From positions 77,530-141,529 of the forward strand of contig JBBQZW010000001.1 in assembly GCA_038207395.1 (NCBI GenBank): 64,000 nt of DNA, written 5' to 3'. Position numbers and translations under genes: made by a program. Positions 1-64,000 of the stretch are shown one piece after another. Positions within the stretch are counted from its first letter, which is position 1. Each line of letters begins with the position of its first letter. The notes beneath the pieces are model-generated. The model saw only the letters and a list, made by a program, of their open reading frames with translations. It was not told the DNA's origin and made no database searches. This DNA comes from Minisyncoccia bacterium (GTDB lineage: Bacteria > Patescibacteriota > Minisyncoccia > Phycocordibacterales > Phycocordibacteraceae).

Positions 1-149
1 TTCAGCACTAATTGATTGAATCCTAAACGCAGGGCGCCACAATCCGTAGACTGCACCAGCACAAAGCAGTGCTAGCAGAATGAGAAATATATATCGGTTT
101 GTCTGGCGAGTCTTCTTACGCCTTTTACTAAGCGCGCCAAGGGGTTGCG

Positions 150-305
150 GCGCTTCGCGCCGCGCTGCAGTCTGTACACGAGCTCGGACAGGAGCACTAA
201 CTTCAGGTCGACGGGAAGATACAGTACGTGTTGGTGCGGTACGCACCGGCACTACGCGTTCAGGTGAACGCGTAGGTGAAGTGTGCGGAGCAGGCGCACT
301 CCTTC
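150..305 (+). ncRNA. candidate structured RNA, possibly SRP RNA (ffs); boundaries uncertain
   Basis: GC-rich, hairpin-rich stretch near the serS 3' end with no credible ORF. Plus-strand segments CAGGTCGACGGGAAGATACAG and CAGGTGAACGCGTAGGTGAAG resemble the two strands of SRP RNA helix 8 (E. coli 4.5S: CAGGUCCGGAAGGAAGCAGC / CAGAUGACGCGUGUGCC). Ends and closing helix were not resolved. Confidence 0.25.
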
Positions 306-307
306 GC

Positions 308-1576
308 TTAGGCTGTACGTCCCAGGATTTCTTTTCCGACATACGGTATCAACGCTTCTGGTGTGCGCACGCGCCCGTCCTCCTGCTGGTAATTCTCCAC
401 GAGCATCGAAAGAATACGGGGCATTGCTGCGGCCGTGTTATTTAACGAGTGCGCAAAGAGAACTTTTCCTTCCCCATCCTTATAGCGAATATTTAGACGA
501 CGCGTCTGAAAATCATGGAAGTAAGAAGATGAGTGCGTTTCGCGGTACGTATTTTGTGAAGGCATCCATGCTTCGAGGTCATATTTCTTTACCTGTCCAA
601 GCCCCAAGTCTCCCCCACAGTTCACGACGACGTGATACGGAAGCCCCAAAAGCTGAAGGAACTCTTCTGCATTTTGTGTCAGTTCTTCGTGAAGGCGTAC
701 TGATGCTTCGTGAGAGGCTTCGGTTAGAACTACCTGTTCCCACTTGAAGAATTCATGCACTCGAATAAGACCCTTGGTGTCCTTGCTATGACTTCCCGCT
801 TCACGACGGAAGCACGGTGAATACGAAAGGAACTTAATAGGGAACTTGGTAGCGTCTACGATCTCATCCATGTAGTAGCCCATAGTCGCGACCTCTCCCG
901 TCCCCGCAAGATATTCATTGTCTTGTGTTCGATACAGATCATCTTCGCCCTGAGGGAGATAGCCTGTTCCAAGGAACATTTCGCGACGAAGCAGTGAAGG
1001 CACAATCATTGGCTCAAAGCCCTTTTTCATAAAATGCATGAGTGCAAGCTGAGAGACAGCATTGACAAGTAGTACACCATCACCTTTTAAGAAATAACCA
1101 CGGAAGCCAGCTACTTTCGTGCCTCGTTCAAAGTCTGCCATGCCATTTGCCGTCATAAGCTCAACGTGATCTTTTGGCGTGAAAGAAAATTGGGGGATAT
1201 CTCCCCACTTCTTTGTCTCTTGATTATCTTCGTCACTCTCGCCTTCAGGCACGGACATGTCCGGCATGTTGGGCACGGTGAGCATAAGTTTTTGCCACTC
1301 TTCCATTACGAGCGTGTATTTCGCTTCAAGCTCAACAGCCCCTTCTTTGACATGACGCATGCTTTCAATAAGTTTTTCGCGCTCATCATCTTTAGCTAGA
1401 CGAATAGAGTCGCTCATACGATTTTGCTCTGCTTTTCTATCATCGAGCTGCTGGCGAAGAGATTTGCGCTCATCATCCACCTGAAGGAGACGGTCAATAT
1501 CCACCTCTATATGTTTCTTTGCTGCCCCGGCTTTAACGAGATCAGCGTGTTCACGGATAAATCGAATATCAAGCAT
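308..1576 (-). CDS. serS: seryl-tRNA synthetase
   Basis: 422-aa ORF with an N-terminal coiled-coil tRNA-binding arm and a class II aaRS core (..SPCFRREAGS.., ..GLIRVHEF.., ..YRETHSSS..). Confidence 0.9.
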   Translation of the reverse strand: MLDIRFIREHADLVKAGAAKKHIEVDIDRLLQVDDERKSLRQQLDDRKAEQNRMSDSIRLAKDDEREKLIESMRHVKEGAVELEAKYTLVMEEWQKLMLTVPNMPDMSVPEGESDEDNQETKKWGDIPQFSFTPKDHVELMTANGMADFERGTKVAGFRGYFLKGDGVLLVNAVSQLALMHFMKKGFEPMIVPSLLRREMFLGTGYLPQGEDDLYRTQDNEYLAGTGEVATMGYYMDEIVDATKFPIKFLSYSPCFRREAGSHSKDTKGLIRVHEFFKWEQVVLTEASHEASVRLHEELTQNAEEFLQLLGLPYHVVVNCGGDLGLGQVKKYDLEAWMPSQNTYRETHSSSYFHDFQTRRLNIRYKDGEGKVLFAHSLNNTAAAMPRILSMLVENYQQEDGRVRTPEALIPYVGKEILGRTA

Positions 1577-1663
1577 GTTCCTACAACTATACGGTACGGA
1601 CGCTCATGATAAAAGGAGAGTGTTTTTATAATTCCTTGATGGCCCATATGGCAGGCTGTATTT

Positions 1664-2524
1664 ATGAAAACCTTTGATCAAACGTCCCCACTCTATCCTG
1701 AACGGTTACTGCACATTCCCTCTCCGCCAGAAAAGCTTTGGCTACTAGGCACACTACCTTCACCCTCTACTAAGACGCTTGCCGTAGTGGGCTCCCGCGC
1801 TCTTTCGAGCTACGGCCGCCATGCATGCGAATCATTACTCGAAGGGCTGCGCGGATATGACATTTCTATTATCTCAGGACTCGCCTTTGGCGCTGATGCC
1901 TGTGCGCACAAAGCTGCCATACGCGCAGATCTTCACACTATTGCGATTCCCGGATCAGGACTTTCCCAAGAAGCACTCTACCCGCGCTCACACCTCGGTC
2001 TTGCTAATGACATCTTACATTCAGGTGGTGCAGTTCTTTCAGAACATGAACCCCGTCACAAACCCTTTCCTTATGACTTTCCAAGCAGAAACCGCATTAT
2101 GGTCGGAATGGCAGATGCCGTGCTTATGATTGAATCAGCAGAACGCTCAGGAACCCTTATCACTGCGCGTATGGCAGGTGATTATAACCGTCAGCTTCTC
2201 TGTGTTCCGCATCGAATTGGAGACGCACATGGATATGGTGCACAAGTATTCTTACGCATTGGCGCAACCTACATAAGTGAGTCGAATCATATAGTAGAGG
2301 CGCTTGGCATTGAACCAAAGACATCCCAACCCACCAACGAGTTACCCTCCGATCTTTCTGACCATGAACTAGCTCTCCTTAAATTTCTCAATGAACCCAC
2401 ACCCCGCGACGAACTTTTACGAGCAAGCTCACTTCCTGTACATGAGGTACTAACGTTGCTTGGCATACTTGAATTAAAGGGTGTACTCAAAGAAGAATAC
2501 GGCGTATGGCGGAGAATAAAGTAG
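1664..2524 (+). CDS. dprA: DNA-processing protein DprA/Smf
   Basis: 286 aa with a Rossmann-like DprA core (LAVVGSRALSSYGRHA..ISGLAFGADACAHKAA..GSG). Lies immediately upstream of topA, the classic smf-topA arrangement. Confidence 0.8.
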   Translation: MKTFDQTSPLYPERLLHIPSPPEKLWLLGTLPSPSTKTLAVVGSRALSSYGRHACESLLEGLRGYDISIISGLAFGADACAHKAAIRADLHTIAIPGSGLSQEALYPRSHLGLANDILHSGGAVLSEHEPRHKPFPYDFPSRNRIMVGMADAVLMIESAERSGTLITARMAGDYNRQLLCVPHRIGDAHGYGAQVFLRIGATYISESNHIVEALGIEPKTSQPTNELPSDLSDHELALLKFLNEPTPRDELLRASSLPVHEVLTLLGILELKGVLKEEYGVWRRIK

Positions 2525-2604
2525 TGAGAAATGAAGAATGTAGTCAAACGCCGTACATGCTAAAACTTGACCATATATAGGTATACGAGGTATCTGTTAA
2601 TCAC

Positions 2605-5082
2605 ATGGCATCCACTCCAACACATACAGGTAAGAAACTGCTCATCGTCGAGTCACCGGCAAAAGCTCGTACAATCCAGCAGTACCTCGGCTCAGGCTAC
2701 GAAGTGCTTGCTTCGGTGGGTCACGTGCGCGATCTCCCAAAAACGAACAAAGACGCCGTGGATATAGAAGCTGGGTTTGTACCTCGCTACATTATCTCTC
2801 CAGATAAACGAGACGTTATTGAAAAGATCCAAGCGGCTTCAAAGCGTGCCTCAGAGATATTCCTTGCGACTGACCCCGACCGCGAAGGTGAAGCTATTGC
2901 CTGGCACATTAAAGAAGCGGTGGGTCTTAAAAGTCCTAAGCGTGTGGTCTTTCACGAGATCACTAAGGCAGCAGTAGAGGAAGCCCTTGCTCACCCTCGG
3001 CTTATTGATGAAAACCTCCGGGAAGCACAGGAGGCACGCAGAGTCTTAGACCGTATTGTTGGATATGATCTTTCGGGCCTTATTTGGAAGAAAGTTCGCT
3101 ATGGTCTTTCTGCCGGGCGCGTTCAGTCCCCAGCACTCCGTATCCTTGCTGAGCGCGAACGTGAAATCAAGGCGTTTATTCCCGTTACGTATTACGTTCT
3201 TGATGCATTGTTTAAAGCAAAAGGCGGCGAGTTCCCTGCAGTGTGTAGTGTCGAACCAGATTCGGCAGAAGAAGCAGAGCGGATTGTTACCCTTGGCCGT
3301 GCCGCGAAGTGGAAAGTAGCTGACATCACCACCCGCGAAGAGGATCGTAATCCTCGCCCTCCATTCACTACCTCAACTCTTCAGCAAGCAGGATCAACCC
3401 GCCTAGGCTTTTCTCCCTCACGCACCATGCGTGCAGCGCAAAAACTGTACGAAGCCGGGCATATCACCTATATGCGTACGGACTCAGTAAATCTTTCAAA
3501 AGAAGCTATTAGTGTTCTGGGAAAAACTATTGAATCTGAATTTGGTAAAGAATATGTTGCAACGCGGGCGTACGCCACTAAGAGTAAAAATGCACAGGAA
3601 GCACATGAGGCTGTTCGCCCCACGAACCCCGGTATAAAAAAAGCTGGAGCAAATGGCGACGAGGCTGAGCTCTACCAACTCATTCGAAACCGCACCCTCT
3701 CAAGTCAGATGGCTGCGGCACGCGTTGAGCGCACAAACGTTCGTTCAGAAGCTGAAGCGGTTATTCCTGCATTTAGTACAAACGGTTCTCGCGTCATATT
3801 CCCCGGATGGCTTGCATGCGACACAAAGGCACGTGGTGAAGACGTTGAACTCCCAAAGTTGAATATTGGTGACCCCCTCACCGTACTTTCACTGGGGAGC
3901 CTCGAGAAGCAAACCGAACCCCCTAACCGGTACACCGAGGCAGGATTAATTAAAGAGCTTGAAAAGCGTGGCATTGGACGCCCGTCTACCTATGCATCCA
4001 CCATGAAAACAATCCAGGATCGTGGGTACGCAGAAAAAACCGGGCGCACACTAACCCCCACCGCTACCGGCATGGTGGTGTCAGGTTGGTTGGAGGAACA
4101 TTTTGCCGAATATATTTCTGATGCCTTTACTGCTGAGATGGAAGACGAGCTGGATGAGATTGCTCGAGGCGAGCGCGGGTACCGCGCGACCCTTGAAGAT
4201 TTCTATGGTCCTTTTCAAAAAGCCGTTCAGAGTAAAGACTCACTTCCAAAAGCCACCTCGTTAGGAGCTGTGCCAGAAGAATTTACCTGCCCCGTGTGTG
4301 GAGCACCCATGGAGTTCAAACTTGGTCGTGGAGGCATATTCATGAGCTGTACGCGTTACCCAGAATGTACCGGTGCGCGTCAGGAGGATGGTTCGGTTAT
4401 TTCTGCAGATGAACCCCTAGGCATTCATCCTGATACTGGCTTCCCTATCTTTATTCGTACAGGGCGCTTTGGTCCCTATGTAGAAATGCCACTCGAAGAT
4501 ACTCCAGCAGAAGAACCTTCTGTGCCTGAAAGCGAGACGAGCAGTAACACTGAAGCCTCAGACGTTACGCCGGTAAAAAAGGGAACAAAGAAACCTACTA
4601 AGAGCGTGGCTAAAAAGAAGGTTGCGAAGAAGGCGAAGAAACCAAAAATTGCCGCAAAGCGCGCAAGTATTCCCGCAGGCACTGATCTAGGAAGTGTGAC
4701 TCTTGCTGATGCAATCAAATATCTTTCACTTCCTCGTGAACTCGGTATACACCCTGATACTGGCATGCCTGTTGCAGCAAACACAGGGCGCTTTGGGCCA
4801 TACGTCGCGCATAACGGAGAATTCCGTTCGATCAAAAAACTTGACCCCTACACCGTTACGTTTGAGGAAGCAGTTGCGGTGCTGGCTGAACCTAAACGCC
4901 CCCCTCGAGGAGTCGACATTGTTCGAGAGATTGGTGCGCATCCAAAGACTGGAAAAATGCTAACCCTCTATAAATCGAAACAGGGACATTTCCTCAAGAA
5001 AGGCCTGCGCCGCATCTATCTGCCTGAGAGTGAAAACCCTGAAGAGCTTTCGCCACTCGTAGCAGCTGACTATTTGAAATAG
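2605..5082 (+). CDS. topA: DNA topoisomerase I
   Basis: 825 aa with a Toprim N-terminus (LLIVESPAKARTIQQYLG), a topo IA core and a C4 zinc ribbon (CPVCGAPMEFKLGRGGIFMSCTRYPEC). Three C-terminal GIHPDTG..TGRFGPYV repeats are present, with a lysine-rich H1-like tail between them. Confidence 0.9.
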   Translation: MASTPTHTGKKLLIVESPAKARTIQQYLGSGYEVLASVGHVRDLPKTNKDAVDIEAGFVPRYIISPDKRDVIEKIQAASKRASEIFLATDPDREGEAIAWHIKEAVGLKSPKRVVFHEITKAAVEEALAHPRLIDENLREAQEARRVLDRIVGYDLSGLIWKKVRYGLSAGRVQSPALRILAEREREIKAFIPVTYYVLDALFKAKGGEFPAVCSVEPDSAEEAERIVTLGRAAKWKVADITTREEDRNPRPPFTTSTLQQAGSTRLGFSPSRTMRAAQKLYEAGHITYMRTDSVNLSKEAISVLGKTIESEFGKEYVATRAYATKSKNAQEAHEAVRPTNPGIKKAGANGDEAELYQLIRNRTLSSQMAAARVERTNVRSEAEAVIPAFSTNGSRVIFPGWLACDTKARGEDVELPKLNIGDPLTVLSLGSLEKQTEPPNRYTEAGLIKELEKRGIGRPSTYASTMKTIQDRGYAEKTGRTLTPTATGMVVSGWLEEHFAEYISDAFTAEMEDELDEIARGERGYRATLEDFYGPFQKAVQSKDSLPKATSLGAVPEEFTCPVCGAPMEFKLGRGGIFMSCTRYPECTGARQEDGSVISADEPLGIHPDTGFPIFIRTGRFGPYVEMPLEDTPAEEPSVPESETSSNTEASDVTPVKKGTKKPTKSVAKKKVAKKAKKPKIAAKRASIPAGTDLGSVTLADAIKYLSLPRELGIHPDTGMPVAANTGRFGPYVAHNGEFRSIKKLDPYTVTFEEAVAVLAEPKRPPRGVDIVREIGAHPKTGKMLTLYKSKQGHFLKKGLRRIYLPESENPEELSPLVAADYLK

Positions 5083-5107
5083 CTAGATCTAGCGGTACTG
5101 TATAGAG

Positions 5108-6760
5108 ATGACGACGGCTAAGGAGATCATCGCAGTACTGAACGCACCGACTCCGGAGGATATAGCCCTCATAGAAAAGGCATACGCTTTTTCTGAAAAC
5201 GCCCACAAAGATCATAAGCGATATTCAGGTGAACCTTATTTTCTTCATCCAGCCGCAGTTGGAAAGCATCTTGCCGTTATTGGTATGGACGCAGATACCA
5301 TCGCTGCAGGCCTTTTGCACGACTCGGTTGAAGATACCGGAGTGTCTGAGGAAACTATTGAGGCTGAATTTGGTCCTGAAGTTCGGTTTTTAGTTGAAGG
5401 GGTCACCAAACTTGGAAAGCATAAGTACCAAGGCGCTGAACGTCACGCAGAAAGTCTGCGTCGTCTTTTAGTCGCCACCTCTGCTGATGTACGGGTGCTC
5501 ATCATCAAACTTTGTGACCGGTACCACAACATGACGACCCTTGAGCATGTTCCTGAACATAAGCGAAGAAGAATTGCACTAGAGACGCTTGAGATTTATG
5601 CACCACTCGCTGACCGTTTAGGAATGGGAGGGCTTAAGAAAGAACTTGAAGATCTTGCTTTTCCGGCTGTAGACGCCGACGCGTACCAGCATGCTATCGA
5701 GGTACGCAAGCTGAAAACAAAGGAAACAGATGAGGGCTTAGCGCGGGTGCAAAAAGAGTTACAGCACGCACTTGCCCGTCGCGGCATTACGAATTTCAAA
5801 ACAGATATTCGCATGAAAGGATTGTGGAGTTTGCACCAGAAACTTAAGCGTAAGGATGATGATATTACGCGCATTCATGACATTGCCGCGCTCCGGGTTG
5901 TCGTACCTGCTATCGATTATTGCTACACGGCGCTCGGCGTCATTCATTCTCTTTGGAAACCCCTTCCCGGCGAATTTAAAGATTACATTTCATTTCCAAA
6001 ACCAAACGGCTATCAATCACTTCATACAACAGTACTAACGGCAGATGCCGGAATAGTTGAGATGCAGGTTCGTACTGAAGAAATGCATCATCGGGCACAG
6101 TATGGTATTGCTTCACACACGTCGTATAAACAGTTACCGAAGGAAGAGATGAAAAGACTGGGCGATGCAGCTCAAAAACAAGCCTATGAAAAACTATCTT
6201 TCTCTTGGATGCGGGGACTGGTGCCAACCCTCCTTCATTTGCGAAAACGCGACACCGATACCGCTCAGCCCGTAGGCGCGTCAAAAAAGAAGGTAGCAAA
6301 AGTAGCTCCAGCCTGGCTTTCTGAACTCGCTGACGCACATGCACCTGTTGCAGGCAGTGAAGATTTCGTACAAGGACTTCGCCAGGATTTCTTTTCCCAT
6401 CGACTCTTTGTATTTACTCCTCAAGGAGACGTTATCGATCTTCCCGTACACTCAACGCCCATTGATTTTGCCTATGCAATTCATAGCAAGCTCGGAGATC
6501 ATATGAACGGCGCTAAAGTGAATGGCAAACTAGTATCCTTTGATACCATGCTTCGTAATGGTGACGTTGTAGAGATACTTGAAAAAGCAACTGCTCGGCC
6601 AACACGAAAGTGGCTTGACTATGCGCGTACTAGTATGGCGCGAAGACATATTAAACTTATGCTTGACCAGTCTGAACGGGGAACGATTTCTGCACGGGGA
6701 GAACTTAGACCGGTAAAGATTCGAAAGAAGCGAGCGCCGAAAGATGATAAGAAAAAGTAA
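5108..6760 (+). CDS. rel: bifunctional (p)ppGpp synthetase/hydrolase RelA/SpoT family (short form)
   Basis: 550 aa with an HD hydrolase domain (HPAAVGKHL..GLLHDSVEDT), a RelA_SpoT synthetase domain and a TGS domain (FVFTPQGDVIDLP..). No long ACT-domain tail is present. Confidence 0.85.
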   Translation: MTTAKEIIAVLNAPTPEDIALIEKAYAFSENAHKDHKRYSGEPYFLHPAAVGKHLAVIGMDADTIAAGLLHDSVEDTGVSEETIEAEFGPEVRFLVEGVTKLGKHKYQGAERHAESLRRLLVATSADVRVLIIKLCDRYHNMTTLEHVPEHKRRRIALETLEIYAPLADRLGMGGLKKELEDLAFPAVDADAYQHAIEVRKLKTKETDEGLARVQKELQHALARRGITNFKTDIRMKGLWSLHQKLKRKDDDITRIHDIAALRVVVPAIDYCYTALGVIHSLWKPLPGEFKDYISFPKPNGYQSLHTTVLTADAGIVEMQVRTEEMHHRAQYGIASHTSYKQLPKEEMKRLGDAAQKQAYEKLSFSWMRGLVPTLLHLRKRDTDTAQPVGASKKKVAKVAPAWLSELADAHAPVAGSEDFVQGLRQDFFSHRLFVFTPQGDVIDLPVHSTPIDFAYAIHSKLGDHMNGAKVNGKLVSFDTMLRNGDVVEILEKATARPTRKWLDYARTSMARRHIKLMLDQSERGTISARGELRPVKIRKKRAPKDDKKK

Positions 6761-6797
6761 AAACTCCGCCACGGCGGAGTTTTTACTTTTTCTTAAA

Positions 6798-7817
6798 CTA
6801 CACCGTAAAACTACTGATTGAATATAAATCAGTATCCGACTCTGCAGCTTCTACAGGAGTAGAATTTTGTATCTCATCCGTAACGGGTGTTGATGTAATC
6901 TGAGACGAATTTACTGGAGATTGTGCGCGAACTTCTTCAACGCTCGCTACTGCCTGAGCAGAAAGCTCCGCTTCCTGCTCTCGGCGCTCAGCAAGGATGG
7001 TTGCGATATGTGAAAGATCTTCGGGTGAGAAAAACTCAATCATGACGCGTCCTCCGTTAGGCCGGTTCTCAATAAGAACGCGGGTACCGAGTGTTTCCGT
7101 GAGACTTCGCTCAAGCTCCATCATTTCTGGAGTCTTGTCATGCTTACGAATCTTATCGGTCGCTATGCGGCGCGCCAACTGCTCTACAACGCGCACGGTT
7201 GTCTTCTTAAGTACAATCTCCTTAAAGAGTGTGTCTTGCTCCTCAGGACGGTCAGAGAGCATGAGGAGCGCGCGTGCGTGGCCTTCCGTAATCTCTTTGC
7301 CCACAACGGCGTTTTGAATAGCCTCAGGGAGCGCTAAGAGGCGAATTGAGTTAGAAACATACTCACGACTCTTTCCAACCTTCGCCCCAATCTCTGCATG
7401 CGAAAGTCCGAAGTTTTCAGCGAGCTGTGCGAGCGCTTTAGCACGATCAATAGAGTTCAGATCTTCACGCTGAAGGTTCTCAATAATCGCAAGCTCGAGC
7501 TTCATACGGTCAGTCTGCTCACCAGCACGAATAACGACCGGTACTTCACGTAACCCAATCAAACGTGAGGCGCGAAGGCGGCGTTCGCCGGCGATAAGCT
7601 CATATGCTGTTTGAAGTCCTCCATCCTCCTTTTCAATATCTTTACGTGTCACCACCAGCGGCATAAGGACGCCATACTGACGGATTGATTCTGCAAGGCT
7701 CTTAAGATTTTCTTCGTTAAATTCAATACGTGGCTGGTACGGGTTGGCACTAATGCGGTCAACTTCGACCCAGTACACTGAATCGTATTTTGTAGGGAGG
7801 TAGGTTTGTTCACTCAT
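6798..7817 (-). CDS. parB: ParB/Spo0J-family partition protein
   Basis: 339 aa with a ParB N-domain (LIAGERRLRASRL) and an HTH, plus a divergent Ser/Thr-rich C-terminal tail. No parA is adjacent. Confidence 0.75.
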   Translation of the reverse strand: MSEQTYLPTKYDSVYWVEVDRISANPYQPRIEFNEENLKSLAESIRQYGVLMPLVVTRKDIEKEDGGLQTAYELIAGERRLRASRLIGLREVPVVIRAGEQTDRMKLELAIIENLQREDLNSIDRAKALAQLAENFGLSHAEIGAKVGKSREYVSNSIRLLALPEAIQNAVVGKEITEGHARALLMLSDRPEEQDTLFKEIVLKKTTVRVVEQLARRIATDKIRKHDKTPEMMELERSLTETLGTRVLIENRPNGGRVMIEFFSPEDLSHIATILAERREQEAELSAQAVASVEEVRAQSPVNSSQITSTPVTDEIQNSTPVEAAESDTDLYSISSFTV

Positions 7818-7882
7818 TTCTCTATTCTAGCATCGTGCTCTTCTTTGCGTGTAGTGAAATGGTTGTGTACGATGTGCAGAAC

Positions 7883-7963
7883 GCTGAAGTGGCGGAATGG
7901 TATACGCGGAGGTCTCAAAATCCTCTGCCGCAAGGCTTGTGGGTTCGAGTCCCACCTTCAGCA
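7883..7963 (+). tRNA. tRNA-Leu (anticodon CAA)
   Basis: Acceptor GCTGAAG/CTTCAGC, D arm GCG-GAATGGTATA-CGC, anticodon loop CTCAAAA, long variable arm (TGCCGCAAGGCTTGT) and T arm GTGGG-TTCGAGT-CCCAC. CCA is not encoded. Confidence 0.7.
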
Positions 7964-7980
7964 CTGAGTAGAAGTACGTA

Positions 7981-8014
7981 GAACGCGCAGGCTGATGCCT
8001 GCGCGTTCTTTATA
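7981..8014 (+). terminator. rho-independent terminator after tRNA-Leu
   Basis: Hairpin GAACGCGCAGGC-tgat-GCCTGCGCGTTC followed by a T-run (TTTATATT). Confidence 0.6.
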
Positions 8015-8405
8015 TTCAGAAAAGACATACGAAAGACCCCTGATAAGCATCCGGACTTCGCCCGTACAGTATCTAGCACACAGGCGCATGGATCACTTTC
8101 TGTGCCGATGAGTGCCATACACGCTGCAATACTTGAAACTCTAATACAAAGCGCAACGCCGATCTGCTCCTTATACCGTTTCAGAATATGTGCTCGTGCT
8201 TAGATATCCCTATGGTCGTAGAGTTCACCCATGAGCCGTGCGCAGCAAGAGGTTTTATAATGCAATACACTCGCATGTATTACCCTTTCCGTACCATCTA
8301 TCCTGAACAAGGTAATACTAGACATTCGTGGTTCAAATAAAGTTAAAGTCCGACTGATAATTTTCTGAGCTTTCTCTGGAGAAAAACCATGCTACTATCC
8401 GCGCA

Positions 8406-9248
8406 ATGCTCAAGAAACCAAACATTATTGCCGTTATAGGTCCCACTGCATCGGGAAAATCTGCGAAGGCAGTCGCGCTTGCGAAAGAACGAAATGGGGA
8501 GGTTATCTCTGTTGATTCACGTCAAGTGTATCGAACGCTTGATATTGGCACTGAAAAGACAAGTATTGAGGAAATGCAAGGAATTCCGCATCACCTTATT
8601 GATATTCGTGATCCTGAGGAAACGTATAGTGCTGGTGACTTTGTAACTGATGCGAGTGCGTTGATTGAAAAACTCAGCAGTGAAGGTAAAACTCCGATAC
8701 TTGCCGGCGGCACTCATTTCTATTTCGATGCTCTTTTGTATGGACTTCCAGGCGAGCCGATCCATCCTGAGCTGAGAACAGAGCTTGAAGCACGTTCAGA
8801 AGAGGATTTATTTAATGAAGTTGAAATCAAAGATCCTCGCCGTGCGGCTCGCATTGACCGGCATAACAAACGCCGCCTCGTGCGTGCGCTTGAAATAATC
8901 GCAACTCACGGAATCGTTCCCGAACGTGAACGTACAGAACTTGCATATGATGTTGAATGGGTAGTGATTGATCTACCAAAAAACGAACTATGCGCACGTA
9001 TTGATGCACGCCTAGTGCAGGCAATGGAGCGCGGACTCGTTCAGGAAGTGGAACGAACGCGGACGCGCGTCGGAGACGCGCGTCTTATTGAGCTCGGTCT
9101 AGAGTACCGTGTCATTGGAGAATTTCTTCGTGGTGAGCGCTCAGAGGCGTCACTCCTGCCTACCCTTTCAAGCCGTCTCTGGCAGTATGCTCGCCAGCAA
9201 AAGAAATGGCTTCGCAGACTTCCCGTTGCAAAAAGCATAGAGCTCTAA
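8406..9248 (+). CDS. miaA: tRNA dimethylallyltransferase
   Basis: 280 aa with a P-loop (IIAVIGPTASGKS), the SVDSRQVYR..LDIGT motif and the GGTHFY motif typical of MiaA/IPTase. Confidence 0.85.
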   Translation: MLKKPNIIAVIGPTASGKSAKAVALAKERNGEVISVDSRQVYRTLDIGTEKTSIEEMQGIPHHLIDIRDPEETYSAGDFVTDASALIEKLSSEGKTPILAGGTHFYFDALLYGLPGEPIHPELRTELEARSEEDLFNEVEIKDPRRAARIDRHNKRRLVRALEIIATHGIVPERERTELAYDVEWVVIDLPKNELCARIDARLVQAMERGLVQEVERTRTRVGDARLIELGLEYRVIGEFLRGERSEASLLPTLSSRLWQYARQQKKWLRRLPVAKSIEL

Positions 9249-9266
9249 CCATGCTACGATATCGCT

Positions 9267-9797
9267 ATGAAGCGCGTTCTCACCATTCTATTTGTGGTTG
9301 TATTTTTTCTCGTATTACTCGGTTTGGTATTATTCAAACTATTTTATACGCCAGAAACAAAAGTTAGTACGCAAGATCAAAAGGATGTTTTTGCTTCAGT
9401 AACAGTTTCAAATGTCCCGGCAATCGATGTATCCCCTGAAGAAATTACACGCCAGTGTTTCACTTCGTATATAAAGTATTACACTTCAGTGGATACCATC
9501 TCATACGAACTAGTTTCAAATAATCCTACTATCCAACGTTGTTTTACTAGTAGTCTAATTGCGTCATGGGAAGAGTCTTATGCAGTTTCAGAAACAGATC
9601 CTATTTTAATATCAGGTGAATATTACGATTCTTGGATAACTCAAATACGAGCCACTGTAGTGAGTCGTCTATCACAAACAAGTTCCGTAGAACTTGTTCT
9701 CGGTACAGGGTCTGAGGAACACCACCTCTTTGTGGGACTTCTATATACAAATACTGGCTGGCACATTAGTTCAGTATCGGCAGGAGAACAATTCTAA
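9267..9797 (+). CDS. hypothetical membrane-anchored protein
   Basis: 176 aa with an N-terminal TM (ILFVVVFFLVLLGLVLF) and an extracytoplasmic remainder. Sits in an AT-richer region, with no recognisable domain. Confidence 0.45.
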   Translation: MKRVLTILFVVVFFLVLLGLVLFKLFYTPETKVSTQDQKDVFASVTVSNVPAIDVSPEEITRQCFTSYIKYYTSVDTISYELVSNNPTIQRCFTSSLIASWEESYAVSETDPILISGEYYDSWITQIRATVVSRLSQTSSVELVLGTGSEEHHLFVGLLYTNTGWHISSVSAGEQF

Positions 9798-9807
9798 GAT
9801 ACACGGA

Positions 9808-10770
9808 CTAGATACTGCAGACTCCTTTGTTTATTGTTATATCCCAGTGTGATGACTCCCGCGCGTATTCGTTACCGCATCTATCTTTATACAATTTAGT
9901 ACCGTCCTTACGGCTTCCTGTTTGGTTTAGTGATTTTAGAAAAGCATCAAGCGCAGCATTAGGCTGCAGGTCAACCTTGTACCCGGTAGAGTGACTGACG
10001 GCACCCGTAGCCTTATGCGTTCCTCCTGTAGTGGAGTTGACTTGGACGGAACAGCCGCATGCTTTTTTAATAGCAATCACTTGGTTTACGGTGTCGGCTC
10101 TTGTATTTGCCATAGTCGCAGTTCCCGAAAACTTCGCAATACTTACGCCTCCAGAAGTTAAGGCACTTCTTGTTTGACTATCATTAAGTACCGTACCAGA
10201 GACTGATCCTGCAGATGGACCTACTGCAGTTGAACCAATATTTTTACCCAAAAGAATATCAATAGTTCCCTCAGCAAGCGAGGTTGGTGCCTTAGCAACG
10301 ATACACCTGTCGCTCTGATCTGCTTTACCACTAATTATAGAGTTCCATGGACCGAAAGAGCCTTCGTCGTACACCGTCTTCATTACGTAATCCACGATGA
10401 GCCACGAAAGGAGGAGTACCGCTAAGCCAATGATTACATTTGTGAGTCTCGTGCGTGCTTTGCTTATGGACTCAGGACTTCCACCACTGGTGAGAAATGA
10501 TAAACCTGCGATAAGCAGATATATCGTGAAAAGAATTATGGCAACAGTAACGGCAAAGTTAATGACGTTTTGAACCGTTTGCATAACGCAGCCAAAATCT
10601 GGTGCAGTTGAAATCGTCCCACCTCCATTTGGATTAGGCTGGTCATTGCAGTGACATTCCTGCGGAACAATAGGACCAAGGAATGTCGGATTTGAAGCTG
10701 CAAACGAGTACTGTGGCATTGCGAGCAGAAGAAGGCTCAAGAATGCTCCTGCTATGACAGTTCGCTTCAT
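9808..10770 (-). CDS. pilin-like 2-TM module (TrbC/VirB2-like) fused to a Cys-containing extracellular domain (paralog A)
   Basis: 320 aa. It has a signal peptide, a CHC..APDFGC Cys cluster, TM1, a charged SKARTR loop, TM2, an IVDYVMKTVY motif and an FGPWNSI motif. This N-terminal ~135-aa module is collinear with ORF 11308-12318 and with the five small ORFs at 24849-26934. The C-terminal ~170 aa have several Cys and no recognised fold. Confidence 0.6.
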   Translation of the reverse strand: MKRTVIAGAFLSLLLLAMPQYSFAASNPTFLGPIVPQECHCNDQPNPNGGGTISTAPDFGCVMQTVQNVINFAVTVAIILFTIYLLIAGLSFLTSGGSPESISKARTRLTNVIIGLAVLLLSWLIVDYVMKTVYDEGSFGPWNSIISGKADQSDRCIVAKAPTSLAEGTIDILLGKNIGSTAVGPSAGSVSGTVLNDSQTRSALTSGGVSIAKFSGTATMANTRADTVNQVIAIKKACGCSVQVNSTTGGTHKATGAVSHSTGYKVDLQPNAALDAFLKSLNQTGSRKDGTKLYKDRCGNEYARESSHWDITINKGVCSI

Positions 10771-10784
10771 GTCACTATTCTAAC

Positions 10785-11300
10785 TTATTGCGGAAGCTTT
10801 ACCGCCCCAGGACAAAAACTGAGTCCTAGATCCTGACCTGCATAGGTTTCATTCACACTAATACTGGTGAAGACTTGCACCTGGAGTTCACAGATCTGAG
10901 TAGTGCTAAGGCCGAGCTTCGCTTTCAATTCCTTTTCAGCAGCGAGCCGAGACGCACCAAGTGGTTCAGCAAGTAGCGATACAAGAAAGCCAGTAGTATT
11001 TGGGTAATAGAGGATTGAGTACGTAGTTTCCTCGTCAGTAGTAACTTGGTATCCATTAGTATCGCTCGCCCACTCTGGTTGCCCTGAGACAATAAATGGC
11101 TGTACCGCGGCGGAAGTTCCGTCTTTGAGTGTTAACGATACCGTCTCCCCTACCGCTACCGGTGTTCCAGTCGCAAAGGTAAAAGGATTATTTACCGGAA
11201 TGGCTTCAGGCGCAGGAGTAGGGAAAACGAAGATGCGTATTAGTGCTCCAATCACCAGTAGCGTGAGAATGATTGAAGAGAGTACTAGAAGTCGTTTCAT
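10785..11300 (-). CDS. hypothetical membrane-anchored/secreted protein
   Basis: 171 aa with an N-terminal TM/signal (LLVLSSIILTLLVIGALIRIF). Sits between the two pilin-like fusion genes. Confidence 0.5.
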   Translation of the reverse strand: MKRLLVLSSIILTLLVIGALIRIFVFPTPAPEAIPVNNPFTFATGTPVAVGETVSLTLKDGTSAAVQPFIVSGQPEWASDTNGYQVTTDEETTYSILYYPNTTGFLVSLLAEPLGASRLAAEKELKAKLGLSTTQICELQVQVFTSISVNETYAGQDLGLSFCPGAVKLPQ

Positions 11301-11307
11301 ACAGAAA

Positions 11308-12318
11308 TTATTTAAAGGGCACGCTACATTTATTTGATGAATATGACCACGGCTGAAAGCCTCTCGAATTAAATAACTTGCATGCCTCTGCAGTATTGTA
11401 CGTGGGATTCTGTGCGGCCTTCACGCATGAATTATACAATTCTTGATCTTTAACTGAGGCCGTACACCACCCTGGATGTGATTTTCCTACCAGCGCACTT
11501 CCCTGGCATGCGGTGGTAAACGCTGCCGGACAGTTTAAGCCCGCTACTTTACTTGTCGTTAGGTTTATCTGCCACAATCCAACCGAGTAACTTGGGCCCT
11601 TACCGCTGTTCAAAAGATCCGACCCAGATTTAATTGAAGAATTGCCGCCGGCACTTTCAAGATTACATACACGAGCAGCTTCGTTCGCGCGAGCTCCAAA
11701 GCAGGTACCCTGTAGTGCTGAAACAGAACAGGCGCCGTTGTTAGGAACTGAGCATGACCCTCCACCTCCTGTACCATTTCCAAACTGCGCGCTTGGAGAA
11801 CTTCCTGCTTCACCGAGTTTTAGTGGGATAGTACCGGTTGCAAGCGGTGATGGATCATGTTCTTTAATACATTCATCTCCAGGAGTCGGTGAAAGTATCG
11901 AGTTCCATGGACCAAATACCGTTCCTTCAAATGCAGTATCAGGGTTGTATACGGTCTTCAGTACAAAGTCGACAATTATCCACGAGCTGAGTATGACCGC
12001 AATACCAATGACGGCATTAAATATTCGTGTACGTGCCTTTGAAAGTGCTTCGGGATTTCCTTGACCAAGCATTAGTGAAAACCCAGCAATGATAATCCAA
12101 ATGACACTAAGAATAATGCCGAACTCTACCGCAGCATTAATTACGTTTTGTAACACTTGGAGAATACATCCGTAGTCAGGAGCAGATCCTGGGCAGTAGC
12201 AGGTACTACCGAGTTGAGGAACGATAGGGTTGGTTGCTCCAAAGGCAATGTACGGAAGGGTAAGGATTAAGAATCCAAACGCAGCTGCAGTGTAGGGTGC
12301 CAAGGGGAAACGCGTCAT
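11308..12318 (-). CDS. pilin-like 2-TM module fused to an Rpf/lytic-transglycosylase-like domain (paralog B)
   Basis: 336 aa. The N-terminal module is paralogous to 9808-10770 (CYC..APDYGC, SKARTR loop, IVDFVLKTVY, FGPWNSI). The C-terminal region (..CNLESAGGN..YSVGLWQIN..GFQPWSYSSNKC) matches the Rpf/transglycosylase-like signature (CESGGNW..GL(Y)Q..W..C), including the catalytic Glu. Confidence 0.6.
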   Translation of the reverse strand: MTRFPLAPYTAAAFGFLILTLPYIAFGATNPIVPQLGSTCYCPGSAPDYGCILQVLQNVINAAVEFGIILSVIWIIIAGFSLMLGQGNPEALSKARTRIFNAVIGIAVILSSWIIVDFVLKTVYNPDTAFEGTVFGPWNSILSPTPGDECIKEHDPSPLATGTIPLKLGEAGSSPSAQFGNGTGGGGSCSVPNNGACSVSALQGTCFGARANEAARVCNLESAGGNSSIKSGSDLLNSGKGPSYSVGLWQINLTTSKVAGLNCPAAFTTACQGSALVGKSHPGWCTASVKDQELYNSCVKAAQNPTYNTAEACKLFNSRGFQPWSYSSNKCSVPFK

Positions 12319-12439
12319 GAGATATCCTTATAGTACGTTATGGAGCAGCGAAAAAGGCACGATTCCCCCAGTACGCCTGTCTGTCTAAGGACCGTAAAAT
12401 CTGGTATCGTGCAAAGTAACGCACTGCGCGTTACCCCAA

Positions 12440-12510
12440 GGGCCTGTAGTTTAATGGTAGAACAATGGATTCCAAACCCATTAGCCGAGGTTCGATTCCT
12501 CGTGGGCCCG
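12440..12510 (+). tRNA. tRNA-Trp (anticodon CCA)
   Basis: Acceptor GGGCCTG/TGGGCCC (two G-U pairs), anticodon loop TTCCAAA and T arm CGAGG-TTCGATT-CCTCG. Confidence 0.65.
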
Positions 12511-12638
12511 CATCTAATCCGTGCTTTATTTTATAGATTTTAAAATTGAGAATTTATAGCTTGCCAAGGGTGAGTAATAGTTTGATTTATCTACTAAGTG
12601 TGATATAAACTTAGCGTAGATTAATTTGGAGAAGTTCC

Positions 12639-13055
12639 TTGCAAGAAAGCTCATTAGCCATTTTGGCAGAAATTCACAGCCGTCTTTCGCATCTTATTTC
12701 GGAACTTATTTCGGAAAATGAAATCTGTTTAATTCCTAAGCGACTACGGCTCACCAATCCCAATAGAGTTTTTCTAGGACAATCGTCACGAGAGCAGCAG
12801 GCAATAGCCAGGCTCTATGATCAAATCTGTACCGAACATACAGACACGCATGAAGATACTGGACTTCCTGAAGGAGTTAATCCCCGGGTAAGTTTCGATC
12901 ACTATTTCAACCACGTAGCAGCTCCACTGCTGTCAGAGCTGCTAATTTGGTCAGCTCACAGGGATTACCCTGATGTATCGGAAACAATATCCATCATTGC
13001 GATTCAGTTCGATGCTGACTGGAACATGTACGCAGTAAAGAAAGATCAGTATTGA
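12639..13055 (+). CDS. hypothetical protein
   Basis: 138-aa ORF downstream of tRNA-Trp in an AT-rich block. No recognisable domain. Confidence 0.4.
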   Translation: MQESSLAILAEIHSRLSHLISELISENEICLIPKRLRLTNPNRVFLGQSSREQQAIARLYDQICTEHTDTHEDTGLPEGVNPRVSFDHYFNHVAAPLLSELLIWSAHRDYPDVSETISIIAIQFDADWNMYAVKKDQY

Positions 13056-13070
13056 CCGCTCACCCAAATG

Positions 13071-13105
13071 AACCGCTCGACTCCTAGGTCGGGCGGTTTC
13101 TTTTT
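13071..13105. terminator. bidirectional rho-independent terminator between convergent ORFs
   Basis: Hairpin CCGCTCGAC-tcctag-GTCGGGCGG followed by TTTCTTTTT. Confidence 0.6.
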
Positions 13106-13208
13106 ATACTTTATTTATAGCTAATTCCGTTCGAACCTCGTCCCACAGTACCCGCAAAGAAAAGAGCGCCGTACCTTCCCGGTCGTGCGCTCGATTTAGT
13201 TGTTAACG

Positions 13209-13679
13209 TTAGCTAGCTTGGTCCCGCATCGCGAGCTTCACGATGATCTCCGCGTCTTCACGCGAAAGCGACTTGATTTGCTCTGCGAGCTCTTGGAGTG
13301 ACAGTAGGATTAGATTCTGACGCTCATGGAATTCGATGAAGAGCGCGCCATAGAACGCTGGCTGGGATCGCCATTGCGTACTCGACGAACTGAGGAGCTG
13401 ATCGCAGAACTGTTCGAAGGTATAGCCCCTAACGACCGGCCGTCTCAATACGAGACTTGGATCTGATTTTTTGTATTTAATGTCATCGAACAAATAGTTC
13501 GTCATCTGATCACCACGTAGGTGGGCATGCCAAACAGTCTCCAGGTGCGCGAGACAATATTGGACATCCTGTACGATATCCAACGAGTCACTTTGCTGCG
13601 GAACCGCGCCCAGCAGCGATTCCGTTTGCGGGGTCTTCCGACCCCCAAACGTAGGACGAATAACATTATCTTCTGACAC
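13209..13679 (-). CDS. hypothetical protein
   Basis: 156-aa ORF convergent with 12639-13055. No recognisable domain. Confidence 0.4.
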   Translation of the reverse strand: MSEDNVIRPTFGGRKTPQTESLLGAVPQQSDSLDIVQDVQYCLAHLETVWHAHLRGDQMTNYLFDDIKYKKSDPSLVLRRPVVRGYTFEQFCDQLLSSSSTQWRSQPAFYGALFIEFHERQNLILLSLQELAEQIKSLSREDAEIIVKLAMRDQAS

Positions 13680-13835
13680 TCGAACCTCCTTATTTTAAAG
13701 AACTTGCTTATATACTTTGTACTATGAAAAGACTAAAGTTCAAATTGTAGTCGAATTTAGTCTGATGGGATCATCAACAAGAAAGCCCCGCACAAAGTGC
13801 GGGGCTGCGGCGTGCGCACACTGCGCTGGTAAAGA

Positions 13836-14096
13836 TCAATGACCTCCATTTCCTTTCTTTTTCTTCGGCATAAAAGGACGAATCAGGAAATACCAGATGG
13901 CGTAAAAAACTCCAGCCAGCGTTCCCATAGTGATAGCGAAGTTAATCGCATCATCCGGATGCAAATATGCATCCCGCGCCAGACTGATGAGGATTACTGT
14001 CCCGATTATTCGAACCAGATTCCGTGGCGTAAACAGGAAGTGGAACCATTGGTCCACTAATGGTTCACGAGCAGGACGGTTCGGACGACGTGCCAT
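13836..14096 (-). CDS. small membrane protein (2 TM)
   Basis: 86 aa with two hydrophobic helices and a Lys-rich C-terminus. A consensus sigma-70 promoter lies upstream on the minus strand. Confidence 0.45.
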   Translation of the reverse strand: MARRPNRPAREPLVDQWFHFLFTPRNLVRIIGTVILISLARDAYLHPDDAINFAITMGTLAGVFYAIWYFLIRPFMPKKKKGNGGH

Positions 14097-14121
14097 GTTT
14101 TTCCCTTTCTATGACTGAATG

Positions 14122-14190
14122 TATTATAGTACATAAGCTTACACTTTGTCAAGTTTTACCTTGGATAGATAGTATGAAAAACTTGACAAA
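14122..14190. promoter_or_regulatory. divergent promoter region with a perfect 13-bp inverted repeat (operator-like)
   Basis: The inverted repeat is TTTGTCAAGTTTT (14145-14157) with AAAACTTGACAAA (14178-14190), and each arm embeds a TTGACA -35 on one strand. The minus-strand promoter is TTGACA, an 18-nt spacer and TATAAT (14123-14128), driving 13836-14096. A plus-strand TTGACA faces the small ORF at 14240. Confidence 0.55.
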
Positions 14191-14239
14191 AATAGAATAT
14201 AAGTATATGTTGTAAGCTGTTCAACTAAGGGGAACGTAG

Positions 14240-14380
14240 ATGCAGGATTTCAATCCAAACAGCTTCGCAGTTATCTTCTTCGCCATCATGTTCGCTGCCT
14301 GCGTCATTCGCCTCATTGTTTGGGGCGCGCGCGGCAACAACTTCCGCCGTCTGATAACGGTGCTACGCGAAAACTGGTAA
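14240..14380 (+). CDS. small hydrophobic protein (46 aa)
   Basis: ATG preceded by AAGGGGA 7 nt upstream. The product MQDFNPNSFAVIFFAIMFAACVIRLIVWGARGNNFRRLITVLRENW has one TM. It is followed by the hairpin terminator at 14455-14487. It is below the size cutoff of the supplied ORF track. Confidence 0.4.
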   Translation: MQDFNPNSFAVIFFAIMFAACVIRLIVWGARGNNFRRLITVLRENW

Positions 14381-14454
14381 TATACCAGCGTCGCACACAA
14401 ACCAATGAGGTTCCGAACATGCTTCGGGCCTCTTTTTTTACCTAGTAATGAAAT

Positions 14455-14487
14455 AAGAAAAGCGCTCCCTCTGGGAGCGCTTTTCTT
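14455..14487. terminator. bidirectional rho-independent terminator
   Basis: Hairpin AAGAAAAGCGCTCCC-tct-GGGAGCGCTTTTCTT flanked by A/T runs. Lies just downstream of rpmG (minus strand) and of the small plus-strand ORF. Confidence 0.65.
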
Positions 14488-14497
14488 ATTTGAAGAA

Positions 14498-14653
14498 TTA
14501 TTTCTTCACTTCCTTGAAGATCTCGCGCTTACGCGTTGTCTTGTCGAACTTCGTGAGTTCAAGCTTACGCTCTACTTTCTTCTTATTCTTACGGGTGAAG
14601 ATCACCTGCTCAGACGCTGTGGAGCGGAGCTTTATAAGGTTTACCTGGGTCAT
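14498..14653 (-). CDS. rpmG: 50S ribosomal protein L33 (Cys-less form)
   Basis: 51-aa minus-strand ORF MTQVNLIKLRSTASEQVIFTRKNKKKVERKLELTKFDKTTRKREIFKEVKK with the L33 signature (T.KNK....KLEL.K(F/Y)D....R.H..F.E.K). It lacks the Zn-ribbon cysteines. It is not in the supplied ORF track and is overlapped by the spurious plus-strand ORF 14405-14683. Confidence 0.75.
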   Translation of the reverse strand: MTQVNLIKLRSTASEQVIFTRKNKKKVERKLELTKFDKTTRKREIFKEVKK

Positions 14654-14677
14654 ACGTGCACTGTAGCATTTAGGCTG

Positions 14678-17365
14678 TTATGAGGCAACCGCCATTTTAG
14701 GGCTTTTCGCTCGTGGTTTGCGCGCCGCTGATTTCTTAACATCAAAGGTCAATTCCCCGTTTTTAACGCCTACTGAGACTGATCCTCCTTCCATAATGCC
14801 TTGATCAACCATGAGTGAGGCGATAGGCGTAAGTATCTTGTCCTGGATTGCCCGCTTTAGCGGACGAGCACCATACTGAGGGTTATATCCTTTCTCTGCG
14901 AGCCACACACGAGCTTCGGGAGTAATTGAAAGTTCAATACGCTTTCCACCAAGACGTTCAACGACTTCACGAACCTGATTCTCAACAATGTCCGCAAGCG
15001 CCATCTTACTAAGCGGATCGAAGATAATGATGTCATCCAGACGGTTAAGGAATTCCGGACGGAAATGATCCTTGAGCGATCCCATCACCTTATCTTTCAC
15101 CAGTTCATATTGCGCCATGTCGTCATGATCACCGGACACAAATCCAATGTTTGCTGCACGGTCCATATATTCTGCACCAATGTTAGAGGTGAGAATAATA
15201 ATAGTGTTCTTAAAGTTTACTTTACGTCCTTTCCCGTCGGTCAGATGTCCTGAATCAAGCACCTGAAGAAGAATATTGAATACCTCAGGATGAGCCTTCT
15301 CTACTTCGTCGAAAAGAACCACGGCGTATGGTCGGTGACGAATACGTTCAGTTAAGCTTCCTGACTCTTCGTATCCCACATATCCAGGGGGTGCACCAAT
15401 AAGTTTTGACACGGAATGCTTTTCCATAAACTCGCTCATATCAACACGCACGAGTGCATCACGGTCATTAAACATGAACTCTGCTAGACGGCGAGAGAGC
15501 TCGGTCTTTCCGACACCTGTGGGGCCGAGGAACAGGAATGAGCCGATAGGGCGGTTTGGATCCGCAATTCCCACACGGGAGCGTTTTACGGCGTCGGTGA
15601 CAATCTTAATTGCTGCATCCTGGCCGATGACTTCTGACTTGAGGTTTACTTCCATGCGAGCAAGCTTTGCGGCTTCTTCTTCGATCATTTTCGCAACAGG
15701 AACTCCCGTCCATCGAGAAACAACACCAGCCACTTCATGTTCCGTTACTTCTTCATGGAGAATACGGCGTGACTTCTGAAGTACCTTAAGACGTTTTGCC
15801 TTTGTCTCAAGATCTTTCTGGAGCATTGGTACTTTCCCGTAGTGAATTTCAGCTGCACGCGCAAGATCACCGGTGGACTCCGCATTTTCAGCCATCACCC
15901 GAAGTTTATCGAGCTCTTCTTTTATGGCACGAATAGCATGAATCACTTCGCGCTCATTTTTCCATTTAAGTTCCAGCTCTGCTGTCTTTTCCCGAAGATC
16001 AGCCACTTCAGCATCAATAGCTTTTACGCGTTCACGAATTTCTTTTGCGCGTTCACCCTGCTCATCTTTCTTAAGTGCTTCGCGTTCAATTTCAAGACGA
16101 CGGATCTTTCGGTCAGTCTCTTCCAAAAGGGGTGGCTTGTTCTCAAGTGCGATGCGGAGGCCTGAACCAGCTTCGTCGATGAGGTCAATGGCTTTGTCGG
16201 GTAGGAAGCGGTCAGTAATATAGCGTTCCGAAAGCTCAACGGCTGAAACGATTGCACCATCAGTAATACGTACTCCGTGGAAGAGTTCATATTTGTCACG
16301 AAGACCTCGAAGAATAGCCACAGCATCCTCGGTTGAAGGTTCGTTTACAAATACAGGTTGAAAGCGGCGCGTGAGTGCACCGTCTTTTTCAATATGCTGC
16401 TGGTATTCTTTTAAGGTTGTCGCGCCGATCATACGGATTTCTCCACGCGAGAGCGCAGGTTTTAACATATTCGTCGCGTCCAGTGATCCTTCTGCTGCGC
16501 CAGCTCCCACAAGCGTATGAAGCTCATCAACGAAAATAATGACCTTACCGCTCGCCTTCTCAACCTCCTTCATAACCGCTTTCATCCGCTCTTCGAATTC
16601 ACCGCGGTACTTTGTACCGGCGATCATAAGCCCAAGGTCGAGCGAAAGGAGTTCTTTACCCTTAAGTGAGTCAGGGACGTCTCCTGCACACAAGCGCTGA
16701 GCAAGTCCTTCAGCGATAGCCGTTTTGCCTACACCCGCTTCACCGATAAGGACGGGGTTATTTTTTGTACGGCGAGAAAGAATCTGAATGACACGATTAA
16801 TTTCAAGATCACGACCAATAACGGGATCAAGCGCATTGTCTGCAGCCATTTTGGTAAGATTGCGCGTGTACTTTGCGAGAGCACGAAATCGCTTTGGTTC
16901 AGTAACTTGGCCATCCTTTGAATTTTTTAATTCATGCAATACTGCCATTACCGTTTCCTCATCGATCTTAAAGCGGTTAATCGCATCAGCGGCTGGTCCA
17001 GGGTGCTCAAGAATAGCGGCGAACAGGTGCTCTGTTCCAATAAATGAGTCATTCATCTTTGCTGCCACCTTCCCTGCTGACTCAAGTACCTCCGCAAGCT
17101 CTGGGGTTAGATACAAATTAAACGAAGGTGAGAGTATGTTTGCCGTCTCAGGAGACTCAAGTGATTCCAAAAGGAGATCGGAAAACATCATCGTGTCCAC
17201 ATCCATGCGGTCGAGCACGGAAAAGACGAGACTTTCTTCTTGATGAATAAGTGCCGTTAAGAGGTGGAGTGGGCTGACATGATTCTGACCACGCTCAATG
17301 GCGAGTTCATGGGCTTTTTTGATAGCTTCTTTAGCTTTTGCAGTGAAATTTTTGAACGGTGACAT
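14678..17365 (-). CDS. clpB: ATP-dependent chaperone ClpB
   Basis: 895 aa with a Clp N-domain, two AAA+ modules (GEAGVGKTAIAEGLA.. and GPTGVGKTELSRRLA..) and a long coiled-coil middle domain typical of ClpB. Confidence 0.85.
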   Translation of the reverse strand: MSPFKNFTAKAKEAIKKAHELAIERGQNHVSPLHLLTALIHQEESLVFSVLDRMDVDTMMFSDLLLESLESPETANILSPSFNLYLTPELAEVLESAGKVAAKMNDSFIGTEHLFAAILEHPGPAADAINRFKIDEETVMAVLHELKNSKDGQVTEPKRFRALAKYTRNLTKMAADNALDPVIGRDLEINRVIQILSRRTKNNPVLIGEAGVGKTAIAEGLAQRLCAGDVPDSLKGKELLSLDLGLMIAGTKYRGEFEERMKAVMKEVEKASGKVIIFVDELHTLVGAGAAEGSLDATNMLKPALSRGEIRMIGATTLKEYQQHIEKDGALTRRFQPVFVNEPSTEDAVAILRGLRDKYELFHGVRITDGAIVSAVELSERYITDRFLPDKAIDLIDEAGSGLRIALENKPPLLEETDRKIRRLEIEREALKKDEQGERAKEIRERVKAIDAEVADLREKTAELELKWKNEREVIHAIRAIKEELDKLRVMAENAESTGDLARAAEIHYGKVPMLQKDLETKAKRLKVLQKSRRILHEEVTEHEVAGVVSRWTGVPVAKMIEEEAAKLARMEVNLKSEVIGQDAAIKIVTDAVKRSRVGIADPNRPIGSFLFLGPTGVGKTELSRRLAEFMFNDRDALVRVDMSEFMEKHSVSKLIGAPPGYVGYEESGSLTERIRHRPYAVVLFDEVEKAHPEVFNILLQVLDSGHLTDGKGRKVNFKNTIIILTSNIGAEYMDRAANIGFVSGDHDDMAQYELVKDKVMGSLKDHFRPEFLNRLDDIIIFDPLSKMALADIVENQVREVVERLGGKRIELSITPEARVWLAEKGYNPQYGARPLKRAIQDKILTPIASLMVDQGIMEGGSVSVGVKNGELTFDVKKSAARKPRAKSPKMAVAS

Positions 17366-17377
17366 AGAAAGTATTGA

Positions 17378-18154
17378 TTATTTCCCTGCAGCAGGAGCTT
17401 GTAAAAGTGCCGTAATGGAATCGGATGGAATGAGCAAACCTCCTGCTCCATTTCCTATGCCGATAACCATTCCGGAAAGGTCGACTACTCCACCGCCAAC
17501 CGGCACACTCGAAAGGCTGGTGTCGATCGAAGTGGCTGCGACCTTACTAATGATGCCGGTTAGCGCAGAGGAATCTTTCGTGAGTGCGAGTACGGTCTGT
17601 CCTTGTTTAAGCTTACTTGAAGGAACGAGTCCAGCGTCAGGAGCTTTTGGAAGGACTGCGCCATCGGCAAAGCCGTAGATGGAAAGAGACGCTGATGATT
17701 TTGAGAGCGAGGCCTTCTGAGAAGATCCGTCACTAAATGAGATGATTGCTTCCTTTGGAAGACCATCAACAGTAACCGTGACTATGGCGCGGGACTTTGG
17801 CAAATAAGTACCAAAAGCAATGGCGGGTGTGGTTGTGGACTCCTTGTATATAAGAACTGAGCGGGCTGCTGCGTCTCCAATGGCTGCAGTCATGAGCTGC
17901 TCTACACTCGGCGCACTTGGAGGCGCTGTAATTGACTTGATGGGATTAACCACTTGGATAGGTGTCGCTATGGTCTGTATCGTGTGTTCAACAATACGGT
18001 CTACCCCTTGCGAAACTTGGATAGGAGCGCGATCCAAGAGGGACACAGTGAGAATACCCGTAGCGATAGACACTACGAAGTTAACCATGACGGTGAGGAG
18101 CAGGAGTTGGGCTTTTGATAGATCCTCGATATCCATACCTATATAGTATAGCAA
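17378..18154 (-). CDS. membrane-anchored trypsin-like (S1C/HtrA-like) fold protein with a degenerate catalytic triad
   Basis: 258 aa with an N-terminal TM. The C-terminal half is collinear with the HtrA protease core (..QGQTVLALTKDSSALTGIISKVAAT..IDTSLSSVPVGGGVVDLSGMVIGIGN). The GNSGGP serine motif is GGGVV, and no His/Asp appear at the expected positions. Confidence 0.4.
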   Translation of the reverse strand: MLYYIGMDIEDLSKAQLLLLTVMVNFVVSIATGILTVSLLDRAPIQVSQGVDRIVEHTIQTIATPIQVVNPIKSITAPPSAPSVEQLMTAAIGDAAARSVLIYKESTTTPAIAFGTYLPKSRAIVTVTVDGLPKEAIISFSDGSSQKASLSKSSASLSIYGFADGAVLPKAPDAGLVPSSKLKQGQTVLALTKDSSALTGIISKVAATSIDTSLSSVPVGGGVVDLSGMVIGIGNGAGGLLIPSDSITALLQAPAAGK

Positions 18155-19351
18155 TCAAATGTTTTGAAGAAAGGTGGTGATTTCTTGTAGTGCAGGAATG
18201 AAACGCTCAAGGTCTAAAGCTGGTGTTTCGGGTCCCCAGGAAATACGCATGGTCGATTGTGCGAGTTCCTGATCCTGAGTATGTTCGTATACGGCGCGTG
18301 AACCGTCTTCTGAGTCAGTCTCGCAGGCACTCTTAGTTGATATGGCAAAACCCTCCGTATCAAGGAGTGTTATCGCATAGTCAGTATCCATTCCACGCAG
18401 TGAGATATTCAGAATATGCGGCGCTTGGCGCTTTCCTTGCGTGACATGAATGTTCGGGAGTAGTTCGGTTAGTGAAGCGATAAGATGCGCGCGCGCAGCG
18501 CGCGCATCTTCAGCAAAGTCTTCATATCCCCTCGCACACTCCGTTAGAGCTGCAGCGAATGCTGCAGCAAGTGCTACAGGCTCAGTACCAGGACGCAGAC
18601 CGGCCTCCTGACCTCCGCCAAACACAATTGGAGATATTGCTCGATGGTTCGGAACTATGAGAGCACCAATTCCTCGCACTCCTCCGACCTTCTGCGCATC
18701 GAGCGTCATAAGATCAGCTCCTAAGCGCGTTCGGTCTATCGATTCAATAAGGGGGAGCTGGCTTGCATCAACCTGTAATAACGCATGAGGCGCAGTATTC
18801 GTCAGAGTATCTAGCATTCTCTTCACTCGAAGAGTGTCATAGCGAATGCCTGTTTCTCCACACACGGCGTCAACACAGACGAGTACCGTCTGCGGACGAA
18901 TACGTGTTTCAAGTGCTTCGAGATCAATCGTATGATTACTAAGAGGTAGTGTCTCAATCTGTACTCCCTTTTTTGAAAAGGTGCGTAATGTTTCAATCAC
19001 TGAAGAGTGCATTGTTGGAAGATAGAGAATATGCATATCTTCGTACTTCATTCCTTTGTCGAAGCACGCCATGATTCTGCCTTGGATTGCGAGTGCATTT
19101 GCCTCTGTTGCCCCTGAAGTAAAAATGACTGCTCGAGACTTTACTCCAGCAAGGCGCGCGATATCAGTGCGTGAGGACTCAAGAAGGGCGCGCGCAGCGC
19201 GCCCTTCTTGATGGGGAGAAGAGGGATTACCAAAGTGATGCACTGCTTCAGAAAAAGCATTGAGCGCAGCGGTATGAACAGGCGCCGCTGAGGCCCAGTC
19301 AAGATATGCACGAGTATTCTTTTTAGCAGTAGTGAAAAGTCGGAATGCCAT
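18155..19351 (-). CDS. cysteine desulfurase (class V aminotransferase, IscS/NifS-like)
   Basis: 398 aa with a PLP-fold class V signature (..DLMTLDAQKVGGVRGIGALIV..) and the active-site Cys region (..STKSACETD..). Confidence 0.8.
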   Translation of the reverse strand: MAFRLFTTAKKNTRAYLDWASAAPVHTAALNAFSEAVHHFGNPSSPHQEGRAARALLESSRTDIARLAGVKSRAVIFTSGATEANALAIQGRIMACFDKGMKYEDMHILYLPTMHSSVIETLRTFSKKGVQIETLPLSNHTIDLEALETRIRPQTVLVCVDAVCGETGIRYDTLRVKRMLDTLTNTAPHALLQVDASQLPLIESIDRTRLGADLMTLDAQKVGGVRGIGALIVPNHRAISPIVFGGGQEAGLRPGTEPVALAAAFAAALTECARGYEDFAEDARAARAHLIASLTELLPNIHVTQGKRQAPHILNISLRGMDTDYAITLLDTEGFAISTKSACETDSEDGSRAVYEHTQDQELAQSTMRISWGPETPALDLERFIPALQEITTFLQNI

Positions 19352-19377
19352 AGAAGTATCTGTACTCTAACGCATAA

Positions 19378-20901
19378 TTGGTAAAAACTCATGTTTTGTG
19401 CCATAATTGCACCACTATGGCAGCATCTCCTCGTCCCCCTATCGTGGCCGTAATGGGTCACATTGACCATGGCAAATCTTCGCTATTGGATTATATCCGT
19501 AAGGCAAATGTCACTGCTGGTGAGGCTGGTGGTATTACTCAGCACGTTTCTGCATATGAAGCAGTTCACGAGCATGAGGGTCAAAGTCGTAGCATTACGT
19601 TTCTCGATACTCCAGGCCACGAGGCCTTTCGCGCACTCCGCGCTCGTGGTGCCGCTGCAGCAGATGTTGCCATTCTTGTTATTGCCGCTGAAGAAGGCGT
19701 AAAGCCGCAAACCCTCGAAGCGTATGAAGCGGCAACAGAAGCTGGCACACCTGTTATCGTTGCCTTTACTAAGATTGATAAGAATAGTGCTGACCTCGAG
19801 AAGGCAAAGTACTCTGCCGTTGAGCACGGTATTTACCTTGAAGGACTCGGTGGTTCAATCCCCTACACTGGTGTCTCAAGTAAATCAGGTGAAGGCGTTC
19901 CTGAACTTCTTGACCTAGTACTCCTTACGGCAGACCTCGCCGAACTCACCGCAGATACTGAGACCCTTGCAGATGGATTCATTCTTGAGTCATCACAGGA
20001 TCCAAAGCGCGGTCTCTCCGCAACATTGATTATTAAAAACGGTACGCTTCATACGGGAGAATTTGTAGTTGCTGGTAAGGCAATGGCGCCCGTTCGTTTT
20101 ATTGAGAACTTTCTTACTGCTCGCATTCCTGAAGCAACACTTTCTCAACCCGTTCGTATTTCAGGATGGAGTGATCTTCCGCCTGCAGGAACGCCCTTTA
20201 GTACCGTCGCCACAAAGAAAGAAGCTGAGTTCCTTGTCGAAACGAGTGTCCAAGGGGTAATGACGTCCTATGCGCTTTCTGAGGCTGCTGAAGGAAATGT
20301 TGAACTCCCACTCATTCTAAAGACCGATGTGAGTGGCAGTCTTGAGGCCATAAAGCACGAACTACGTAAAATTACTCACGATCGTGTTGGAATTCGCATA
20401 GTATCTGAAAGTATTGGTGCAGTATCGGAAGGTGATGTTAAGTCTGCAGCTGCTTCTGGAGCGCATATTATCGCCTTTACCGTCGGCACTGACAGTAACG
20501 CGCGTGATCTCGCTGAGCGTACCGGCATTTCCATAGAATCGTTCTCAATTATCTATGAACTCTTTGAGCGAGTAAAAACACTCGTTGATGAACGTGCTCC
20601 TCAGATTACCGTTGAGGAAATTCTTGGAGAAGCGAAAGTCCTTAAATCCTTTAGCGTAGCCGGAAATAAGCATGTGCTTGGAGCAAAGTGGGTCTCAGGA
20701 CTTCTCACCCCTGGAGACCTCGTGAAAGTTGACCGCCGTGGTATTCCTCTTGGAAACGGTAAGCTCACCAACCTTCAAGTAGCCCGTTCAGATGTAAAGG
20801 AAATAAAGATGGAAGGAGAATTTGGTCTCCAGGTAGAAACTAAAGCTGACATTGCTGCGGGTGATACATTAGTTGCCTTTAAGGTAGTAACGCGCAAATA
20901 G
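19378..20901 (+). CDS. infB: translation initiation factor IF-2 (short form)
   Basis: 507 aa with a GTPase G domain (VMGHIDHGKSSLLD..DTPGHEAF..TKIDK) and IF-2 C-terminal beta-barrels, followed by rbfA. The true start may be the internal Met at 19417. Confidence 0.85.
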   Translation: MVKTHVLCHNCTTMAASPRPPIVAVMGHIDHGKSSLLDYIRKANVTAGEAGGITQHVSAYEAVHEHEGQSRSITFLDTPGHEAFRALRARGAAAADVAILVIAAEEGVKPQTLEAYEAATEAGTPVIVAFTKIDKNSADLEKAKYSAVEHGIYLEGLGGSIPYTGVSSKSGEGVPELLDLVLLTADLAELTADTETLADGFILESSQDPKRGLSATLIIKNGTLHTGEFVVAGKAMAPVRFIENFLTARIPEATLSQPVRISGWSDLPPAGTPFSTVATKKEAEFLVETSVQGVMTSYALSEAAEGNVELPLILKTDVSGSLEAIKHELRKITHDRVGIRIVSESIGAVSEGDVKSAAASGAHIIAFTVGTDSNARDLAERTGISIESFSIIYELFERVKTLVDERAPQITVEEILGEAKVLKSFSVAGNKHVLGAKWVSGLLTPGDLVKVDRRGIPLGNGKLTNLQVARSDVKEIKMEGEFGLQVETKADIAAGDTLVAFKVVTRK

Positions 20902-20902
20902 T

Positions 20903-21295
20903 ATGGAACGTTCTCGTCCTTCGCGTGGAGCTAATTTCAAGGGTGTAAAGAAGTCACTTATGGTGACCGAGCTTGCTGCGCAGTACATTGCACGCGAAGC
21001 AGGCCGCACCACGCTCATCACTCCCACACGTACTGACCTTGGGCGCGACGGTAAGCATGCGACCATTTTCGTAAGTGTCTTCCCTGCAGAAGAGGCGGAT
21101 CATGCTATTACCTTTCTTATGCGTCATAAAGATCTTTTTCGTACCTGGTTAAAAACGCACGCACGCTTCCCTGTTCTTCCATACATCAAATTTGAAATTG
21201 ACTATGGAGAAAGGAATCGTCAACGTCTTGATGAGTTAGCTTCTGAAGTAGGTGAAATTAAGCCTGAGGAAGATTCTAGTTCTGAGGAAGAGTAA
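20903..21295 (+). CDS. rbfA: ribosome-binding factor A
   Basis: 130 aa with a KH-like RbfA fold signature (..TLITPTRTDLGRDGKHATIFVSV..). Shows the conserved infB-rbfA synteny. Confidence 0.8.
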   Translation: MERSRPSRGANFKGVKKSLMVTELAAQYIAREAGRTTLITPTRTDLGRDGKHATIFVSVFPAEEADHAITFLMRHKDLFRTWLKTHARFPVLPYIKFEIDYGERNRQRLDELASEVGEIKPEEDSSSEEE

Positions 21296-21432
21296 TCCCT
21301 GCAGTAGCCGCTAATAATCTAAACCGTTTCAATATTTCCAAGAAATCGGTCCATTTTGGTGATAAAGATCTCTTCGAGCTTTGTAATATCCCGATCTGTA
21401 ATCATTACAGAATATGCTACCATGCGCATATT

Positions 21433-21504
21433 GGCTCAGTGGCGAAGTAGAAACGCGGCGGATTGCAAACCCGCCATGCACGGATGCGATTTCCGTCTGG
21501 GCCT
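21433..21504 (+). tRNA. tRNA-Cys (anticodon GCA)
   Basis: Acceptor GGCTCAG/CTGGGCC (one G-U), anticodon stem GCGG/CCGC with loop TTGCAAA, and T arm ACGGA-TGCGATT-TCCGT (unusual T loop). Confidence 0.55.
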
Positions 21505-21607
21505 CAAAATAGTTTGAAGAATATAGGTCGAAAATGAAATAATTCTAAACCACTTCTTTTAAAGTGGGGGTAAAGCGAGTACTATTGCTTAGCAGGAGTA
21601 CGATATT

Positions 21608-21690
21608 GCCGGGGTGATGGAATGGTAGACATAAGGGACTTAAACTCCCTAGACAGCAATGTCGTGCGGGTTCGAGTCCCGCTCCCGGTA
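21608..21690 (+). tRNA. tRNA-Leu (anticodon UAA)
   Basis: Acceptor GCCGGGG/TCCCGGT, anticodon arm AGGGA-CTTAAAC-TCCCT, long variable arm (GACAGCAATGTC) and T arm GCGGG-TTCGAGT-CCCGC. Confidence 0.75.
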
Positions 21691-22605
21691 CTAAAATCGC
21701 GTGAGAAAATCCTTGTACTGCACTTTCTTTCCGTGTAGTACCTCAACATACAATTCCTGGAGTTGTTTCGTCGTGCCTCCAATCTTACCTTCTCCAACTA
21801 TTCGCCCATCGATCTCAATAATGGGCGTCAAAGACGCTGACGTGCCACACGCAAATACTTCGTCGGCGACATAGAGTTCAGTAAGATCAATACTTCGTTC
21901 AACGGTTTGTATACCCACGTCTTGAGCAAGCGTTAGAATAGTTGCTCGGCTAATACCTTCTAAGATGTCGTTTGCTTGGCCTGGCGTGTGTAGTACCCCA
22001 TCTCGTACGAGGAAGATGTTCGCAGCAGACAGTTCACAAACATGCCCAGCTACATCCAGAAATACGCAGTCATCATAGCCACTATCTAATGCATCCTGGC
22101 GTGCGAGTACTGAGTTTACGTACGCACCATTTACTTTTGCGCGGGAAGGGATGGAAAAATCCGGGACTCGACGCCATACACTTGTTTTCAAACGCGCCCC
22201 ATCTTTAGGTAGAATGTGTGCCGCTTCATATACAAAAATGCTTAGTTTCGTATTGAGTCCTCGTGAGCGTACTCCTGGTATTAGGTCCGTTACGTGTATC
22301 GTTACACGCACAAATACATTTTCGTTCACGCCATTTGCAGTAATTACTTCTTGCGCAGCATGGTACAAATCTTCCTCTGTTACTTTTGCATCTATACCGA
22401 TGATACGTGCAGAATTCGTTAGACGTGTAGCGTGTTCTCTAAGGCGAAATCCATACAACACATCACCGTTCTTACATACAGGGAATACGGTATACACGCT
22501 AAGACCGTATAGCACTGCTGAACTTGCAACACTTACATTCGCTTCTGAGAGCGGTACGATATTTCCGTCGAAATATGCCTTATCGTATATACGAGCCATG
22601 AGCAC
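21691..22605 (-). CDS. class IV PLP aminotransferase (branched-chain amino acid or D-amino acid aminotransferase)
   Basis: 304 aa with the BCAT/DAAT fold (..LYGLSVYTVFPV..GVRSRGLN..ELSAANIFLV..). Substrate specificity cannot be assigned from sequence alone. Its stop codon abuts the 3' end of tRNA-Leu. Confidence 0.75.
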   Translation of the reverse strand: MLMARIYDKAYFDGNIVPLSEANVSVASSAVLYGLSVYTVFPVCKNGDVLYGFRLREHATRLTNSARIIGIDAKVTEEDLYHAAQEVITANGVNENVFVRVTIHVTDLIPGVRSRGLNTKLSIFVYEAAHILPKDGARLKTSVWRRVPDFSIPSRAKVNGAYVNSVLARQDALDSGYDDCVFLDVAGHVCELSAANIFLVRDGVLHTPGQANDILEGISRATILTLAQDVGIQTVERSIDLTELYVADEVFACGTSASLTPIIEIDGRIVGEGKIGGTTKQLQELYVEVLHGKKVQYKDFLTRF

Positions 22606-22684
22606 TAGTGTAGCATCTGGCAGAACAGGCCTGTACGTGTCCCTGCATTGAAATGTTGGCGCATTTCCTATACTATTTTCAAAT

Positions 22685-22757
22685 GCACCTATAGCTCAGT
22701 CGGTAGAGCAACTGCCTCTTAAGCAGTGGGTCCCAGGTTCGAGCCCTGGTGGGTGCA
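22685..22757 (+). tRNA. tRNA-Lys (anticodon CUU)
   Basis: Acceptor GCACCTA/TGGGTGC, anticodon arm ACTGC-CTCTTAA-GCAGT and T arm CCAGG-TTCGAGC-CCTGG. Confidence 0.8.
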
Positions 22758-22829
22758 CCTGCAATCAATCTGAAAGCCGCAGCCGTGCGGCTTTCCTTGT
22801 TACCAATATTCGGCTATGCTGTGAGAAGC

Positions 22830-22910
22830 GCTGGAGTGGCGAAATGGTATACGCGCCTGCCTTAGGAGCAGGTGGGGCAACCCGTGGAGGTTCAAGTCCT
22901 CTCTCCAGCA
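22830..22910 (+). tRNA. tRNA-Leu (anticodon UAG)
   Basis: Acceptor GCTGGAG/CTCCAGC, anticodon arm CCTGC-CTTAGGA-GCAGG, long variable arm (TGGGGCAACCCGT) and T arm GGAGG-TTCAAGT-CCTCT. Confidence 0.75.
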
Positions 22911-22915
22911 CACTA

Positions 22916-22950
22916 TTGACTTTTGAGCAAATTTACTATATAGTAAATTT
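22916..22950 (+). promoter_or_regulatory. sigma-70-like promoter overlapped by a perfect 22-bp palindrome (operator-like)
   Basis: TTGACT (22916-22921), a 17-nt spacer and TATAGT (22939-22944). The -10 element lies inside the perfect palindrome AAATTTACTATATAGTAAATTT (22929-22950). An AGAGGAGA RBS precedes the ATG at 22994. Confidence 0.5.
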
Positions 22951-22993
22951 TAGATATATGGCCTTTGCCATACTTACATAGAGGAGAAATCGC

Positions 22994-24241
22994 ATGTCGA
23001 TTCAATCAGTTGTTGAAAGTGCCTTCGGGTACGAAGACGTAAGTAACTCGCTCTGGAATATCATTTATTCCCTATTTGCTGCAGGCGTTATGCTTGTGTG
23101 TTTTGGGGTGTGGGTGGCATTCAGCGAAAGTTCGTTGGTATGGTATTTCCATTTTGGAACTGCCGCCGCCTATGCGGCTATCGGCCTCGTGCTTATTTCC
23201 GCTGGATTATTTCTTGCGGAAACGGGACAGGTGACTGTTCCCGCGAACCCGGTTAGCGCTGCAATCCTCACTATCTGGGGGAAACGGCTTGAAGTCCTCG
23301 TTCGCGAGGGTAGAGTGTTGCGTTTTAATTTCTGGCCGTTCTACATCGACTACATCATTGTCGACGTGAGCGAGCAGAACCTTCCGTTTTGTTTCACCCA
23401 AGTACGTTGCGCAGCAACGTACGACTACAGTCTTTCTCCCGGGCAACGGCAAGCCGTTACCGGTGGTACGGTGTCTGTTTCGGTCTCAATGACCGTGACG
23501 CCAAACACCGATGACGCCAAAAGGATTATCAAGTATTTGAACTACGGCGGCATCGAGAAAATCAAACAAGTGCTCGAGGAAGTTACCAGCGAAGGGGTGC
23601 GCCACACGGCCATCAAATATGACTGGGAAACCTTTGTCGGCATGAAAGCAGCGCTTACCGTTATGCTGCTGGTAAAAATATCTGAAGTCGATTTCCGCAA
23701 CCTTAAGACGAATAGTCAAGGTTTGGTAGATGAATCGATGTACGATATTACCCCAGACGGGTACAAAGAGCTCGGCTATGTTACTGATCCGATCGCTTAT
23801 CTGTTTCCTGAACGAATTCAGGGTGCGGAGAAAACACCGGAGGAATTAATCGACGAAAAACGTAAGGAGCAAGAAATTGAAATATTCTTGCGAATCGCCC
23901 GTATTCAGGATCTCGCAGATATTATGGATTTGGGCGTGAAAATTGCCCGGCTCAACATTCCTGCTATTGAACCTGAAGGAGCTGCTGACGAAGGCGCTGA
24001 ACTCGCTGCACGTGAAGCAAAAGAACGTGAAGCAGAACTCGCCGATACTCGAACAACTACCATGCGTGCAGATGCGATCGTAGAAGCTTCAAAAGGAGAA
24101 GACAACAAGCCGACTATTTCTTATGAACGTGCGCTCGAAATTGTTCGTATTGGCAGAGGCCAAGCCAAGGAGATCATAATCCGTGGCGGTGGCGAACTTA
24201 CCGGTGCGGCTGCAATCGTCGCAGGCAACCTCAACAAATAG
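22994..24241 (+). CDS. SPFH/Band-7 (stomatin/flotillin-like) domain membrane protein
   Basis: 415 aa with N-terminal TM helices, an SPFH-like core (..GKRLEVLVREGRVLRFNFWPFYIDYIIVDVSEQNLPF..) and a long Ala/Glu-rich coiled-coil C-terminus. Confidence 0.5.
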   Translation: MSIQSVVESAFGYEDVSNSLWNIIYSLFAAGVMLVCFGVWVAFSESSLVWYFHFGTAAAYAAIGLVLISAGLFLAETGQVTVPANPVSAAILTIWGKRLEVLVREGRVLRFNFWPFYIDYIIVDVSEQNLPFCFTQVRCAATYDYSLSPGQRQAVTGGTVSVSVSMTVTPNTDDAKRIIKYLNYGGIEKIKQVLEEVTSEGVRHTAIKYDWETFVGMKAALTVMLLVKISEVDFRNLKTNSQGLVDESMYDITPDGYKELGYVTDPIAYLFPERIQGAEKTPEELIDEKRKEQEIEIFLRIARIQDLADIMDLGVKIARLNIPAIEPEGAADEGAELAAREAKEREAELADTRTTTMRADAIVEASKGEDNKPTISYERALEIVRIGRGQAKEIIIRGGGELTGAAAIVAGNLNK

Positions 24242-24250
24242 GAGAAACCT

Positions 24251-24793
24251 ATGTCTTCAGGAAAATCAACTCCCTGGTATAAACGTATTCTTGTTACGGT
24301 TATCCCAGTGGTGATATTCGTCCTGCTTATCATTGTCGCTATTAACTCCCTCTCTTCGAGCTTCGGCTCAGGCGGCGCGGAAACTTCCGCGCGCACTCAG
24401 TCTGACTCGATGAGAAAAGGAGGAGGTGCTGCAACGGCGTCGCCGCAAGCAGCATCTAACGCGCTCAATACCATGTGCGCGGCGTACAGTCTGGCACCCC
24501 AGCACTGCACGCTCAAACCATTCGTGCATGGACAGGGATATATCGGATTCGTTCGTGACGCCCCTGATCATGCACGCATGTGCACATCGCTTGCCGATGA
24601 CCTTCCATCCACTCCGGTTGAGAAAAGGGTTATCAAGGAAACTTGGTACCTGCTCACTGACGGAAAAGAAGTGAAGGTTGAACCAGGACAAGCAAAGCCG
24701 GAAAATATCTTCGCGATTGAAACGATTCCGACCCAAGAAGTCAGTTTCGTATACTATCTGGCAGAAAGTGACTGCAAGATGGTTCCCTCGTAA
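24251..24793 (+). CDS. hypothetical membrane-anchored protein
   Basis: 180 aa with a single N-terminal TM (ILVTVIPVVIFVLLIIVAI) and an extracytoplasmic Cys-containing domain. Immediately downstream of the SPFH gene, so possibly a partner protein. Confidence 0.45.
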   Translation: MSSGKSTPWYKRILVTVIPVVIFVLLIIVAINSLSSSFGSGGAETSARTQSDSMRKGGGAATASPQAASNALNTMCAAYSLAPQHCTLKPFVHGQGYIGFVRDAPDHARMCTSLADDLPSTPVEKRVIKETWYLLTDGKEVKVEPGQAKPENIFAIETIPTQEVSFVYYLAESDCKMVPS

Positions 24794-24815
24794 GATCTTT
24801 CGTGAACAACTATAC

Positions 24816-24850
24816 ACCGGCCCCTTTCTACTAAGGGGCCGGTTTTCTTT
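24816..24850. terminator. bidirectional rho-independent terminator
   Basis: Hairpin CCGGCCCCTT-tctact-AAGGGGCCGG followed by TTTTCTTT. Separates the convergent plus-strand SPFH pair from the minus-strand pilin array. Confidence 0.65.
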
Positions 24851-25124
24851 ATCCCCCTACAACCTTCCTTAGTATCTCTACAATCGTTCGTGCTCCAAAG
24901 AGTATCGTAAGCCCCACAAGACCATATATGAGGTGCTGCTGGCCTGTTTTTCGCTTCTCTTCATTATCGGCACCGCGTATAAACTCAAACACTCCATAGG
25001 CAAAAAGAATGAAGGCGAGTAAGGCCAAAACGGTTATTGCCGGGTTAATAATTTGATCTTGAACTTTTGTGACAAAGGCGTGAAAGGAATCCATTAGGGT
25101 AATAATAGCAGAAGCCCGCGGCAT
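24849..25124 (-). CDS. small 2-TM pilin-like protein (TrbC/VirB2-like), paralog 1 of 5
   Basis: 91 aa with TM1, the loop GADNEEKRKTGQQ and TM2. The last gene of the tandem array. Confidence 0.6.
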   Translation of the reverse strand: MPRASAIITLMDSFHAFVTKVQDQIINPAITVLALLAFILFAYGVFEFIRGADNEEKRKTGQQHLIYGLVGLTILFGARTIVEILRKVVGG

Positions 25125-25161
25125 TGCCGCGGGCTTCTGGTGGAGAATACTGAATCTTCAG

Positions 25162-25548
25162 CTAGTTAGAAACGCGTATGTTATCAGCGCTAGGCAAACC
25201 GTTTCCTGGAACAGGACGGTTGTTGTTAAGTCCTACGGTTCCCGTAAGAATACGAACAAGTCCCCATACTGAAACCATAACAAAGAAACCAATAATGCCA
25301 TAAATCATTACCTGCTTTCCCTTATCACGCTTCTCTGCATCTGCTGCTCCCGCAATGAAGTACATGAAGATACCAACAATGAACACAATGAAGGCGAGCG
25401 CGAAGACGAGAGGAACGGCAATGTTGTTAATGAAGTCAACAACAAACTTTGAGAGATCCTGGATGCTGTTAATTGACTGGCCTGGCGCCTGCGCAAACGC
25501 AAGAGCGGGAACGAAGAGCGAAAGGCCTGCTAGGGCAAACTTTTTCAT
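25162..25548 (-). CDS. small 2-TM pilin-like protein, paralog 2 of 5
   Basis: 128 aa with a signal peptide (..ALAFAQA), TM1, the loop AGAADAEKRDKGKQ, TM2 (..VWGLV) and a short C-terminal tail. Confidence 0.6.
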   Translation of the reverse strand: MKKFALAGLSLFVPALAFAQAPGQSINSIQDLSKFVVDFINNIAVPLVFALAFIVFIVGIFMYFIAGAADAEKRDKGKQVMIYGIIGFFVMVSVWGLVRILTGTVGLNNNRPVPGNGLPSADNIRVSN

Positions 25549-25646
25549 ACGATAAGTAGGGATTCAATAAGTAGTACTTGTTAAGCATAAACCTCTGAGG
25601 CGTAGCGTCAATGCATGCCTGGGGACGGAGCCCTGGCAAGAATGAA

Positions 25647-26093
25647 CTAATTTTTGATTTGTCCTCCGTACGCACTACAGTCTGCAGCACTCACTTTTAC
25701 TGAGCTGCCTGAAGACAGCACACAGGTAATGCCTGTTTGACCAGGGGCGGTGAAGTCATTTGGTAGTCCACGGGTGTCAGAGGCGCCCGTTCCTGAACAA
25801 TTACTTGTCTCACTGAACGTAGGGAGACACGGACGATTCGTATTATCAAATCCAAAAGTGTTTACCACTAAGTTTACGAGTCCCCATACTGACATCATGA
25901 CCGCAAAGCCAATCACTGAGTACAGAATAATCTGCCCCCCCGTGGCGCGCTTCTCAGGATTGTCTGCGCCCGCAATCATGTAGCGGAACACGCCGAACAA
26001 GAAGATGATGAAGGCAACAGCAAATACGAGTGGCACCAATACGTTATTAATAAAATCAATGAATGAGACTATGATTGCCGTGATCTTTGCCAT
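25647..26093 (-). CDS. small 2-TM pilin-like protein, paralog 3 of 5
   Basis: 148 aa with TM1, the loop AGADNPEKRATGGQ, TM2 (..VWGLV) and a Cys-containing C-terminal tail of about 70 aa. Confidence 0.6.
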   Translation of the reverse strand: MAKITAIIVSFIDFINNVLVPLVFAVAFIIFLFGVFRYMIAGADNPEKRATGGQIILYSVIGFAVMMSVWGLVNLVVNTFGFDNTNRPCLPTFSETSNCSGTGASDTRGLPNDFTAPGQTGITCVLSSGSSVKVSAADCSAYGGQIKN

Positions 26094-26110
26094 ACAAAAA
26101 GTATACCGTG

Positions 26111-26437
26111 TTAGGTGTTAAAACTTCCGAGAATGCCGAGCATTACGCGCACAAATCCCCACACCGCAAAGAGTGCTACAAAACCGATAATTCCGTATAT
26201 AGCAAAATACTTCCCCTTTTCTCGATTTTCAGGGTTTGCTGAAAAGAAAAGTCGCACCATGCCGATGAGAAATACGATAAATGAGAGTGCATATAGGAGC
26301 GTGATAATAGTGTTCCCAAAAGGCACTACTTGCGTGTCAACAATTTCTTTAAAGGATTTTGCGTAGGTAGTCACTGGGATCAGTGCTGCTGACACGACGG
26401 GCAATGCGCCAAGTGAAAGATTCGATATCCTACTCAT
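26111..26437 (-). CDS. small 2-TM pilin-like protein, paralog 4 of 5
   Basis: 108 aa with TM1, the loop SANPENREKGK and TM2 (..VWGFV). Confidence 0.55.
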   Translation of the reverse strand: MSRISNLSLGALPVVSAALIPVTTYAKSFKEIVDTQVVPFGNTIITLLYALSFIVFLIGMVRLFFSANPENREKGKYFAIYGIIGFVALFAVWGFVRVMLGILGSFNT

Positions 26438-26934
26438 GGTCGTAGCGAGGTAACGGTTGAAGTAATTACTTCTTTGATGGCTGCAGCTCCAAGGATTATC
26501 AGCCCTCCAATAATCGTGAACATGAGTGCTCTTCGTGCCTTACTAATATTTTCTTCATTACCTCGTGCAGCAACGAATAGAAAACCCGTATAGATAAGTG
26601 CGAGCGTAAGAATGATGCTTCCGAGCTCAATAGCGGCAGCTAGCAGACCGTCGAGTAGTTCATTAAGTGAATTGAATTTGAGTGGATTTGCAAGCCTACC
26701 AGCATTTGAGGTTTCTCCCTGGTCTGTTGGATTATTGTTAGTTACTCCTTGCCCAGTTGGAGAGCCTATATTTCCATTAGTAGAAGGAGTGTTTGAGATT
26801 CCTCCTTTACCATTTTCCGCATGAGTCACTGTGGGCAAAGAACTTATACTTACGCCTAGGGTAAGAAGTACCGCAATTGTTAGGCCGGCAATCTTTGTTA
26901 CAAGATGTGCAGATCGATAATTAGAATGAGGCAT
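26434..26934 (-). CDS. small 2-TM pilin-like protein, paralog 5 of 5, with a Gly/Asn/Thr-rich N-terminal extension
   Basis: 166 aa with a signal/TM, a low-complexity G/N/T-rich spacer, TM1, the loop ARGNEENISKARR and TM2. The SKAR loop matches the loops of the large paralogs A and B. Overlaps the upstream SBP-like gene by a few nucleotides. Confidence 0.55.
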   Translation of the reverse strand: MPHSNYRSAHLVTKIAGLTIAVLLTLGVSISSLPTVTHAENGKGGISNTPSTNGNIGSPTGQGVTNNNPTDQGETSNAGRLANPLKFNSLNELLDGLLAAAIELGSIILTLALIYTGFLFVAARGNEENISKARRALMFTIIGGLIILGAAAIKEVITSTVTSLRP

Positions 26935-28210
26935 TGATAGCTTGGTTAGCGGCGTCGAGTGCTTGCCCTACTGCACTACGTCCGCTCGTTATACTACTAA
27001 TCATAGTACTGAAGATGCGGTCAGTCGTTGCTGGTGATGGGGATAGCCACCCTTTTGCAATAAGTGCTTGTGGGTAATATACCGGAGCGTACCGGTCATT
27101 ATTAGCAGGCGTAAGAGCAGCACGCGTTGCAGGCGCCATAAAGAGAGTCTGTGAGACTACGGGCGCATAGGCGGTATCAGCAAGCGCAAATGCCACCGCC
27201 ACTGCTCCAGCGGCATTAGTTGAGGCTTTTGGCACCGAGAAAGCATATGCCTTTGCGTACGTTACTTTTTGTGCACTTGTCTGCGGCTGGGGTATGGCTG
27301 TCATATCAAAATCCAGGTTTGGATTCGAGGCTTTAAGGAATGGGAGCTCTGACGCAAAACCAGGATAGAAGACTAAACTGCCTGCAATAAATGCCTGACG
27401 TGCAGAGGGAATGGCACGGTTCCAGGAATACACCGTACGTGCAGGGTCAGCGAATTGAGTATAAAAACTCAGCGCTGACTGAGCTGGAGACGTCTTAGAA
27501 GTGCTTGTACCCCCTTCATTAAGGGTTGCTCGGAGACCATTAGTGCTTACTCCGGTAATGGTACTTCCGGCCTGGAGGAGAAGGAGCGAGACAGCCGCAC
27601 GTGCATTCTCAACATTCTCATACACTCCAAACGGCACCGTACTTTGAGAAACAGTCCCTCCAGACGTACGGGAGAGCTGCTCTGCAAGGCTAGTCACCGC
27701 TTCCCAGGATGTTGGCGGAGATGCGATACCTGCAGAGGTAAGAATACTGCGGTTGTAATACAACACGAGCGGATCAACGGTAAACGGCACTCCATACGTT
27801 CCATTAGCAGCTAAGAAGAGTTCGTCTATAGGAAGATAGGTATTTAAATACGTACGCTCAGAAATAGTTGAGAACGGTATGACTGAAAGCTTATTCTGCT
27901 GTGTTACTAATTCCTCTTGAGAGACAAGGATGAGATCGGGGCCATTGCCTGCGGCAATGGCCTGCGCAAGATCAACATCAAACGTATTCTCCGACTTCTC
28001 CTGGTAACTTACCCCTTGATACTCTTGGTTTGAAGAGCGAAGCGTATTTAAGATCTGCTCCATACTACTTTGTGGAAGTGTCCCCCAGATCGTAACTGCC
28101 CCAACCTTTGTACTAGCACTTCCAAAGCCTCCAAAATTTGAGAACAGCACAAGCCCAAGCACAATAAGAAAGCCGAAGATGGCGAGAAGTATGATCTGGA
28201 ACGGTTTCAT
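26921..28210 (-). CDS. extracellular solute-binding protein family 1-like (membrane-anchored, orphan)
   Basis: 429 aa with an N-terminal TM anchor followed by ..VGAVTIWGTLPQ..GVSYQEK..GNGPDLILVSQEEL..YGVPFTVDPLVLYYNRSIL.., collinear with sugar-type ABC SBP_bac_1. No permease or ATPase genes are nearby. Co-oriented and tightly spaced with the pilin array. Confidence 0.55.
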   Translation of the reverse strand: MKPFQIILLAIFGFLIVLGLVLFSNFGGFGSASTKVGAVTIWGTLPQSSMEQILNTLRSSNQEYQGVSYQEKSENTFDVDLAQAIAAGNGPDLILVSQEELVTQQNKLSVIPFSTISERTYLNTYLPIDELFLAANGTYGVPFTVDPLVLYYNRSILTSAGIASPPTSWEAVTSLAEQLSRTSGGTVSQSTVPFGVYENVENARAAVSLLLLQAGSTITGVSTNGLRATLNEGGTSTSKTSPAQSALSFYTQFADPARTVYSWNRAIPSARQAFIAGSLVFYPGFASELPFLKASNPNLDFDMTAIPQPQTSAQKVTYAKAYAFSVPKASTNAAGAVAVAFALADTAYAPVVSQTLFMAPATRAALTPANNDRYAPVYYPQALIAKGWLSPSPATTDRIFSTMISSITSGRSAVGQALDAANQAINASF

Positions 28211-28228
28211 ATACTAAGTTGTTACGGG

Positions 28229-28765
28229 TTAACGTTCAGGGGATGTAAAAACGATAGCATAGTGATGCGCACCCGCTCTAAAGTCTTTACCTTTATGGAA
28301 ACCTCCTGTAATGAAAAGTTCTTCTGCCGAATGTTCAGAAACTACATGCTGTGCATCGGGACCCATACCTCCATACGCACCCGCCCAATCAACCACCAGT
28401 ACTTTTCCTCCGGGTTTACTAATACGCAAACACTCAGCAACCATATTCTCTTTGTGTTCAATCTGAAATAGTACATTTGAGATAATGACTGCATCCATGG
28501 ACTGATCACGAAGTTTTGTACCTCCCTTGTTCTCAATGTTTCCCCACAGTGTTTCTATATTTCGGAGCCCACGCGCATGTGCTGAATCAAGTACATGCGT
28601 AAGTATGTCTTTCTGAATATCAATAGCGTACACGCGTCCGTCATGACCAACTGCTGCAGCTGCAGCTAGAGAATAGTGTCCGGTACCTGCGCCAAGATCA
28701 GCGACCTTCATCCCTTCACGAACTCCAAGCTGGAGTATGTTATTTTTTGGATCGGCAAAGTTCAT
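28229..28765 (-). CDS. class I SAM-dependent methyltransferase
   Basis: 178 aa with motif I (VADLGAGTGHYSL) and a post-I acidic residue (AIDIQ). A small Rossmann-fold MTase. Confidence 0.75.
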   Translation of the reverse strand: MNFADPKNNILQLGVREGMKVADLGAGTGHYSLAAAAAVGHDGRVYAIDIQKDILTHVLDSAHARGLRNIETLWGNIENKGGTKLRDQSMDAVIISNVLFQIEHKENMVAECLRISKPGGKVLVVDWAGAYGGMGPDAQHVVSEHSAEELFITGGFHKGKDFRAGAHHYAIVFTSPER

Positions 28766-28820
28766 TACTATAAAAATAGCACGGGTCGCCCTAAGGCGGC
28801 CCGTGCATCAACAATATCTT

Positions 28821-28982
28821 TTAGCAGACGCAACCCAAGGTGTTCATTGCTCGGGCTTGATCAAGCTCATGACGATTATCCCTGCCCATTGTGCGCATGT
28901 TGCTTGGAAGTCCGAATGGCATCACGCACTTTTTAACGACTGAGTGCGTAGGCGCAGAGGTATTCCGTTCTGGCGTATTCAT
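28821..28982 (-). CDS. small Cys-containing peptide (53 aa), first ORF of the MTase/SBP/pilin operon
   Basis: ATG preceded by AGGGGAAA 6-8 nt upstream. The product MNTPERNTSAPTHSVVKKCVMPFGLPSNMRTMGRDNRHELDQARAMNTLGCVC is directly downstream of a near-consensus promoter. It lies in an otherwise 300-nt non-coding gap and is below the ORF-track size cutoff. Confidence 0.3.
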   Translation of the reverse strand: MNTPERNTSAPTHSVVKKCVMPFGLPSNMRTMGRDNRHELDQARAMNTLGCVC

Positions 28983-29016
28983 GCTGATTTCCCCTGTACT
29001 GTGTTGACCAAGATAG

Positions 29017-29045
29017 GTTATACCACCGTATTTAAACAGTTACAA
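29017..29045 (-). promoter_or_regulatory. sigma-70-like promoter for the peptide-MTase-SBP-pilin operon
   Basis: On the minus strand: TTGTAA (29045-29040), a 17-nt spacer and TATAAC (29022-29017). It sits about 30 nt upstream of the small-peptide RBS and immediately downstream of the gyrA stop. Confidence 0.45.
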
Positions 29046-29072
29046 CACACAAACTTACTTGCGGTATAAAAA

Positions 29073-31541
29073 CTAAAGCGCAACCATCGAAGCAATTGAA
29101 TCGCCTTCACGCATTTTCATAATGCGCACACCCTGAGTAGCGCGTGAGAGACTTGGGATCTCTCCTGCTGAAACGCGGATAACCTGCCCCTTCTTCGAAA
29201 TAACGACAATCTCTTCTTCCTTTGCTTCGTCTCCAATAAGCACGCGTGCGCCGATAATTTCACCCGTCTTTGGCGTGACGTCAGCAGTCTTAATACCGGA
29301 GCCCCCTCGTCCTTGAATCTTATACTCAGTAAGCGGCGTTTTCTTTCCGTAGCCGTTCGCCATAATGATAAGGAGTGACGCGTTCTTAGGGTCAGCATTC
29401 ACGACTTCAGCGGAAACAATGCGGTCATCACCCTTAAGAGCCATTCCACGAACACCAGCCGCCGTGCGTCCCATTGCGCGCGTCTCAGCTTCTTCAAAAC
29501 GAATACTCTGTCCCTTTGAAGTAACGATAGAGATACTATCTTCAGCAGCCGTAAGATGTGCAGCCACAAGACGGTCATCTCCCTTGAGGTTAATAGCAAT
29601 GATTCCTGAGCGTCGAACATCTGCGAATGCCTTTGCCTCCACCTTCTTAATAGTTCCCTGATCGGTTACAAGGAATACGGAAAGCGCATCGCGTGCCGCT
29701 CCCTTTGGAGTTGCAAGTACACTTGTAACTTTTTCGTCAGAGGTCATTGAAAGGAAGTTCATAATGGACTTTCCTTTCGTCGCACGCTTTCCTTCAGGAA
29801 TTTCGTACATTTTTGTCTGATATACCTTTCCTTTATCTGTAAAGAAAAGAAGGTCACTGTGTGCAGATGCTTTAAGGAAATGCGTCACCACGTCTTCTTC
29901 CTTTGTTGAAATATCGATAACACCAACTCCCCCACGCTTCTGCGCTTTGAATTCGTCGGGATTATTGCGCTTTACGTATCCGCCTGCCGTAAGTACCAAA
30001 ACGCTATCTTCGTCAGGAACGAGGTCTTCTACAGAAATATTTTTCACGCCACCCTTCACGATCTTAGTGCGTCGTGCGTCAGAATATTTATCCGCAAACT
30101 CAGAGAGTTCACTTCGTACCACAGCAAGGATATTCTTTGCAGAAGAAAGAATCTTCTTGAGCTTAGCGATAAGAATCTGGAGCTCGGCAAGTTCGTCTTC
30201 AATTTTCTTACGCTCAAGACCCGCAAGCGTCTGAAGACGCATGGCGAGAATAGCGGCTGTCTGGCGCTCTGAGAACGCGAACTTTTTAATAAGATTCTTT
30301 GATGCCTCAGGAACATCCTTAGACTTCTTTATGATTGCGATCACCTCATCAATGTGATCAAGCGCTTTTGAAAGGCCGAGGAGGATGTGTTCACGTTCTT
30401 CTGCTTTTCGAAGCTCGTATTCAGTTCGACGCTTTACGACAAGCTGGCGGTGCTTTACGAACTCTTCGAGCATTCCCTTAAGAGAAAGGGTTTGCGGCAC
30501 GCCGTCCACGAGCGCGAGCATGTTGTAGTGGAACGTGCTCTCAAGTTCTGTGTGTTTGTAGAGGGTATTTAAAACAGCCTGAGGATGCGCCGTTCCTTTG
30601 AGCTCAACCACTACGCGAATGTCCGCAGTTGACTCGTCCCGAAGATCCTTAATACCTTCAATCTTTTTGTCTCGTACCAAATCAGCGATGCGAGTAATAA
30701 GATCCGACTTATTAACGCGGAATGGAATGGAGGTGATGATAATGTTTGTACCCTTTTTATCTTCAATGATTTCCGCTTCACCACGAACTACCACGCCGCC
30801 ACGCCCACCCGTGTACGCGTGTTTAATATCAGCCTGATTAAAGGCAATACCACCCATTGGGAAATCCGGTCCTTTAACAAACTGAAGAAGGTCGTCGGTG
30901 GTAGCTTCTGAGTTATCTATCAAATGCATGGTCGCGTCAGCAACCTCGCGCAGGTTATGAGGCGGAATGTTCGTCGCCATACCCACTGCAATGCCGAGTG
31001 CACCATTAAGGAGGAGGTTCGGTGCTGCCGCAGGCAGCACCGTTGGCTCCTGCTTTGAACCATCAAAGTTCGGTGCCCAGTCCACGGTTTCCTTTTCAAG
31101 ATCACGAAGCATTTCGTCCGCAACGCGTGACATACGTGCTTCGGTATAACGATACGCAGCGGCAGGATCTCCATCGATAGAACCGAAGTTTCCCTGACCT
31201 TGAACGAGCGGGTAGCGCGTCGTGAAGTCCTGCGCGAGTTTTACCATTGCCTCATACACGGAAGAGTCTCCGTGTGGGTGGTACGAACCGAGCACTTCTC
31301 CGACTACGGTCGCTGACTTACGGAACTTAGCGGTAGGGGTGAGACCGGTCTGACGCATCGCGAACAAAATACGACGATGCACAGGCTTCAAACCGTCACG
31401 CACATCAGGAAGCGCGCGCGAAGTAATAACGGACATCGCATAGTCCAAATACGAAGATCGCATCTCAGTCGTGATTGACTGGTCAATTATATTTTCGATA
31501 GCCTTAGGCTCTCCTGGTACGGGTGCTTCGTTCTTTGCCAT
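29073..31541 (-). CDS. gyrA: DNA gyrase subunit A
   Basis: 822 aa with a GyrA N-terminal breakage-reunion domain (..[21 protein letters not shown].., active-site Tyr region) and C-terminal beta-pinwheel repeats. No gyrB is adjacent. Confidence 0.9.
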
Positions 31542-31550
31542 GATGAAAAA

Positions 31551-31919
31551 CTAAAAAGGAATGATTGTTGCGGATTGATTGGTAGCGTTTGAGTTTGTTT
31601 TAAACGAGGACGAAGTACCTCCATCTATGATGACGAGCGCTGGCTTCGACGTAGTGCTATTTGTCGCGGCACCTACGGCGCCGAGTAGCTGAGAAAAGTT
31701 AGATTGTACATTAGTACCCGAAAGAGCGAATGAGTCGGTCTTAGGTGCGGTGTCCGCAGGAACAGGTACACCACTTCCAAGCGCGAGCGTTCCAGACGAA
31801 ACCATTGTTCCCGCCCAGATAACTCCAACAAGCCCAGTAATACCAGCGCTCGTACCCACAGCCACACGCTTACGAATGTGCTCTGGTTTCTCCTTTAGAT
31901 TGGCGATGAAATCTTTCAT
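31551..31919 (-). CDS. hypothetical membrane-anchored protein
   Basis: 122 aa with an N-terminal TM (GITGLVGVIWAGTMV) and a Ser/Thr/Asn-rich tail. Confidence 0.4.
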   Translation of the reverse strand: MKDFIANLKEKPEHIRKRVAVGTSAGITGLVGVIWAGTMVSSGTLALGSGVPVPADTAPKTDSFALSGTNVQSNFSQLLGAVGAATNSTTSKPALVIIDGGTSSSFKTNSNATNQSATIIPF

Positions 31920-31935
31920 AGATATTTATCAGCAC

Positions 31936-32577
31936 TTAAGAGCTTATTACTATGATAGCACCATCTTTATCTGCAACGTCTTTCTTCTTGAGCGTAAGTT
32001 TGTCCACTTTTTCAGCTTCTCCACCCTCTTCCTTAAGAAACGCTTCTAGTGCTTTTGGCTCACCCATTCCACTCCAGTGCATGGGAATAATTATTTTTGG
32101 TTCAAGCATCGTGGCAAGCTTGCTCGCTTCCGCCGCATCAAGAACGCCGTCTCCTCCAACCGGTACAAAAAGTACGTCAATCTCATCAATCGCTTCTTTT
32201 GCGTTTGCAGGAAGTGTTGTTCCGGACATTGCGCCAAGATGTACGAGCGTCATTCCTTCAAGCTTGACGGAGTATATTGTGTTCACTGCTTCAGTCTGTC
32301 CCTTCCCAAGCGCATATTCACTTTTCGTTAGAAAACCTTGAATAGTCACCCCTTCTTTCTCATATTCACCAGGTCCGTTAATCACGAAAGGGTCCTTCCC
32401 TCCAAATGAAACTTCACTCGTTCCATTCATATCAGGATGATTACGGGACACAAGAGCAATATCAGCACCAAAGCGAACAGGAGGAAGCGTGCCTGACTTT
32501 GAGATTGGATCAAAAACCAAGGTAAAGTCGCCAAAGGTGACTTTGAAGCACTGTCCTGCGTGATGCGTAATAACCAT
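31936..32577 (-). CDS. metallo-beta-lactamase-fold metal-dependent hydrolase
   Basis: 213 aa (MVITHHAGQCFKV..DIALVSRNHPDM..IIIPMHW) with the small UPF0173-like MBL-fold pattern. Confidence 0.65.
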   Translation of the reverse strand: MVITHHAGQCFKVTFGDFTLVFDPISKSGTLPPVRFGADIALVSRNHPDMNGTSEVSFGGKDPFVINGPGEYEKEGVTIQGFLTKSEYALGKGQTEAVNTIYSVKLEGMTLVHLGAMSGTTLPANAKEAIDEIDVLFVPVGGDGVLDAAEASKLATMLEPKIIIPMHWSGMGEPKALEAFLKEEGGEAEKVDKLTLKKKDVADKDGAIIVISS

Positions 32578-32760
32578 GTTCTCTATATTCTACCATTTCT
32601 CCCCATACCTGTCGCTTTCATGAACAGATAAAATCACTGTCCCCACCTACCCTCTAGTACTTGACAATATTTTGTGTGTGTGATAACTTTATTTTTGTTA
32701 GGCCTGCGTAATTCGTACGTAGGAACGATCCTGACATGATCAATGAAAAGGAGAATTGCT

Positions 32761-33075
32761 ATGCGGAATCTTCGCATATTCGCAATCGCGGCGCTCGCAT
32801 GCACCGCGCTCTCGACGCCGGCGTTCGCGACCGAACACATCGACCCGGGGCGCTCGGTGAATAATCTCGATTCGAACAACATCTCGGCCGACAACCGCGC
32901 GACCACGCTGGTCGGCGCGCTGAACACGCAACCGATGTCGAACGACTCGCCGACCGCGACGCGCCCGGAGGTGCGTATGCTCCCTGCTGGCTCGTTGTCG
33001 GCTTCGAACGGCATGTACACATTGGGCGCAGATCGTCTCAACTCGAACGGCAATGCCGGCGGCGCGCTGACCTGA
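32761..33075 (+). CDS. small secreted protein encoded in a high-GC mini-island
   Basis: 104 aa with an AAAGGAG RBS 7 nt upstream and a signal peptide (MRNLRIFAIAALACTALSTPAFA). The mature part is Asn/Ser/Ala/Gly-rich. The segment is roughly 65% GC with a strong G/C third-position bias, unlike the flanks. A TTGACA -35 lies about 75 nt upstream and a hairpin terminator downstream. Confidence 0.5.
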   Translation: MRNLRIFAIAALACTALSTPAFATEHIDPGRSVNNLDSNNISADNRATTLVGALNTQPMSNDSPTATRPEVRMLPAGSLSASNGMYTLGADRLNSNGNAGGALT

Positions 33076-33121
33076 CCGGTCGGCCGCGGCTATAAACGAA
33101 CCAGGCGTTTCCTGGTAACAA

Positions 33122-33166
33122 TGGGCCCGACTATGACAAAAGCAGATGCTTTGTCTGGTCGGGCCC
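33122..33166 (+). terminator. hairpin terminator after the GC-rich gene
   Basis: GGGCCCGAC (33122-33130) pairs with GTCGGGCCC (33158-33166) around a 27-nt loop, followed by TAACTATTTTCT. Confidence 0.4.
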
Positions 33167-33263
33167 TAACTATTTTCTAACGTAATTATCTTATACACTT
33201 CCTTCATCTGATGGTCAGCGTTAGGATAGTGTCTGGCGCTCATGCCAAAAAGGAGTAACCGTA

Positions 33264-33446
33264 ATGAGTGATAGTGATCTTTCAACCACAAATGCATCCG
33301 CCACAAACGAAGAGTCTGGACAGAATTCGCCACGAATTCTGTTCCCGGGTCAGTTCCGATTATTCGACCCAATGGTCGATGTTCCAGAGAATCAAATCTG
33401 TTTTGATGGCTTTGATGAGCACTTGTGTGGTGGTGGATACAATTAG
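33264..33446 (+). CDS. small acidic hypothetical protein (60 aa)
   Basis: AAAAGGAG RBS 8 nt upstream of the ATG. Acidic and Ser/Thr-rich, and followed directly by a rho-independent terminator. Confidence 0.4.
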   Translation: MSDSDLSTTNASATNEESGQNSPRILFPGQFRLFDPMVDVPENQICFDGFDEHLCGGGYN

Positions 33447-33466
33447 GGTATCCAAAGATATGAAAA

Positions 33467-33497
33467 TGGGTGGGTCCTTTGGACCCACCTTTTACTA
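33467..33497 (+). terminator. rho-independent terminator
   Basis: Hairpin GGGTGGGTCC-ttt-GGACCCACC followed by TTTTACTATTATTTT. Confidence 0.65.
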
Positions 33498-33659
33498 TTA
33501 TTTTATGAGATATCTTTCTTTTTACGCTGTTTATGGTACATTTCCGGTATCGCGAGGGCGTATATAAGCCGCGAGCAGGCTATCCCTGGTTACCGGTTTC
33601 TTTGATTAAAGGAACCTGGCCAGTACCTGCCGCGTACCACGCCCCGTTTCATTTATTAT

Positions 33660-34802
33660 ATGCATGAAGAAACTTCTGCAGAAACTCCGGTTGCTGCACC
33701 AGTCCCCCTTTCCTTTACGCTTGATGCAAGCCACCCAATGGCGAAGCACCTTGATGCAATAAAGAACCCGCCTCTGGCTGGGGACGTTGTTGAAGGAACT
33801 ATTATTGAACTCGTTCGTGGACGCCTTTATGTAGATCTTCCTCCATGGGGATCCGGTATCATTTATGGTCGCGAATACCTCAACGCTGCCGACGTTCTCC
33901 GAAAGGTGAATCCAGGAGACACTATCACGGCAAAGGTTGTTGATCCCGCTGGTATTGATGGCTACATCGAACTTTCTCTCAAGGAAGCTCGCCAGGCAGC
34001 TATCTGGGGCGAAGCTGAAGCTGCTATTCTTAACGCCAACACCTTCAACCTTACCGTTGAAGAAGCTAACAAAGGTGGCCTCATCCTTTCGTGGCAGGGT
34101 ATCAAAGGATTCCTTCCCGCATCCCAGCTCTCGAAGGATCACTATCCACGCGTTCCTGAGGGAGACAAAGATAAGATCTTTGGTGAACTTCTAAAACTCC
34201 AGGGTACTCAGCTTGCCGTTCGTATCATCACTGCTGACGCGAAGGAAGGTAAGCTCATCTTCTCAGAGAAGAGTGGTGAAGAAGAGACGGAAAAGACAAA
34301 TCTTATTGATAAGTACCAGGTTGGCGATGTTGCACTTGGTGAAGTGACTGGAGCCGTTGACTTTGGCGTCTTCGTTAAACTTGAGCAGGGTCTTGAAGGA
34401 CTCGTTCACATTAGTGAACTTGACTGGGGACTCGTTGAAGATCCTCGTACCATGTACACCGTAGGTGACCGTGTTGAGGTGAAGGTTATCGAAATCAAAG
34501 AAGGTAAGGTTTCTCTCTCAATCAAGGCACTTAAGGACAATCCTTGGAAGACCGCTTCTGAGCAGTACAAGAAAGGTCAGGAAGTTACGGGTGTCATCAT
34601 TAAGTACAACAAGCACGGAGCACTCGCTTCTATCGAAGAAGGTGTTGCAGGACTCGTTCACATTAGTGAATTTGCCACCCCTGCAGAACTTCGTGAGACC
34701 CTTGAACTTGGTAAGACGTACCCATTCACAATCACGCTCTTTGAGCCTAAGGATCAGCGTATGACCCTTACGTTCACTGGGCCAAAGGGAGCGAAGAAAT
34801 AA
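33660..34802 (+). CDS. rpsA: 30S ribosomal protein S1 (four S1 domains)
   Basis: 380 aa with repeated S1 OB-fold motifs (GDVVEGTIIEL.., GFLPASQLS.., GDVALGEVTGAVDFGVFVKL.., GQEVTGVIIKYNKHGALASI..). Confidence 0.85.
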   Translation: MHEETSAETPVAAPVPLSFTLDASHPMAKHLDAIKNPPLAGDVVEGTIIELVRGRLYVDLPPWGSGIIYGREYLNAADVLRKVNPGDTITAKVVDPAGIDGYIELSLKEARQAAIWGEAEAAILNANTFNLTVEEANKGGLILSWQGIKGFLPASQLSKDHYPRVPEGDKDKIFGELLKLQGTQLAVRIITADAKEGKLIFSEKSGEEETEKTNLIDKYQVGDVALGEVTGAVDFGVFVKLEQGLEGLVHISELDWGLVEDPRTMYTVGDRVEVKVIEIKEGKVSLSIKALKDNPWKTASEQYKKGQEVTGVIIKYNKHGALASIEEGVAGLVHISEFATPAELRETLELGKTYPFTITLFEPKDQRMTLTFTGPKGAKK

Positions 34803-34826
34803 GACAAATAAACGGTTAAAGAAATA

Positions 34827-34856
34827 GGGCCCCGCTTGCTACGCAAGCGGGGCCCT
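34827..34856. terminator. bidirectional hairpin terminator
   Basis: AGGGCCCCGCTTGC-ta-GCAAGCGGGGCCCT between convergent rpsA and ORF 34855-35625. Confidence 0.6.
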
Positions 34857-35625
34857 AGCCGTTTACCTTAACTGGGTAGCTCATGTCGTTTTCATCGACT
34901 GGCACCCATTCAAAATAATGATTTGTTTTAGGTTCATGGTATCCAGCAGGATTGAAGTACTCATCAGGCATGGCCCAAATGAAATGCTCCAGCCGATTTC
35001 TCGTAAGAGTCCCCGGATACCGCTTCGTCCATCGAACATCAGGGAGTGAGGGTAGTGCCCTCTCACACACCGACATCTCTTTTATGTCTTGTACCATTGG
35101 GTAGTCAGACATCGGAAAAAGATGTGGTGAGATAAGATGTTCAGGCGAAGGATGAAGGGTTAGTTCTTGCTGAAGTGCGCGAATCGCAGCCTGCAAAAAC
35201 GTTTCGTGCACAAGATTTCGTTTCTCACTCATAGAGTTACGGTAGGTCCTGCGCACCGCTTCATTTCCTTCAAGATGGTATTCGCGAAGCCACTTTTTAC
35301 TAATATGTCGCGGATTCAGTAGCGTCGGCTGATGAACATTTGCCGTGACATACAGCGTAGCGGTTTCAATGTCTCGCAGAATATATTTTGTACCCTGGTA
35401 CTCAATGACACTCAGGACACATTCGTGTTCTCGAAACTCTTTTAGAAGTACCGCTACGGACTTAGAGCCTTTCGCTGTTCCCCACTCTCTAAATCCTGGA
35501 ACATATAGCTCCAGAAATATGAGCAGACTCTCTTCAGAATCAATACGCAATGGCTCTTCTGAGAGATTGAATAGCTCGTGTAATACATGTATAAGCCCTT
35601 CAGGAAGGGCGTTCATGGTGGTCAT
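34855..35625 (-). CDS. hypothetical cytoplasmic protein
   Basis: 256-aa ORF with no TM segments and no motif I can assign. Wedged between rpsA and pth. Confidence 0.45.
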   Translation of the reverse strand: MTTMNALPEGLIHVLHELFNLSEEPLRIDSEESLLIFLELYVPGFREWGTAKGSKSVAVLLKEFREHECVLSVIEYQGTKYILRDIETATLYVTANVHQPTLLNPRHISKKWLREYHLEGNEAVRRTYRNSMSEKRNLVHETFLQAAIRALQQELTLHPSPEHLISPHLFPMSDYPMVQDIKEMSVCERALPSLPDVRWTKRYPGTLTRNRLEHFIWAMPDEYFNPAGYHEPKTNHYFEWVPVDENDMSYPVKVNG

Positions 35626-35715
35626 GAGGTCCTCCTAATGAACCGGAACTAAATACCTGGCCGTACTATGCAACGAATAGACTTAAAGCACAATCCGTAT
35701 TCTTCATGAAGAATA

Positions 35716-36315
35716 CTACTTGGTATTCGCGAAGAGCATGGCCGCCTCAATGTTTTCAGTAATGAAAAGCTGAATAGCGTCATTAGTTTTCTCATATACC
35801 TTCTTAAGGAGTTCCGCTTCTTTTGGAGAAAACTTCCCTATCACATGACCAACGACTTCTTCACCTGCCTCTGGTTTACGAATCTTTCCTTTGGGTGTTG
35901 CGCCTGAGATACCCACTTTGAGCTGTGCAAATTCCTTAGTCTTTAGAGTGCGCATGATACTTTCCACCCCTTTGTGTCCACCACTTCCTCGTCCATGCAT
36001 TGTGAGTTTTATGGTTCCAATCGGCAAATCAAGATCATCACGTACGACCAGCAATTTCTTTGCCGCTTTTACCGATTTTACAAATGACGTCACTCCTTTA
36101 CCTGACTGATTCATAAATACTTCGGGAAGTATGAGCTGGACTTTCTCAGCATCTATTACTCCTTCAGTCACTGACGCATGTGCCGATTTGCGAAGTGCGA
36201 ATTCATCAAACTCTGCATGTGCTGCATATGCTTCCACCACCATACGGCCGGCGTTGTGTCGTGTTTTTGCATATTCTCCACCGGGATTTCCGAGTCCTAC
36301 TATTACGCTTGTCAT
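35716..36315 (-). CDS. pth: peptidyl-tRNA hydrolase
   Basis: 199 aa with the Pth N-terminal signature VIVGLGNPGGEYAKTRHNAG and the catalytic His and Asp. Confidence 0.85.
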   Translation of the reverse strand: MTSVIVGLGNPGGEYAKTRHNAGRMVVEAYAAHAEFDEFALRKSAHASVTEGVIDAEKVQLILPEVFMNQSGKGVTSFVKSVKAAKKLLVVRDDLDLPIGTIKLTMHGRGSGGHKGVESIMRTLKTKEFAQLKVGISGATPKGKIRKPEAGEEVVGHVIGKFSPKEAELLKKVYEKTNDAIQLFITENIEAAMLFANTK

Positions 36316-36481
36316 TATTTCGAGTATAGCAGAAACAGGCGTTCAGAATTAGTACGTGAAGTACCGCTAGCTCCTTGAATGCCTGCCATACTTCTGTGTT
36401 TGTACATCACTTATCTAAAGACATTCAAGGAGGTAGGGGTACAAAACTTGCGCAGGAAAACAGTGCGCGTACAATGCACGT

Positions 36482-37033
36482 ATGAAGCTCTTAGGAAGCG
36501 CGCTAAAAGAGATTGCGATCTTCCTTGTTCTGGCCGTTATCATCGTCCTCCCCATCCGTTTGTTCGTTGCACAACCATTCGTTGTTGAAGGCGAAAGCAT
36601 GCACCCTACATTTGAAAGTGGCGACTACCTCATCGTTGATGAACTTTCATATCACTTTCACGAACCTCGCCGCGGTGATGTCGTCGTATTTCGCTACCCT
36701 GGTGATCCAAAAGTCTTTTATATAAAGCGCGTTATCGGACTTCCGGGCGAAACTATTAGCATTACTGAAGGGAAAGTAACTATTACAAAAGAAGATGGTA
36801 CAAGCGTGACTCTTTCTGAATCATATGTTGTTAACGAAGACGCCACGTACACACAAAGCACACACATAGGCGCAGGTGAACTCTTTGTTATGGGAGATAA
36901 CCGTCCAAAAAGTTCTGACTCGCGCGTATGGGGACTCCTTCCTGAAAAGAATATTATTGGCCATGCCTTCGTCCGACTCTTCCCTGCGAATGAATTCGGA
37001 CTTAATCCTGGCGCAACCACCCAACCACAATGA
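36482..37033 (+). CDS. lepB: signal peptidase I
   Basis: 183 aa with an N-terminal TM, the catalytic Ser box (GESMHPTF), the Lys box (YIKRVIGLPGE) and the GDNRPKSSDSRVWG box. Confidence 0.85.
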   Translation: MKLLGSALKEIAIFLVLAVIIVLPIRLFVAQPFVVEGESMHPTFESGDYLIVDELSYHFHEPRRGDVVVFRYPGDPKVFYIKRVIGLPGETISITEGKVTITKEDGTSVTLSESYVVNEDATYTQSTHIGAGELFVMGDNRPKSSDSRVWGLLPEKNIIGHAFVRLFPANEFGLNPGATTQPQ

Positions 37034-38163
37034 TCACTTCACTTCGACCCGATGAGGTAGTAAAACGTGCCGCCGCTATAGGTAGTTACTACGGATTTAC
37101 TTCTCTTTCATCGCTCACCGTAAAAAAGACAGCATCACGTGCACCGTATCCTGAGGGAGTTAATCCTGATGCACTTGACCCGGCAGCACGTGAAGTAGCA
37201 GGATTTCTTAAGCATGTACGTGATGCGAATCTAACACCTTCCATCGCCCAACCTCTTTTTGTATGGCACACGAATGCTGCGCCAGGGCGTCCTGCTCCTA
37301 AGCAAATAATCATACAGTTCCATGCACTAGGAACTGAACGCGCCATAGCTGACGCCGTACTTATGCGTGCCGTGCGTGCATTTATGCAGGATCTCACCAA
37401 AGATGACCTGACGCTTCGTATTAACAGCATGGGTGACAAAGAGACTCGCAGTCGCTTCGCACGAGAGCTTGGTACTTTTTTCCGTAAGCACGGAGCCGCG
37501 CTTCCTGAACCCTGCGTAACCAGTGCAAAGAACGATGTATTTGAAGGAGCCGAACTCCTCGCAGCAATGGACTCAGGGAGTCTTCCAGCACCCACAGATC
37601 ACCTAAGCGAAGCTAGCCGTAAACATTTTGAGAGTGTTATCGAGTACCTTGAGGCAAGCGATACTGGGTATGAGCTTGCTCCTGAACTTCTTTCACGTGG
37701 ACCGTCATGGGCAGAGACCTGTTTTGAAATAAAGGGAGGCGATTCACTGCGCGCCTGGGGCTCACGCTATAACGAACTGTCCCGTCCATTCTTCGGTTCT
37801 GCAGTTCCAGGAGTTGGTGCAGTTATTCGTATCACCACTGACGTACGGGACACTCTTCCTGCACTGAAGCCTGCAGGAAGTCCTCGGTTTGTGTTCGTAC
37901 ATATTGGTGACGAAGCTAAACGCGAAAGTATGAAAATGGCTGACACGCTTCGTAAGGCTCGAATTTCTCTGACACAAAACATTGGTATTGAATCTCTCAC
38001 CGAACAAATGCGTCATGCAGAGACTATTAATCCTCCGTATCTTTTAATCATGGGCCGCAAAGAAGCCCTTGAACGTTCAGTTATCCTTCGTCACCGTGCA
38101 AGCTATACGGAAACCTTTATTCCGTTTGATTCACTTATTGAGCATTTGAAGAGTGTTGTATAA
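37030..38163 (+). CDS. histidyl-tRNA synthetase-like protein (divergent; class II motifs degenerate)
   Basis: 377 aa. The C-terminal ~100 aa form a class IIa anticodon-binding domain (..RFVFVHIGDEAKRESMKMADTLRKARISL..LLIMGRKEALERSVILRH..). The catalytic-core region is collinear with HisRS but motif 2 and motif 3 are degenerate (..GGDSLRAWGSRYNEL in place of GGRYD.L). The start overlaps the lepB stop (ATGA). Confidence 0.5.
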   Translation: MITSLRPDEVVKRAAAIGSYYGFTSLSSLTVKKTASRAPYPEGVNPDALDPAAREVAGFLKHVRDANLTPSIAQPLFVWHTNAAPGRPAPKQIIIQFHALGTERAIADAVLMRAVRAFMQDLTKDDLTLRINSMGDKETRSRFARELGTFFRKHGAALPEPCVTSAKNDVFEGAELLAAMDSGSLPAPTDHLSEASRKHFESVIEYLEASDTGYELAPELLSRGPSWAETCFEIKGGDSLRAWGSRYNELSRPFFGSAVPGVGAVIRITTDVRDTLPALKPAGSPRFVFVHIGDEAKRESMKMADTLRKARISLTQNIGIESLTEQMRHAETINPPYLLIMGRKEALERSVILRHRASYTETFIPFDSLIEHLKSVV

Positions 38164-38188
38164 AGATGTATCGAGTAAGTCATATTAT

Positions 38189-38217
38189 TTGACATATTTA
38201 GATATACGACATATAAT
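38189..38217 (+). promoter_or_regulatory. consensus sigma-70 promoter
   Basis: TTGACA (38189-38194), a 17-nt spacer and TATAAT (38212-38217). It drives the small membrane protein gene whose RBS-preceded start is at 38265. Confidence 0.6.
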
Positions 38218-38264
38218 ATATTCAGTACTATTTGCTTTTTTGCTTCACGATAGGAGAACACCTA

Positions 38265-38543
38265 ATGCGTATTCTTAATGTTCTATATGCAATTATCGGC
38301 ACTGTTTTCATCACTCTGAGCTTCTACAGCACCTGGGTGTTGAAGGAAATGTTCGATCGAAATACCGAATATCAAGAGCGTGTGACGTCTATGTCGCCAC
38401 ATAATTTCGAAACACTTCCTACTCCGCCTCATGCACTTTGGTTTGGGGATGACCTTTTGGGCATCCTGCTGCCAACGATCCTCGCGATCATTGGTACGTT
38501 TTGCCTCTTCATGGCAATAACCAAATCTTCGGCTCGAAATTAG
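38265..38543 (+). CDS. small membrane protein (2 TM)
   Basis: 92 aa starting at the ATG with AGGAGAA 7 nt upstream; the 38232 ATG of the ORF track lacks an RBS. Two hydrophobic helices. Followed by a hairpin terminator. Confidence 0.5.
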   Translation: MRILNVLYAIIGTVFITLSFYSTWVLKEMFDRNTEYQERVTSMSPHNFETLPTPPHALWFGDDLLGILLPTILAIIGTFCLFMAITKSSARN

Positions 38544-38553
38544 TATTTCTCTG

Positions 38554-38587
38554 CGCCCGCGAATCCTAAGATTCGCGGGCGCTTTTG
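38554..38587 (+). terminator. rho-independent terminator
   Basis: GCGCCCGCGAATC-cta-GATTCGCGGGCGC followed by TTTTG. Confidence 0.65.
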
Positions 38588-38631
38588 CCTATAGATAAAA
38601 AGAACCGACGCGTTTCCGCGTCGGTATAAGT

Positions 38632-39540
38632 TTAGCCAATTTGTGTAACGGCACACTCGTGCAATGCGGCAAGTCCCGCTAAAAGCGAAAGTTGCTGTGG
38701 AGCACTGTCCAAGTTATGACAGCTGAAGTTTGCAGTTTCATCAGGATCGTCATTCATTGTTTCGGGATACATCGAAAGATCACACGCATTACCAAAACAT
38801 ACGAGGGTAAATCGACCATCAGAGGAAATACGCGCACAACATTCAGAGCCGTACTTTCTAAGGTCTTTATCACTCAGTGCTTTCCATACCGATTGAATCG
38901 CCGTTGTTGCAGCTTTTTCTGCTGCGCGTCTTTTTTTATCATCCAATTCCATCAACCATCGCTTAAATGCTGGGTACACATAACCAGTGACCATATGTCC
39001 CCAACCGGCAGCAGGGTACTCAGTACGTGTGTAGATATCAAGGAACTGGAACGAATTCGATTTCCTGTTTTGATGCTCTTCTGTGCTCTCTAGGTGCCCA
39101 AGCATGATCAGAACAAGCTTAAAGGTAAGGGCAATCTGCTCAACACGATCAGCTACAAGTGGAAATCGATACTCAACGTCAGATCCTGAATCAACACGAT
39201 ATCCAGCTCGATCAAATCCAAACGTTGCTTCATCAGGGTGTGATAACGCAAGCTCTGGTTCTGCAGGTGAATGGTATCGATACGGGCGACGAAGATATTC
39301 ACTGGCTTTTAGCACACGATCAACCTCTGCCAAGGACTGATCTGCAAGCAAGGACTCTATTTGATGTGAGATATACTGAGATACCACAATACAAAGCTCG
39401 GGAGCATGCTTCAGCTTTCGGAATCGAAGGCTGAACATGCGCGCAGGGCGTTCATTAATCATGCCAACCTCTCTAAGAACTAGGGATACTGCTGCAATAC
39501 TGGGCGTAACCGTACCTGGTGTCAACAAACTGGACACCAA
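38632..39540 (-). CDS. hypothetical Cys-rich protein
   Basis: 302-aa ORF whose true start may be an internal Met. Several Cys are clustered near the C-terminus (..SECCARISS..LVCFGNACDL..FSCHNLD..HECA). No assignable domain. Divergent from rpsU. Confidence 0.45.
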   Translation of the reverse strand: MVSSLLTPGTVTPSIAAVSLVLREVGMINERPARMFSLRFRKLKHAPELCIVVSQYISHQIESLLADQSLAEVDRVLKASEYLRRPYRYHSPAEPELALSHPDEATFGFDRAGYRVDSGSDVEYRFPLVADRVEQIALTFKLVLIMLGHLESTEEHQNRKSNSFQFLDIYTRTEYPAAGWGHMVTGYVYPAFKRWLMELDDKKRRAAEKAATTAIQSVWKALSDKDLRKYGSECCARISSDGRFTLVCFGNACDLSMYPETMNDDPDETANFSCHNLDSAPQQLSLLAGLAALHECAVTQIG

Positions 39541-39570
39541 TCCCCTATTTGTGATACTCTTGGCTCTATT

Positions 39571-39831
39571 ATGCAGAAAGCAACACGTGTAGAAGTAGTC
39601 CGCAGTAAAAGCGAGAGCGCAGCCTCTCTTCTTCGTCGTTTTTCCCGCCGTTCACAGGGTCTTGGTCTCGTACGTGCAATGCGTACGCGCCGTTACCATG
39701 TTCGTATCAAATCTAAGAACGTGCAGCACATGCGCGCCATGGTTCGTGGCGAACGCATTGCCGAGTACAATGATCAGGTAAAGCTCGGCAAGATTGACCC
39801 AGCAGCCCGTAAGACTCGTGGCCGCAAGTAG
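39571..39831 (+). CDS. rpsU: 30S ribosomal protein S21
   Basis: 86 aa, basic, with the S21 pattern (VEV...ESAASLLRRFSRRSQGLGLVRAMRTRRYH...K). Confidence 0.7.
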   Translation: MQKATRVEVVRSKSESAASLLRRFSRRSQGLGLVRAMRTRRYHVRIKSKNVQHMRAMVRGERIAEYNDQVKLGKIDPAARKTRGRK

Positions 39832-39834
39832 ACC

Positions 39835-40263
39835 TTGAAGACGTCACTCGACATTCGGAATTTCACCAGGCGCCCTCCGGCGCCTGGTGTTTCCTTTGTA
39901 TCTATTGCTGAAGCCGTACTTCCGGGATGGGATATCTCGCTTGTGTTCGCAGGAGAAACACGTGCGCAGCATTTGAATATTACGCTACGAAACAAAGACT
40001 ACATTCCTAACGTACTTTCCTATGAGAGTGGAACAAAGTCAGGAGAAATAATTATTTGTCCGTCTATTGCAAAGAAACAAGCACCACGGTATGGCATGCC
40101 TTACAAGGATTTCATCGCCTATTTGTTTATCCACGGTCTTCTTCATTTGAAAGGACAGCCACACGGGGCTACAATGGAAAGATACGAGCGAGCGCACTTA
40201 GCGCGCTTTCATTTTAAATTACCTACTTTTACCAATGACACGAAGAATCGCAACAGGAATTGA
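39835..40263 (+). CDS. ybeY: rRNA maturation endoribonuclease YbeY
   Basis: 142 aa with the metal-binding motif HGLLHLKGQPHG (YbeY H..LH..G.DH with a one-residue insertion). Confidence 0.7.
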   Translation: MKTSLDIRNFTRRPPAPGVSFVSIAEAVLPGWDISLVFAGETRAQHLNITLRNKDYIPNVLSYESGTKSGEIIICPSIAKKQAPRYGMPYKDFIAYLFIHGLLHLKGQPHGATMERYERAHLARFHFKLPTFTNDTKNRNRN

Positions 40264-41401
40264 TATCGGAACTCACCAAACGAAGGTTGTTGTCGTTGAA
40301 GAAATCCATACTCCTGAAGGTTCATCTATTCACATCATCGGAACAGGTATGAGTGAGACGGCCGGCATGCGTCACGGGTATGTTGTTGACCTAGCTGATG
40401 CAACGGCAAGTATCGTTGCGGCTAAAAAGCAGGCTGAGTCGGTAGCACGTGTTCCAATCCGTTCAGGCTTCCTAGCTGTTGGAGGTGTTTCGCTCGACGA
40501 AACGCGGGGTACGGCTGACACCGTCATTTCTCGTGCTGATCAAGTGATCACTGACCTTGATATTCAGAAAGTGCGTGAGGGTGCTCGTCAGGCAGCAGAG
40601 CCTAACTTTCTTAACCGCAAAGTACTTCACGAAATTCCCCTTTCGTGGATCGTAGATGGTGCCAAAGTTATGGGCGAGCCTCTTGGATACAGAGGGACAA
40701 AGCTCGAGGGAGAATTCCTTTTTATAACCTGCCTCGAACAGCATGCGGACCTCCTCACGAACGCGGTCGAAAACGCTGACATCGAGGTTATTGACCGTAT
40801 GGCCTCCCCTCTAGCTGGCTCATATGTAACGCTCACTAAAGACCAGAAGATGAAAGGGTGTGTGCTCGCTAACATAGGCGCTGAAACCGTATCTATCGTT
40901 GTGTATGACGAAGGACTTCCTGTTTCTGCGAAAGTATTTCCTATTGGCTCAACAAATATCACCGATGACCTCGCTCTTGGTTTTAAGATCTCATTAGAGG
41001 ATGCCGAACGCATTAAACTCGGACGTCTTTCAGGAACTATGTACCCACGAAAGAAAGTGGACGAAATAATCTCATCTCGTTTCCGTACGATGTTTGAATT
41101 AATTGATAAACATCTCAAATCACTGGGACGTCGTCACTCTCTTCCTGCTGGAATTATTCTTACGGGCGGAGGAACCGGCACAGGCACCATCAGTGACATT
41201 GCAAAAGGATCGCTTAATCTTCCTTCACGTATTGCCGACATGCGCCTTAGTGCTGATACAAAAGTAAAAGATGCGACCTGGGCTGTTGCGTACGGTCTCG
41301 CACTTTGGGGACTCACGGGAGAAACTGAACCATCAAAAAAGAATCCAATGGGAGACATTATTCGCGCCTGCAAAGAATTTGTTGCGCAGTTCATGCCATA
41401 A
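40235..41401 (+). CDS. ftsA: cell division protein FtsA
   Basis: 388 aa with an actin-like ATPase fold (IATGIDIGTHQTKVVVVE..), immediately upstream of ftsZ. Confidence 0.85.
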   Translation: MTRRIATGIDIGTHQTKVVVVEEIHTPEGSSIHIIGTGMSETAGMRHGYVVDLADATASIVAAKKQAESVARVPIRSGFLAVGGVSLDETRGTADTVISRADQVITDLDIQKVREGARQAAEPNFLNRKVLHEIPLSWIVDGAKVMGEPLGYRGTKLEGEFLFITCLEQHADLLTNAVENADIEVIDRMASPLAGSYVTLTKDQKMKGCVLANIGAETVSIVVYDEGLPVSAKVFPIGSTNITDDLALGFKISLEDAERIKLGRLSGTMYPRKKVDEIISSRFRTMFELIDKHLKSLGRRHSLPAGIILTGGGTGTGTISDIAKGSLNLPSRIADMRLSADTKVKDATWAVAYGLALWGLTGETEPSKKNPMGDIIRACKEFVAQFMP

Positions 41402-41509
41402 TTGGTTTTTTCTTAGTTGAAACAAAAGCACGTTTACCCTTTACGTCAATATTGCGCGTATCCCTATTTACGTAGCATAATGCCAGTATTACCCACTTAG
41501 CAGTCCCCT

Positions 41510-42781
41510 ATGTCAAAGCGCGTCACTCCTGAGATTGAGACCTTCGCCCGCATCCGCGTCGTCGGAGTTGGAGGATCCGGTAACAATGCCGTGAATCACA
41601 TGGTCAATTCAAAGGTTAAGGGTGTTGAGTTCGTGGCCATCAACACTGATGCACAAGACCTTCACCGTTCACTCGCTAAGCGAAAGATCCATATTGGAAA
41701 GAATCTTACCAAGGGACTTGGTGCTGGAATGAACCCTGAGCTTGGACGTCGCGCTGCTGAAGAAACACGTCAGGAAATTCAGGAAGCTATTCAGGGATCT
41801 GACATGGTCTTCATCACTTGTGGAATGGGTGGCGGAACCGGAACTGGTGCAGCGGCCGTTGTTGCAAAGATTGCAAAGGAACAAGGTGCGCTCACTATCG
41901 CTGTTGTTACCAAGCCATTCTCATTTGAAGGAGCGCATCGCGGACAGATTGCAGAGCAGGGACTTGTGGAGCTTAAGAAAGAAGTTGATGCATACCTCAT
42001 CATCCCTAACGACAAACTTCTCGCAATCGTAGAAGCAAATACGTCAGCTAAGTCAGCGTTCGCACTCGCCGATGAAATCCTTCGTCAGGCAGTTGAAGGA
42101 GTGTCAGACATTATCACTACTCCCGGTGAAATCAACACTGACTTCAATGATATTAAAACCATCATGGAGGGGGCAGGTCCTGCGCTCATGGGGATTGGTA
42201 TCGCCGATGGTGAGAACCGTGCGAAAGACGCTGCTGCAATGGCGGTTAACTCTCCCCTTCTCGATGTATCTATCTCAGGTGCGAAAGGCATACTGTTCGT
42301 TGTTGCCGGTAACGAAGACCTTGGCATTGTAGAAGTACAAGAAGCAGCTAAGGTTATTAGTGAATCTGTTGATAAGTCAGCACGAGTGATCTTCGGTATC
42401 ATGCGTGACGAGAAACTTAAGAAGGGTCAGATCCGCATTATTGTTATCGCCACCGGTTTCCCTGACCAAGGACCAGATAGCGGAGGCGCGAGCGGCTTCG
42501 AACGGTCTCTTTTCTCAATGCCAAAGCCAGAGCAGGAAGAGACTCGTGGACGCATTTTTAACGACATGCTCGGACGAGGCGGATCACGCGAGGAAAGCCC
42601 GGCTCCCGCCGCGCCAGTTGAGGAATCAGTTGCACCATTGATCCCCGTAAAACGTGAAGAGCCTATCGTAACAGCAACACCACGCATCGACAGTGTTCGT
42701 CCTGTAGCGCCTCCTATTGTTGAGGAGGAAGAAGAGGCCTGGGGAGCTATTCCAAGTTTCCTTCGTCGCCACAAGAAGTAG
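41510..42781 (+). CDS. ftsZ: cell division protein FtsZ
   Basis: 423 aa with the tubulin signature GGGTGTGAA, an N-terminal IRVVGVGGSGNNAVNHM motif and a C-terminal disordered linker and tail. Confidence 0.9.
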   Translation: MSKRVTPEIETFARIRVVGVGGSGNNAVNHMVNSKVKGVEFVAINTDAQDLHRSLAKRKIHIGKNLTKGLGAGMNPELGRRAAEETRQEIQEAIQGSDMVFITCGMGGGTGTGAAAVVAKIAKEQGALTIAVVTKPFSFEGAHRGQIAEQGLVELKKEVDAYLIIPNDKLLAIVEANTSAKSAFALADEILRQAVEGVSDIITTPGEINTDFNDIKTIMEGAGPALMGIGIADGENRAKDAAAMAVNSPLLDVSISGAKGILFVVAGNEDLGIVEVQEAAKVISESVDKSARVIFGIMRDEKLKKGQIRIIVIATGFPDQGPDSGGASGFERSLFSMPKPEQEETRGRIFNDMLGRGGSREESPAPAAPVEESVAPLIPVKREEPIVTATPRIDSVRPVAPPIVEEEEEAWGAIPSFLRRHKK

Positions 42782-42792
42782 AAATAAAAAGA

Positions 42793-42839
42793 AAACCCCC
42801 TCCGGTTGCAAAAGCACTTAGGCAACCGGAGGGGGTTTT
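42793..42839. terminator. strong bidirectional rho-independent terminator after ftsZ
   Basis: AAAACCCCCTCCGGTTGC-aaaagcacttag-GCAACCGGAGGGGGTTTT with A/T runs on both sides. Confidence 0.75.
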
Positions 42840-42908
42840 CTTTTTATTCAGAAATTCTCACTAATTTAGTGAACTTTATTTTATCTCTTCTGCGTATAGT
42901 TACCCGTA

Positions 42909-43292
42909 ATGGGTAAAGATTTTAATGCCTGGAATACTGAGAAAAAATATCTTAACACTAAGTTACAGGGTAAATATGGTCACCCCGGTGAAATCTGGTG
43001 GTGTTCTTTAGGAATAAATATTGGAGTTGAAACTAACGGCAAACACAATTTGTTTGAACGACCTGTAATTATCCTAAAAGCATATAATACAAACAGTCTT
43101 CTTATGCTTCCGCTTACAAGCAAAGAAAAGCGTGATGCTTTTCACTACAGGGTTAGTTCCGAAATCGGTATAAGTTATGCAAAATTAACGCAGGTACGAG
43201 TTATAAGTACAAAAAGGTTATTACGAAAAGTGGGGAAAATTACTACAACTGAGTTCGAAAATTTAATCACTTGTTTCAAAAACAGCATATAA
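42909..43292 (+). CDS. PemK/MazF-family endoribonuclease toxin (solitary)
   Basis: 127 aa (GEIWWCSLGINIGVETNGKHNLFERPVIILKAYNTNSLLMLPLTSKEKRD..KLTQVRVISTKRLLRKVGKITTTEFENL), collinear with MazF/PemK (GDIW.VDF.P..G.E..G.RPA.VVS....N.....V.V.PLTS...R). The region is AT-rich, bracketed by two terminators, with no antitoxin ORF on either side. Confidence 0.65.
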   Translation: MGKDFNAWNTEKKYLNTKLQGKYGHPGEIWWCSLGINIGVETNGKHNLFERPVIILKAYNTNSLLMLPLTSKEKRDAFHYRVSSEIGISYAKLTQVRVISTKRLLRKVGKITTTEFENLITCFKNSI

Positions 43293-43296
43293 AACA

Positions 43297-43320
43297 AAAA
43301 CCCGCACTACTGCGGGTTTT
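43297..43320 (+). terminator. rho-independent terminator
   Basis: AAAACCCGCAC-tac-TGCGGGTTTT. Confidence 0.65.
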
Positions 43321-43434
43321 CTCGAGGCTCCGAAGCCATAATAGTCATATGATATCAGAGCCAGTTACTAGGTCAACATAGATTGTATTGTCCACAATTG
43401 TGAAGTTTCGTAATGTAAGGGATACTTTACGTAT

Positions 43435-44361
43435 ATGAATGACTTACTAATTATCGGAGGTGGGCCTGCAGGAGTATCAGCGGGAGTGTATGCATCAAGA
43501 AAGTTTTTGAAGACGGTGCTTGTGGCTGAAGAAATTGGCGGTCAGAGCACCGTATCTGAAGGTATCCAGAACTGGATAGGAACGGTGAATATCCCCGGTG
43601 TAGAGCTAATTTCAGCCTTCAAGGCCCATTTGAATGCGTATAAAGGAGAGAGTTTAACTATTCTTGAGGGAAAACGGGTGGAAGCTTTAGAAAAAACTGA
43701 CGGAGGCTTTACGGCCACACTAAAAAATGGAGATGAAATTACGGCAAAAGCAGTACTTATTGCTTCTGGGGCAGCACGCCGAAAGCTGACTATTCCTGGT
43801 GCTGACCTGTTTGAACACAAAGGTCTTACGTACTGCGCTTCCTGTGATGGTCCTTTGTTCAGCGAAATGGACGTAGCCGTTGTGGGTGGAGGAAATGCTG
43901 GGTTTGAATCAGCACTTCAACTCTTAGCCTACTGTAAGTCAGTGACCCTTATACATAAGTACGACACGTTTAAGGCGGATGAGATAACAGTACAAAAAGC
44001 ACTCGCTCACCCCAACATGAAGGTTATGACGTTGAGTGAACCGACAGAAGTGCACGGCGACAAATTTGTGAACGGACTTACCGTAAAGAACGTGCAAACG
44101 GGTGAAGAAACAACGCTTGCAGTAACAGGAATTTTTGTTGAAATTGGCGTTGTGCCAAACACGTCCTTTGCGAAAGACTTAGTCGCACTCGACCCTATTA
44201 ACCGAGTAATTACTGATTCAAAGAATCAGCATACAAGTATTGAAGGAGTATGGGCTGCAGGTGACTGTACTGATGAGCTTTACCACCAAAACAATATTGC
44301 AGCGGGAGACGCAGTGAAGGCGCTTGAGGATATTTATATTTGGGTTAAGACAAAGGCGTAA
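43435..44361 (+). CDS. trxB: thioredoxin-disulfide reductase
   Basis: 308 aa with an FAD motif (IIGGGPAGVSAGVYA), a redox-active CASC disulfide and an NAD(P)H motif (VAVVGGGNAG). Confidence 0.85.
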   Translation: MNDLLIIGGGPAGVSAGVYASRKFLKTVLVAEEIGGQSTVSEGIQNWIGTVNIPGVELISAFKAHLNAYKGESLTILEGKRVEALEKTDGGFTATLKNGDEITAKAVLIASGAARRKLTIPGADLFEHKGLTYCASCDGPLFSEMDVAVVGGGNAGFESALQLLAYCKSVTLIHKYDTFKADEITVQKALAHPNMKVMTLSEPTEVHGDKFVNGLTVKNVQTGEETTLAVTGIFVEIGVVPNTSFAKDLVALDPINRVITDSKNQHTSIEGVWAAGDCTDELYHQNNIAAGDAVKALEDIYIWVKTKA

Positions 44362-44380
44362 GAGAAGATAGACTAAATAA

Positions 44381-44412
44381 AAAAAAGCCCGCACGAGTGC
44401 GGGCTTTTTTTA
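44381..44412. terminator. bidirectional rho-independent terminator
   Basis: AAAAAAAAGCCCGCAC-gag-TGCGGGCTTTTTTT. Confidence 0.7.
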
Positions 44413-44422
44413 TTTCAGTGAC

Positions 44423-44572
44423 TTACGCAGCTGAAACTTCTTCTTCGCCTTCAGTAACAGGCATGTGCTCCATAGGAGCTGCTTCTGTTTCTGGAGTCAT
44501 TTCTGGAGTCTCTGGCATTGCCGTCGCCTCATCTCCCATCTCGTCGTGGGTCTTTACTTCTTCTGAATCCAT
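44423..44572 (-). CDS. possible small acidic protein (49 aa)
   Basis: The internal Met of ORF 44423-44674 gives the product MDSEEVKTHDEMGDEATAMPETPEMTPETEAAPMEHMPVTEGEEEVSAA. No clear RBS, so this is low confidence. Confidence 0.2.
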   Translation of the reverse strand: MDSEEVKTHDEMGDEATAMPETPEMTPETEAAPMEHMPVTEGEEEVSAA

Positions 44573-44694
44573 AGCGTAAATGGTTAGGACACAAAGGCTA
44601 AAGCCTTTGGTCTGTAGTAATGATTCAACGGGTCGAATCAAGGTAACTATAGCGCACTTAGATGGAAATAGCATGAAGTGCGTTTCAAGTATTC

Positions 44695-45942
44695 ATGAGA
44701 ATTAGATATACTTTCCTTACTATTGATATGGACACGCAAAAACGCCCTTCAGCCAAATGCGTGTATTGTGGCGATACTCCGGTAAATCACACCTTTCATT
44801 TTATAGACTCAAGTCTTTCACTACTGTTAGGAGGAAATCGCACCCCTCGTGAGAAACCACTTCCACGCCTTTTTCGGTTGGAAAACTCTGAAATTATTCG
44901 ATGGATCATACGTAGCCTTCTTGCCGCACTAGTACTAGTAAAGATAGTTACATTCAGTACTGATAAGGAACTGGCGCGCACTACTCGCACAAAGAGCATT
45001 TGGGCAGAGGCACTTCGTCGTGGAATCCCCATCCAGGAAGTTCTTATTTTTGGTGCACGACGTGATCAGTTACGTGCGTGGCTTCCGACAAAGAAGGGTG
45101 GGAAGAAATATCGTTGGCATTATTTTGATAGTATCCCCACTCGCCCTTGGGTCCCGCAGTACGGACTTTCGTGGGTTGATGATAAGCAGAGCTTAAAGAA
45201 GGTCTTTTCTGGCCACAACCTTCCGGTAGCACGGGGCGGCTCTGTCTGGACTGCAGCAGGTGCTCGAAACATACATGAAAAAGTAGGCGTGCCTGTAATT
45301 ACGAAGCCTCGCGAAGGCTCTCGAGGCCGACACACAACCGTTGCCATCAGTAGCCCAGATGAGCTTACTGAGGCATTCAAACGAGCTCAACAACTTTGTC
45401 TATATGTACTGGTTGAAGAATATGTTGAGGGTCGGATATATCGAGCAACCTGTGTTGACTCGAAGGTAATCGGCATTATGGAACTCGTTCGCCCCAGTAC
45501 ACTCGCTGACGGTGTTAAGACCATTACAGAGCTACGCGAGCACCATAACGCGCACGGTAAGGCATATGCGCACTTAACCGATGTTGAGGATTCAACGCTT
45601 TTCCGCGATGCTATTAGTCACCAAGGATACACTCCTGAAAGTATTCCTCCTGCAGGCACCCGTATTCTTCTAGCTGAATTAGAGGAGCGGACAAATGGAG
45701 GGTACTTTGTTGACTGTACTGATGATATCCCTAAAGAAACCATACAGACGATTGAACGCGCTGCAGACCTTTGCGGTATTGATGTGGTTGGATTCGATAT
45801 TATTTCAAAAGATCTCGCAGATCCTGATGAACGGTTCGTCTTTCTTGAAGCAAACTCTTTGCCGTATATTGAGATTCATGACATGCCGTACGCAGGTACG
45901 GTTCGAAATGTCTCTTCGGCAGTATTTGACCTATGGTTTTAA
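44695..45942 (+). CDS. ATP-grasp ligase (cyanophycin-synthetase-N-domain-like / D-Asp-ligase-like), membrane-anchored
   Basis: 415 aa. The N-terminal third has a TM (IIRWIIRSLLAALVLVKIVTF). The ATP-grasp core is ..PVITKPREGSRGRHTTV..VLVEEYVEGRIYRATCV..NGGYFVDCTDDIPKETIQTIERAADLCGIDVVGFDIISKDL..FVFLEANSLPYIEIH.. The true start may be an internal Met. Confidence 0.6.
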   Translation: MRIRYTFLTIDMDTQKRPSAKCVYCGDTPVNHTFHFIDSSLSLLLGGNRTPREKPLPRLFRLENSEIIRWIIRSLLAALVLVKIVTFSTDKELARTTRTKSIWAEALRRGIPIQEVLIFGARRDQLRAWLPTKKGGKKYRWHYFDSIPTRPWVPQYGLSWVDDKQSLKKVFSGHNLPVARGGSVWTAAGARNIHEKVGVPVITKPREGSRGRHTTVAISSPDELTEAFKRAQQLCLYVLVEEYVEGRIYRATCVDSKVIGIMELVRPSTLADGVKTITELREHHNAHGKAYAHLTDVEDSTLFRDAISHQGYTPESIPPAGTRILLAELEERTNGGYFVDCTDDIPKETIQTIERAADLCGIDVVGFDIISKDLADPDERFVFLEANSLPYIEIHDMPYAGTVRNVSSAVFDLWF

Positions 45943-46661
45943 AAATCCCAACAGCACCCAAACATATTGGAATCATTGGTGGTATGGGTCCATTCGCAGG
46001 ACAGCGCTTTATTCAGCACATTCTTGAATACGCGCGCGACACCTACGGCGCGCGCGTAGACGAAGACTACCCTCAAATGAGTATTGAAAACATCGCACTT
46101 CCTGCACTCACGGCTCAAGGCGTTACTGACGGTATGCAGTATGTTCCACTACTTAGTTCTGTTCTAAAAAGGATTGAGACGTACGGCGCACAGATGATAG
46201 CGATTCCCTGCAATACTATTCACTCTATCCACGCTGAACTCCAAAAATCAGTTGCAGTTCCTCTATTTAATATTATCGAAGAAACAGTAAGGCGAGCAGT
46301 ATCTCAAGACTATAAACGTACATATATACTCGGCACTGGTTCAACTATTTCTGACGGTCTATATCACTCAGCGCTTCGTGCTCAGAGTATTGAGCCACTG
46401 CAGCCTACGGGTGAACATCAAGAACAGGTGGGGGCACTCATTACTATTCTTGAGCAAGGGTGCAGTACTCCCGAAGCATGCGAACTCTATGACTTACTTG
46501 TTAAAGAGGCTATGGCTCAAGGCGCTGATTCGATCATTCTTGGCTGTACCGAACTTTCGTATCTTTGCAATGAGCCCACGCCGGGCATCAGTGTCATAGA
46601 CAGTTCCCGCATTCTCGCCGAAGCAGTCGTGAACGCAGCGTACGGTGCATCGTTGTCCTAG
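45933..46661 (+). CDS. aspartate/glutamate racemase family protein (aspartate-racemase-like)
   Basis: 242 aa with HIGIIGGMGPFAGQRF (the GGMGP motif of aspartate racemases), IPCNTIHSI and ILGCTELS. Overlaps the ATP-grasp stop by 10 nt, suggesting translational coupling. Confidence 0.7.
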   Translation: MVLKIPTAPKHIGIIGGMGPFAGQRFIQHILEYARDTYGARVDEDYPQMSIENIALPALTAQGVTDGMQYVPLLSSVLKRIETYGAQMIAIPCNTIHSIHAELQKSVAVPLFNIIEETVRRAVSQDYKRTYILGTGSTISDGLYHSALRAQSIEPLQPTGEHQEQVGALITILEQGCSTPEACELYDLLVKEAMAQGADSIILGCTELSYLCNEPTPGISVIDSSRILAEAVVNAAYGASLS

Positions 46662-46672
46662 CCTATTATTTT

Positions 46673-47578
46673 CTAGGATAACTGTAGCGCAAATAGCAGC
46701 ATTAAGAGTCCGAGTATCGTCAAAAAGAAGCGTGTCGTTCGTGGAAGACCCGTAAGAATTGTTGCGACTAGGCGAAATTCAAGTCGAATACTTCCATAGG
46801 GATACAGGCCTGTGTAGAAAGGAGTACGTGTTTCGCGCCACGGGTCAGTCGTGGTGAGTAATCGCAGCGAGTCAGCTTTGAAGAGTTTCTTTAACAGCGT
46901 GCTTTTTGGGTCCTCTACCCACTCCTGTCCACTCCAAAATAAAAGTGGCTGGAAGTGAGTCTTGTATGACATCCATTTGCCATACGTAACACCGAGGTAT
47001 AGATACGCTATTTCCTTACGTTTCAATTCCTCAAGAATAGCGAGGTACACATATAGTCCGAGGTATGAACTTTCAAACTTCTTTGCGTATGCGTGATACC
47101 AGGTATGGACAAAGCCCTCACCATGAACCTCAAGCACATATGCGGCTGGCACATCATTGATACAAAACTCGCGTATATGCGTAACAAAACCTGAGTCAAG
47201 GATTGCTCGGAGGCGTGCTTCAGGCATCGCATCTTTTCCAAATCTGAATGCAAAGTAGCTGAGGAAAAACGATATAAAATCGTTTGTTATAGAAAAAGTC
47301 TCAATGTCATGAAGTTTCGAGGTAATGGGGCCGAGCGCTGACACTCTCCTTCGGACGCGTGCATGATAGTGCCGTTCGTGAAAGTCAGGGACGCGTACCC
47401 GCGTCCCTCGCGCCATATATACCATTCGATCTGGTTGCTCCTTTGCGCCTACGAAAGGCAGAAATCCTTTCTCGTATACATCATCTAGTGAATCAACTTC
47501 TTCCAATTCGCCATACACCGAATACCCAAACGAATAGAGTGCAGGGTTAGCTGAGAGTTCAGAATAAAAGATTCGCAT
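46673..47578 (-). CDS. hypothetical protein with a C-terminal TM
   Basis: 301 aa and aromatic-rich (..HGEGFVHTWYHAYAKKFESSYLGLYVYLAILEEL..), with a C-terminal hydrophobic helix. No family assigned. Confidence 0.45.
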   Translation of the reverse strand: MRIFYSELSANPALYSFGYSVYGELEEVDSLDDVYEKGFLPFVGAKEQPDRMVYMARGTRVRVPDFHERHYHARVRRRVSALGPITSKLHDIETFSITNDFISFFLSYFAFRFGKDAMPEARLRAILDSGFVTHIREFCINDVPAAYVLEVHGEGFVHTWYHAYAKKFESSYLGLYVYLAILEELKRKEIAYLYLGVTYGKWMSYKTHFQPLLFWSGQEWVEDPKSTLLKKLFKADSLRLLTTTDPWRETRTPFYTGLYPYGSIRLEFRLVATILTGLPRTTRFFLTILGLLMLLFALQLS

Positions 47579-47593
47579 GATACGAGTAGTGTA

Positions 47594-48136
47594 TCAAAAA
47601 GTATATACGTACAACTTCCTACCGAGTTTTTTAGGGTCACCGGTTGAGAGCGCGACCTCCCTATCTTCTTTTCGCTTACTAAATACAAAATCAAGCGAGT
47701 AGACCGAAGCTCCTGGCTTTAACTCTTTCTCTACCTTCGCAAGTAAGGCATCCATGACCTGCGGATACAAATAGGTGTACACATGCGTTGCATCCGCAAG
47801 ACTATGAGTTTCAAACATGCCATGACGTATCTGGATGGATGTTCCGCGTGTACGGTATCGTGCAATAAAATATGGGATGAATTGAAACTCAATTCCAACG
47901 AATTTCGCCTGAGGATTCTGTTTTGCAATTTCTATGAGCATTCGTGCGTCTCCGCATCCAAGATCGTAGAAGACGCTTCCTTTCGGAAGCGTCCCGATAA
48001 GCGAGACAATCTCATGCATGACTTCAGTACGCGTTGGAACAAAGGGAGCACGTGAGGGTAGAAGCACCATCATGCGTATGAAAAGAACGCAGTAGGTTAT
48101 GACTACCAAGTCGAGGAGCAGAATAAGCCAAGTCAT
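47594..48136 (-). CDS. class I SAM-dependent methyltransferase, membrane-anchored
   Basis: Start trimmed to the Met of MTWLILLLDLVVITYCVLF because the longer ORF overlaps tRNA-Ser. Motif I is FYDLGCGDARMLIEIA. Confidence 0.6.
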   Translation of the reverse strand: MTWLILLLDLVVITYCVLFIRMMVLLPSRAPFVPTRTEVMHEIVSLIGTLPKGSVFYDLGCGDARMLIEIAKQNPQAKFVGIEFQFIPYFIARYRTRGTSIQIRHGMFETHSLADATHVYTYLYPQVMDALLAKVEKELKPGASVYSLDFVFSKRKEDREVALSTGDPKKLGRKLYVYTF

Positions 48137-48144
48137 ATTTTGTG

Positions 48145-48232
48145 TGGCGGAGGCGGAGAGATTTGAACTCTCGATGCCTTGCGACATGCCGGTTTTCGAA
48201 ACCGGTGGAATAAACCACTATCCGACGCCTCC
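48145..48232 (-). tRNA. tRNA-Ser (anticodon CGA)
   Basis: Acceptor GGAGGCG/CGCCTCC, anticodon arm CCGGT-TTCGAAA-ACCGG, long variable arm and T arm GAGAG-TTCAAAT-CTCTC. CCA is encoded. Confidence 0.75.
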
Positions 48233-48297
48233 AAGGCCTTCAGTACTGCACATCCTATCATTTTTCGCATAAAATGATATCGTAATTTAGTTCATAT

Positions 48298-48369
48298 GGT
48301 CCCATCGTCTAACGGTTAGGACGCCCGCCTTTCACGCAGGAAATCGGGGTTCGATTCCCCGTGGGATCA
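48298..48369 (+). tRNA. tRNA-Glu (anticodon UUC)
   Basis: Acceptor GGTCCCA/TGGGATC, anticodon loop CTTTCAC and T arm CGGGG-TTCGATT-CCCCG. Confidence 0.75.
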
Positions 48370-48403
48370 CATTGGAATTCAAGATGGTAAACCGACCATT
48401 TTA

Positions 48404-48439
48404 AAGAAAAGACACCTCATGAGAGGTGTCTTTTCTTTA
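48404..48439 (+). terminator. rho-independent terminator after tRNA-Glu
   Basis: AAAGAAAAGACACCTC-atga-GAGGTGTCTTTTCTTT. Confidence 0.7.
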
Positions 48440-48530
48440 ATACATTTCGGCAAGAGGTAGTTCTGCCGAAACGGTGGATTATGCAATATCGTTTGAAAGC
48501 ACTTCATAAGTAAGGTATTCTGCAATAAAT

Positions 48531-48603
48531 GCGCGGTTAGCTCAGTTGGTAGAGCGCGTCATTGACGTTGACGATGTCGGGGGTTCGAATCCCTCACCGC
48601 GCA
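48531..48603 (+). tRNA. tRNA-Val (anticodon GAC)
   Basis: Acceptor GCGCGGT/ACCGCGC, D arm GCTC-AGTTGGTA-GAGC, anticodon arm CGTCA-TTGACGT-TGACG and T arm GGGGG-TTCGAAT-CCCTC. Confidence 0.8.
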
Positions 48604-48606
48604 CCC

Positions 48607-49473
48607 ATGGAAACTCCCCGAACAATCATCCTCTATCACGGCAACTGTCCGGATGGTTTTGGAGGTGCCTATGCTGCGTGGAAGAAGTTTGGAGATTCTG
48701 CCGAATACTACGCACTCTCCCGCACCATGCCAGAGCCTGAGTCACTTCATGGCGCAACGCTGTACTTCATTGATTTCTGCTATCCGCAGGAAATTATGGA
48801 CACGTATGTAGCTCAAGCAGGAAAGCTGGTCATGCTTGATCACCATGAGGGGGTTGAAGATATTGTTCGTTCTATGCCGGAATTTGTATATGACTCAAAT
48901 CGTTCAGGTGCCTCTATCGCCTGGGACTATTTCCATCCTGGTGTCCCTATGCCGAATCTTCTTCGGTATGTTGAAGATGATGATCTTTTCCGTTTTGCAC
49001 TTCCTGATACCAAAGCAGTACTCGCCTACCTTGCGGTACAGCCTCATACTTTTGAACTTTGGGACGCAATAGCGGTTGACCTTGATAATCCAGAACACTC
49101 AGTAACGTTCATGGAGAAACTCCACACCTACCGCGAATATTTTGATCTTCTCGTAGAGTACACCGCATCACGTGCAAAACCGGTTATGTTTGAAGGTCAC
49201 GAAGTGTATTTGGTAACGGTGAATCCGCTTAAACCATTCGTATCAGCGGTCGGTGCGTCACTTCGTCAGAAGCACCCTCCCTTTGCACTCATGGCACATG
49301 CCTTTGCAGGAGGAATGCGTATATCCATGCGCGGGGACGGATCGATAGACCTTACGAAAATTGCTCAGAAGTATGGAGGAAATGGACACCCTAACTCTGC
49401 AGCATTCTCTCTTGAATGGGGGTCACCACTTCCCTGGACGCCTGTTGAACAAGATGAAACTTCTAGCCATTGA
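48607..49473 (+). CDS. DHH-family phosphoesterase (NrnA-like)
   Basis: Start trimmed to the ATG immediately after tRNA-Val (METPRTIILYHGNCPDGFGG..). Has the DHH motif (LVMLDHHEG). 289 aa. The 3' end overlaps the tsaD start. Confidence 0.55.
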   Translation: METPRTIILYHGNCPDGFGGAYAAWKKFGDSAEYYALSRTMPEPESLHGATLYFIDFCYPQEIMDTYVAQAGKLVMLDHHEGVEDIVRSMPEFVYDSNRSGASIAWDYFHPGVPMPNLLRYVEDDDLFRFALPDTKAVLAYLAVQPHTFELWDAIAVDLDNPEHSVTFMEKLHTYREYFDLLVEYTASRAKPVMFEGHEVYLVTVNPLKPFVSAVGASLRQKHPPFALMAHAFAGGMRISMRGDGSIDLTKIAQKYGGNGHPNSAAFSLEWGSPLPWTPVEQDETSSH

Positions 49474-50671
49474 GACGAGCTGCGACGAAACCGCAGTTTC
49501 CATACTTGAAGGAGTAATGAACGGTACGGGCAGTTCAGCAACGTTTACCGTACTCGGCAATGCACTTCTTTCACAGATTGATATTCACAGGGAATTCGGG
49601 GGCGTCTTTCCTATGGTCGCAAAGCGCGAACATGCCAAACACCTCTTAAGCCTTACCTACAAAGCATTAAATGACGCTGACCTTTTGGATGAAGATGCTC
49701 AAATCATTCCTCCTAAGATGTATATGGATGTCGCAGATTTGCTTGTACGTGAAGAAGGTATGGCAACCAGTCTCCTTATGCTGGCTGAAACAGTAAATCC
49801 TCCGGAAATTGATGCAATAGCAGTAACTGCCGGTCCCGGACTTGAGCCCGCGTTATGGGTTGGAGTTAATTTCGCAAAAGCGCTTTCGTTACTTTGGAAT
49901 AAACCAATCGTTTCTGTAAACCACATGGAAGGGCATATTTGCGCAGCACTTGCTCAAATACATGGTTCGCACGAACAAGATAATGGAACTATCGCACAGG
50001 ACATATCTCTCCCCGAAATCGAACTCCCTCTCCTTTCACTCCTTATTTCTGGTGGACACACAGAACTCGTTCTTTCAAAAACATGGGGAGAGTTTGAGCT
50101 CATAGGCGCAACCCGCGATGATGCTGTCGGTGAAGCGTTTGATAAAGTGGCGCGCATGCTTGGTCTTCCGTATCCAGGTGGTCCTGAAGTTTCTAAACTA
50201 GCGGAGATTGCGCGTGAGATTGGCAGTACTGAAGAAGTGCCGCTACCCCGCCCTATGATTCACGAACCGCACTGTGATTTTTCATTCAGCGGACTCAAAA
50301 CATCCGTCCTCTACCGTATTAAAGATCTGGAACTAACGGAAGAAAAGAAACAATCCATCGCGCGTGAGTTTGAAGACGCAGCGGGAGATGTGCTCTATGC
50401 AAAAACAAAACGAGCGCTCGAAGAGTCAGGGGCAAAGACGCTCGCGCTTGGTGGCGGTGTTTCTGCCAACACTCACATAAAGCGTATGTTCCGTGCTCGG
50501 CTTGCCGAAGACTTCCCCGATGTATACCTCGCCATCCCTGAACCGATACTCACGACTGATAACGCGATAATGATTGGTCTTGCTGGTTTTTACCATGCAG
50601 AACGTGGCGACTTTACCGATTCAGCCATCCTCAAAGCTGACGGGAACCGCAAACTTGCTTCTAAAAAATAG
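49454..50671 (+). CDS. tsaD: tRNA N6-adenosine threonylcarbamoyltransferase TsaD/Kae1 family (extended)
   Basis: Begins MKLLAIETSCDETAVSIL. Has the metal-binding HMEGH motif and a C-terminal ..GGGVSAN.. segment. About 406 aa, with insertions relative to typical 340-aa TsaD. Confidence 0.75.
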   Translation: MKLLAIETSCDETAVSILEGVMNGTGSSATFTVLGNALLSQIDIHREFGGVFPMVAKREHAKHLLSLTYKALNDADLLDEDAQIIPPKMYMDVADLLVREEGMATSLLMLAETVNPPEIDAIAVTAGPGLEPALWVGVNFAKALSLLWNKPIVSVNHMEGHICAALAQIHGSHEQDNGTIAQDISLPEIELPLLSLLISGGHTELVLSKTWGEFELIGATRDDAVGEAFDKVARMLGLPYPGGPEVSKLAEIAREIGSTEEVPLPRPMIHEPHCDFSFSGLKTSVLYRIKDLELTEEKKQSIAREFEDAAGDVLYAKTKRALEESGAKTLALGGGVSANTHIKRMFRARLAEDFPDVYLAIPEPILTTDNAIMIGLAGFYHAERGDFTDSAILKADGNRKLASKK

Positions 50672-50711
50672 CCCGAGCATCTGCGGCCTATATTTGCTAT
50701 AGTCTAGATAA

Positions 50712-52862
50712 ATGGACGACAAATTCCTCAAGCCATATGACCCAGCAATTACTGAGAACCGCATCTACAGGATGTGGGAGGAGAGTGGGTTTTTTAACCC
50801 AGACAACCTTCCTGACGAACTAGTGTCTGAAAATGGAAAGCCGTACACGATAGTAATGCCGCCGCCAAATGCAAACGGTGATTTGCATGCGGGACACGCC
50901 TTGTTTGTCTCACTTCAGGATCTTTTGACACGCTTCAAGCGTATGCAAGGGTATCGCGCCCTTTGGATTCCCGGAGCAGACCACGCAGGGTTTGAGACGC
51001 AAGTCGTATATGAGAAGAAACTTGAAAAAGAAGGGCGTTCTCGTTTCGGAATGGATCCAAAAGAATTGTATGAAGAAATACTTGCATTTACCCTGGCGAA
51101 TAAATCAACCATGGAGAATCAGGTACGCGCGCTTGGAGCATCATGTGACTGGTCACGTGAGAAGTTTACGCTTGATCCTGATGTTGTTGAGCGAGTACAG
51201 GATACGTTCATAAAAATGTTTAATGACGAACTCGTATATCGTGGAAAGCGCACCGTTAACTGGTGTCCAAAGCATCAGACATCTCTCTCGGATATTGAAA
51301 CGACCAGTGTAGAAGAACAAACTCCTTTCTACACCTTTAAATATGGGCCATTTGAGATTGGTACGGTGCGCCCTGAGACTAAGTTTGGAGATAAGTACGT
51401 GGTCATGCACCCAGAAGATGAACGGTATGCGCAGTACGCCCACGGGGACACGTTTGATCTTGAATGGATTAACGGTCCAATCACTGCGACGGTAATCAAA
51501 GATACTTCCGTTGATCCTGATTTTGGAACGGGGGTTATGACTATTACTCCTTGGCATAGTGGTATCGACTTTGAAATTGCCAAGCGTCATAATTTGGATT
51601 TTGAACAGATTATCGACTGGCGAGGAAAATTACTCCCTATCGCCGGTGAATTTACGGAGATGAAGATAACGGACGCTCGCCAGAAGATTGTCGAGAAGCT
51701 TGAGGCAAAGGGATTACTTGTATCAACCAATACTGACTACAAGAACGTAGTGAAGCGCTGTTATAAATGCAACTCAATGATTGAGCCTCAGGTTAAAGAT
51801 CAGTGGTTTGTTAAAATGGCTCCCCTTGCTGAAAAAGCAATCGAGGCAGTTAACGCAGGTGATATTCGTTTTATTCCTGAGCACGAAGAAAAGATATTTC
51901 GTCATTGGATGGAAGATACATTGGATTGGAACATCTCTCGTCAGATTATTTGGGGTATTCCAATCCCCGCGTGGTTCAAGGATGGCGAAGCACGAGCCAG
52001 CCGAGTATGTCCTGGTGAAGGATGGGTACAAGATATTGATACCTTTGATACCTGGTTTTCCTCAGGTCAGTGGCCGCTCATGACCACAAGGTACCCAGAT
52101 GGAAAAGATTTTGAGACACACTATCCAACAGACGTGATGGAAACCGGAAGAGATATTATCTTCTTCTGGGTTGCGCGAATGATTTGTTTTGGTCTGTATC
52201 TCACGGGTAAGGCGCCCTTCCATACCGTATATCTTCACGGTCTCGTGAATGACGCACAGAATAAAAAGATGTCTAAATCAAAAGGGAATGTTATTAATCC
52301 TCTGGAACTAACTGACAAGTATGGTACTGATGCCCTTCGTATGGCGCTTATCGTTGGCAATACTCCCGGAACTGACCTTGCATTGCGTGAAGATAAGATC
52401 AAGGGGTATAAAAACTTCGCCAATAAGCTTTGGAATATTACCAGATTCATTCTTGAAAATACTGAAGATGTAGACAGTGGTGTGCCACTCACTGCTGACG
52501 ATTACGCAATGCGTAGTGAACTTACGGCTCTCATATCCGACATCACCAAAGATATGGATGCATATCGTTTGTACCTTGCTGCTGAAAAGATATATCACTA
52601 TATCTGGGATCGCCTTGCATCGGAGATTCTTGAAGATTCGAAAAAGATATTTGCAAACGAATCAGAAACTGAAGCGATTGCATCACGCAAAGCACTTCTG
52701 CGTTCTCTTCTGCGCGACATACTCACCATCCTTCATCCGTTCATGCCATTCATAACTGAGGAAATCTGGCAGTCAATACCTGAAACTCAAGGTATGCTAC
52801 TAGTATCGCCGTGGCCACAGGTTTCTGTAGCTGCATCAGATACTACGCATGCACCTTCTTGA
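50712..52862 (+). CDS. valS: valyl-tRNA synthetase (short form)
   Basis: 716 aa, class I, with a HIGH-region variant (PPPNANGDLHAGHAL), KMSKS (KKMSKSKGNVINP) and TGRDIIFFWVARMI characteristic of ValRS. It lacks the long C-terminal coiled coil. Confidence 0.7.
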   Translation: MDDKFLKPYDPAITENRIYRMWEESGFFNPDNLPDELVSENGKPYTIVMPPPNANGDLHAGHALFVSLQDLLTRFKRMQGYRALWIPGADHAGFETQVVYEKKLEKEGRSRFGMDPKELYEEILAFTLANKSTMENQVRALGASCDWSREKFTLDPDVVERVQDTFIKMFNDELVYRGKRTVNWCPKHQTSLSDIETTSVEEQTPFYTFKYGPFEIGTVRPETKFGDKYVVMHPEDERYAQYAHGDTFDLEWINGPITATVIKDTSVDPDFGTGVMTITPWHSGIDFEIAKRHNLDFEQIIDWRGKLLPIAGEFTEMKITDARQKIVEKLEAKGLLVSTNTDYKNVVKRCYKCNSMIEPQVKDQWFVKMAPLAEKAIEAVNAGDIRFIPEHEEKIFRHWMEDTLDWNISRQIIWGIPIPAWFKDGEARASRVCPGEGWVQDIDTFDTWFSSGQWPLMTTRYPDGKDFETHYPTDVMETGRDIIFFWVARMICFGLYLTGKAPFHTVYLHGLVNDAQNKKMSKSKGNVINPLELTDKYGTDALRMALIVGNTPGTDLALREDKIKGYKNFANKLWNITRFILENTEDVDSGVPLTADDYAMRSELTALISDITKDMDAYRLYLAAEKIYHYIWDRLASEILEDSKKIFANESETEAIASRKALLRSLLRDILTILHPFMPFITEEIWQSIPETQGMLLVSPWPQVSVAASDTTHAPS

Positions 52863-53610
52863 GTCTTCTACACTACAAACTATTGGATACGCATTCATAG
52901 GCGGGCTTATGCCCGCCTTAGTGTGGCTCTACTTTCTTCTCAAGGAAGACTACCGCCACCCTGAACCACGCTCTATTCTCTTTCTCGCATTTATTGCAGG
53001 AATGATTGCCGTACCTATTGCGATACCGCTTGAGTCGTTAGCCCGCAATTATCTCTTTACGACAGTCGCAACCTGTTCACCTTACCTTCCACTTTGTCTC
53101 CCGGTAATTGCCGCTTGGGCGGTTATTGAAGAAGTTCTTAAGTATGGCTTGTGTGCTGCGTTTATCCTCTGGCGCAAAGATGTGGATGAGCCTATCGACC
53201 TGGTAATTTATATGCTTACGACTGCGCTTGGTTTTGCCGCTCTTGAAAACGCACTCTTTCTTATCGAACCGCTCGCCGCTCGTAATTTTCTTTCTGCACT
53301 TGCAACAGATAATTTACGTTTTGTCGGTTCTACGCTTCTTCATATTATTGCAACAAGTATCATTGGATTTACACTCGCTCTTGCACACACGATGCCGCGC
53401 GCTTCGCGCGCGTTCATATCTTCATGCGGACTTATCCTCGCCATTTCGTTGCACACCACCTTTAACTTCCTTATAATTCCACGAGGCGACACGCACAGCA
53501 TCCTCAGCGCATTCTTATTCGTCTGGAGTGGTGCAATAATCTTCTTCGGCCTCTTTGAAGTGTTAAAATACTTCGAGTATCGAGCGCCTAGTAATCCGTA
53601 TACCTACTAA
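52849..53610 (+). CDS. PrsW-family intramembrane metalloprotease-like protein
   Basis: 253 aa and polytopic, with EExxK (IEEVLKYG) and downstream FxxxH/H-containing helices. The N-terminal ..YRHPEP.. resembles PrsW. Confidence 0.5.
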   Translation: MHLLESSTLQTIGYAFIGGLMPALVWLYFLLKEDYRHPEPRSILFLAFIAGMIAVPIAIPLESLARNYLFTTVATCSPYLPLCLPVIAAWAVIEEVLKYGLCAAFILWRKDVDEPIDLVIYMLTTALGFAALENALFLIEPLAARNFLSALATDNLRFVGSTLLHIIATSIIGFTLALAHTMPRASRAFISSCGLILAISLHTTFNFLIIPRGDTHSILSAFLFVWSGAIIFFGLFEVLKYFEYRAPSNPYTY

Positions 53611-53624
53611 CTTTTCTTTTATCC

Positions 53625-54146
53625 ATGAAAAAACGATCTTTCTTTGAGCGCCTCTCCGGTTCGGTACCGGTGAATGACGACTATGATGCTTTTGAGGAAG
53701 ACATGCCTCTTCCCCGACGCCAGGCTGCTATTCCCGCAATGCCTATGGCACAGACTGCACCAGCTCCAACACAACAGCCTCAGACAGCATTTCTTCATCA
53801 AGAAGATGAACCTGCTGAAGGACAGCTTCCGGTAGACGTATATCAAACTCCTAGTGAAATTGTTATTCGTACATTTATCGCCGGTGTTCGCCCTGACGAA
53901 ATTAATCTTTCAATAAGCCGGGATATGGTTGTAATCGAAGGCGCTCGCGCAGAACGAGAAACTATTGCTGACTCAGAATATTTTAACCGTGAACTTTTCT
54001 GGGGTTCATTCTCGCGTACAATTCTTCTTCCTCAGGAAGTTGATGTGGAGAATTCCTCAGCAAGTGCAAAGGATGGTCTCTTAACACTTATCCTTCCAAA
54101 GCTTGATAAGGCACGTCAAACCAAACTTCGTGTAAAGGCAGGGTAA
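53625..54146 (+). CDS. small heat-shock protein (Hsp20/alpha-crystallin family)
   Basis: 173 aa with an alpha-crystallin domain (PVDVYQTPSEIVIRTFIAGVRPDEINLSI..GSFSRTILLPQEVDVENSSASAKDGLLTLILPK). Confidence 0.8.
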   Translation: MKKRSFFERLSGSVPVNDDYDAFEEDMPLPRRQAAIPAMPMAQTAPAPTQQPQTAFLHQEDEPAEGQLPVDVYQTPSEIVIRTFIAGVRPDEINLSISRDMVVIEGARAERETIADSEYFNRELFWGSFSRTILLPQEVDVENSSASAKDGLLTLILPKLDKARQTKLRVKAG

Positions 54147-54166
54147 AGAAAACAGGTCCCTTTGTA

Positions 54167-54199
54167 ACAAAGTCTCTAGGCGCTCCTAGAGACTTTGTT
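54167..54199. terminator. bidirectional hairpin terminator
   Basis: ACAAAGTCTCTAGG-cgct-CCTAGAGACTTTGT between convergent hsp20 and the minus-strand membrane protein gene. It overlaps that gene's stop. Confidence 0.55.
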
Positions 54200-55283
54200 C
54201 GATTAATACTGGCGCTGAATCTGCCGCTACAATAGTAACGTTAAATTTACCTATCGTTTGCCCGTTCAAGGTCTTAACAAGTACGCGCCACGTTCCGGGA
54301 TCAGGATCGCTTATAAGAGAATATCCTCGATACCCTTCTGCACGTCCGCCCGAAAGCCCGAAAGCGACCGTAGATTTAGTGTTCCAAGAGCGGGTAGTTT
54401 CGTTATATCGCTGCCATTCATGTACAACACTGGTGGTAAAGGCTCCTGGTGCAAAAATAGCGCTGTATGCGTACAGTGGAGTGCCTTTAAGATGATGTAC
54501 AACGGGAGATCGAAGGTCCCACCAATCCGGTGCCTTCTCACCCTGTACCACGTACGCCGCACCTTCGTGAGTCAGAGAATGATAGATACCCCCCGATTTA
54601 AGGGTTAGCGGGATTGGTGGCAAAAGACCAGCAACATATGACCCTACCACTGCTCCTGTAATGAGTATCGTACTTATAAGTATGACGGTCAGTGCGCTCA
54701 TAAGACGCTTTCTATCGGCAAGCGAAAGTACAAACAGATATAGTCCGAACACCGTAAGTGTTATACCGGTGCTTCCTAGAAATATGTTCGTACCGATTTC
54801 ATGTACATACAGTGGAAGTGCAAAAATAAAGAATGCATACAGTGAGAAATATACGAGGAGTGTTTGAAATATTAAATGTTCGCGGTAGTTACGAAAAACT
54901 TCGTTACCAAAGAAGATAAGAAGCAGAAGTATGAGAAACGGCCACGAAACCGAAAATACAGCACTCTTGGTATAGAAAATAACGAACCCTGACAAAAGGC
55001 TACCGAACATGAATTGCGCAAACAGCGGTGCAAGAATTGAAATAGGGCGCGTTATAGCTCCCCTACTCCCGTGGAGACGGTGGGCAACGACCGTTGTTAT
55101 AAGTACGGCTACCAAATAGAGTGCAAACAAAAAGGTAACTGAGGGTAAATCAAGTAACCCAAAGGTAAGCAAATCTGTTATGAATCCCGTAATAAACAGA
55201 GTTGTAGCGAGTGATCGTTCATTCCGTTTTAGAAATGTCAGTATCGTATCGTATGAGCGCGAAGCCATACGCATATAGTACAC
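54186..55283 (-). CDS. polytopic membrane protein with a C-terminal extracytoplasmic domain (hypothetical)
   Basis: 365 aa with about 8 N-terminal TM helices followed by a ~150-aa soluble domain. No family assigned. Confidence 0.5.
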   Translation of the reverse strand: MYYMRMASRSYDTILTFLKRNERSLATTLFITGFITDLLTFGLLDLPSVTFLFALYLVAVLITTVVAHRLHGSRGAITRPISILAPLFAQFMFGSLLSGFVIFYTKSAVFSVSWPFLILLLLIFFGNEVFRNYREHLIFQTLLVYFSLYAFFIFALPLYVHEIGTNIFLGSTGITLTVFGLYLFVLSLADRKRLMSALTVILISTILITGAVVGSYVAGLLPPIPLTLKSGGIYHSLTHEGAAYVVQGEKAPDWWDLRSPVVHHLKGTPLYAYSAIFAPGAFTTSVVHEWQRYNETTRSWNTKSTVAFGLSGGRAEGYRGYSLISDPDPGTWRVLVKTLNGQTIGKFNVTIVAADSAPVLIEQSL

Positions 55284-55318
55284 GAAACACTACTCGTCCA
55301 TCCCTTAGTACCCCTATC

Positions 55319-55394
55319 TGGTGCTTGGAGCCGGATTCGAACCGGCGACCCTTCCCTCTTCAGGGGAATGCTCTACCAACTGAGCTATCCAAGC
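55319..55394 (-). tRNA. tRNA-Phe (anticodon GAA)
   Basis: Acceptor GCTTGGA/TCCAAGC, D arm GCTC-AGTTGGTA-GAGC, anticodon arm TTCCC-CTGAAGA-GGGAA and T arm GCCGG-TTCGAAT-CCGGC. CCA is encoded. Confidence 0.8.
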
Positions 55395-55482
55395 AAATAC
55401 CCTTGTAGGGTATGGCTATCGTACCACAATCACCTTATTTCTTCACCTCTTTCAAGCGTAGACCTGGACCGGTAAAACACTC

Positions 55483-55791
55483 CTATGGTGTAGTAGTGGC
55501 CGCTGCTTCTGGACGATATGCCTTAATGAGACTTTGCAGCTGATCAGCTGATGGCAATCCAAAAAGGTTCTTTGCGTTCCCTTCGGAATAGGAAACCGGT
55601 AGTATCGAATTAATGAGAGGGCCAAGTACAAAGAACGGCAGAATAAGTACCACAGCCCAGAGAACTATTTTGCCCCAGAATGACCATCGAAGCGTGCGCT
55701 GAATACCGGTAAGTACTCTATTATTCTCTTCGGCCAGCTCAAGCGTCTCTTCCATCATCTGCTCAAGTCGATCGATTGTTTTTTCGTCCAT
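55483..55791 (-). CDS. small membrane protein
   Basis: 102 aa with one central TM (IVLWAVVLILPFFVLGPLI) and an acidic N-terminus. Confidence 0.45.
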   Translation of the reverse strand: MDEKTIDRLEQMMEETLELAEENNRVLTGIQRTLRWSFWGKIVLWAVVLILPFFVLGPLINSILPVSYSEGNAKNLFGLPSADQLQSLIKAYRPEAAATTTP

Positions 55792-55797
55792 ACAGAA

Positions 55798-56346
55798 TTA
55801 TATCGCTGACTTTACAGTAAAGGTAAAACGGTACGCACCTAGCTCAGGAGCTCCTGACATACGACGCTCTGGATCAACTGACTCAAAGCTGATGTTTGTT
55901 CCAAATATCGTCATCGATTTTCCTAGATCAATGGTACGTGTCTCACTGGTACCCATTCCACTTACGCGTAACGAAAGAGAAACCGTTCCTGCTTGTATAC
56001 AGCGAACGTCCACAGGACAGCGACTATCCGTAAGAATAGCGACTGGACGAATAGATACTGCATTTTTAAAACCAGCTACTTGGTTTAATGACAGAGTCGT
56101 CGAACCGTAAGGATAGTAGTGCGTTACACCCGTTGAGGTCGGCTTGGGGCCAGTTCCTTCCGAGTATGTTTCTGACTGACTTGAAGTAGGAGTGGTGGAT
56201 GGCTCTGAAACGGGAGAGGTGCTTGTTGCAAGACCATCAGTACGGAGCACCGGTGCCTCAGGTGACTGAGTTATGATAAGTCCAATGGCGATAATAAGCA
56301 CAATACCCAGGATTGTACCCGGGAAAATAAATTCTTTCTTGTCCAT
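55798..56346 (-). CDS. membrane-anchored exported protein (hypothetical)
   Basis: Start trimmed to the Met of MDKKEFIFPGTILGIVLIIAIGLIITQ, a TM anchor. Followed by a Ser/Thr/Pro-rich linker and a beta-rich domain. Confidence 0.45.
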   Translation of the reverse strand: MDKKEFIFPGTILGIVLIIAIGLIITQSPEAPVLRTDGLATSTSPVSEPSTTPTSSQSETYSEGTGPKPTSTGVTHYYPYGSTTLSLNQVAGFKNAVSIRPVAILTDSRCPVDVRCIQAGTVSLSLRVSGMGTSETRTIDLGKSMTIFGTNISFESVDPERRMSGAPELGAYRFTFTVKSAI

Positions 56347-56426
56347 ACCTACAGTATACCTGGCATTTCCAGCCCGTAAAATAGGAGACTCGAGAAACTT
56401 ATTTCTCTTAAACCTCCTAAACAAAG

Positions 56427-56498
56427 TGTCCTCGCCAGGAGTCGAACCTGGATTACCGCGTTAGGAGTGCGGAGTTCTATCCATTGAACTACGAGGAC
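56427..56498 (-). tRNA. tRNA-Arg (anticodon CCU)
   Basis: Acceptor GTCCTCG/CGAGGAC, anticodon loop CTCCTAA (stem has one A-C mismatch) and T arm CCAGG-TTCGACT-CCTGG. Confidence 0.6.
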
Positions 56499-56598
56499 AA
56501 GTGAGACATCAAGCAAAGGCTTTGATTTGCTTGATTGTCGAACGCAGTCCGGGCAAGCCGTATCGGCTTACGAGGACAAGTGAGACATCAAACAAGGG
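56491..56598. repeat. direct duplication of the tRNA-Arg 5' end plus leader, with a tRNA-like fragment between the copies
   Basis: ACGAGGACAAGTGAGACATCAAGCAAAGG (56491-56519) is repeated as ACGAGGACAAGTGAGACATCAAACAAGGG (56570-56598). The intervening 50 nt (read on the minus strand) contain D-arm-like and T-loop-like pieces: GTCCTCGTAAGCCGATACGGCTT..GTTCGACAATC. Confidence 0.6.
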
Positions 56599-56608
56599 TA
56601 CAGTACCA

Positions 56609-56640
56609 TAAAAGCCCCCCTCCGCAGGAGGGGGGCTTTT
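56609..56640. terminator. bidirectional rho-independent terminator
   Basis: AAAAGCCCCCCTCC-gca-GGAGGGGGGCTTTTAT, downstream of the glutaredoxin-like gene on the minus strand. Confidence 0.7.
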
Positions 56641-56653
56641 ATGTATGAACAAC

Positions 56654-56896
56654 TTACGCGGGAATTCCCACGAGTGCTGCAATCTTTTCCTTATCAAACC
56701 CGACGATTACTTCTCCGTCGATATCGAAGACTGGTACGGCCATTCCGCCACTCTTAGCTGCCATTTCTTGGCGCTTCTCAAGATCAGTCTGCACATTATA
56801 GTCCGTGAACGGAATATTATTCTCGGTAAACCAGTCCTTTGCTGCATGGCAGAAATGACACGTCGGGGTGCTGTAAATAGTAATGTTTGTAGCCAT
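56654..56896 (-). CDS. glutaredoxin-like protein (NrdH/Grx family)
   Basis: 80 aa with a thioredoxin fold and a CHFC active site (IYSTPTCHFCHAAKDWF..GGMAVPVF). Confidence 0.7.
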   Translation of the reverse strand: MATNITIYSTPTCHFCHAAKDWFTENNIPFTDYNVQTDLEKRQEMAAKSGGMAVPVFDIDGEVIVGFDKEKIAALVGIPA

Positions 56897-56955
56897 ATCG
56901 TAGATGATTAGATACGTAGTATATCATTTTGAGTTATCCCCACTACCCATAGGCG

Positions 56956-57324
56956 CTAGCGGAAGTGAAGAAAAGTCTTTACCCTATCCCAAAATGTTGG
57001 TAGGGGCGGAGGCGCTAGATCTTTTTTTGGCACGATAATAATAACTTCTTCTCCGGGCTTTGCCACGCCAAAGGTCTCACGCATGGAGGCCTCCTGACCG
57101 CGCTCCGTGTCTAAGTCAGTAACCGTTGCCGAAAGCACTGCCTTTCGTGCATCAAGTGCAGCTAGCTGAGCGCGAGTATCTGCTACCGTAATTCGCGCCG
57201 TTTGTTCTTTATGGAAAATACCGATTACTAAAAAAGAAAGCCAAAGTACGAGCGCTGCCAGCACGGCAATAACTCCTAACTCACGAGGCGTTATTGGTGC
57301 GCTACGTGTTTTGCGTCGAGCCAT
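56956..57324 (-). CDS. septum formation initiator (FtsB/DivIC-like)
   Basis: 122 aa with a basic N-terminus, one TM, a coiled coil and ..RETFGVAKPGEEVIIIV.., typical of FtsB/DivIC. Confidence 0.5.
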   Translation of the reverse strand: MARRKTRSAPITPRELGVIAVLAALVLWLSFLVIGIFHKEQTARITVADTRAQLAALDARKAVLSATVTDLDTERGQEASMRETFGVAKPGEEVIIIVPKKDLAPPPLPTFWDRVKTFLHFR

Positions 57325-57347
57325 CCTTCAACTATAGCAAACCCTGG

Positions 57348-59141
57348 TTAACGATCACTATCCTGAACCATTTTCATGAATACATCCTGGGGAATATCCA
57401 TTTTTGCGTGCGCTCCTCGGCGCTTTTTTCCTTTCTTTTGTTTTTCCAAAAGCTTCATTTTTCGCGTAATATCACCGCCGTATAGATATCCCGTAACATC
57501 CTTACGCATAGCGGAGATAGATTTAGAAGCAACAATGCGACCCAGAGCATGTGCTTGAATCTTAAGTACGAACATCTGCTTAGGAAGAATTTGCTGGAGT
57601 TTTTCTACCATACGCTCCCCTTCTTCAACCACACGACGTGCTGAAACTACTCGTGAAAACGCTGGTACTGGCTCTTCTGCTACGAATATTTCAAGCTTCA
57701 CCACATCAGCTGAACGTTCATCAAGAAATTCATACGCGAGAGATGCATACCCTGAAGATGCATTCTTTACCTTATCGAAGAATCCACGCATAAGTTCACG
57801 GAGTGGCATTTCAACCGTTAGTTCAATTCGCCCATCCATATGAGCGTCAGTACTTTTCACATCACCTTCGTGATCGTGGAAGAGTTGAATCATTCCAGAG
57901 AGGGTATCGGCAGGAGTTATCAAAATAACCTTTACCCAAGGCTCTTCAATCTTCAGTGTCTCTCCAAACGCAGGGAATTTAGAAGGCGTATAGATAGTTT
58001 CACGTTTCCCTTGCTTATCCGTAACGATGTACGCAATAGTTGGAATAGTAATAATAAGTTCAAGATCAAACTCACGCTTCAAACGCTCAGTAACAATCTC
58101 AAGATGGAGCATACCAAGGAAACCACAGCGGAATCCGCGCCCAAGCATGCCGGACGATTCTTCTTCAAATGAAAGTGAAGAATCTGAAAGACGGAGCCGT
58201 TCAAGCGCCTGTCGCAGTTCAGTAAGATCATCCTGACTTTCAGGGTAGACGGAGGCCCATACCACTGGGCGAGGTCTTTCAAAACCTTCGAGTCCTTCCG
58301 TTGAGCCTTGATTACTAATAACCGTGTCTCCTACGTTCACGATTCCTGCTTCTTTAACGCCTGTTACCAAATACCCAATCTCTCCCGCTGAGAGAGTGTC
58401 CATAGTTTTTTCATCTGGCATAAAAATACCCGTCTCAAGGGCCGTAAAACGCTCTCCTGCAGCAGCAAACCGTAGTACGTCACCCTTTTTAAAGGAACCG
58501 TCGAATACGCGCATAAAGACGGTAATACCGCGATGTGTTGAATAGGAAAAGTCGAAAATAAGTGCGCGACCATTTCCAGCACTCGGGCGAGGAGCCGGCA
58601 CTCGCTTCACGATAGACTCAAGGAGGTCTTCAACCCCTTCTCCCGTACGCCCAGAAACACGCAGTACGCTGTCCGGGTCAACCGACAAAAGTTCAGCAAG
58701 CTCGAGAGATACGTCATCAGGACGCGCCGCAGGCGCGTCTATCTTTGAAATAACAGGAATAATCACACATCCAGCGTCGAGCGCCATACGCAGTGTGGTG
58801 AGCGTCTGTGCCTGTATACCTTGCGTTGAGTCCACCAAAAGAAGGACACCCTCAACGGCTTGAAGTGAACGGGAAACTTCGTACGCAAAATCTATGTGCC
58901 CAGGCGTATCAATAAGGTTCATGATATACGACTCCCCTTCCTTACTCGTATATTCCATACGCACCGGCTGCATCTTTATCGTAATACCGCGCTCACGTTC
59001 CAGATCCATCTTATCTAATACCTGATCACGCATTTTTCGCGCTTCGATAGTTCCAGTACGCTCAAGAAGCCGGTCCGCAAGGGTCGACTTTCCATGATCA
59101 ACATGGGCAATAATACTGAAATTACGAATCTTGGTGGTCAT
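57348..59141 (-). CDS. lepA: elongation factor 4
   Basis: 597 aa with a GTPase domain (IIAHVDHGKSTLADRLL..DTPGHIDF) and a LepA-specific C-terminal domain. Confidence 0.9.
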   Translation of the reverse strand: MTTKIRNFSIIAHVDHGKSTLADRLLERTGTIEARKMRDQVLDKMDLERERGITIKMQPVRMEYTSKEGESYIMNLIDTPGHIDFAYEVSRSLQAVEGVLLLVDSTQGIQAQTLTTLRMALDAGCVIIPVISKIDAPAARPDDVSLELAELLSVDPDSVLRVSGRTGEGVEDLLESIVKRVPAPRPSAGNGRALIFDFSYSTHRGITVFMRVFDGSFKKGDVLRFAAAGERFTALETGIFMPDEKTMDTLSAGEIGYLVTGVKEAGIVNVGDTVISNQGSTEGLEGFERPRPVVWASVYPESQDDLTELRQALERLRLSDSSLSFEEESSGMLGRGFRCGFLGMLHLEIVTERLKREFDLELIITIPTIAYIVTDKQGKRETIYTPSKFPAFGETLKIEEPWVKVILITPADTLSGMIQLFHDHEGDVKSTDAHMDGRIELTVEMPLRELMRGFFDKVKNASSGYASLAYEFLDERSADVVKLEIFVAEEPVPAFSRVVSARRVVEEGERMVEKLQQILPKQMFVLKIQAHALGRIVASKSISAMRKDVTGYLYGGDITRKMKLLEKQKKGKKRRGAHAKMDIPQDVFMKMVQDSDR

Positions 59142-60819
59142 GTACGTGGACGGGATCGAAGGGAGAGAGCGATTTAAATGACGTTAGGCGACGCAAAGAA
59201 TCAATCAAATCGCTAAATTCTTTGTTCTCTAGGAGCCATAGCACGCCTGCAGCAACGAATAACCCAACCATACCAGCAAGGAGACCATCCGCAAACACCG
59301 TGGTCAGATTCGTAAGGGGAGCTATGATCCCCACAACCGCTAATGTGGCGTAACTCGCGGCACCTCCCAGTATGGCTGCTCCAAGACCTTCAGCTAACGG
59401 GCGCATCAATGAACGCGCAACCCCTGGCGCCACACTTCCTAACGTGGCTAAGGCAATCACTAACATGACAAACTGGCCGATCGTATATCCAAGTGCGATG
59501 AAAAGTACTGATGAACCAGGAACATTCTCAACGCGTAGAAGCGACTCCATAAAGTACGTAAGCATCGGCCATTCCCGGGCGGCATGAATAAGACCATATG
59601 CAGCAGCCACTGAAACACCTGCATCCCCAAGCTGCACAAACAGTGGATTCCAGGAACGTCCTGCTGCATAGAACGCGCGTGCGCAAAGAAGGATAATGCC
59701 CTGCGCCAAAAGCGCCATAACCAGTACGGCAAGAATAGCAGCAGTAAGACGTGTATCATCCCAATTAAAGGCTCCTGTGCCAAGAATTATACGCACAATA
59801 TGAGCACGCAGTACCATCGTAAGAACGGTAATAACTGAAGACCAGAAAACAATATGTCTGGCAGCTACAGTTACTGTTGCTTTAAAGGCTTCATATTTAC
59901 GTGCTCCTGCCTGTTCTGCAAGTACTGGAAACGCTGCAGTGGCATAGGAAGCTGCGATGAGTGAAAGAGGTACTGCCTGTAAGTTCGCTGCGAGTGTGTA
60001 GACTGCCACCCCCCCTTCGCCTGACCGAGAAGCAAACGCTATTAGGATGAGTGTCGTGAGTGAACTCATCGCGAGCGCGAGCGAACGCGGAAGTGAGTGC
60101 GCAAACAGATTCATGAGTTCTGCACGCCGAGGCAGTGCAAACCGAGGCAATAACCCTGCGTGCAAAACAATAGGTATATGAAGCGATACGTGTAATACCG
60201 CGCCGAACAATACACCTACTCCTATGCCCACGAGTCCAAACCGTGGGTAGAGGAGTACCGTACCCGCGATAATTGCCAGATTATACAGAACGGGTGAAAT
60301 CGCGAACAGCATAAAGCGTCGTTCAATCTGAGTTACGCTCGAGAGCACACTAGAGAGCCCGAGGAGTATCGGCTGAATAAGGAGCATACGTGTTAAGAAC
60401 ACAAATTCACTCTGATGCGCACCTGCCATGAGCGCGGGGAAAAGAATTCTAAGGAACTGTGGCGCAAACAAGGCAAGTACCGCGCACACTAAACCACCGA
60501 ATATAAGAAGGAACGTGGCTGCTTGAGAAAGCAGCCGACGCGCATTCTCTTTGCCGTAATTCTCAATGCGTTCAGTGATACTTGGAATTAGCACATACGC
60601 AGAAACTAATGACACCACGAGCGCGTACACGAAGTCCGGAACCTTGAATGCCGCATAGTAAACATCCAGAACTTCTCCGGCTCCAAACATGTGCGCAAAA
60701 ATACGGTCGCGTATAAGTGCCAATATTTGTGACGCTAGCGTTAGACCAGCAAGCAGATACGCGGCCTGGTGAAGGCCGCGTATCGGTGCCGTAAGGCGGG
60801 AGAGGATGTTTCGCACCAT
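59122..60819 (-). CDS. murJ: lipid II flippase MurJ/MviN
   Basis: 565 aa, polytopic (about 14 TM) with the MurJ N-terminal signature (..LIRDRIFAHMFGAGEVLDVYYAAFKVPDF..). Followed by a basic C-terminal tail. Confidence 0.8.
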   Translation of the reverse strand: MVRNILSRLTAPIRGLHQAAYLLAGLTLASQILALIRDRIFAHMFGAGEVLDVYYAAFKVPDFVYALVVSLVSAYVLIPSITERIENYGKENARRLLSQAATFLLIFGGLVCAVLALFAPQFLRILFPALMAGAHQSEFVFLTRMLLIQPILLGLSSVLSSVTQIERRFMLFAISPVLYNLAIIAGTVLLYPRFGLVGIGVGVLFGAVLHVSLHIPIVLHAGLLPRFALPRRAELMNLFAHSLPRSLALAMSSLTTLILIAFASRSGEGGVAVYTLAANLQAVPLSLIAASYATAAFPVLAEQAGARKYEAFKATVTVAARHIVFWSSVITVLTMVLRAHIVRIILGTGAFNWDDTRLTAAILAVLVMALLAQGIILLCARAFYAAGRSWNPLFVQLGDAGVSVAAAYGLIHAAREWPMLTYFMESLLRVENVPGSSVLFIALGYTIGQFVMLVIALATLGSVAPGVARSLMRPLAEGLGAAILGGAASYATLAVVGIIAPLTNLTTVFADGLLAGMVGLFVAAGVLWLLENKEFSDLIDSLRRLTSFKSLSPFDPVHVHDHQDS

Positions 60820-60862
60820 CCCTCTATTCTACAGTATTGATCTGCTGTAGTCCTGCTATTTC

Positions 60863-63295
60863 TTACTTAGTTAGCGCTGGCGTGGCTACTGGTGCCTTAC
60901 CGTCACTAACGGTTGTCTGAGGAATTCCTAACTGACCCTGGCGCGCAGGAGGAAAGGGATTCTTTCCAATCTTAAGAAGCGCGATATCAGCCTCCACCGC
61001 TTTTGCGTTCTCTGCTGAAATATTAGAGATTGCCGTTAGCTGATCGAGAGCTTGAGGGAACTGACCCTTATTTGCATACCCTACCGCAAGGAAGAATCGT
61101 GCATTTGAGTACTGCGTATTCTGCTGGACAGCAGCACTAAGGGCAGCAATTGCTCCGTCCGTATTTCCTGTTCCAAGTCGAAGAATACCTACCTGGAAGA
61201 GAACGTTTGGATCGTTAGGAGCGAAGTACAGTGCAGCTTCAGCTGCCTGCAATGCTTCCTTTGCCTTACCTTCCTGAACCTGAAGCTGTGAGAGGAGGAG
61301 CGTTGCCTGTGTGTAATCACGCTTCAATCCTATAGCCTTAGTAAGCTCTGCTTCCGCAGCTGCTCCGTTACCCTGCGCAATTTCAAGCTGTGCAAGAGCA
61401 AATGGAAGCGTTGGGTTTGTTGGGTTAAGCGCTATAGCTTTAGCGTACGCAGCCTTTGCGTTGTCATAAGCTCCCTGAATTTTGAGGGGTACAACAGCCT
61501 GGTACACATTTCCGAGCACTACCCAGTTGCGATAGTTGTTCGGTGCAATCTGTGTGGCAAGCGTTGAGGCCTGGATACCCGTAGAAAGGGCGGCCTGGAA
61601 CTGCTGCTGTGCCTGAGATGCAGAGAGGGTTGTATCGTTCGCTATGGTTTGCATCTGTGAGATGCTTGCCGCAGCTGCTAACTGATAGGCGCGATCAGAA
61701 GGAGCAAACAAGAGTGAACGGTTTATGTCAGCAGATCCCTTTTGAAGGTTCCCTGCATTCAAGCTTTGTACTGCTTGTGCGTAGGCAACACTACCTAAGT
61801 AGCGCTCAACCACTACGTATGCGGCTACCACTGAAGCTAGGAGCAAAAGAGTAAGGCCGAATACAATTACGAATCCAAGTCGTGGATTACGGCTGAAGAT
61901 AATTCCCCATTCACGACGACTTCCGCCGTAGCGAAGTGAAGATACGAACAATCCAGCCAAGAAGAATCCTGAGACAAGCACTACGGGGCCAGGATTGGTT
62001 GCAAGCGCAAGGACCAGTACGTAACTTGCTCCTACGAATGAGGCAATTGATACGAATCGAGCGTACGACTCTTCAGGAGCACGGAAGAGAAGCGTACGGA
62101 TACCAATGAAGAAGAACAAGCCAAGGAAGCCGAGCCACGCAAGTAGTCCAACAATACCTGTTGTTATGGCTGATGTTGGAATGACACCAATGCCTGAGGT
62201 GAAATCAATGTTCCAGAAGACCGTATCATTAAGCGTTCGGTCACGGAATGCGAGCCACTGAGAACCAAACGTTCCTGGACCAGATCCGAAGAGTGGTGAG
62301 GATGCGTAGGTGTGACTCCCCACGTCAAACGTAGACTGCCACGATGGACGAACATCAAGATAATTCGTACCGACAGCATTAACGAGTGATGCGCCAATAG
62401 TACTTCCTCCAATAAGGAAGAAGAGAGAGACGACGAGTACTGCAAGAGGCGCAGCAAGATTCTTCGTTTCTGAACTTTGAATCGGTTCTGCATCAAGTGA
62501 TACTTCTGATACTCCGTCGAAATCTTCATCAGCAGACATCGGAGCGCGACGCATGATTGCTTCGATAAAGAGTCCAAGCGCTGTAAGTGCAACAAGTGCC
62601 CAGATAAAACCTGAGTTCACGAGTGCGATAGCAATAAGCGCAATTGCCCCTGTAATCCAAACAAAACGCTTCGTTAGTGTTTTGAGTGAAAGAAAACGGA
62701 GCGCAAGAAGTGAGATGGTAATACCAAGACCTGCAAGCATGCCGAGGTCAGAGAATGTTCCAACTACGTTTGCGGTTGGTGAGAACTTTCCACTTGCAAC
62801 ATGTCCCAAGATAAGGAATACCACCTGGGCAGCAAGTAGGAGTGCGTACACAATACTCGCAACTTTAAAGAAGATGCGGTACTGCGCTGAGCGGCGGAAC
62901 GTAAGCGCAACGATAGTAGCGAATGCAGCGAGAATAACCATGAAGCCAAGAGTGTCGGTTTCAAGTTCAGTACCTAAGAGTCCTGCGCGAAGACCTCCTC
63001 CAGAGAAGAGACTTGAGAGCAGGTATGCTGCAGGCACAAGCCAGAACGCTCCAAGGAGTGTTGCTGGCGGAACGATAATGTTCCCGCGCGTAAGGCGCGC
63101 GAGTATATACAGCGCAAGCGCAATGATGCCGCCAATGGCGACGATTGATACTTTGCTATATATGAACGGGATCGTCGCTGACGGTATAAATGCCAGCGCC
63201 GCGACTGCACCAGTAAGGACTAACGCCCATACGGCGAGTGTGTCGAACGTTACGCGTCGTGGGTTTGACGCTGAGGGGACGGTTTGTATGTCCAT
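60863..63295 (-). CDS. O-antigen-ligase/Wzy-like polytopic membrane protein with C-terminal TPR repeats
   Basis: 810 aa. There are about 12 TM helices in the N-terminal 480 aa, including a large periplasmic-loop region. The C-terminal ~300 aa are TPR-like (..AYDNAKAAYAKAIALNP.., ..LLSQLQVQEGKAKEALQAAEAALYFAPNDP..). Confidence 0.45.
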   Translation of the reverse strand: MDIQTVPSASNPRRVTFDTLAVWALVLTGAVAALAFIPSATIPFIYSKVSIVAIGGIIALALYILARLTRGNIIVPPATLLGAFWLVPAAYLLSSLFSGGGLRAGLLGTELETDTLGFMVILAAFATIVALTFRRSAQYRIFFKVASIVYALLLAAQVVFLILGHVASGKFSPTANVVGTFSDLGMLAGLGITISLLALRFLSLKTLTKRFVWITGAIALIAIALVNSGFIWALVALTALGLFIEAIMRRAPMSADEDFDGVSEVSLDAEPIQSSETKNLAAPLAVLVVSLFFLIGGSTIGASLVNAVGTNYLDVRPSWQSTFDVGSHTYASSPLFGSGPGTFGSQWLAFRDRTLNDTVFWNIDFTSGIGVIPTSAITTGIVGLLAWLGFLGLFFFIGIRTLLFRAPEESYARFVSIASFVGASYVLVLALATNPGPVVLVSGFFLAGLFVSSLRYGGSRREWGIIFSRNPRLGFVIVFGLTLLLLASVVAAYVVVERYLGSVAYAQAVQSLNAGNLQKGSADINRSLLFAPSDRAYQLAAAASISQMQTIANDTTLSASQAQQQFQAALSTGIQASTLATQIAPNNYRNWVVLGNVYQAVVPLKIQGAYDNAKAAYAKAIALNPTNPTLPFALAQLEIAQGNGAAAEAELTKAIGLKRDYTQATLLLSQLQVQEGKAKEALQAAEAALYFAPNDPNVLFQVGILRLGTGNTDGAIAALSAAVQQNTQYSNARFFLAVGYANKGQFPQALDQLTAISNISAENAKAVEADIALLKIGKNPFPPARQGQLGIPQTTVSDGKAPVATPALTK

Positions 63296-63501
63296 ATTTT
63301 TACTCCGTTATTACGGGATTAACCCAGATATACATGATGAATTCTTGGCGCTACTTATTTTCGCAATCAAGGCCATACATGCGTATCGACTATTAAGAAC
63401 GCACCTTATTAGTATACGTTGGACGTGCGGTCTGAAGTTGATGTATACGCACGCGGTGTGGATAATAAAAAAGGAAACATACTATATTTGTAAGGCAAAT
63501 G

Positions 63502-63529
63502 AAAAAACCACGCGTGAGCGTGGTTTTTT
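63502..63529. terminator. rho-independent terminator downstream of rnpB
   Basis: AAAAAACCACGCG-tga-GCGTGGTTTTTT. Confidence 0.7.
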
Positions 63530-63537
63530 CATTTGAT

Positions 63538-63915
63538 TGACTGGTACGATAAGCCGAATTCTGTACGAACTACCCCCAAAGGAATCTTTCGTGACGACCA
63601 TCTATCTGGGATGACTGTTACCAGCCACCTCGAGCGGCGCTCATCGTGTAGTGCATTGCTGCAAAACATGAAGCACGGCCTTGCACAGAAGTAAGGATTT
63701 GGCCGTTTCAGCCTGACGTCACCGTCAGGACGCTCTCAAGCCGAGACCTGAGAACACCTAGCTTTTCAGCATCAGTCGTTTCTGTTCGCACCTCGCAGAT
63801 CACTCTGGACGGGAATTACCCGCTACCCTTCTGCTAAAAGCAGAGCTTTTAGCCTGTGTTCGGACTTTCCTCTCCAAGAACGGTGTTCAGGAGCGATCGT
63901 CTGTACCAGTCAGAG
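63538..63915 (-). ncRNA. rnpB: RNase P RNA (bacterial type A)
   Basis: The minus-strand read contains GGAGAGGAAAGTCCGAACACAGG (the P4 strand GGAAAGTCCG..ACAG), GGGTAGCGGGTAATTCCCG, GGTGGCTGGTAACAG and the 3' conserved ACAGAATTCGGCTTA (ACAGAANCCGGCTTA consensus). P1 pairs GACTGGTACAGACG (5') with CGTACCAGTCA (3'). Confidence 0.8.
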
Positions 63916-63916
63916 C

Positions 63917-63927
63917 GTATTATACCA
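63917..63927 (-). promoter_or_regulatory. extended -10 promoter for rnpB
   Basis: The minus strand reads TGGTATAAT (TGnTATAAT) 7-8 nt upstream of the inferred 5' end of the RNase P RNA. Confidence 0.5.
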
Positions 63928-64000
63928 CGTTTTAGAGGATTTCGCAGGATCCCGCCACACAGGCAAGCTCTTTCTTAAGCTCAGTCTCATCGGACCGTTC

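Follow-up and report, generated by a model that had tools for sequence, protein, structure and literature searches.

A conserved pair of an ATP-grasp ligase and an ATE1/Bpt-like transferase in Patescibacteria, with a possible role in building a peptide branch on cell-wall precursors

We describe a conserved, lineage-restricted gene set of Patescibacteria (Paceibacteria-type genomes) that encodes a predicted stand-alone homologue of the cyanophycin synthetase G domain and a putative aminoacyl-tRNA transferase, joined in some loci by an amino acid racemase. The reading that we prefer, with a probability of about 0.4, is that this module builds a peptide branch on cell-wall precursors. More tentatively, and with greater doubt, the two enzymes might constitute a membrane-associated, ribosome-independent system in which the CphA-G-type ligase and the ATE/Bpt-type transferase produce a new branch on peptidoglycan precursors, with an optional, dedicated racemase providing a D-amino acid that is not acidic. 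The genomes of Patescibacteria are minimal, most of these bacteria are uncultured, and their envelopes are largely uncharacterized. Searches of the literature on ATP-grasp enzymes and peptidoglycan in Patescibacteria, on operons combining ATP-grasp enzymes with arginyltransferases, and on FemX in Patescibacteria yielded no description of this module.

The window, that is, the whole 64,000-nucleotide stretch of DNA analyzed here, contains all three core open reading frames at the coordinates given in the original prediction. The ligase ORF (44695..45942, plus strand, 415 aa) probably starts at Met12 (position 44728) rather than at 44695, given that the deposited homologue P0001 consists of 404 aa and that homologues start about 10 residues ahead of a CxxC motif. 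The gene for the PLP-independent, two-cysteine amino acid racemase (45933..46661, plus strand, 242 aa; PF01177, E = 5e-35) begins with an ATG at 45933-45935, before the TAA of the ligase gene at 45940-45942, which accounts for the predicted 10-nt overlap. Convergent on this gene pair is the gene for the 301-aa transferase with a C-terminal transmembrane helix (46673..47578, minus strand). On the same strand, 15 nt upstream of the transferase gene, lies the gene for a class I SAM methyltransferase with an N-terminal membrane helix (47594..48187, minus strand, 197 aa; Pfam and NCBIfam matches; hydropathy score 2.48). Among the relatives compared with the window (loci labeled L002, L032 and L103-L110), a methyltransferase homologue is found nearby in L002, L103 and L105 (in the latter two, endonuclease V lies between it and the transferase gene) and is absent from L107-L110; it is possibly an accessory gene, and is not a core member. 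A bidirectional intrinsic terminator (44380..44411, a 14-bp stem with A and T runs on either side) separates the module from the upstream trxR gene. A promoter scan was uninformative, and no existing names are on record for the window's own proteins. PADLOC returned no match for the three core proteins, and a defense-system reading was rejected on this ground.

The ligase and transferase genes lie next to each other and converge in 15 distinct loci, the window included. These loci come mostly from related genomes and are not independent samples; in 9 of the 11 loci where the two genes directly abut, their 3' ends overlap. The flanks vary: most loci contain ftsZ and trxR, L109 contains ATP synthase genes, L110 contains recG and a two-component system, and the upstream stretch in L032 is different, with no match to ftsZ or trxR. 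In a neighbor-joining tree built from 96 sequences, with TeCphA1 as the root, all 16 ligases that have this partner fall into a single clade with zero unpartnered members. Given the 15 loci, the at least three flanking contexts and the monophyly of this ATP-grasp clade, the transferase is the invariant partner of the ligase subfamily. Matches to both proteins also co-occur on at least 19 contigs, some of only 2-5 kb (contigs paired by coinciding size). The stand-alone CphA-G-like ligase family has relatives in 332 species genomes. For the wider family (33-37% identity), the search for a conserved partner gave none; the neighbors vary (RecG, PilM, ComF, MurC in 8 loci), and the sole recurrent feature is a paralogue in tandem, seen in 18 of 80 loci.

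Both profile comparison and structural modeling indicate that the ligase is a stand-alone homologue of the cyanophycin synthetase G domain. All the motifs previously quoted for it are present (PVITKPREGSRGRHTTV, EEYVEGRIYR, GGYFVDCTD and FVFLEANSLPYIEIH). In a sequence search, residues 157-415 match PDB 7wac with E = 2.7e-32, and the best Foldseek match of the AF2 model (pLDDT 93.8) is TeCphA1 7wae (1.9e-24 over 333 columns); with the G domains of CphA1 and CphA2 (TeCphA1 7wac/7wae, SuCphA1 7lg5), the ligase has in common the ATP-grasp fold with the G-omega loop, at about 27% identity. The match to the CphA1 model TIGR02068 (176.6 bits, below the cut-off of 850) covers model positions 207-471 of 862, and the other profile matches are to the GshF ATP-grasp module (96.8 bits), N-acetylglutaminylglutamine synthetase (86.4 bits) and, weakly, the RimK family (33.8 bits). 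The CphA G domain, one of the options named in the original prediction, is the family that the ligase resembles most. Enzymes of the CphA-G/GshF clade phosphorylate a carboxylate and then join it to an amine; the ATP/Mg ligands and the acyl-phosphate arginine are shared with CphA, and the respective residues K164, K204, R250, E385 and N387 are invariant across 94 family members.

In other respects, the ligase differs from CphA. The protein stands alone, is about 400 aa long and ends with the G domain (residue 415 aligns to TeCphA1 residue 480), with neither a Mur-ligase-like M domain (no Mur_ligase Pfam match) nor a CphA N domain, and it has an N-terminal segment of its own with a CxxC...H motif. 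Residues 66-81 form a helix, amphipathic or hydrophobic, that holds 2-3 charged residues, which makes the membrane anchoring once proposed for the ligase doubtful; the maximal Kyte-Doolittle score in the family has a median of 1.48 and reaches at least 1.6 in only 32 of 82 members. The residues of CphA1 that bind the substrate aspartate, R323, N394 and R458, and the P-loop His267 (defined in PMC9427784) correspond in the ligase to L264, E331, E393 and R210, respectively; E331 is invariant, and every member of the ligase clade has E or D at position 393. Synthesis of a cyanophycin-like poly-Asp polymer, the reading to which the nearest sequence and structural relatives would point, is therefore extremely unlikely: besides the missing M and N domains and the low score against the full-length model, the residues that bind aspartate and the arginine side chain of the polymer are lost (E215, H267, R323, N394 and R458), and the transferase, which by inference from its chemistry supplies an amine with an activated carboxyl group, could not replace the M domain in forming the beta-Asp-to-Arg isopeptide bond. 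Domain content, residues and chemistry together led us to reject this reading.

The 301-aa protein with the C-terminal transmembrane segment was originally considered hypothetical; the helix is clear, but the protein itself can be classified, on the strength of sequence profiles and a modeled structure, as a predicted ATE1/Bpt-like aminoacyl-tRNA transferase. It marginally exceeds the cut-off of PF04377 ATE_C (26.9 bits versus 25), and the Bpt equivalog (PRK01305) models reach at most about 31 bits (30.9) against cut-offs of 170-267. Among the Pfam models there was no match to ATE_N and no FemAB signature, and in place of the latter only Acetyltransf_6 at 17.4 bits, under its cut-off of 22. 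A sequence search against solved structures gave nothing, so the structural placement comes from the fold search with the AF2 model (pLDDT 83). The best match is human ATE1 (8tzv, 5.6e-11), followed by Sbb17/Sba18, with LF-transferase, FemX and MprF also present; the Fem-type matches are 1ne9 (7.6e-6), 4ii9 and 7z5y, at about 1e-5, and the fold matches include aminoacyl-tRNA transferases only. Enzymes with the ATE/Bpt/Fem fold take an aminoacyl group from its tRNA and transfer it to an amine.

The transferase consists of one catalytic domain of about 230 residues and the membrane helix, which is found in all 20 long-form transferases (hydropathy scores 2.0-3.0) and is missing in the 4 short-form members examined. 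These membrane and soluble forms parallel a division described for the Fem enzymes, with soluble FemX acting on UDP precursors and the FemX/MurM enzymes of S. aureus and S. pneumoniae acting on lipid II. The module transferase shares the fold of the aminoacyl-tRNA-dependent Fem transferases (Weissella FemX, FemXAB, MurM), although by sequence it belongs to the ATE_C/Bpt branch rather than to FemAB. The likeness extends to the gene neighborhood of its paralogues: in 7 of 12 loci, the gene of a soluble transferase paralogue (33-36% identity) comes straight after that of a MurC/Mpl-like Mur ligase, with a sugar-1-phosphate nucleotidyltransferase next in 3 of these 7, which suggests peptidoglycan precursors as the target. 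No Mur, Fem or PBP gene adjoins the module itself, and the link to the cell wall is that of the paralogue's gene neighborhood, not the module's own. As far as the original prediction of a role in the cell wall or a surface polymer is concerned, a cell-wall role is plausible.

The same observations bear on three other readings of the module. Given that the transferase is matched best by ATE1 in fold and by ATE_C in Pfam, and that the ligase has the weak similarity to RimK, the pair could modify protein termini, with the transferase aminoacylating N-termini in the manner of an N-degron system and the ligase adding C-terminal residues like RimK. This is quite improbable in view of the distance from the Bpt equivalogs, the lack of a detectable ATE_N domain, the tail anchor and the coupling of the paralogues to MurC/Mpl-like genes; furthermore, no clpS or clpA was found beside the module in the loci with genes listed, the neighbors of the transferase being ligases rather than Clp or N-degron components, and the racemase would be left without a role. 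Aminoacylation of a membrane lipid by the transferase, with the ATP-grasp enzyme then further acylating the lipid-bound amino acid, would fit the membrane anchor and the presence of the catalytic domains of MprF and L-PG synthase among the fold matches (4v36, 6lv0, 5vrv). However, ATE1, LF-transferase and FemX are all ranked above these matches, a flippase domain is missing, and the paralogue neighborhood suggests murein precursors, so an MprF-type function appears very unlikely.

Alternatively, the product of the pair might be a small peptide of the cytoplasm, for instance a compatible solute or a low-molecular-weight thiol resembling glutathione; the transferase would form a dipeptide, and the ATP-grasp enzyme would extend its C-terminus. 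The matches of the ligase to GshF and N-acetylglutaminylglutamine synthetase agree with this possibility, as do the second-best fold matches of the transferase, Sbb17/Sba18, which are aminoacyl-tRNA-dependent peptide synthases, and the position of trxR directly upstream in most loci, where in L106 it overlaps the ligase gene. In the window, however, trxR is cut off from the module by the terminator and an antisense gene, and it is missing from L109, L110 and L032; together with the membrane anchor present in all long-form transferases and the tie of the paralogues to a Mur ligase, this renders a small-peptide product unlikely.

The third gene was originally predicted to encode an aspartate-type racemase rather than MurI, and this assignment holds: the GGMGP and CNTIH motifs are present as quoted, and the protein scores 133.2 bits against TIGR00035 (cut-off 93.1) and 37.7 bits against the MurI model TIGR00067 (cut-off 146.65). 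The TIGR00035 family also includes cysteate and broad-spectrum racemases; the score against the CuyB cysteate racemase model NF052483 is 148 bits, under the cut-off of 190, and no CuyA-type gene was found among the genes adjoining the module. The best PDB match is the aspartate racemase of P. horikoshii (PhAspR; 1jfl, E = 1.3e-27, about 32% identity), with which the window racemase shares the GGMGP and CNT.H motifs and, in the alignment, both catalytic cysteines, Cys93 (CNTIH) and Cys205 (GCTELS). The coupling to the ligase gene is real and conserved in the nearest relatives, where the order of ligase, racemase and convergent 301-aa gene recurs with a 10-nt overlap in L103, a 19-nt overlap in L104 and a 29-nt gap in L105. 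The racemase is not the conserved partner of the ligase: it accompanies the ligase in only 6 of the 15 module loci, compared with 1 of 77 in the wider family (Fisher p = 4e-5, the module loci being mostly from related genomes), either translationally coupled behind the ligase or head-to-head with the transferase. As a general neighbor of the ligase family it was rejected, with 2 of 80 loci by tblastn, one of them weak and 5 kb off, and none added by jackhmmer on called ORFs. The remaining 9 module loci have no racemase nearby, which implies that the module does not require a D-amino acid in cis.

The original prediction combined these observations into an analogy with the Aslfm/RacD pair of Enterococcus faecium and Lactococcus, in which the racemase would make D-Asp or D-Glu and the ATP-grasp enzyme would ligate it onto a cell-wall or surface polymer. 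The likeness is real as far as an ATP-grasp ligase is genetically coupled to a PLP-independent racemase of the Asp/Glu superfamily and a function in a peptidoglycan side chain is plausible, and the family assignment of the racemase, its nearest solved relative and the ligation of Asp by CphA G domains all speak for it. The precedent is E. faecium, whose peptidoglycan cross-bridge is built by an ATP-grasp D-Asp ligase together with a racemase (PMC13631041). The module ligase, however, belongs to the CphA-G/GshF clade, and the tRNA-dependent transferase that is the constant partner in the module has no counterpart in the Aslfm system. No match named as a D-aspartate ligase was found in Pfam and NCBIfam at E<=0.01, although these libraries may hold no such model.

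The substrate positions bear on the identity of the amino acid. Ohtaki and colleagues reportedly proposed in 2008 that Arg48 of PhAspR, within the PDRTA motif, recognizes substrate carboxylates. This arginine is kept in 1jfl and in the Salmonella protein 3s7z, but is replaced by Leu59 in the window racemase, where the motif reads PALTA, and is L or F in 6 of 6 module-linked racemases; the superfamily also includes enzymes of broad spectrum with a preference for Lys, Trp or Asn (PMC12838360). Along with the L, E and E at the Asp-binding positions of the ligase, these residues argue against aspartate being bound as in CphA1 and PhAspR. The specificity for D-Asp or D-Glu is accordingly not supported, nothing in the module points to D-aspartate specifically, and we consider a pair of the Aslfm/RacD type quite unlikely. 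A class IV aminotransferase encoded at 21691-22605 had been suggested as a possible part of the same D-amino-acid economy, but this gene is IlvE, a branched-chain aminotransferase (281.1 bits versus a cut-off of 279 for NF005146, and 253.4 versus 245.55 for another IlvE model); against the D-amino-acid transaminase model TIGR01121 it scores 119.4 bits, under the cut-off of 277.45, and the proposed link is rejected.

Under our preferred reading, in which the module adds a peptide branch to cell-wall precursors, the ligase and the transferase would share one acceptor on the cytoplasmic side of the membrane; this acceptor would most likely be a peptidoglycan precursor, either lipid II or UDP-MurNAc-peptide. 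The transferase would add an L-amino acid from aminoacyl-tRNA, like FemX and MurM, and the ligase a free amino acid, which may be a D-amino acid where the racemase is present; together, the two peptide-bond-forming enzymes could build a short side chain or branch, the ligase resembling Aslfm in function, not in ancestry. The invariance of the catalytic residues of the ligase, the presence of both racemase cysteines and the fold matches of the transferase support the predicted competence of these enzymes. By analogy with the closest relatives, two considerations count against the cell-wall reading: ATE1 and Bpt modify protein N-termini, not cell-wall precursors, and CphA, GshF and Ngg extend the C-terminal alpha-carboxylate of a peptide, a chemistry that differs from that of Aslfm, in which the beta-carboxylate of D-Asp is joined to the Lys epsilon-amine of UDP-MurNAc-pentapeptide.

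It is unlikely that a conserved pair of dissimilar peptide-bond-forming enzymes, one driven by ATP and the other by aminoacyl-tRNA, would be retained without a purpose, the more so with an optional racemase. The family names "aspartate racemase" and "cyanophycin synthetase-like" should not be taken for substrate specificity. If the pair tailors peptidoglycan precursors, the Patescibacteria radiation would possess a non-canonical wall chemistry, the substrate range of the ATE/Bpt clade would reach beyond proteins, and the large family of stand-alone CphA-G-like ligases would acquire a function. The transferase would then be the first member of the ATE clade with a demonstrated action on the cell wall instead of protein N-termini, and the ligase the first stand-alone enzyme of the cyanophycin-G type with a defined non-cyanophycin role.

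The ATP-grasp ligase gene of the window (44695-45942, plus strand; a 415-aa ORF) is followed by a gene for a two-cysteine racemase (45933-46661, plus strand; 242 aa) and by a convergent gene for a 301-aa aminoacyl-tRNA transferase previously labeled "hypothetical" (46673-47578, minus strand), all as given in the ORF listing. The predicted 10-nt overlap between the ligase and racemase genes is borne out, with the racemase ATG at 45933-45935 and the ligase stop codon TAA at 45940-45942, and all the sequence motifs quoted in the original prediction are found in the window. Translation of the ligase probably begins at Met12 (44728): the deposited homologue has 404 aa, and homologues begin about 10 residues ahead of the conserved CxxC. 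The constant partner of the ligase is the transferase rather than the racemase. Every ligase with at least 39% identity and readable surroundings has a convergent transferase gene behind it, which gives 15 partnered loci out of 15 (the window and the homologous loci L001, L002, L032, L081, L082, L084 and L103-L110), and where the two genes abut (11 loci), their 3' ends overlap in 9 cases. The pair is kept despite changed flanks, namely ftsZ-trxR in most loci, holB and ATP synthase in L109, recG with a two-component system in L110, and different neighbors again in L032. Ligase and transferase matches also coincide on at least 19 contigs, paired by equal size, some of just 2-5 kb. In a neighbor-joining tree rooted with the cyanophycin synthetase TeCphA1, 16 partnered ligases form a single clade with zero unpartnered members. 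The wider ligase family has relatives in 332 species genomes and no constant neighbor among the 80 loci fetched, 77 of which (30-39% identity) contain no transferase nearby and a racemase in at most one case. A tandem ligase paralogue is located upstream in 18 of 80 loci (L001-L080); in L107 (7200-8444), a 30%-identical paralogue from the wider family adjoins the ligase/transferase pair in divergent orientation.

The racemase is a facultative component, which accompanies the pair in 6 of the 15 loci compared with 1 of the 77 wider-family loci (Fisher p = 4e-5). Shared ancestry of the loci means that this value overstates their independence. A functional tie to the pair is better argued from the two distinct arrangements of the racemase gene, between the ligase and transferase genes (the window and L103-L105) and head-to-head with the transferase gene (L032 and L082). 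Of the original interpretation, the ligase/racemase coupling and the family assignments stand, but neither the choice of the racemase as the conserved partner nor the specificity for D-Asp does.

The surroundings of the module include a strong bidirectional terminator (44380-44411, both strands) between trxR and the module, and a small, very acidic ORF (44423-44572, minus strand) between trxR and the ligase gene, on the opposite strand; its 49 aa are counted from Met35 of the ORF 44423-44674 (product MDSEEVKTHDEMGDE...EGEEEVSAA), and a comparable ORF is present at the equivalent position in L103, L104, L105 and L108. The gene at 47594-48187 (minus strand), which precedes the transferase gene by 15 nt, codes for a class I SAM methyltransferase whose N-terminus contains a membrane helix. 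This protein is weakly similar to an archaeal protein-lysine methyltransferase model (51 bits, cut-off 200), has homologues near the module in L002, L103 and L105 and is outside the core module. A MazF/PemK-family toxin gene (42909-43292, plus strand) is located between ftsZ and trxR. The HisRS-like protein encoded at 37030-38163 (plus strand) reaches just 91 bits where hisS requires 287, and could be either a diverged synthetase or a paralogue of the HisZ kind. The class IV aminotransferase (21691-22605), tentatively linked to a D-amino-acid economy in the original prediction, lends no support to such an economy: it scores 119 with the D-amino-acid transaminase model (cut-off 277), passes the IlvE model NF005146 (281.1 against 279) and is IlvE. 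None of the three core proteins was matched by PADLOC.

Residues 157-415 of the ligase align with the cyanophycin synthetase G domain (positions 207-471 of the 862 in the TIGR02068 model; 176.6 bits, below the cut-off of 850), and the PDB sequence match is 7wac (E 2.7e-32). The AlphaFold model, built with 82 homologues in the input, is confident (pLDDT 93.8, pTM 0.90), and its top solved structures are the cyanophycin synthetases TeCphA1 and SuCphA1 (E ~1e-24, 333 columns, 27% identity), followed by CphA2 and GshF. The cyanophycin-synthetase-type enzymes, already an option in the original prediction, are the closest relatives; scores are much lower with the models of D-Ala-D-Ala ligase, RimK and PurK. 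The weaker model matches, to the GshF ATP-grasp module and N-acetylglutaminylglutamine synthetase, would fit the synthesis of a small peptide or thiol, a role that we consider unlikely. Neither the M domain nor the CphA N domain is present in the ligase. The nearly invariant C22-x-x-C25...H32 at the N-terminus (product residues 22-32) throughout the ligase family may form a metal-binding knuckle, to which CphA has no counterpart. The membrane anchor proposed for the ligase is regarded as unproven: the putative N-terminal helix (residues 66-81) contains 2-3 charges, with a family median of 1.48 on the Kyte-Doolittle scale.

We compared the ligase with TeCphA1 residues defined experimentally (PMC9427784). 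The catalytic set of TeCphA1 (K220, K261, R309, E450 and N452) corresponds to K164, K204, R250, E385 and N387, which are invariant in 94 family members; judging from these intact residues, the protein is a competent carboxylate-amine ligase. Conservation does not extend to the residues that bind the polymer and the incoming aspartate in TeCphA1: the R323 position is L or F, N394 is replaced by E (invariant within the clade of the ligase), R458 by E or D, and His267 by Arg, and the E215 position is variable. On this comparison, aspartate binding as in CphA1 is not a property of the ligase. The clade-specific residues of the partnered ligases cluster at positions 330-346, in the G-omega loop, with which CphA1 holds the amino acid that is to be added; E331 and E393, at the N394 and R458 positions, hint at a non-acidic amino-acid substrate, a lead rather than a result. 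Synthesis of a cyanophycin-like polymer, despite the shared fold, is extremely improbable and is excluded on chemistry too: the transferase delivers an activated carboxyl group, and therefore the beta-Asp-to-Arg isopeptide bond is beyond a tRNA-dependent enzyme of this kind.

The racemase scores above the TIGR00035 cut-off (133.2 against 93.1), far from MurI (37.7 against 146.65) and under the cysteate racemase cut-off (148 against 190). Its closest solved relative is the aspartate racemase of Pyrococcus horikoshii, PhAspR (E 1.3e-27), and both catalytic cysteines are retained. These profile scores establish family membership and settle the choice between aspartate-racemase-type enzymes and MurI in favor of the former. 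The PDRTA motif of PhAspR and its Salmonella homologue is PALTA in the window racemase, and the Arg48 position of PhAspR is Leu or Phe in all 6 module-linked racemases. In the 2008 work of Ohtaki et al., Arg48 is said to recognise substrate carboxylates. The superfamily also includes cysteate racemases and broad-spectrum racemases preferring Lys, Trp or Asn (PMC12838360). Aspartate specificity is not established, and the residue evidence leans against it. The proposal that ligase and racemase add D-Asp to a cell-wall or surface polymer draws on their coupling and on the racemase family; with the CphA1 aspartate-binding residues replaced in the ligase and Arg48 in the racemases, it appears quite improbable.

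The transferase marginally clears the Pfam ATE_C cut-off (26.9 against 25) and weakly matches models of Bpt, the bacterial arginyl/leucyl-transferase (no more than 31 bits, where the cut-offs are 170-267). Structure matches of its AlphaFold model (pLDDT 83) are solely aminoacyl-tRNA-dependent transferases, among them human and yeast ATE1 (5.6e-11), the peptide synthases Sbb17 and Sba18, LF-transferase, FemX and the catalytic domain of MprF. A profile search of 1.84 billion representatives yielded 348 relatives at E<=1e-10; among the 150 representatives listed, only about 8 have the long form with the membrane helix, and the others are soluble (230-265 aa). An uncharged C-terminal membrane helix is present in all 20 long-form proteins. 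The N-terminal segment MRIFYSEL..YSFGYSVYGE (residues 1-24), among the most conserved parts of both forms, has pLDDT <50 in the model despite this conservation and may be an interaction or substrate-binding motif. Modification of protein termini, suggested by the ATE1 fold and the ATE_C match, is quite improbable alongside such weak Bpt scores; aminoacylation of lipids, for which MprF and the membrane helix might speak, is still less probable next to the FemX match and the gene neighborhoods of the short paralogues.

In 7 of 12 loci, the gene for a MurC/Mpl-like Mur ligase is directly followed by that for a short, soluble paralogue of the transferase (33-36% identity), with a GlmU/MurU-like nucleotidyltransferase next in 3 of these. 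The Mur ligase (470 aa) stays under the equivalog cut-off of either model (243 bits for MurC, 187 for Mpl). The genes for the Mur ligase and the paralogue (230-250 aa) touch or overlap in L086, L087, L090-L093 and L098, for example at 4584-6014 and 5971-6699 in L093. This combination looks like a second uncharacterised murein-precursor module. Soluble FemX acts on UDP-MurNAc-pentapeptide, and other Fem enzymes and MurM are lipid II-directed, a known split that the short and membrane-helix ATE-like forms mirror. Furthermore, in the homologous protein P0199 (809 aa), an ATE-like domain (residues 1-231) is fused to PPDK_N, of the ATP-grasp fold, and to a mobile domain of the PEP-utiliser type. 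Here the transferase family is paired with an ATP-grasp-type enzyme a second time, and independently.

We tentatively favor, with a probability of about 0.4, a cell-wall role for the module. Under this scenario, the two enzymes would share one acceptor on the cytoplasmic side of the membrane, most likely a precursor of murein. The transferase would take an L-amino acid from its tRNA and attach it to an amine, and the ligase would use ATP to link a carboxylate with an amine, with a D-amino acid as substrate in the loci that have the racemase. We found no published description of the ligase/transferase module in the literature. The module, known from genomes alone, is an uncharacterised, lineage-restricted variant of a known side-chain-building logic, in which an ATP-grasp ligase works together with a tRNA-dependent transferase and, in some loci, a racemase. 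The enzyme families involved had no earlier tie to such a role, and the module offers a clear, testable hypothesis for the poorly understood radiation of Patescibacteria.
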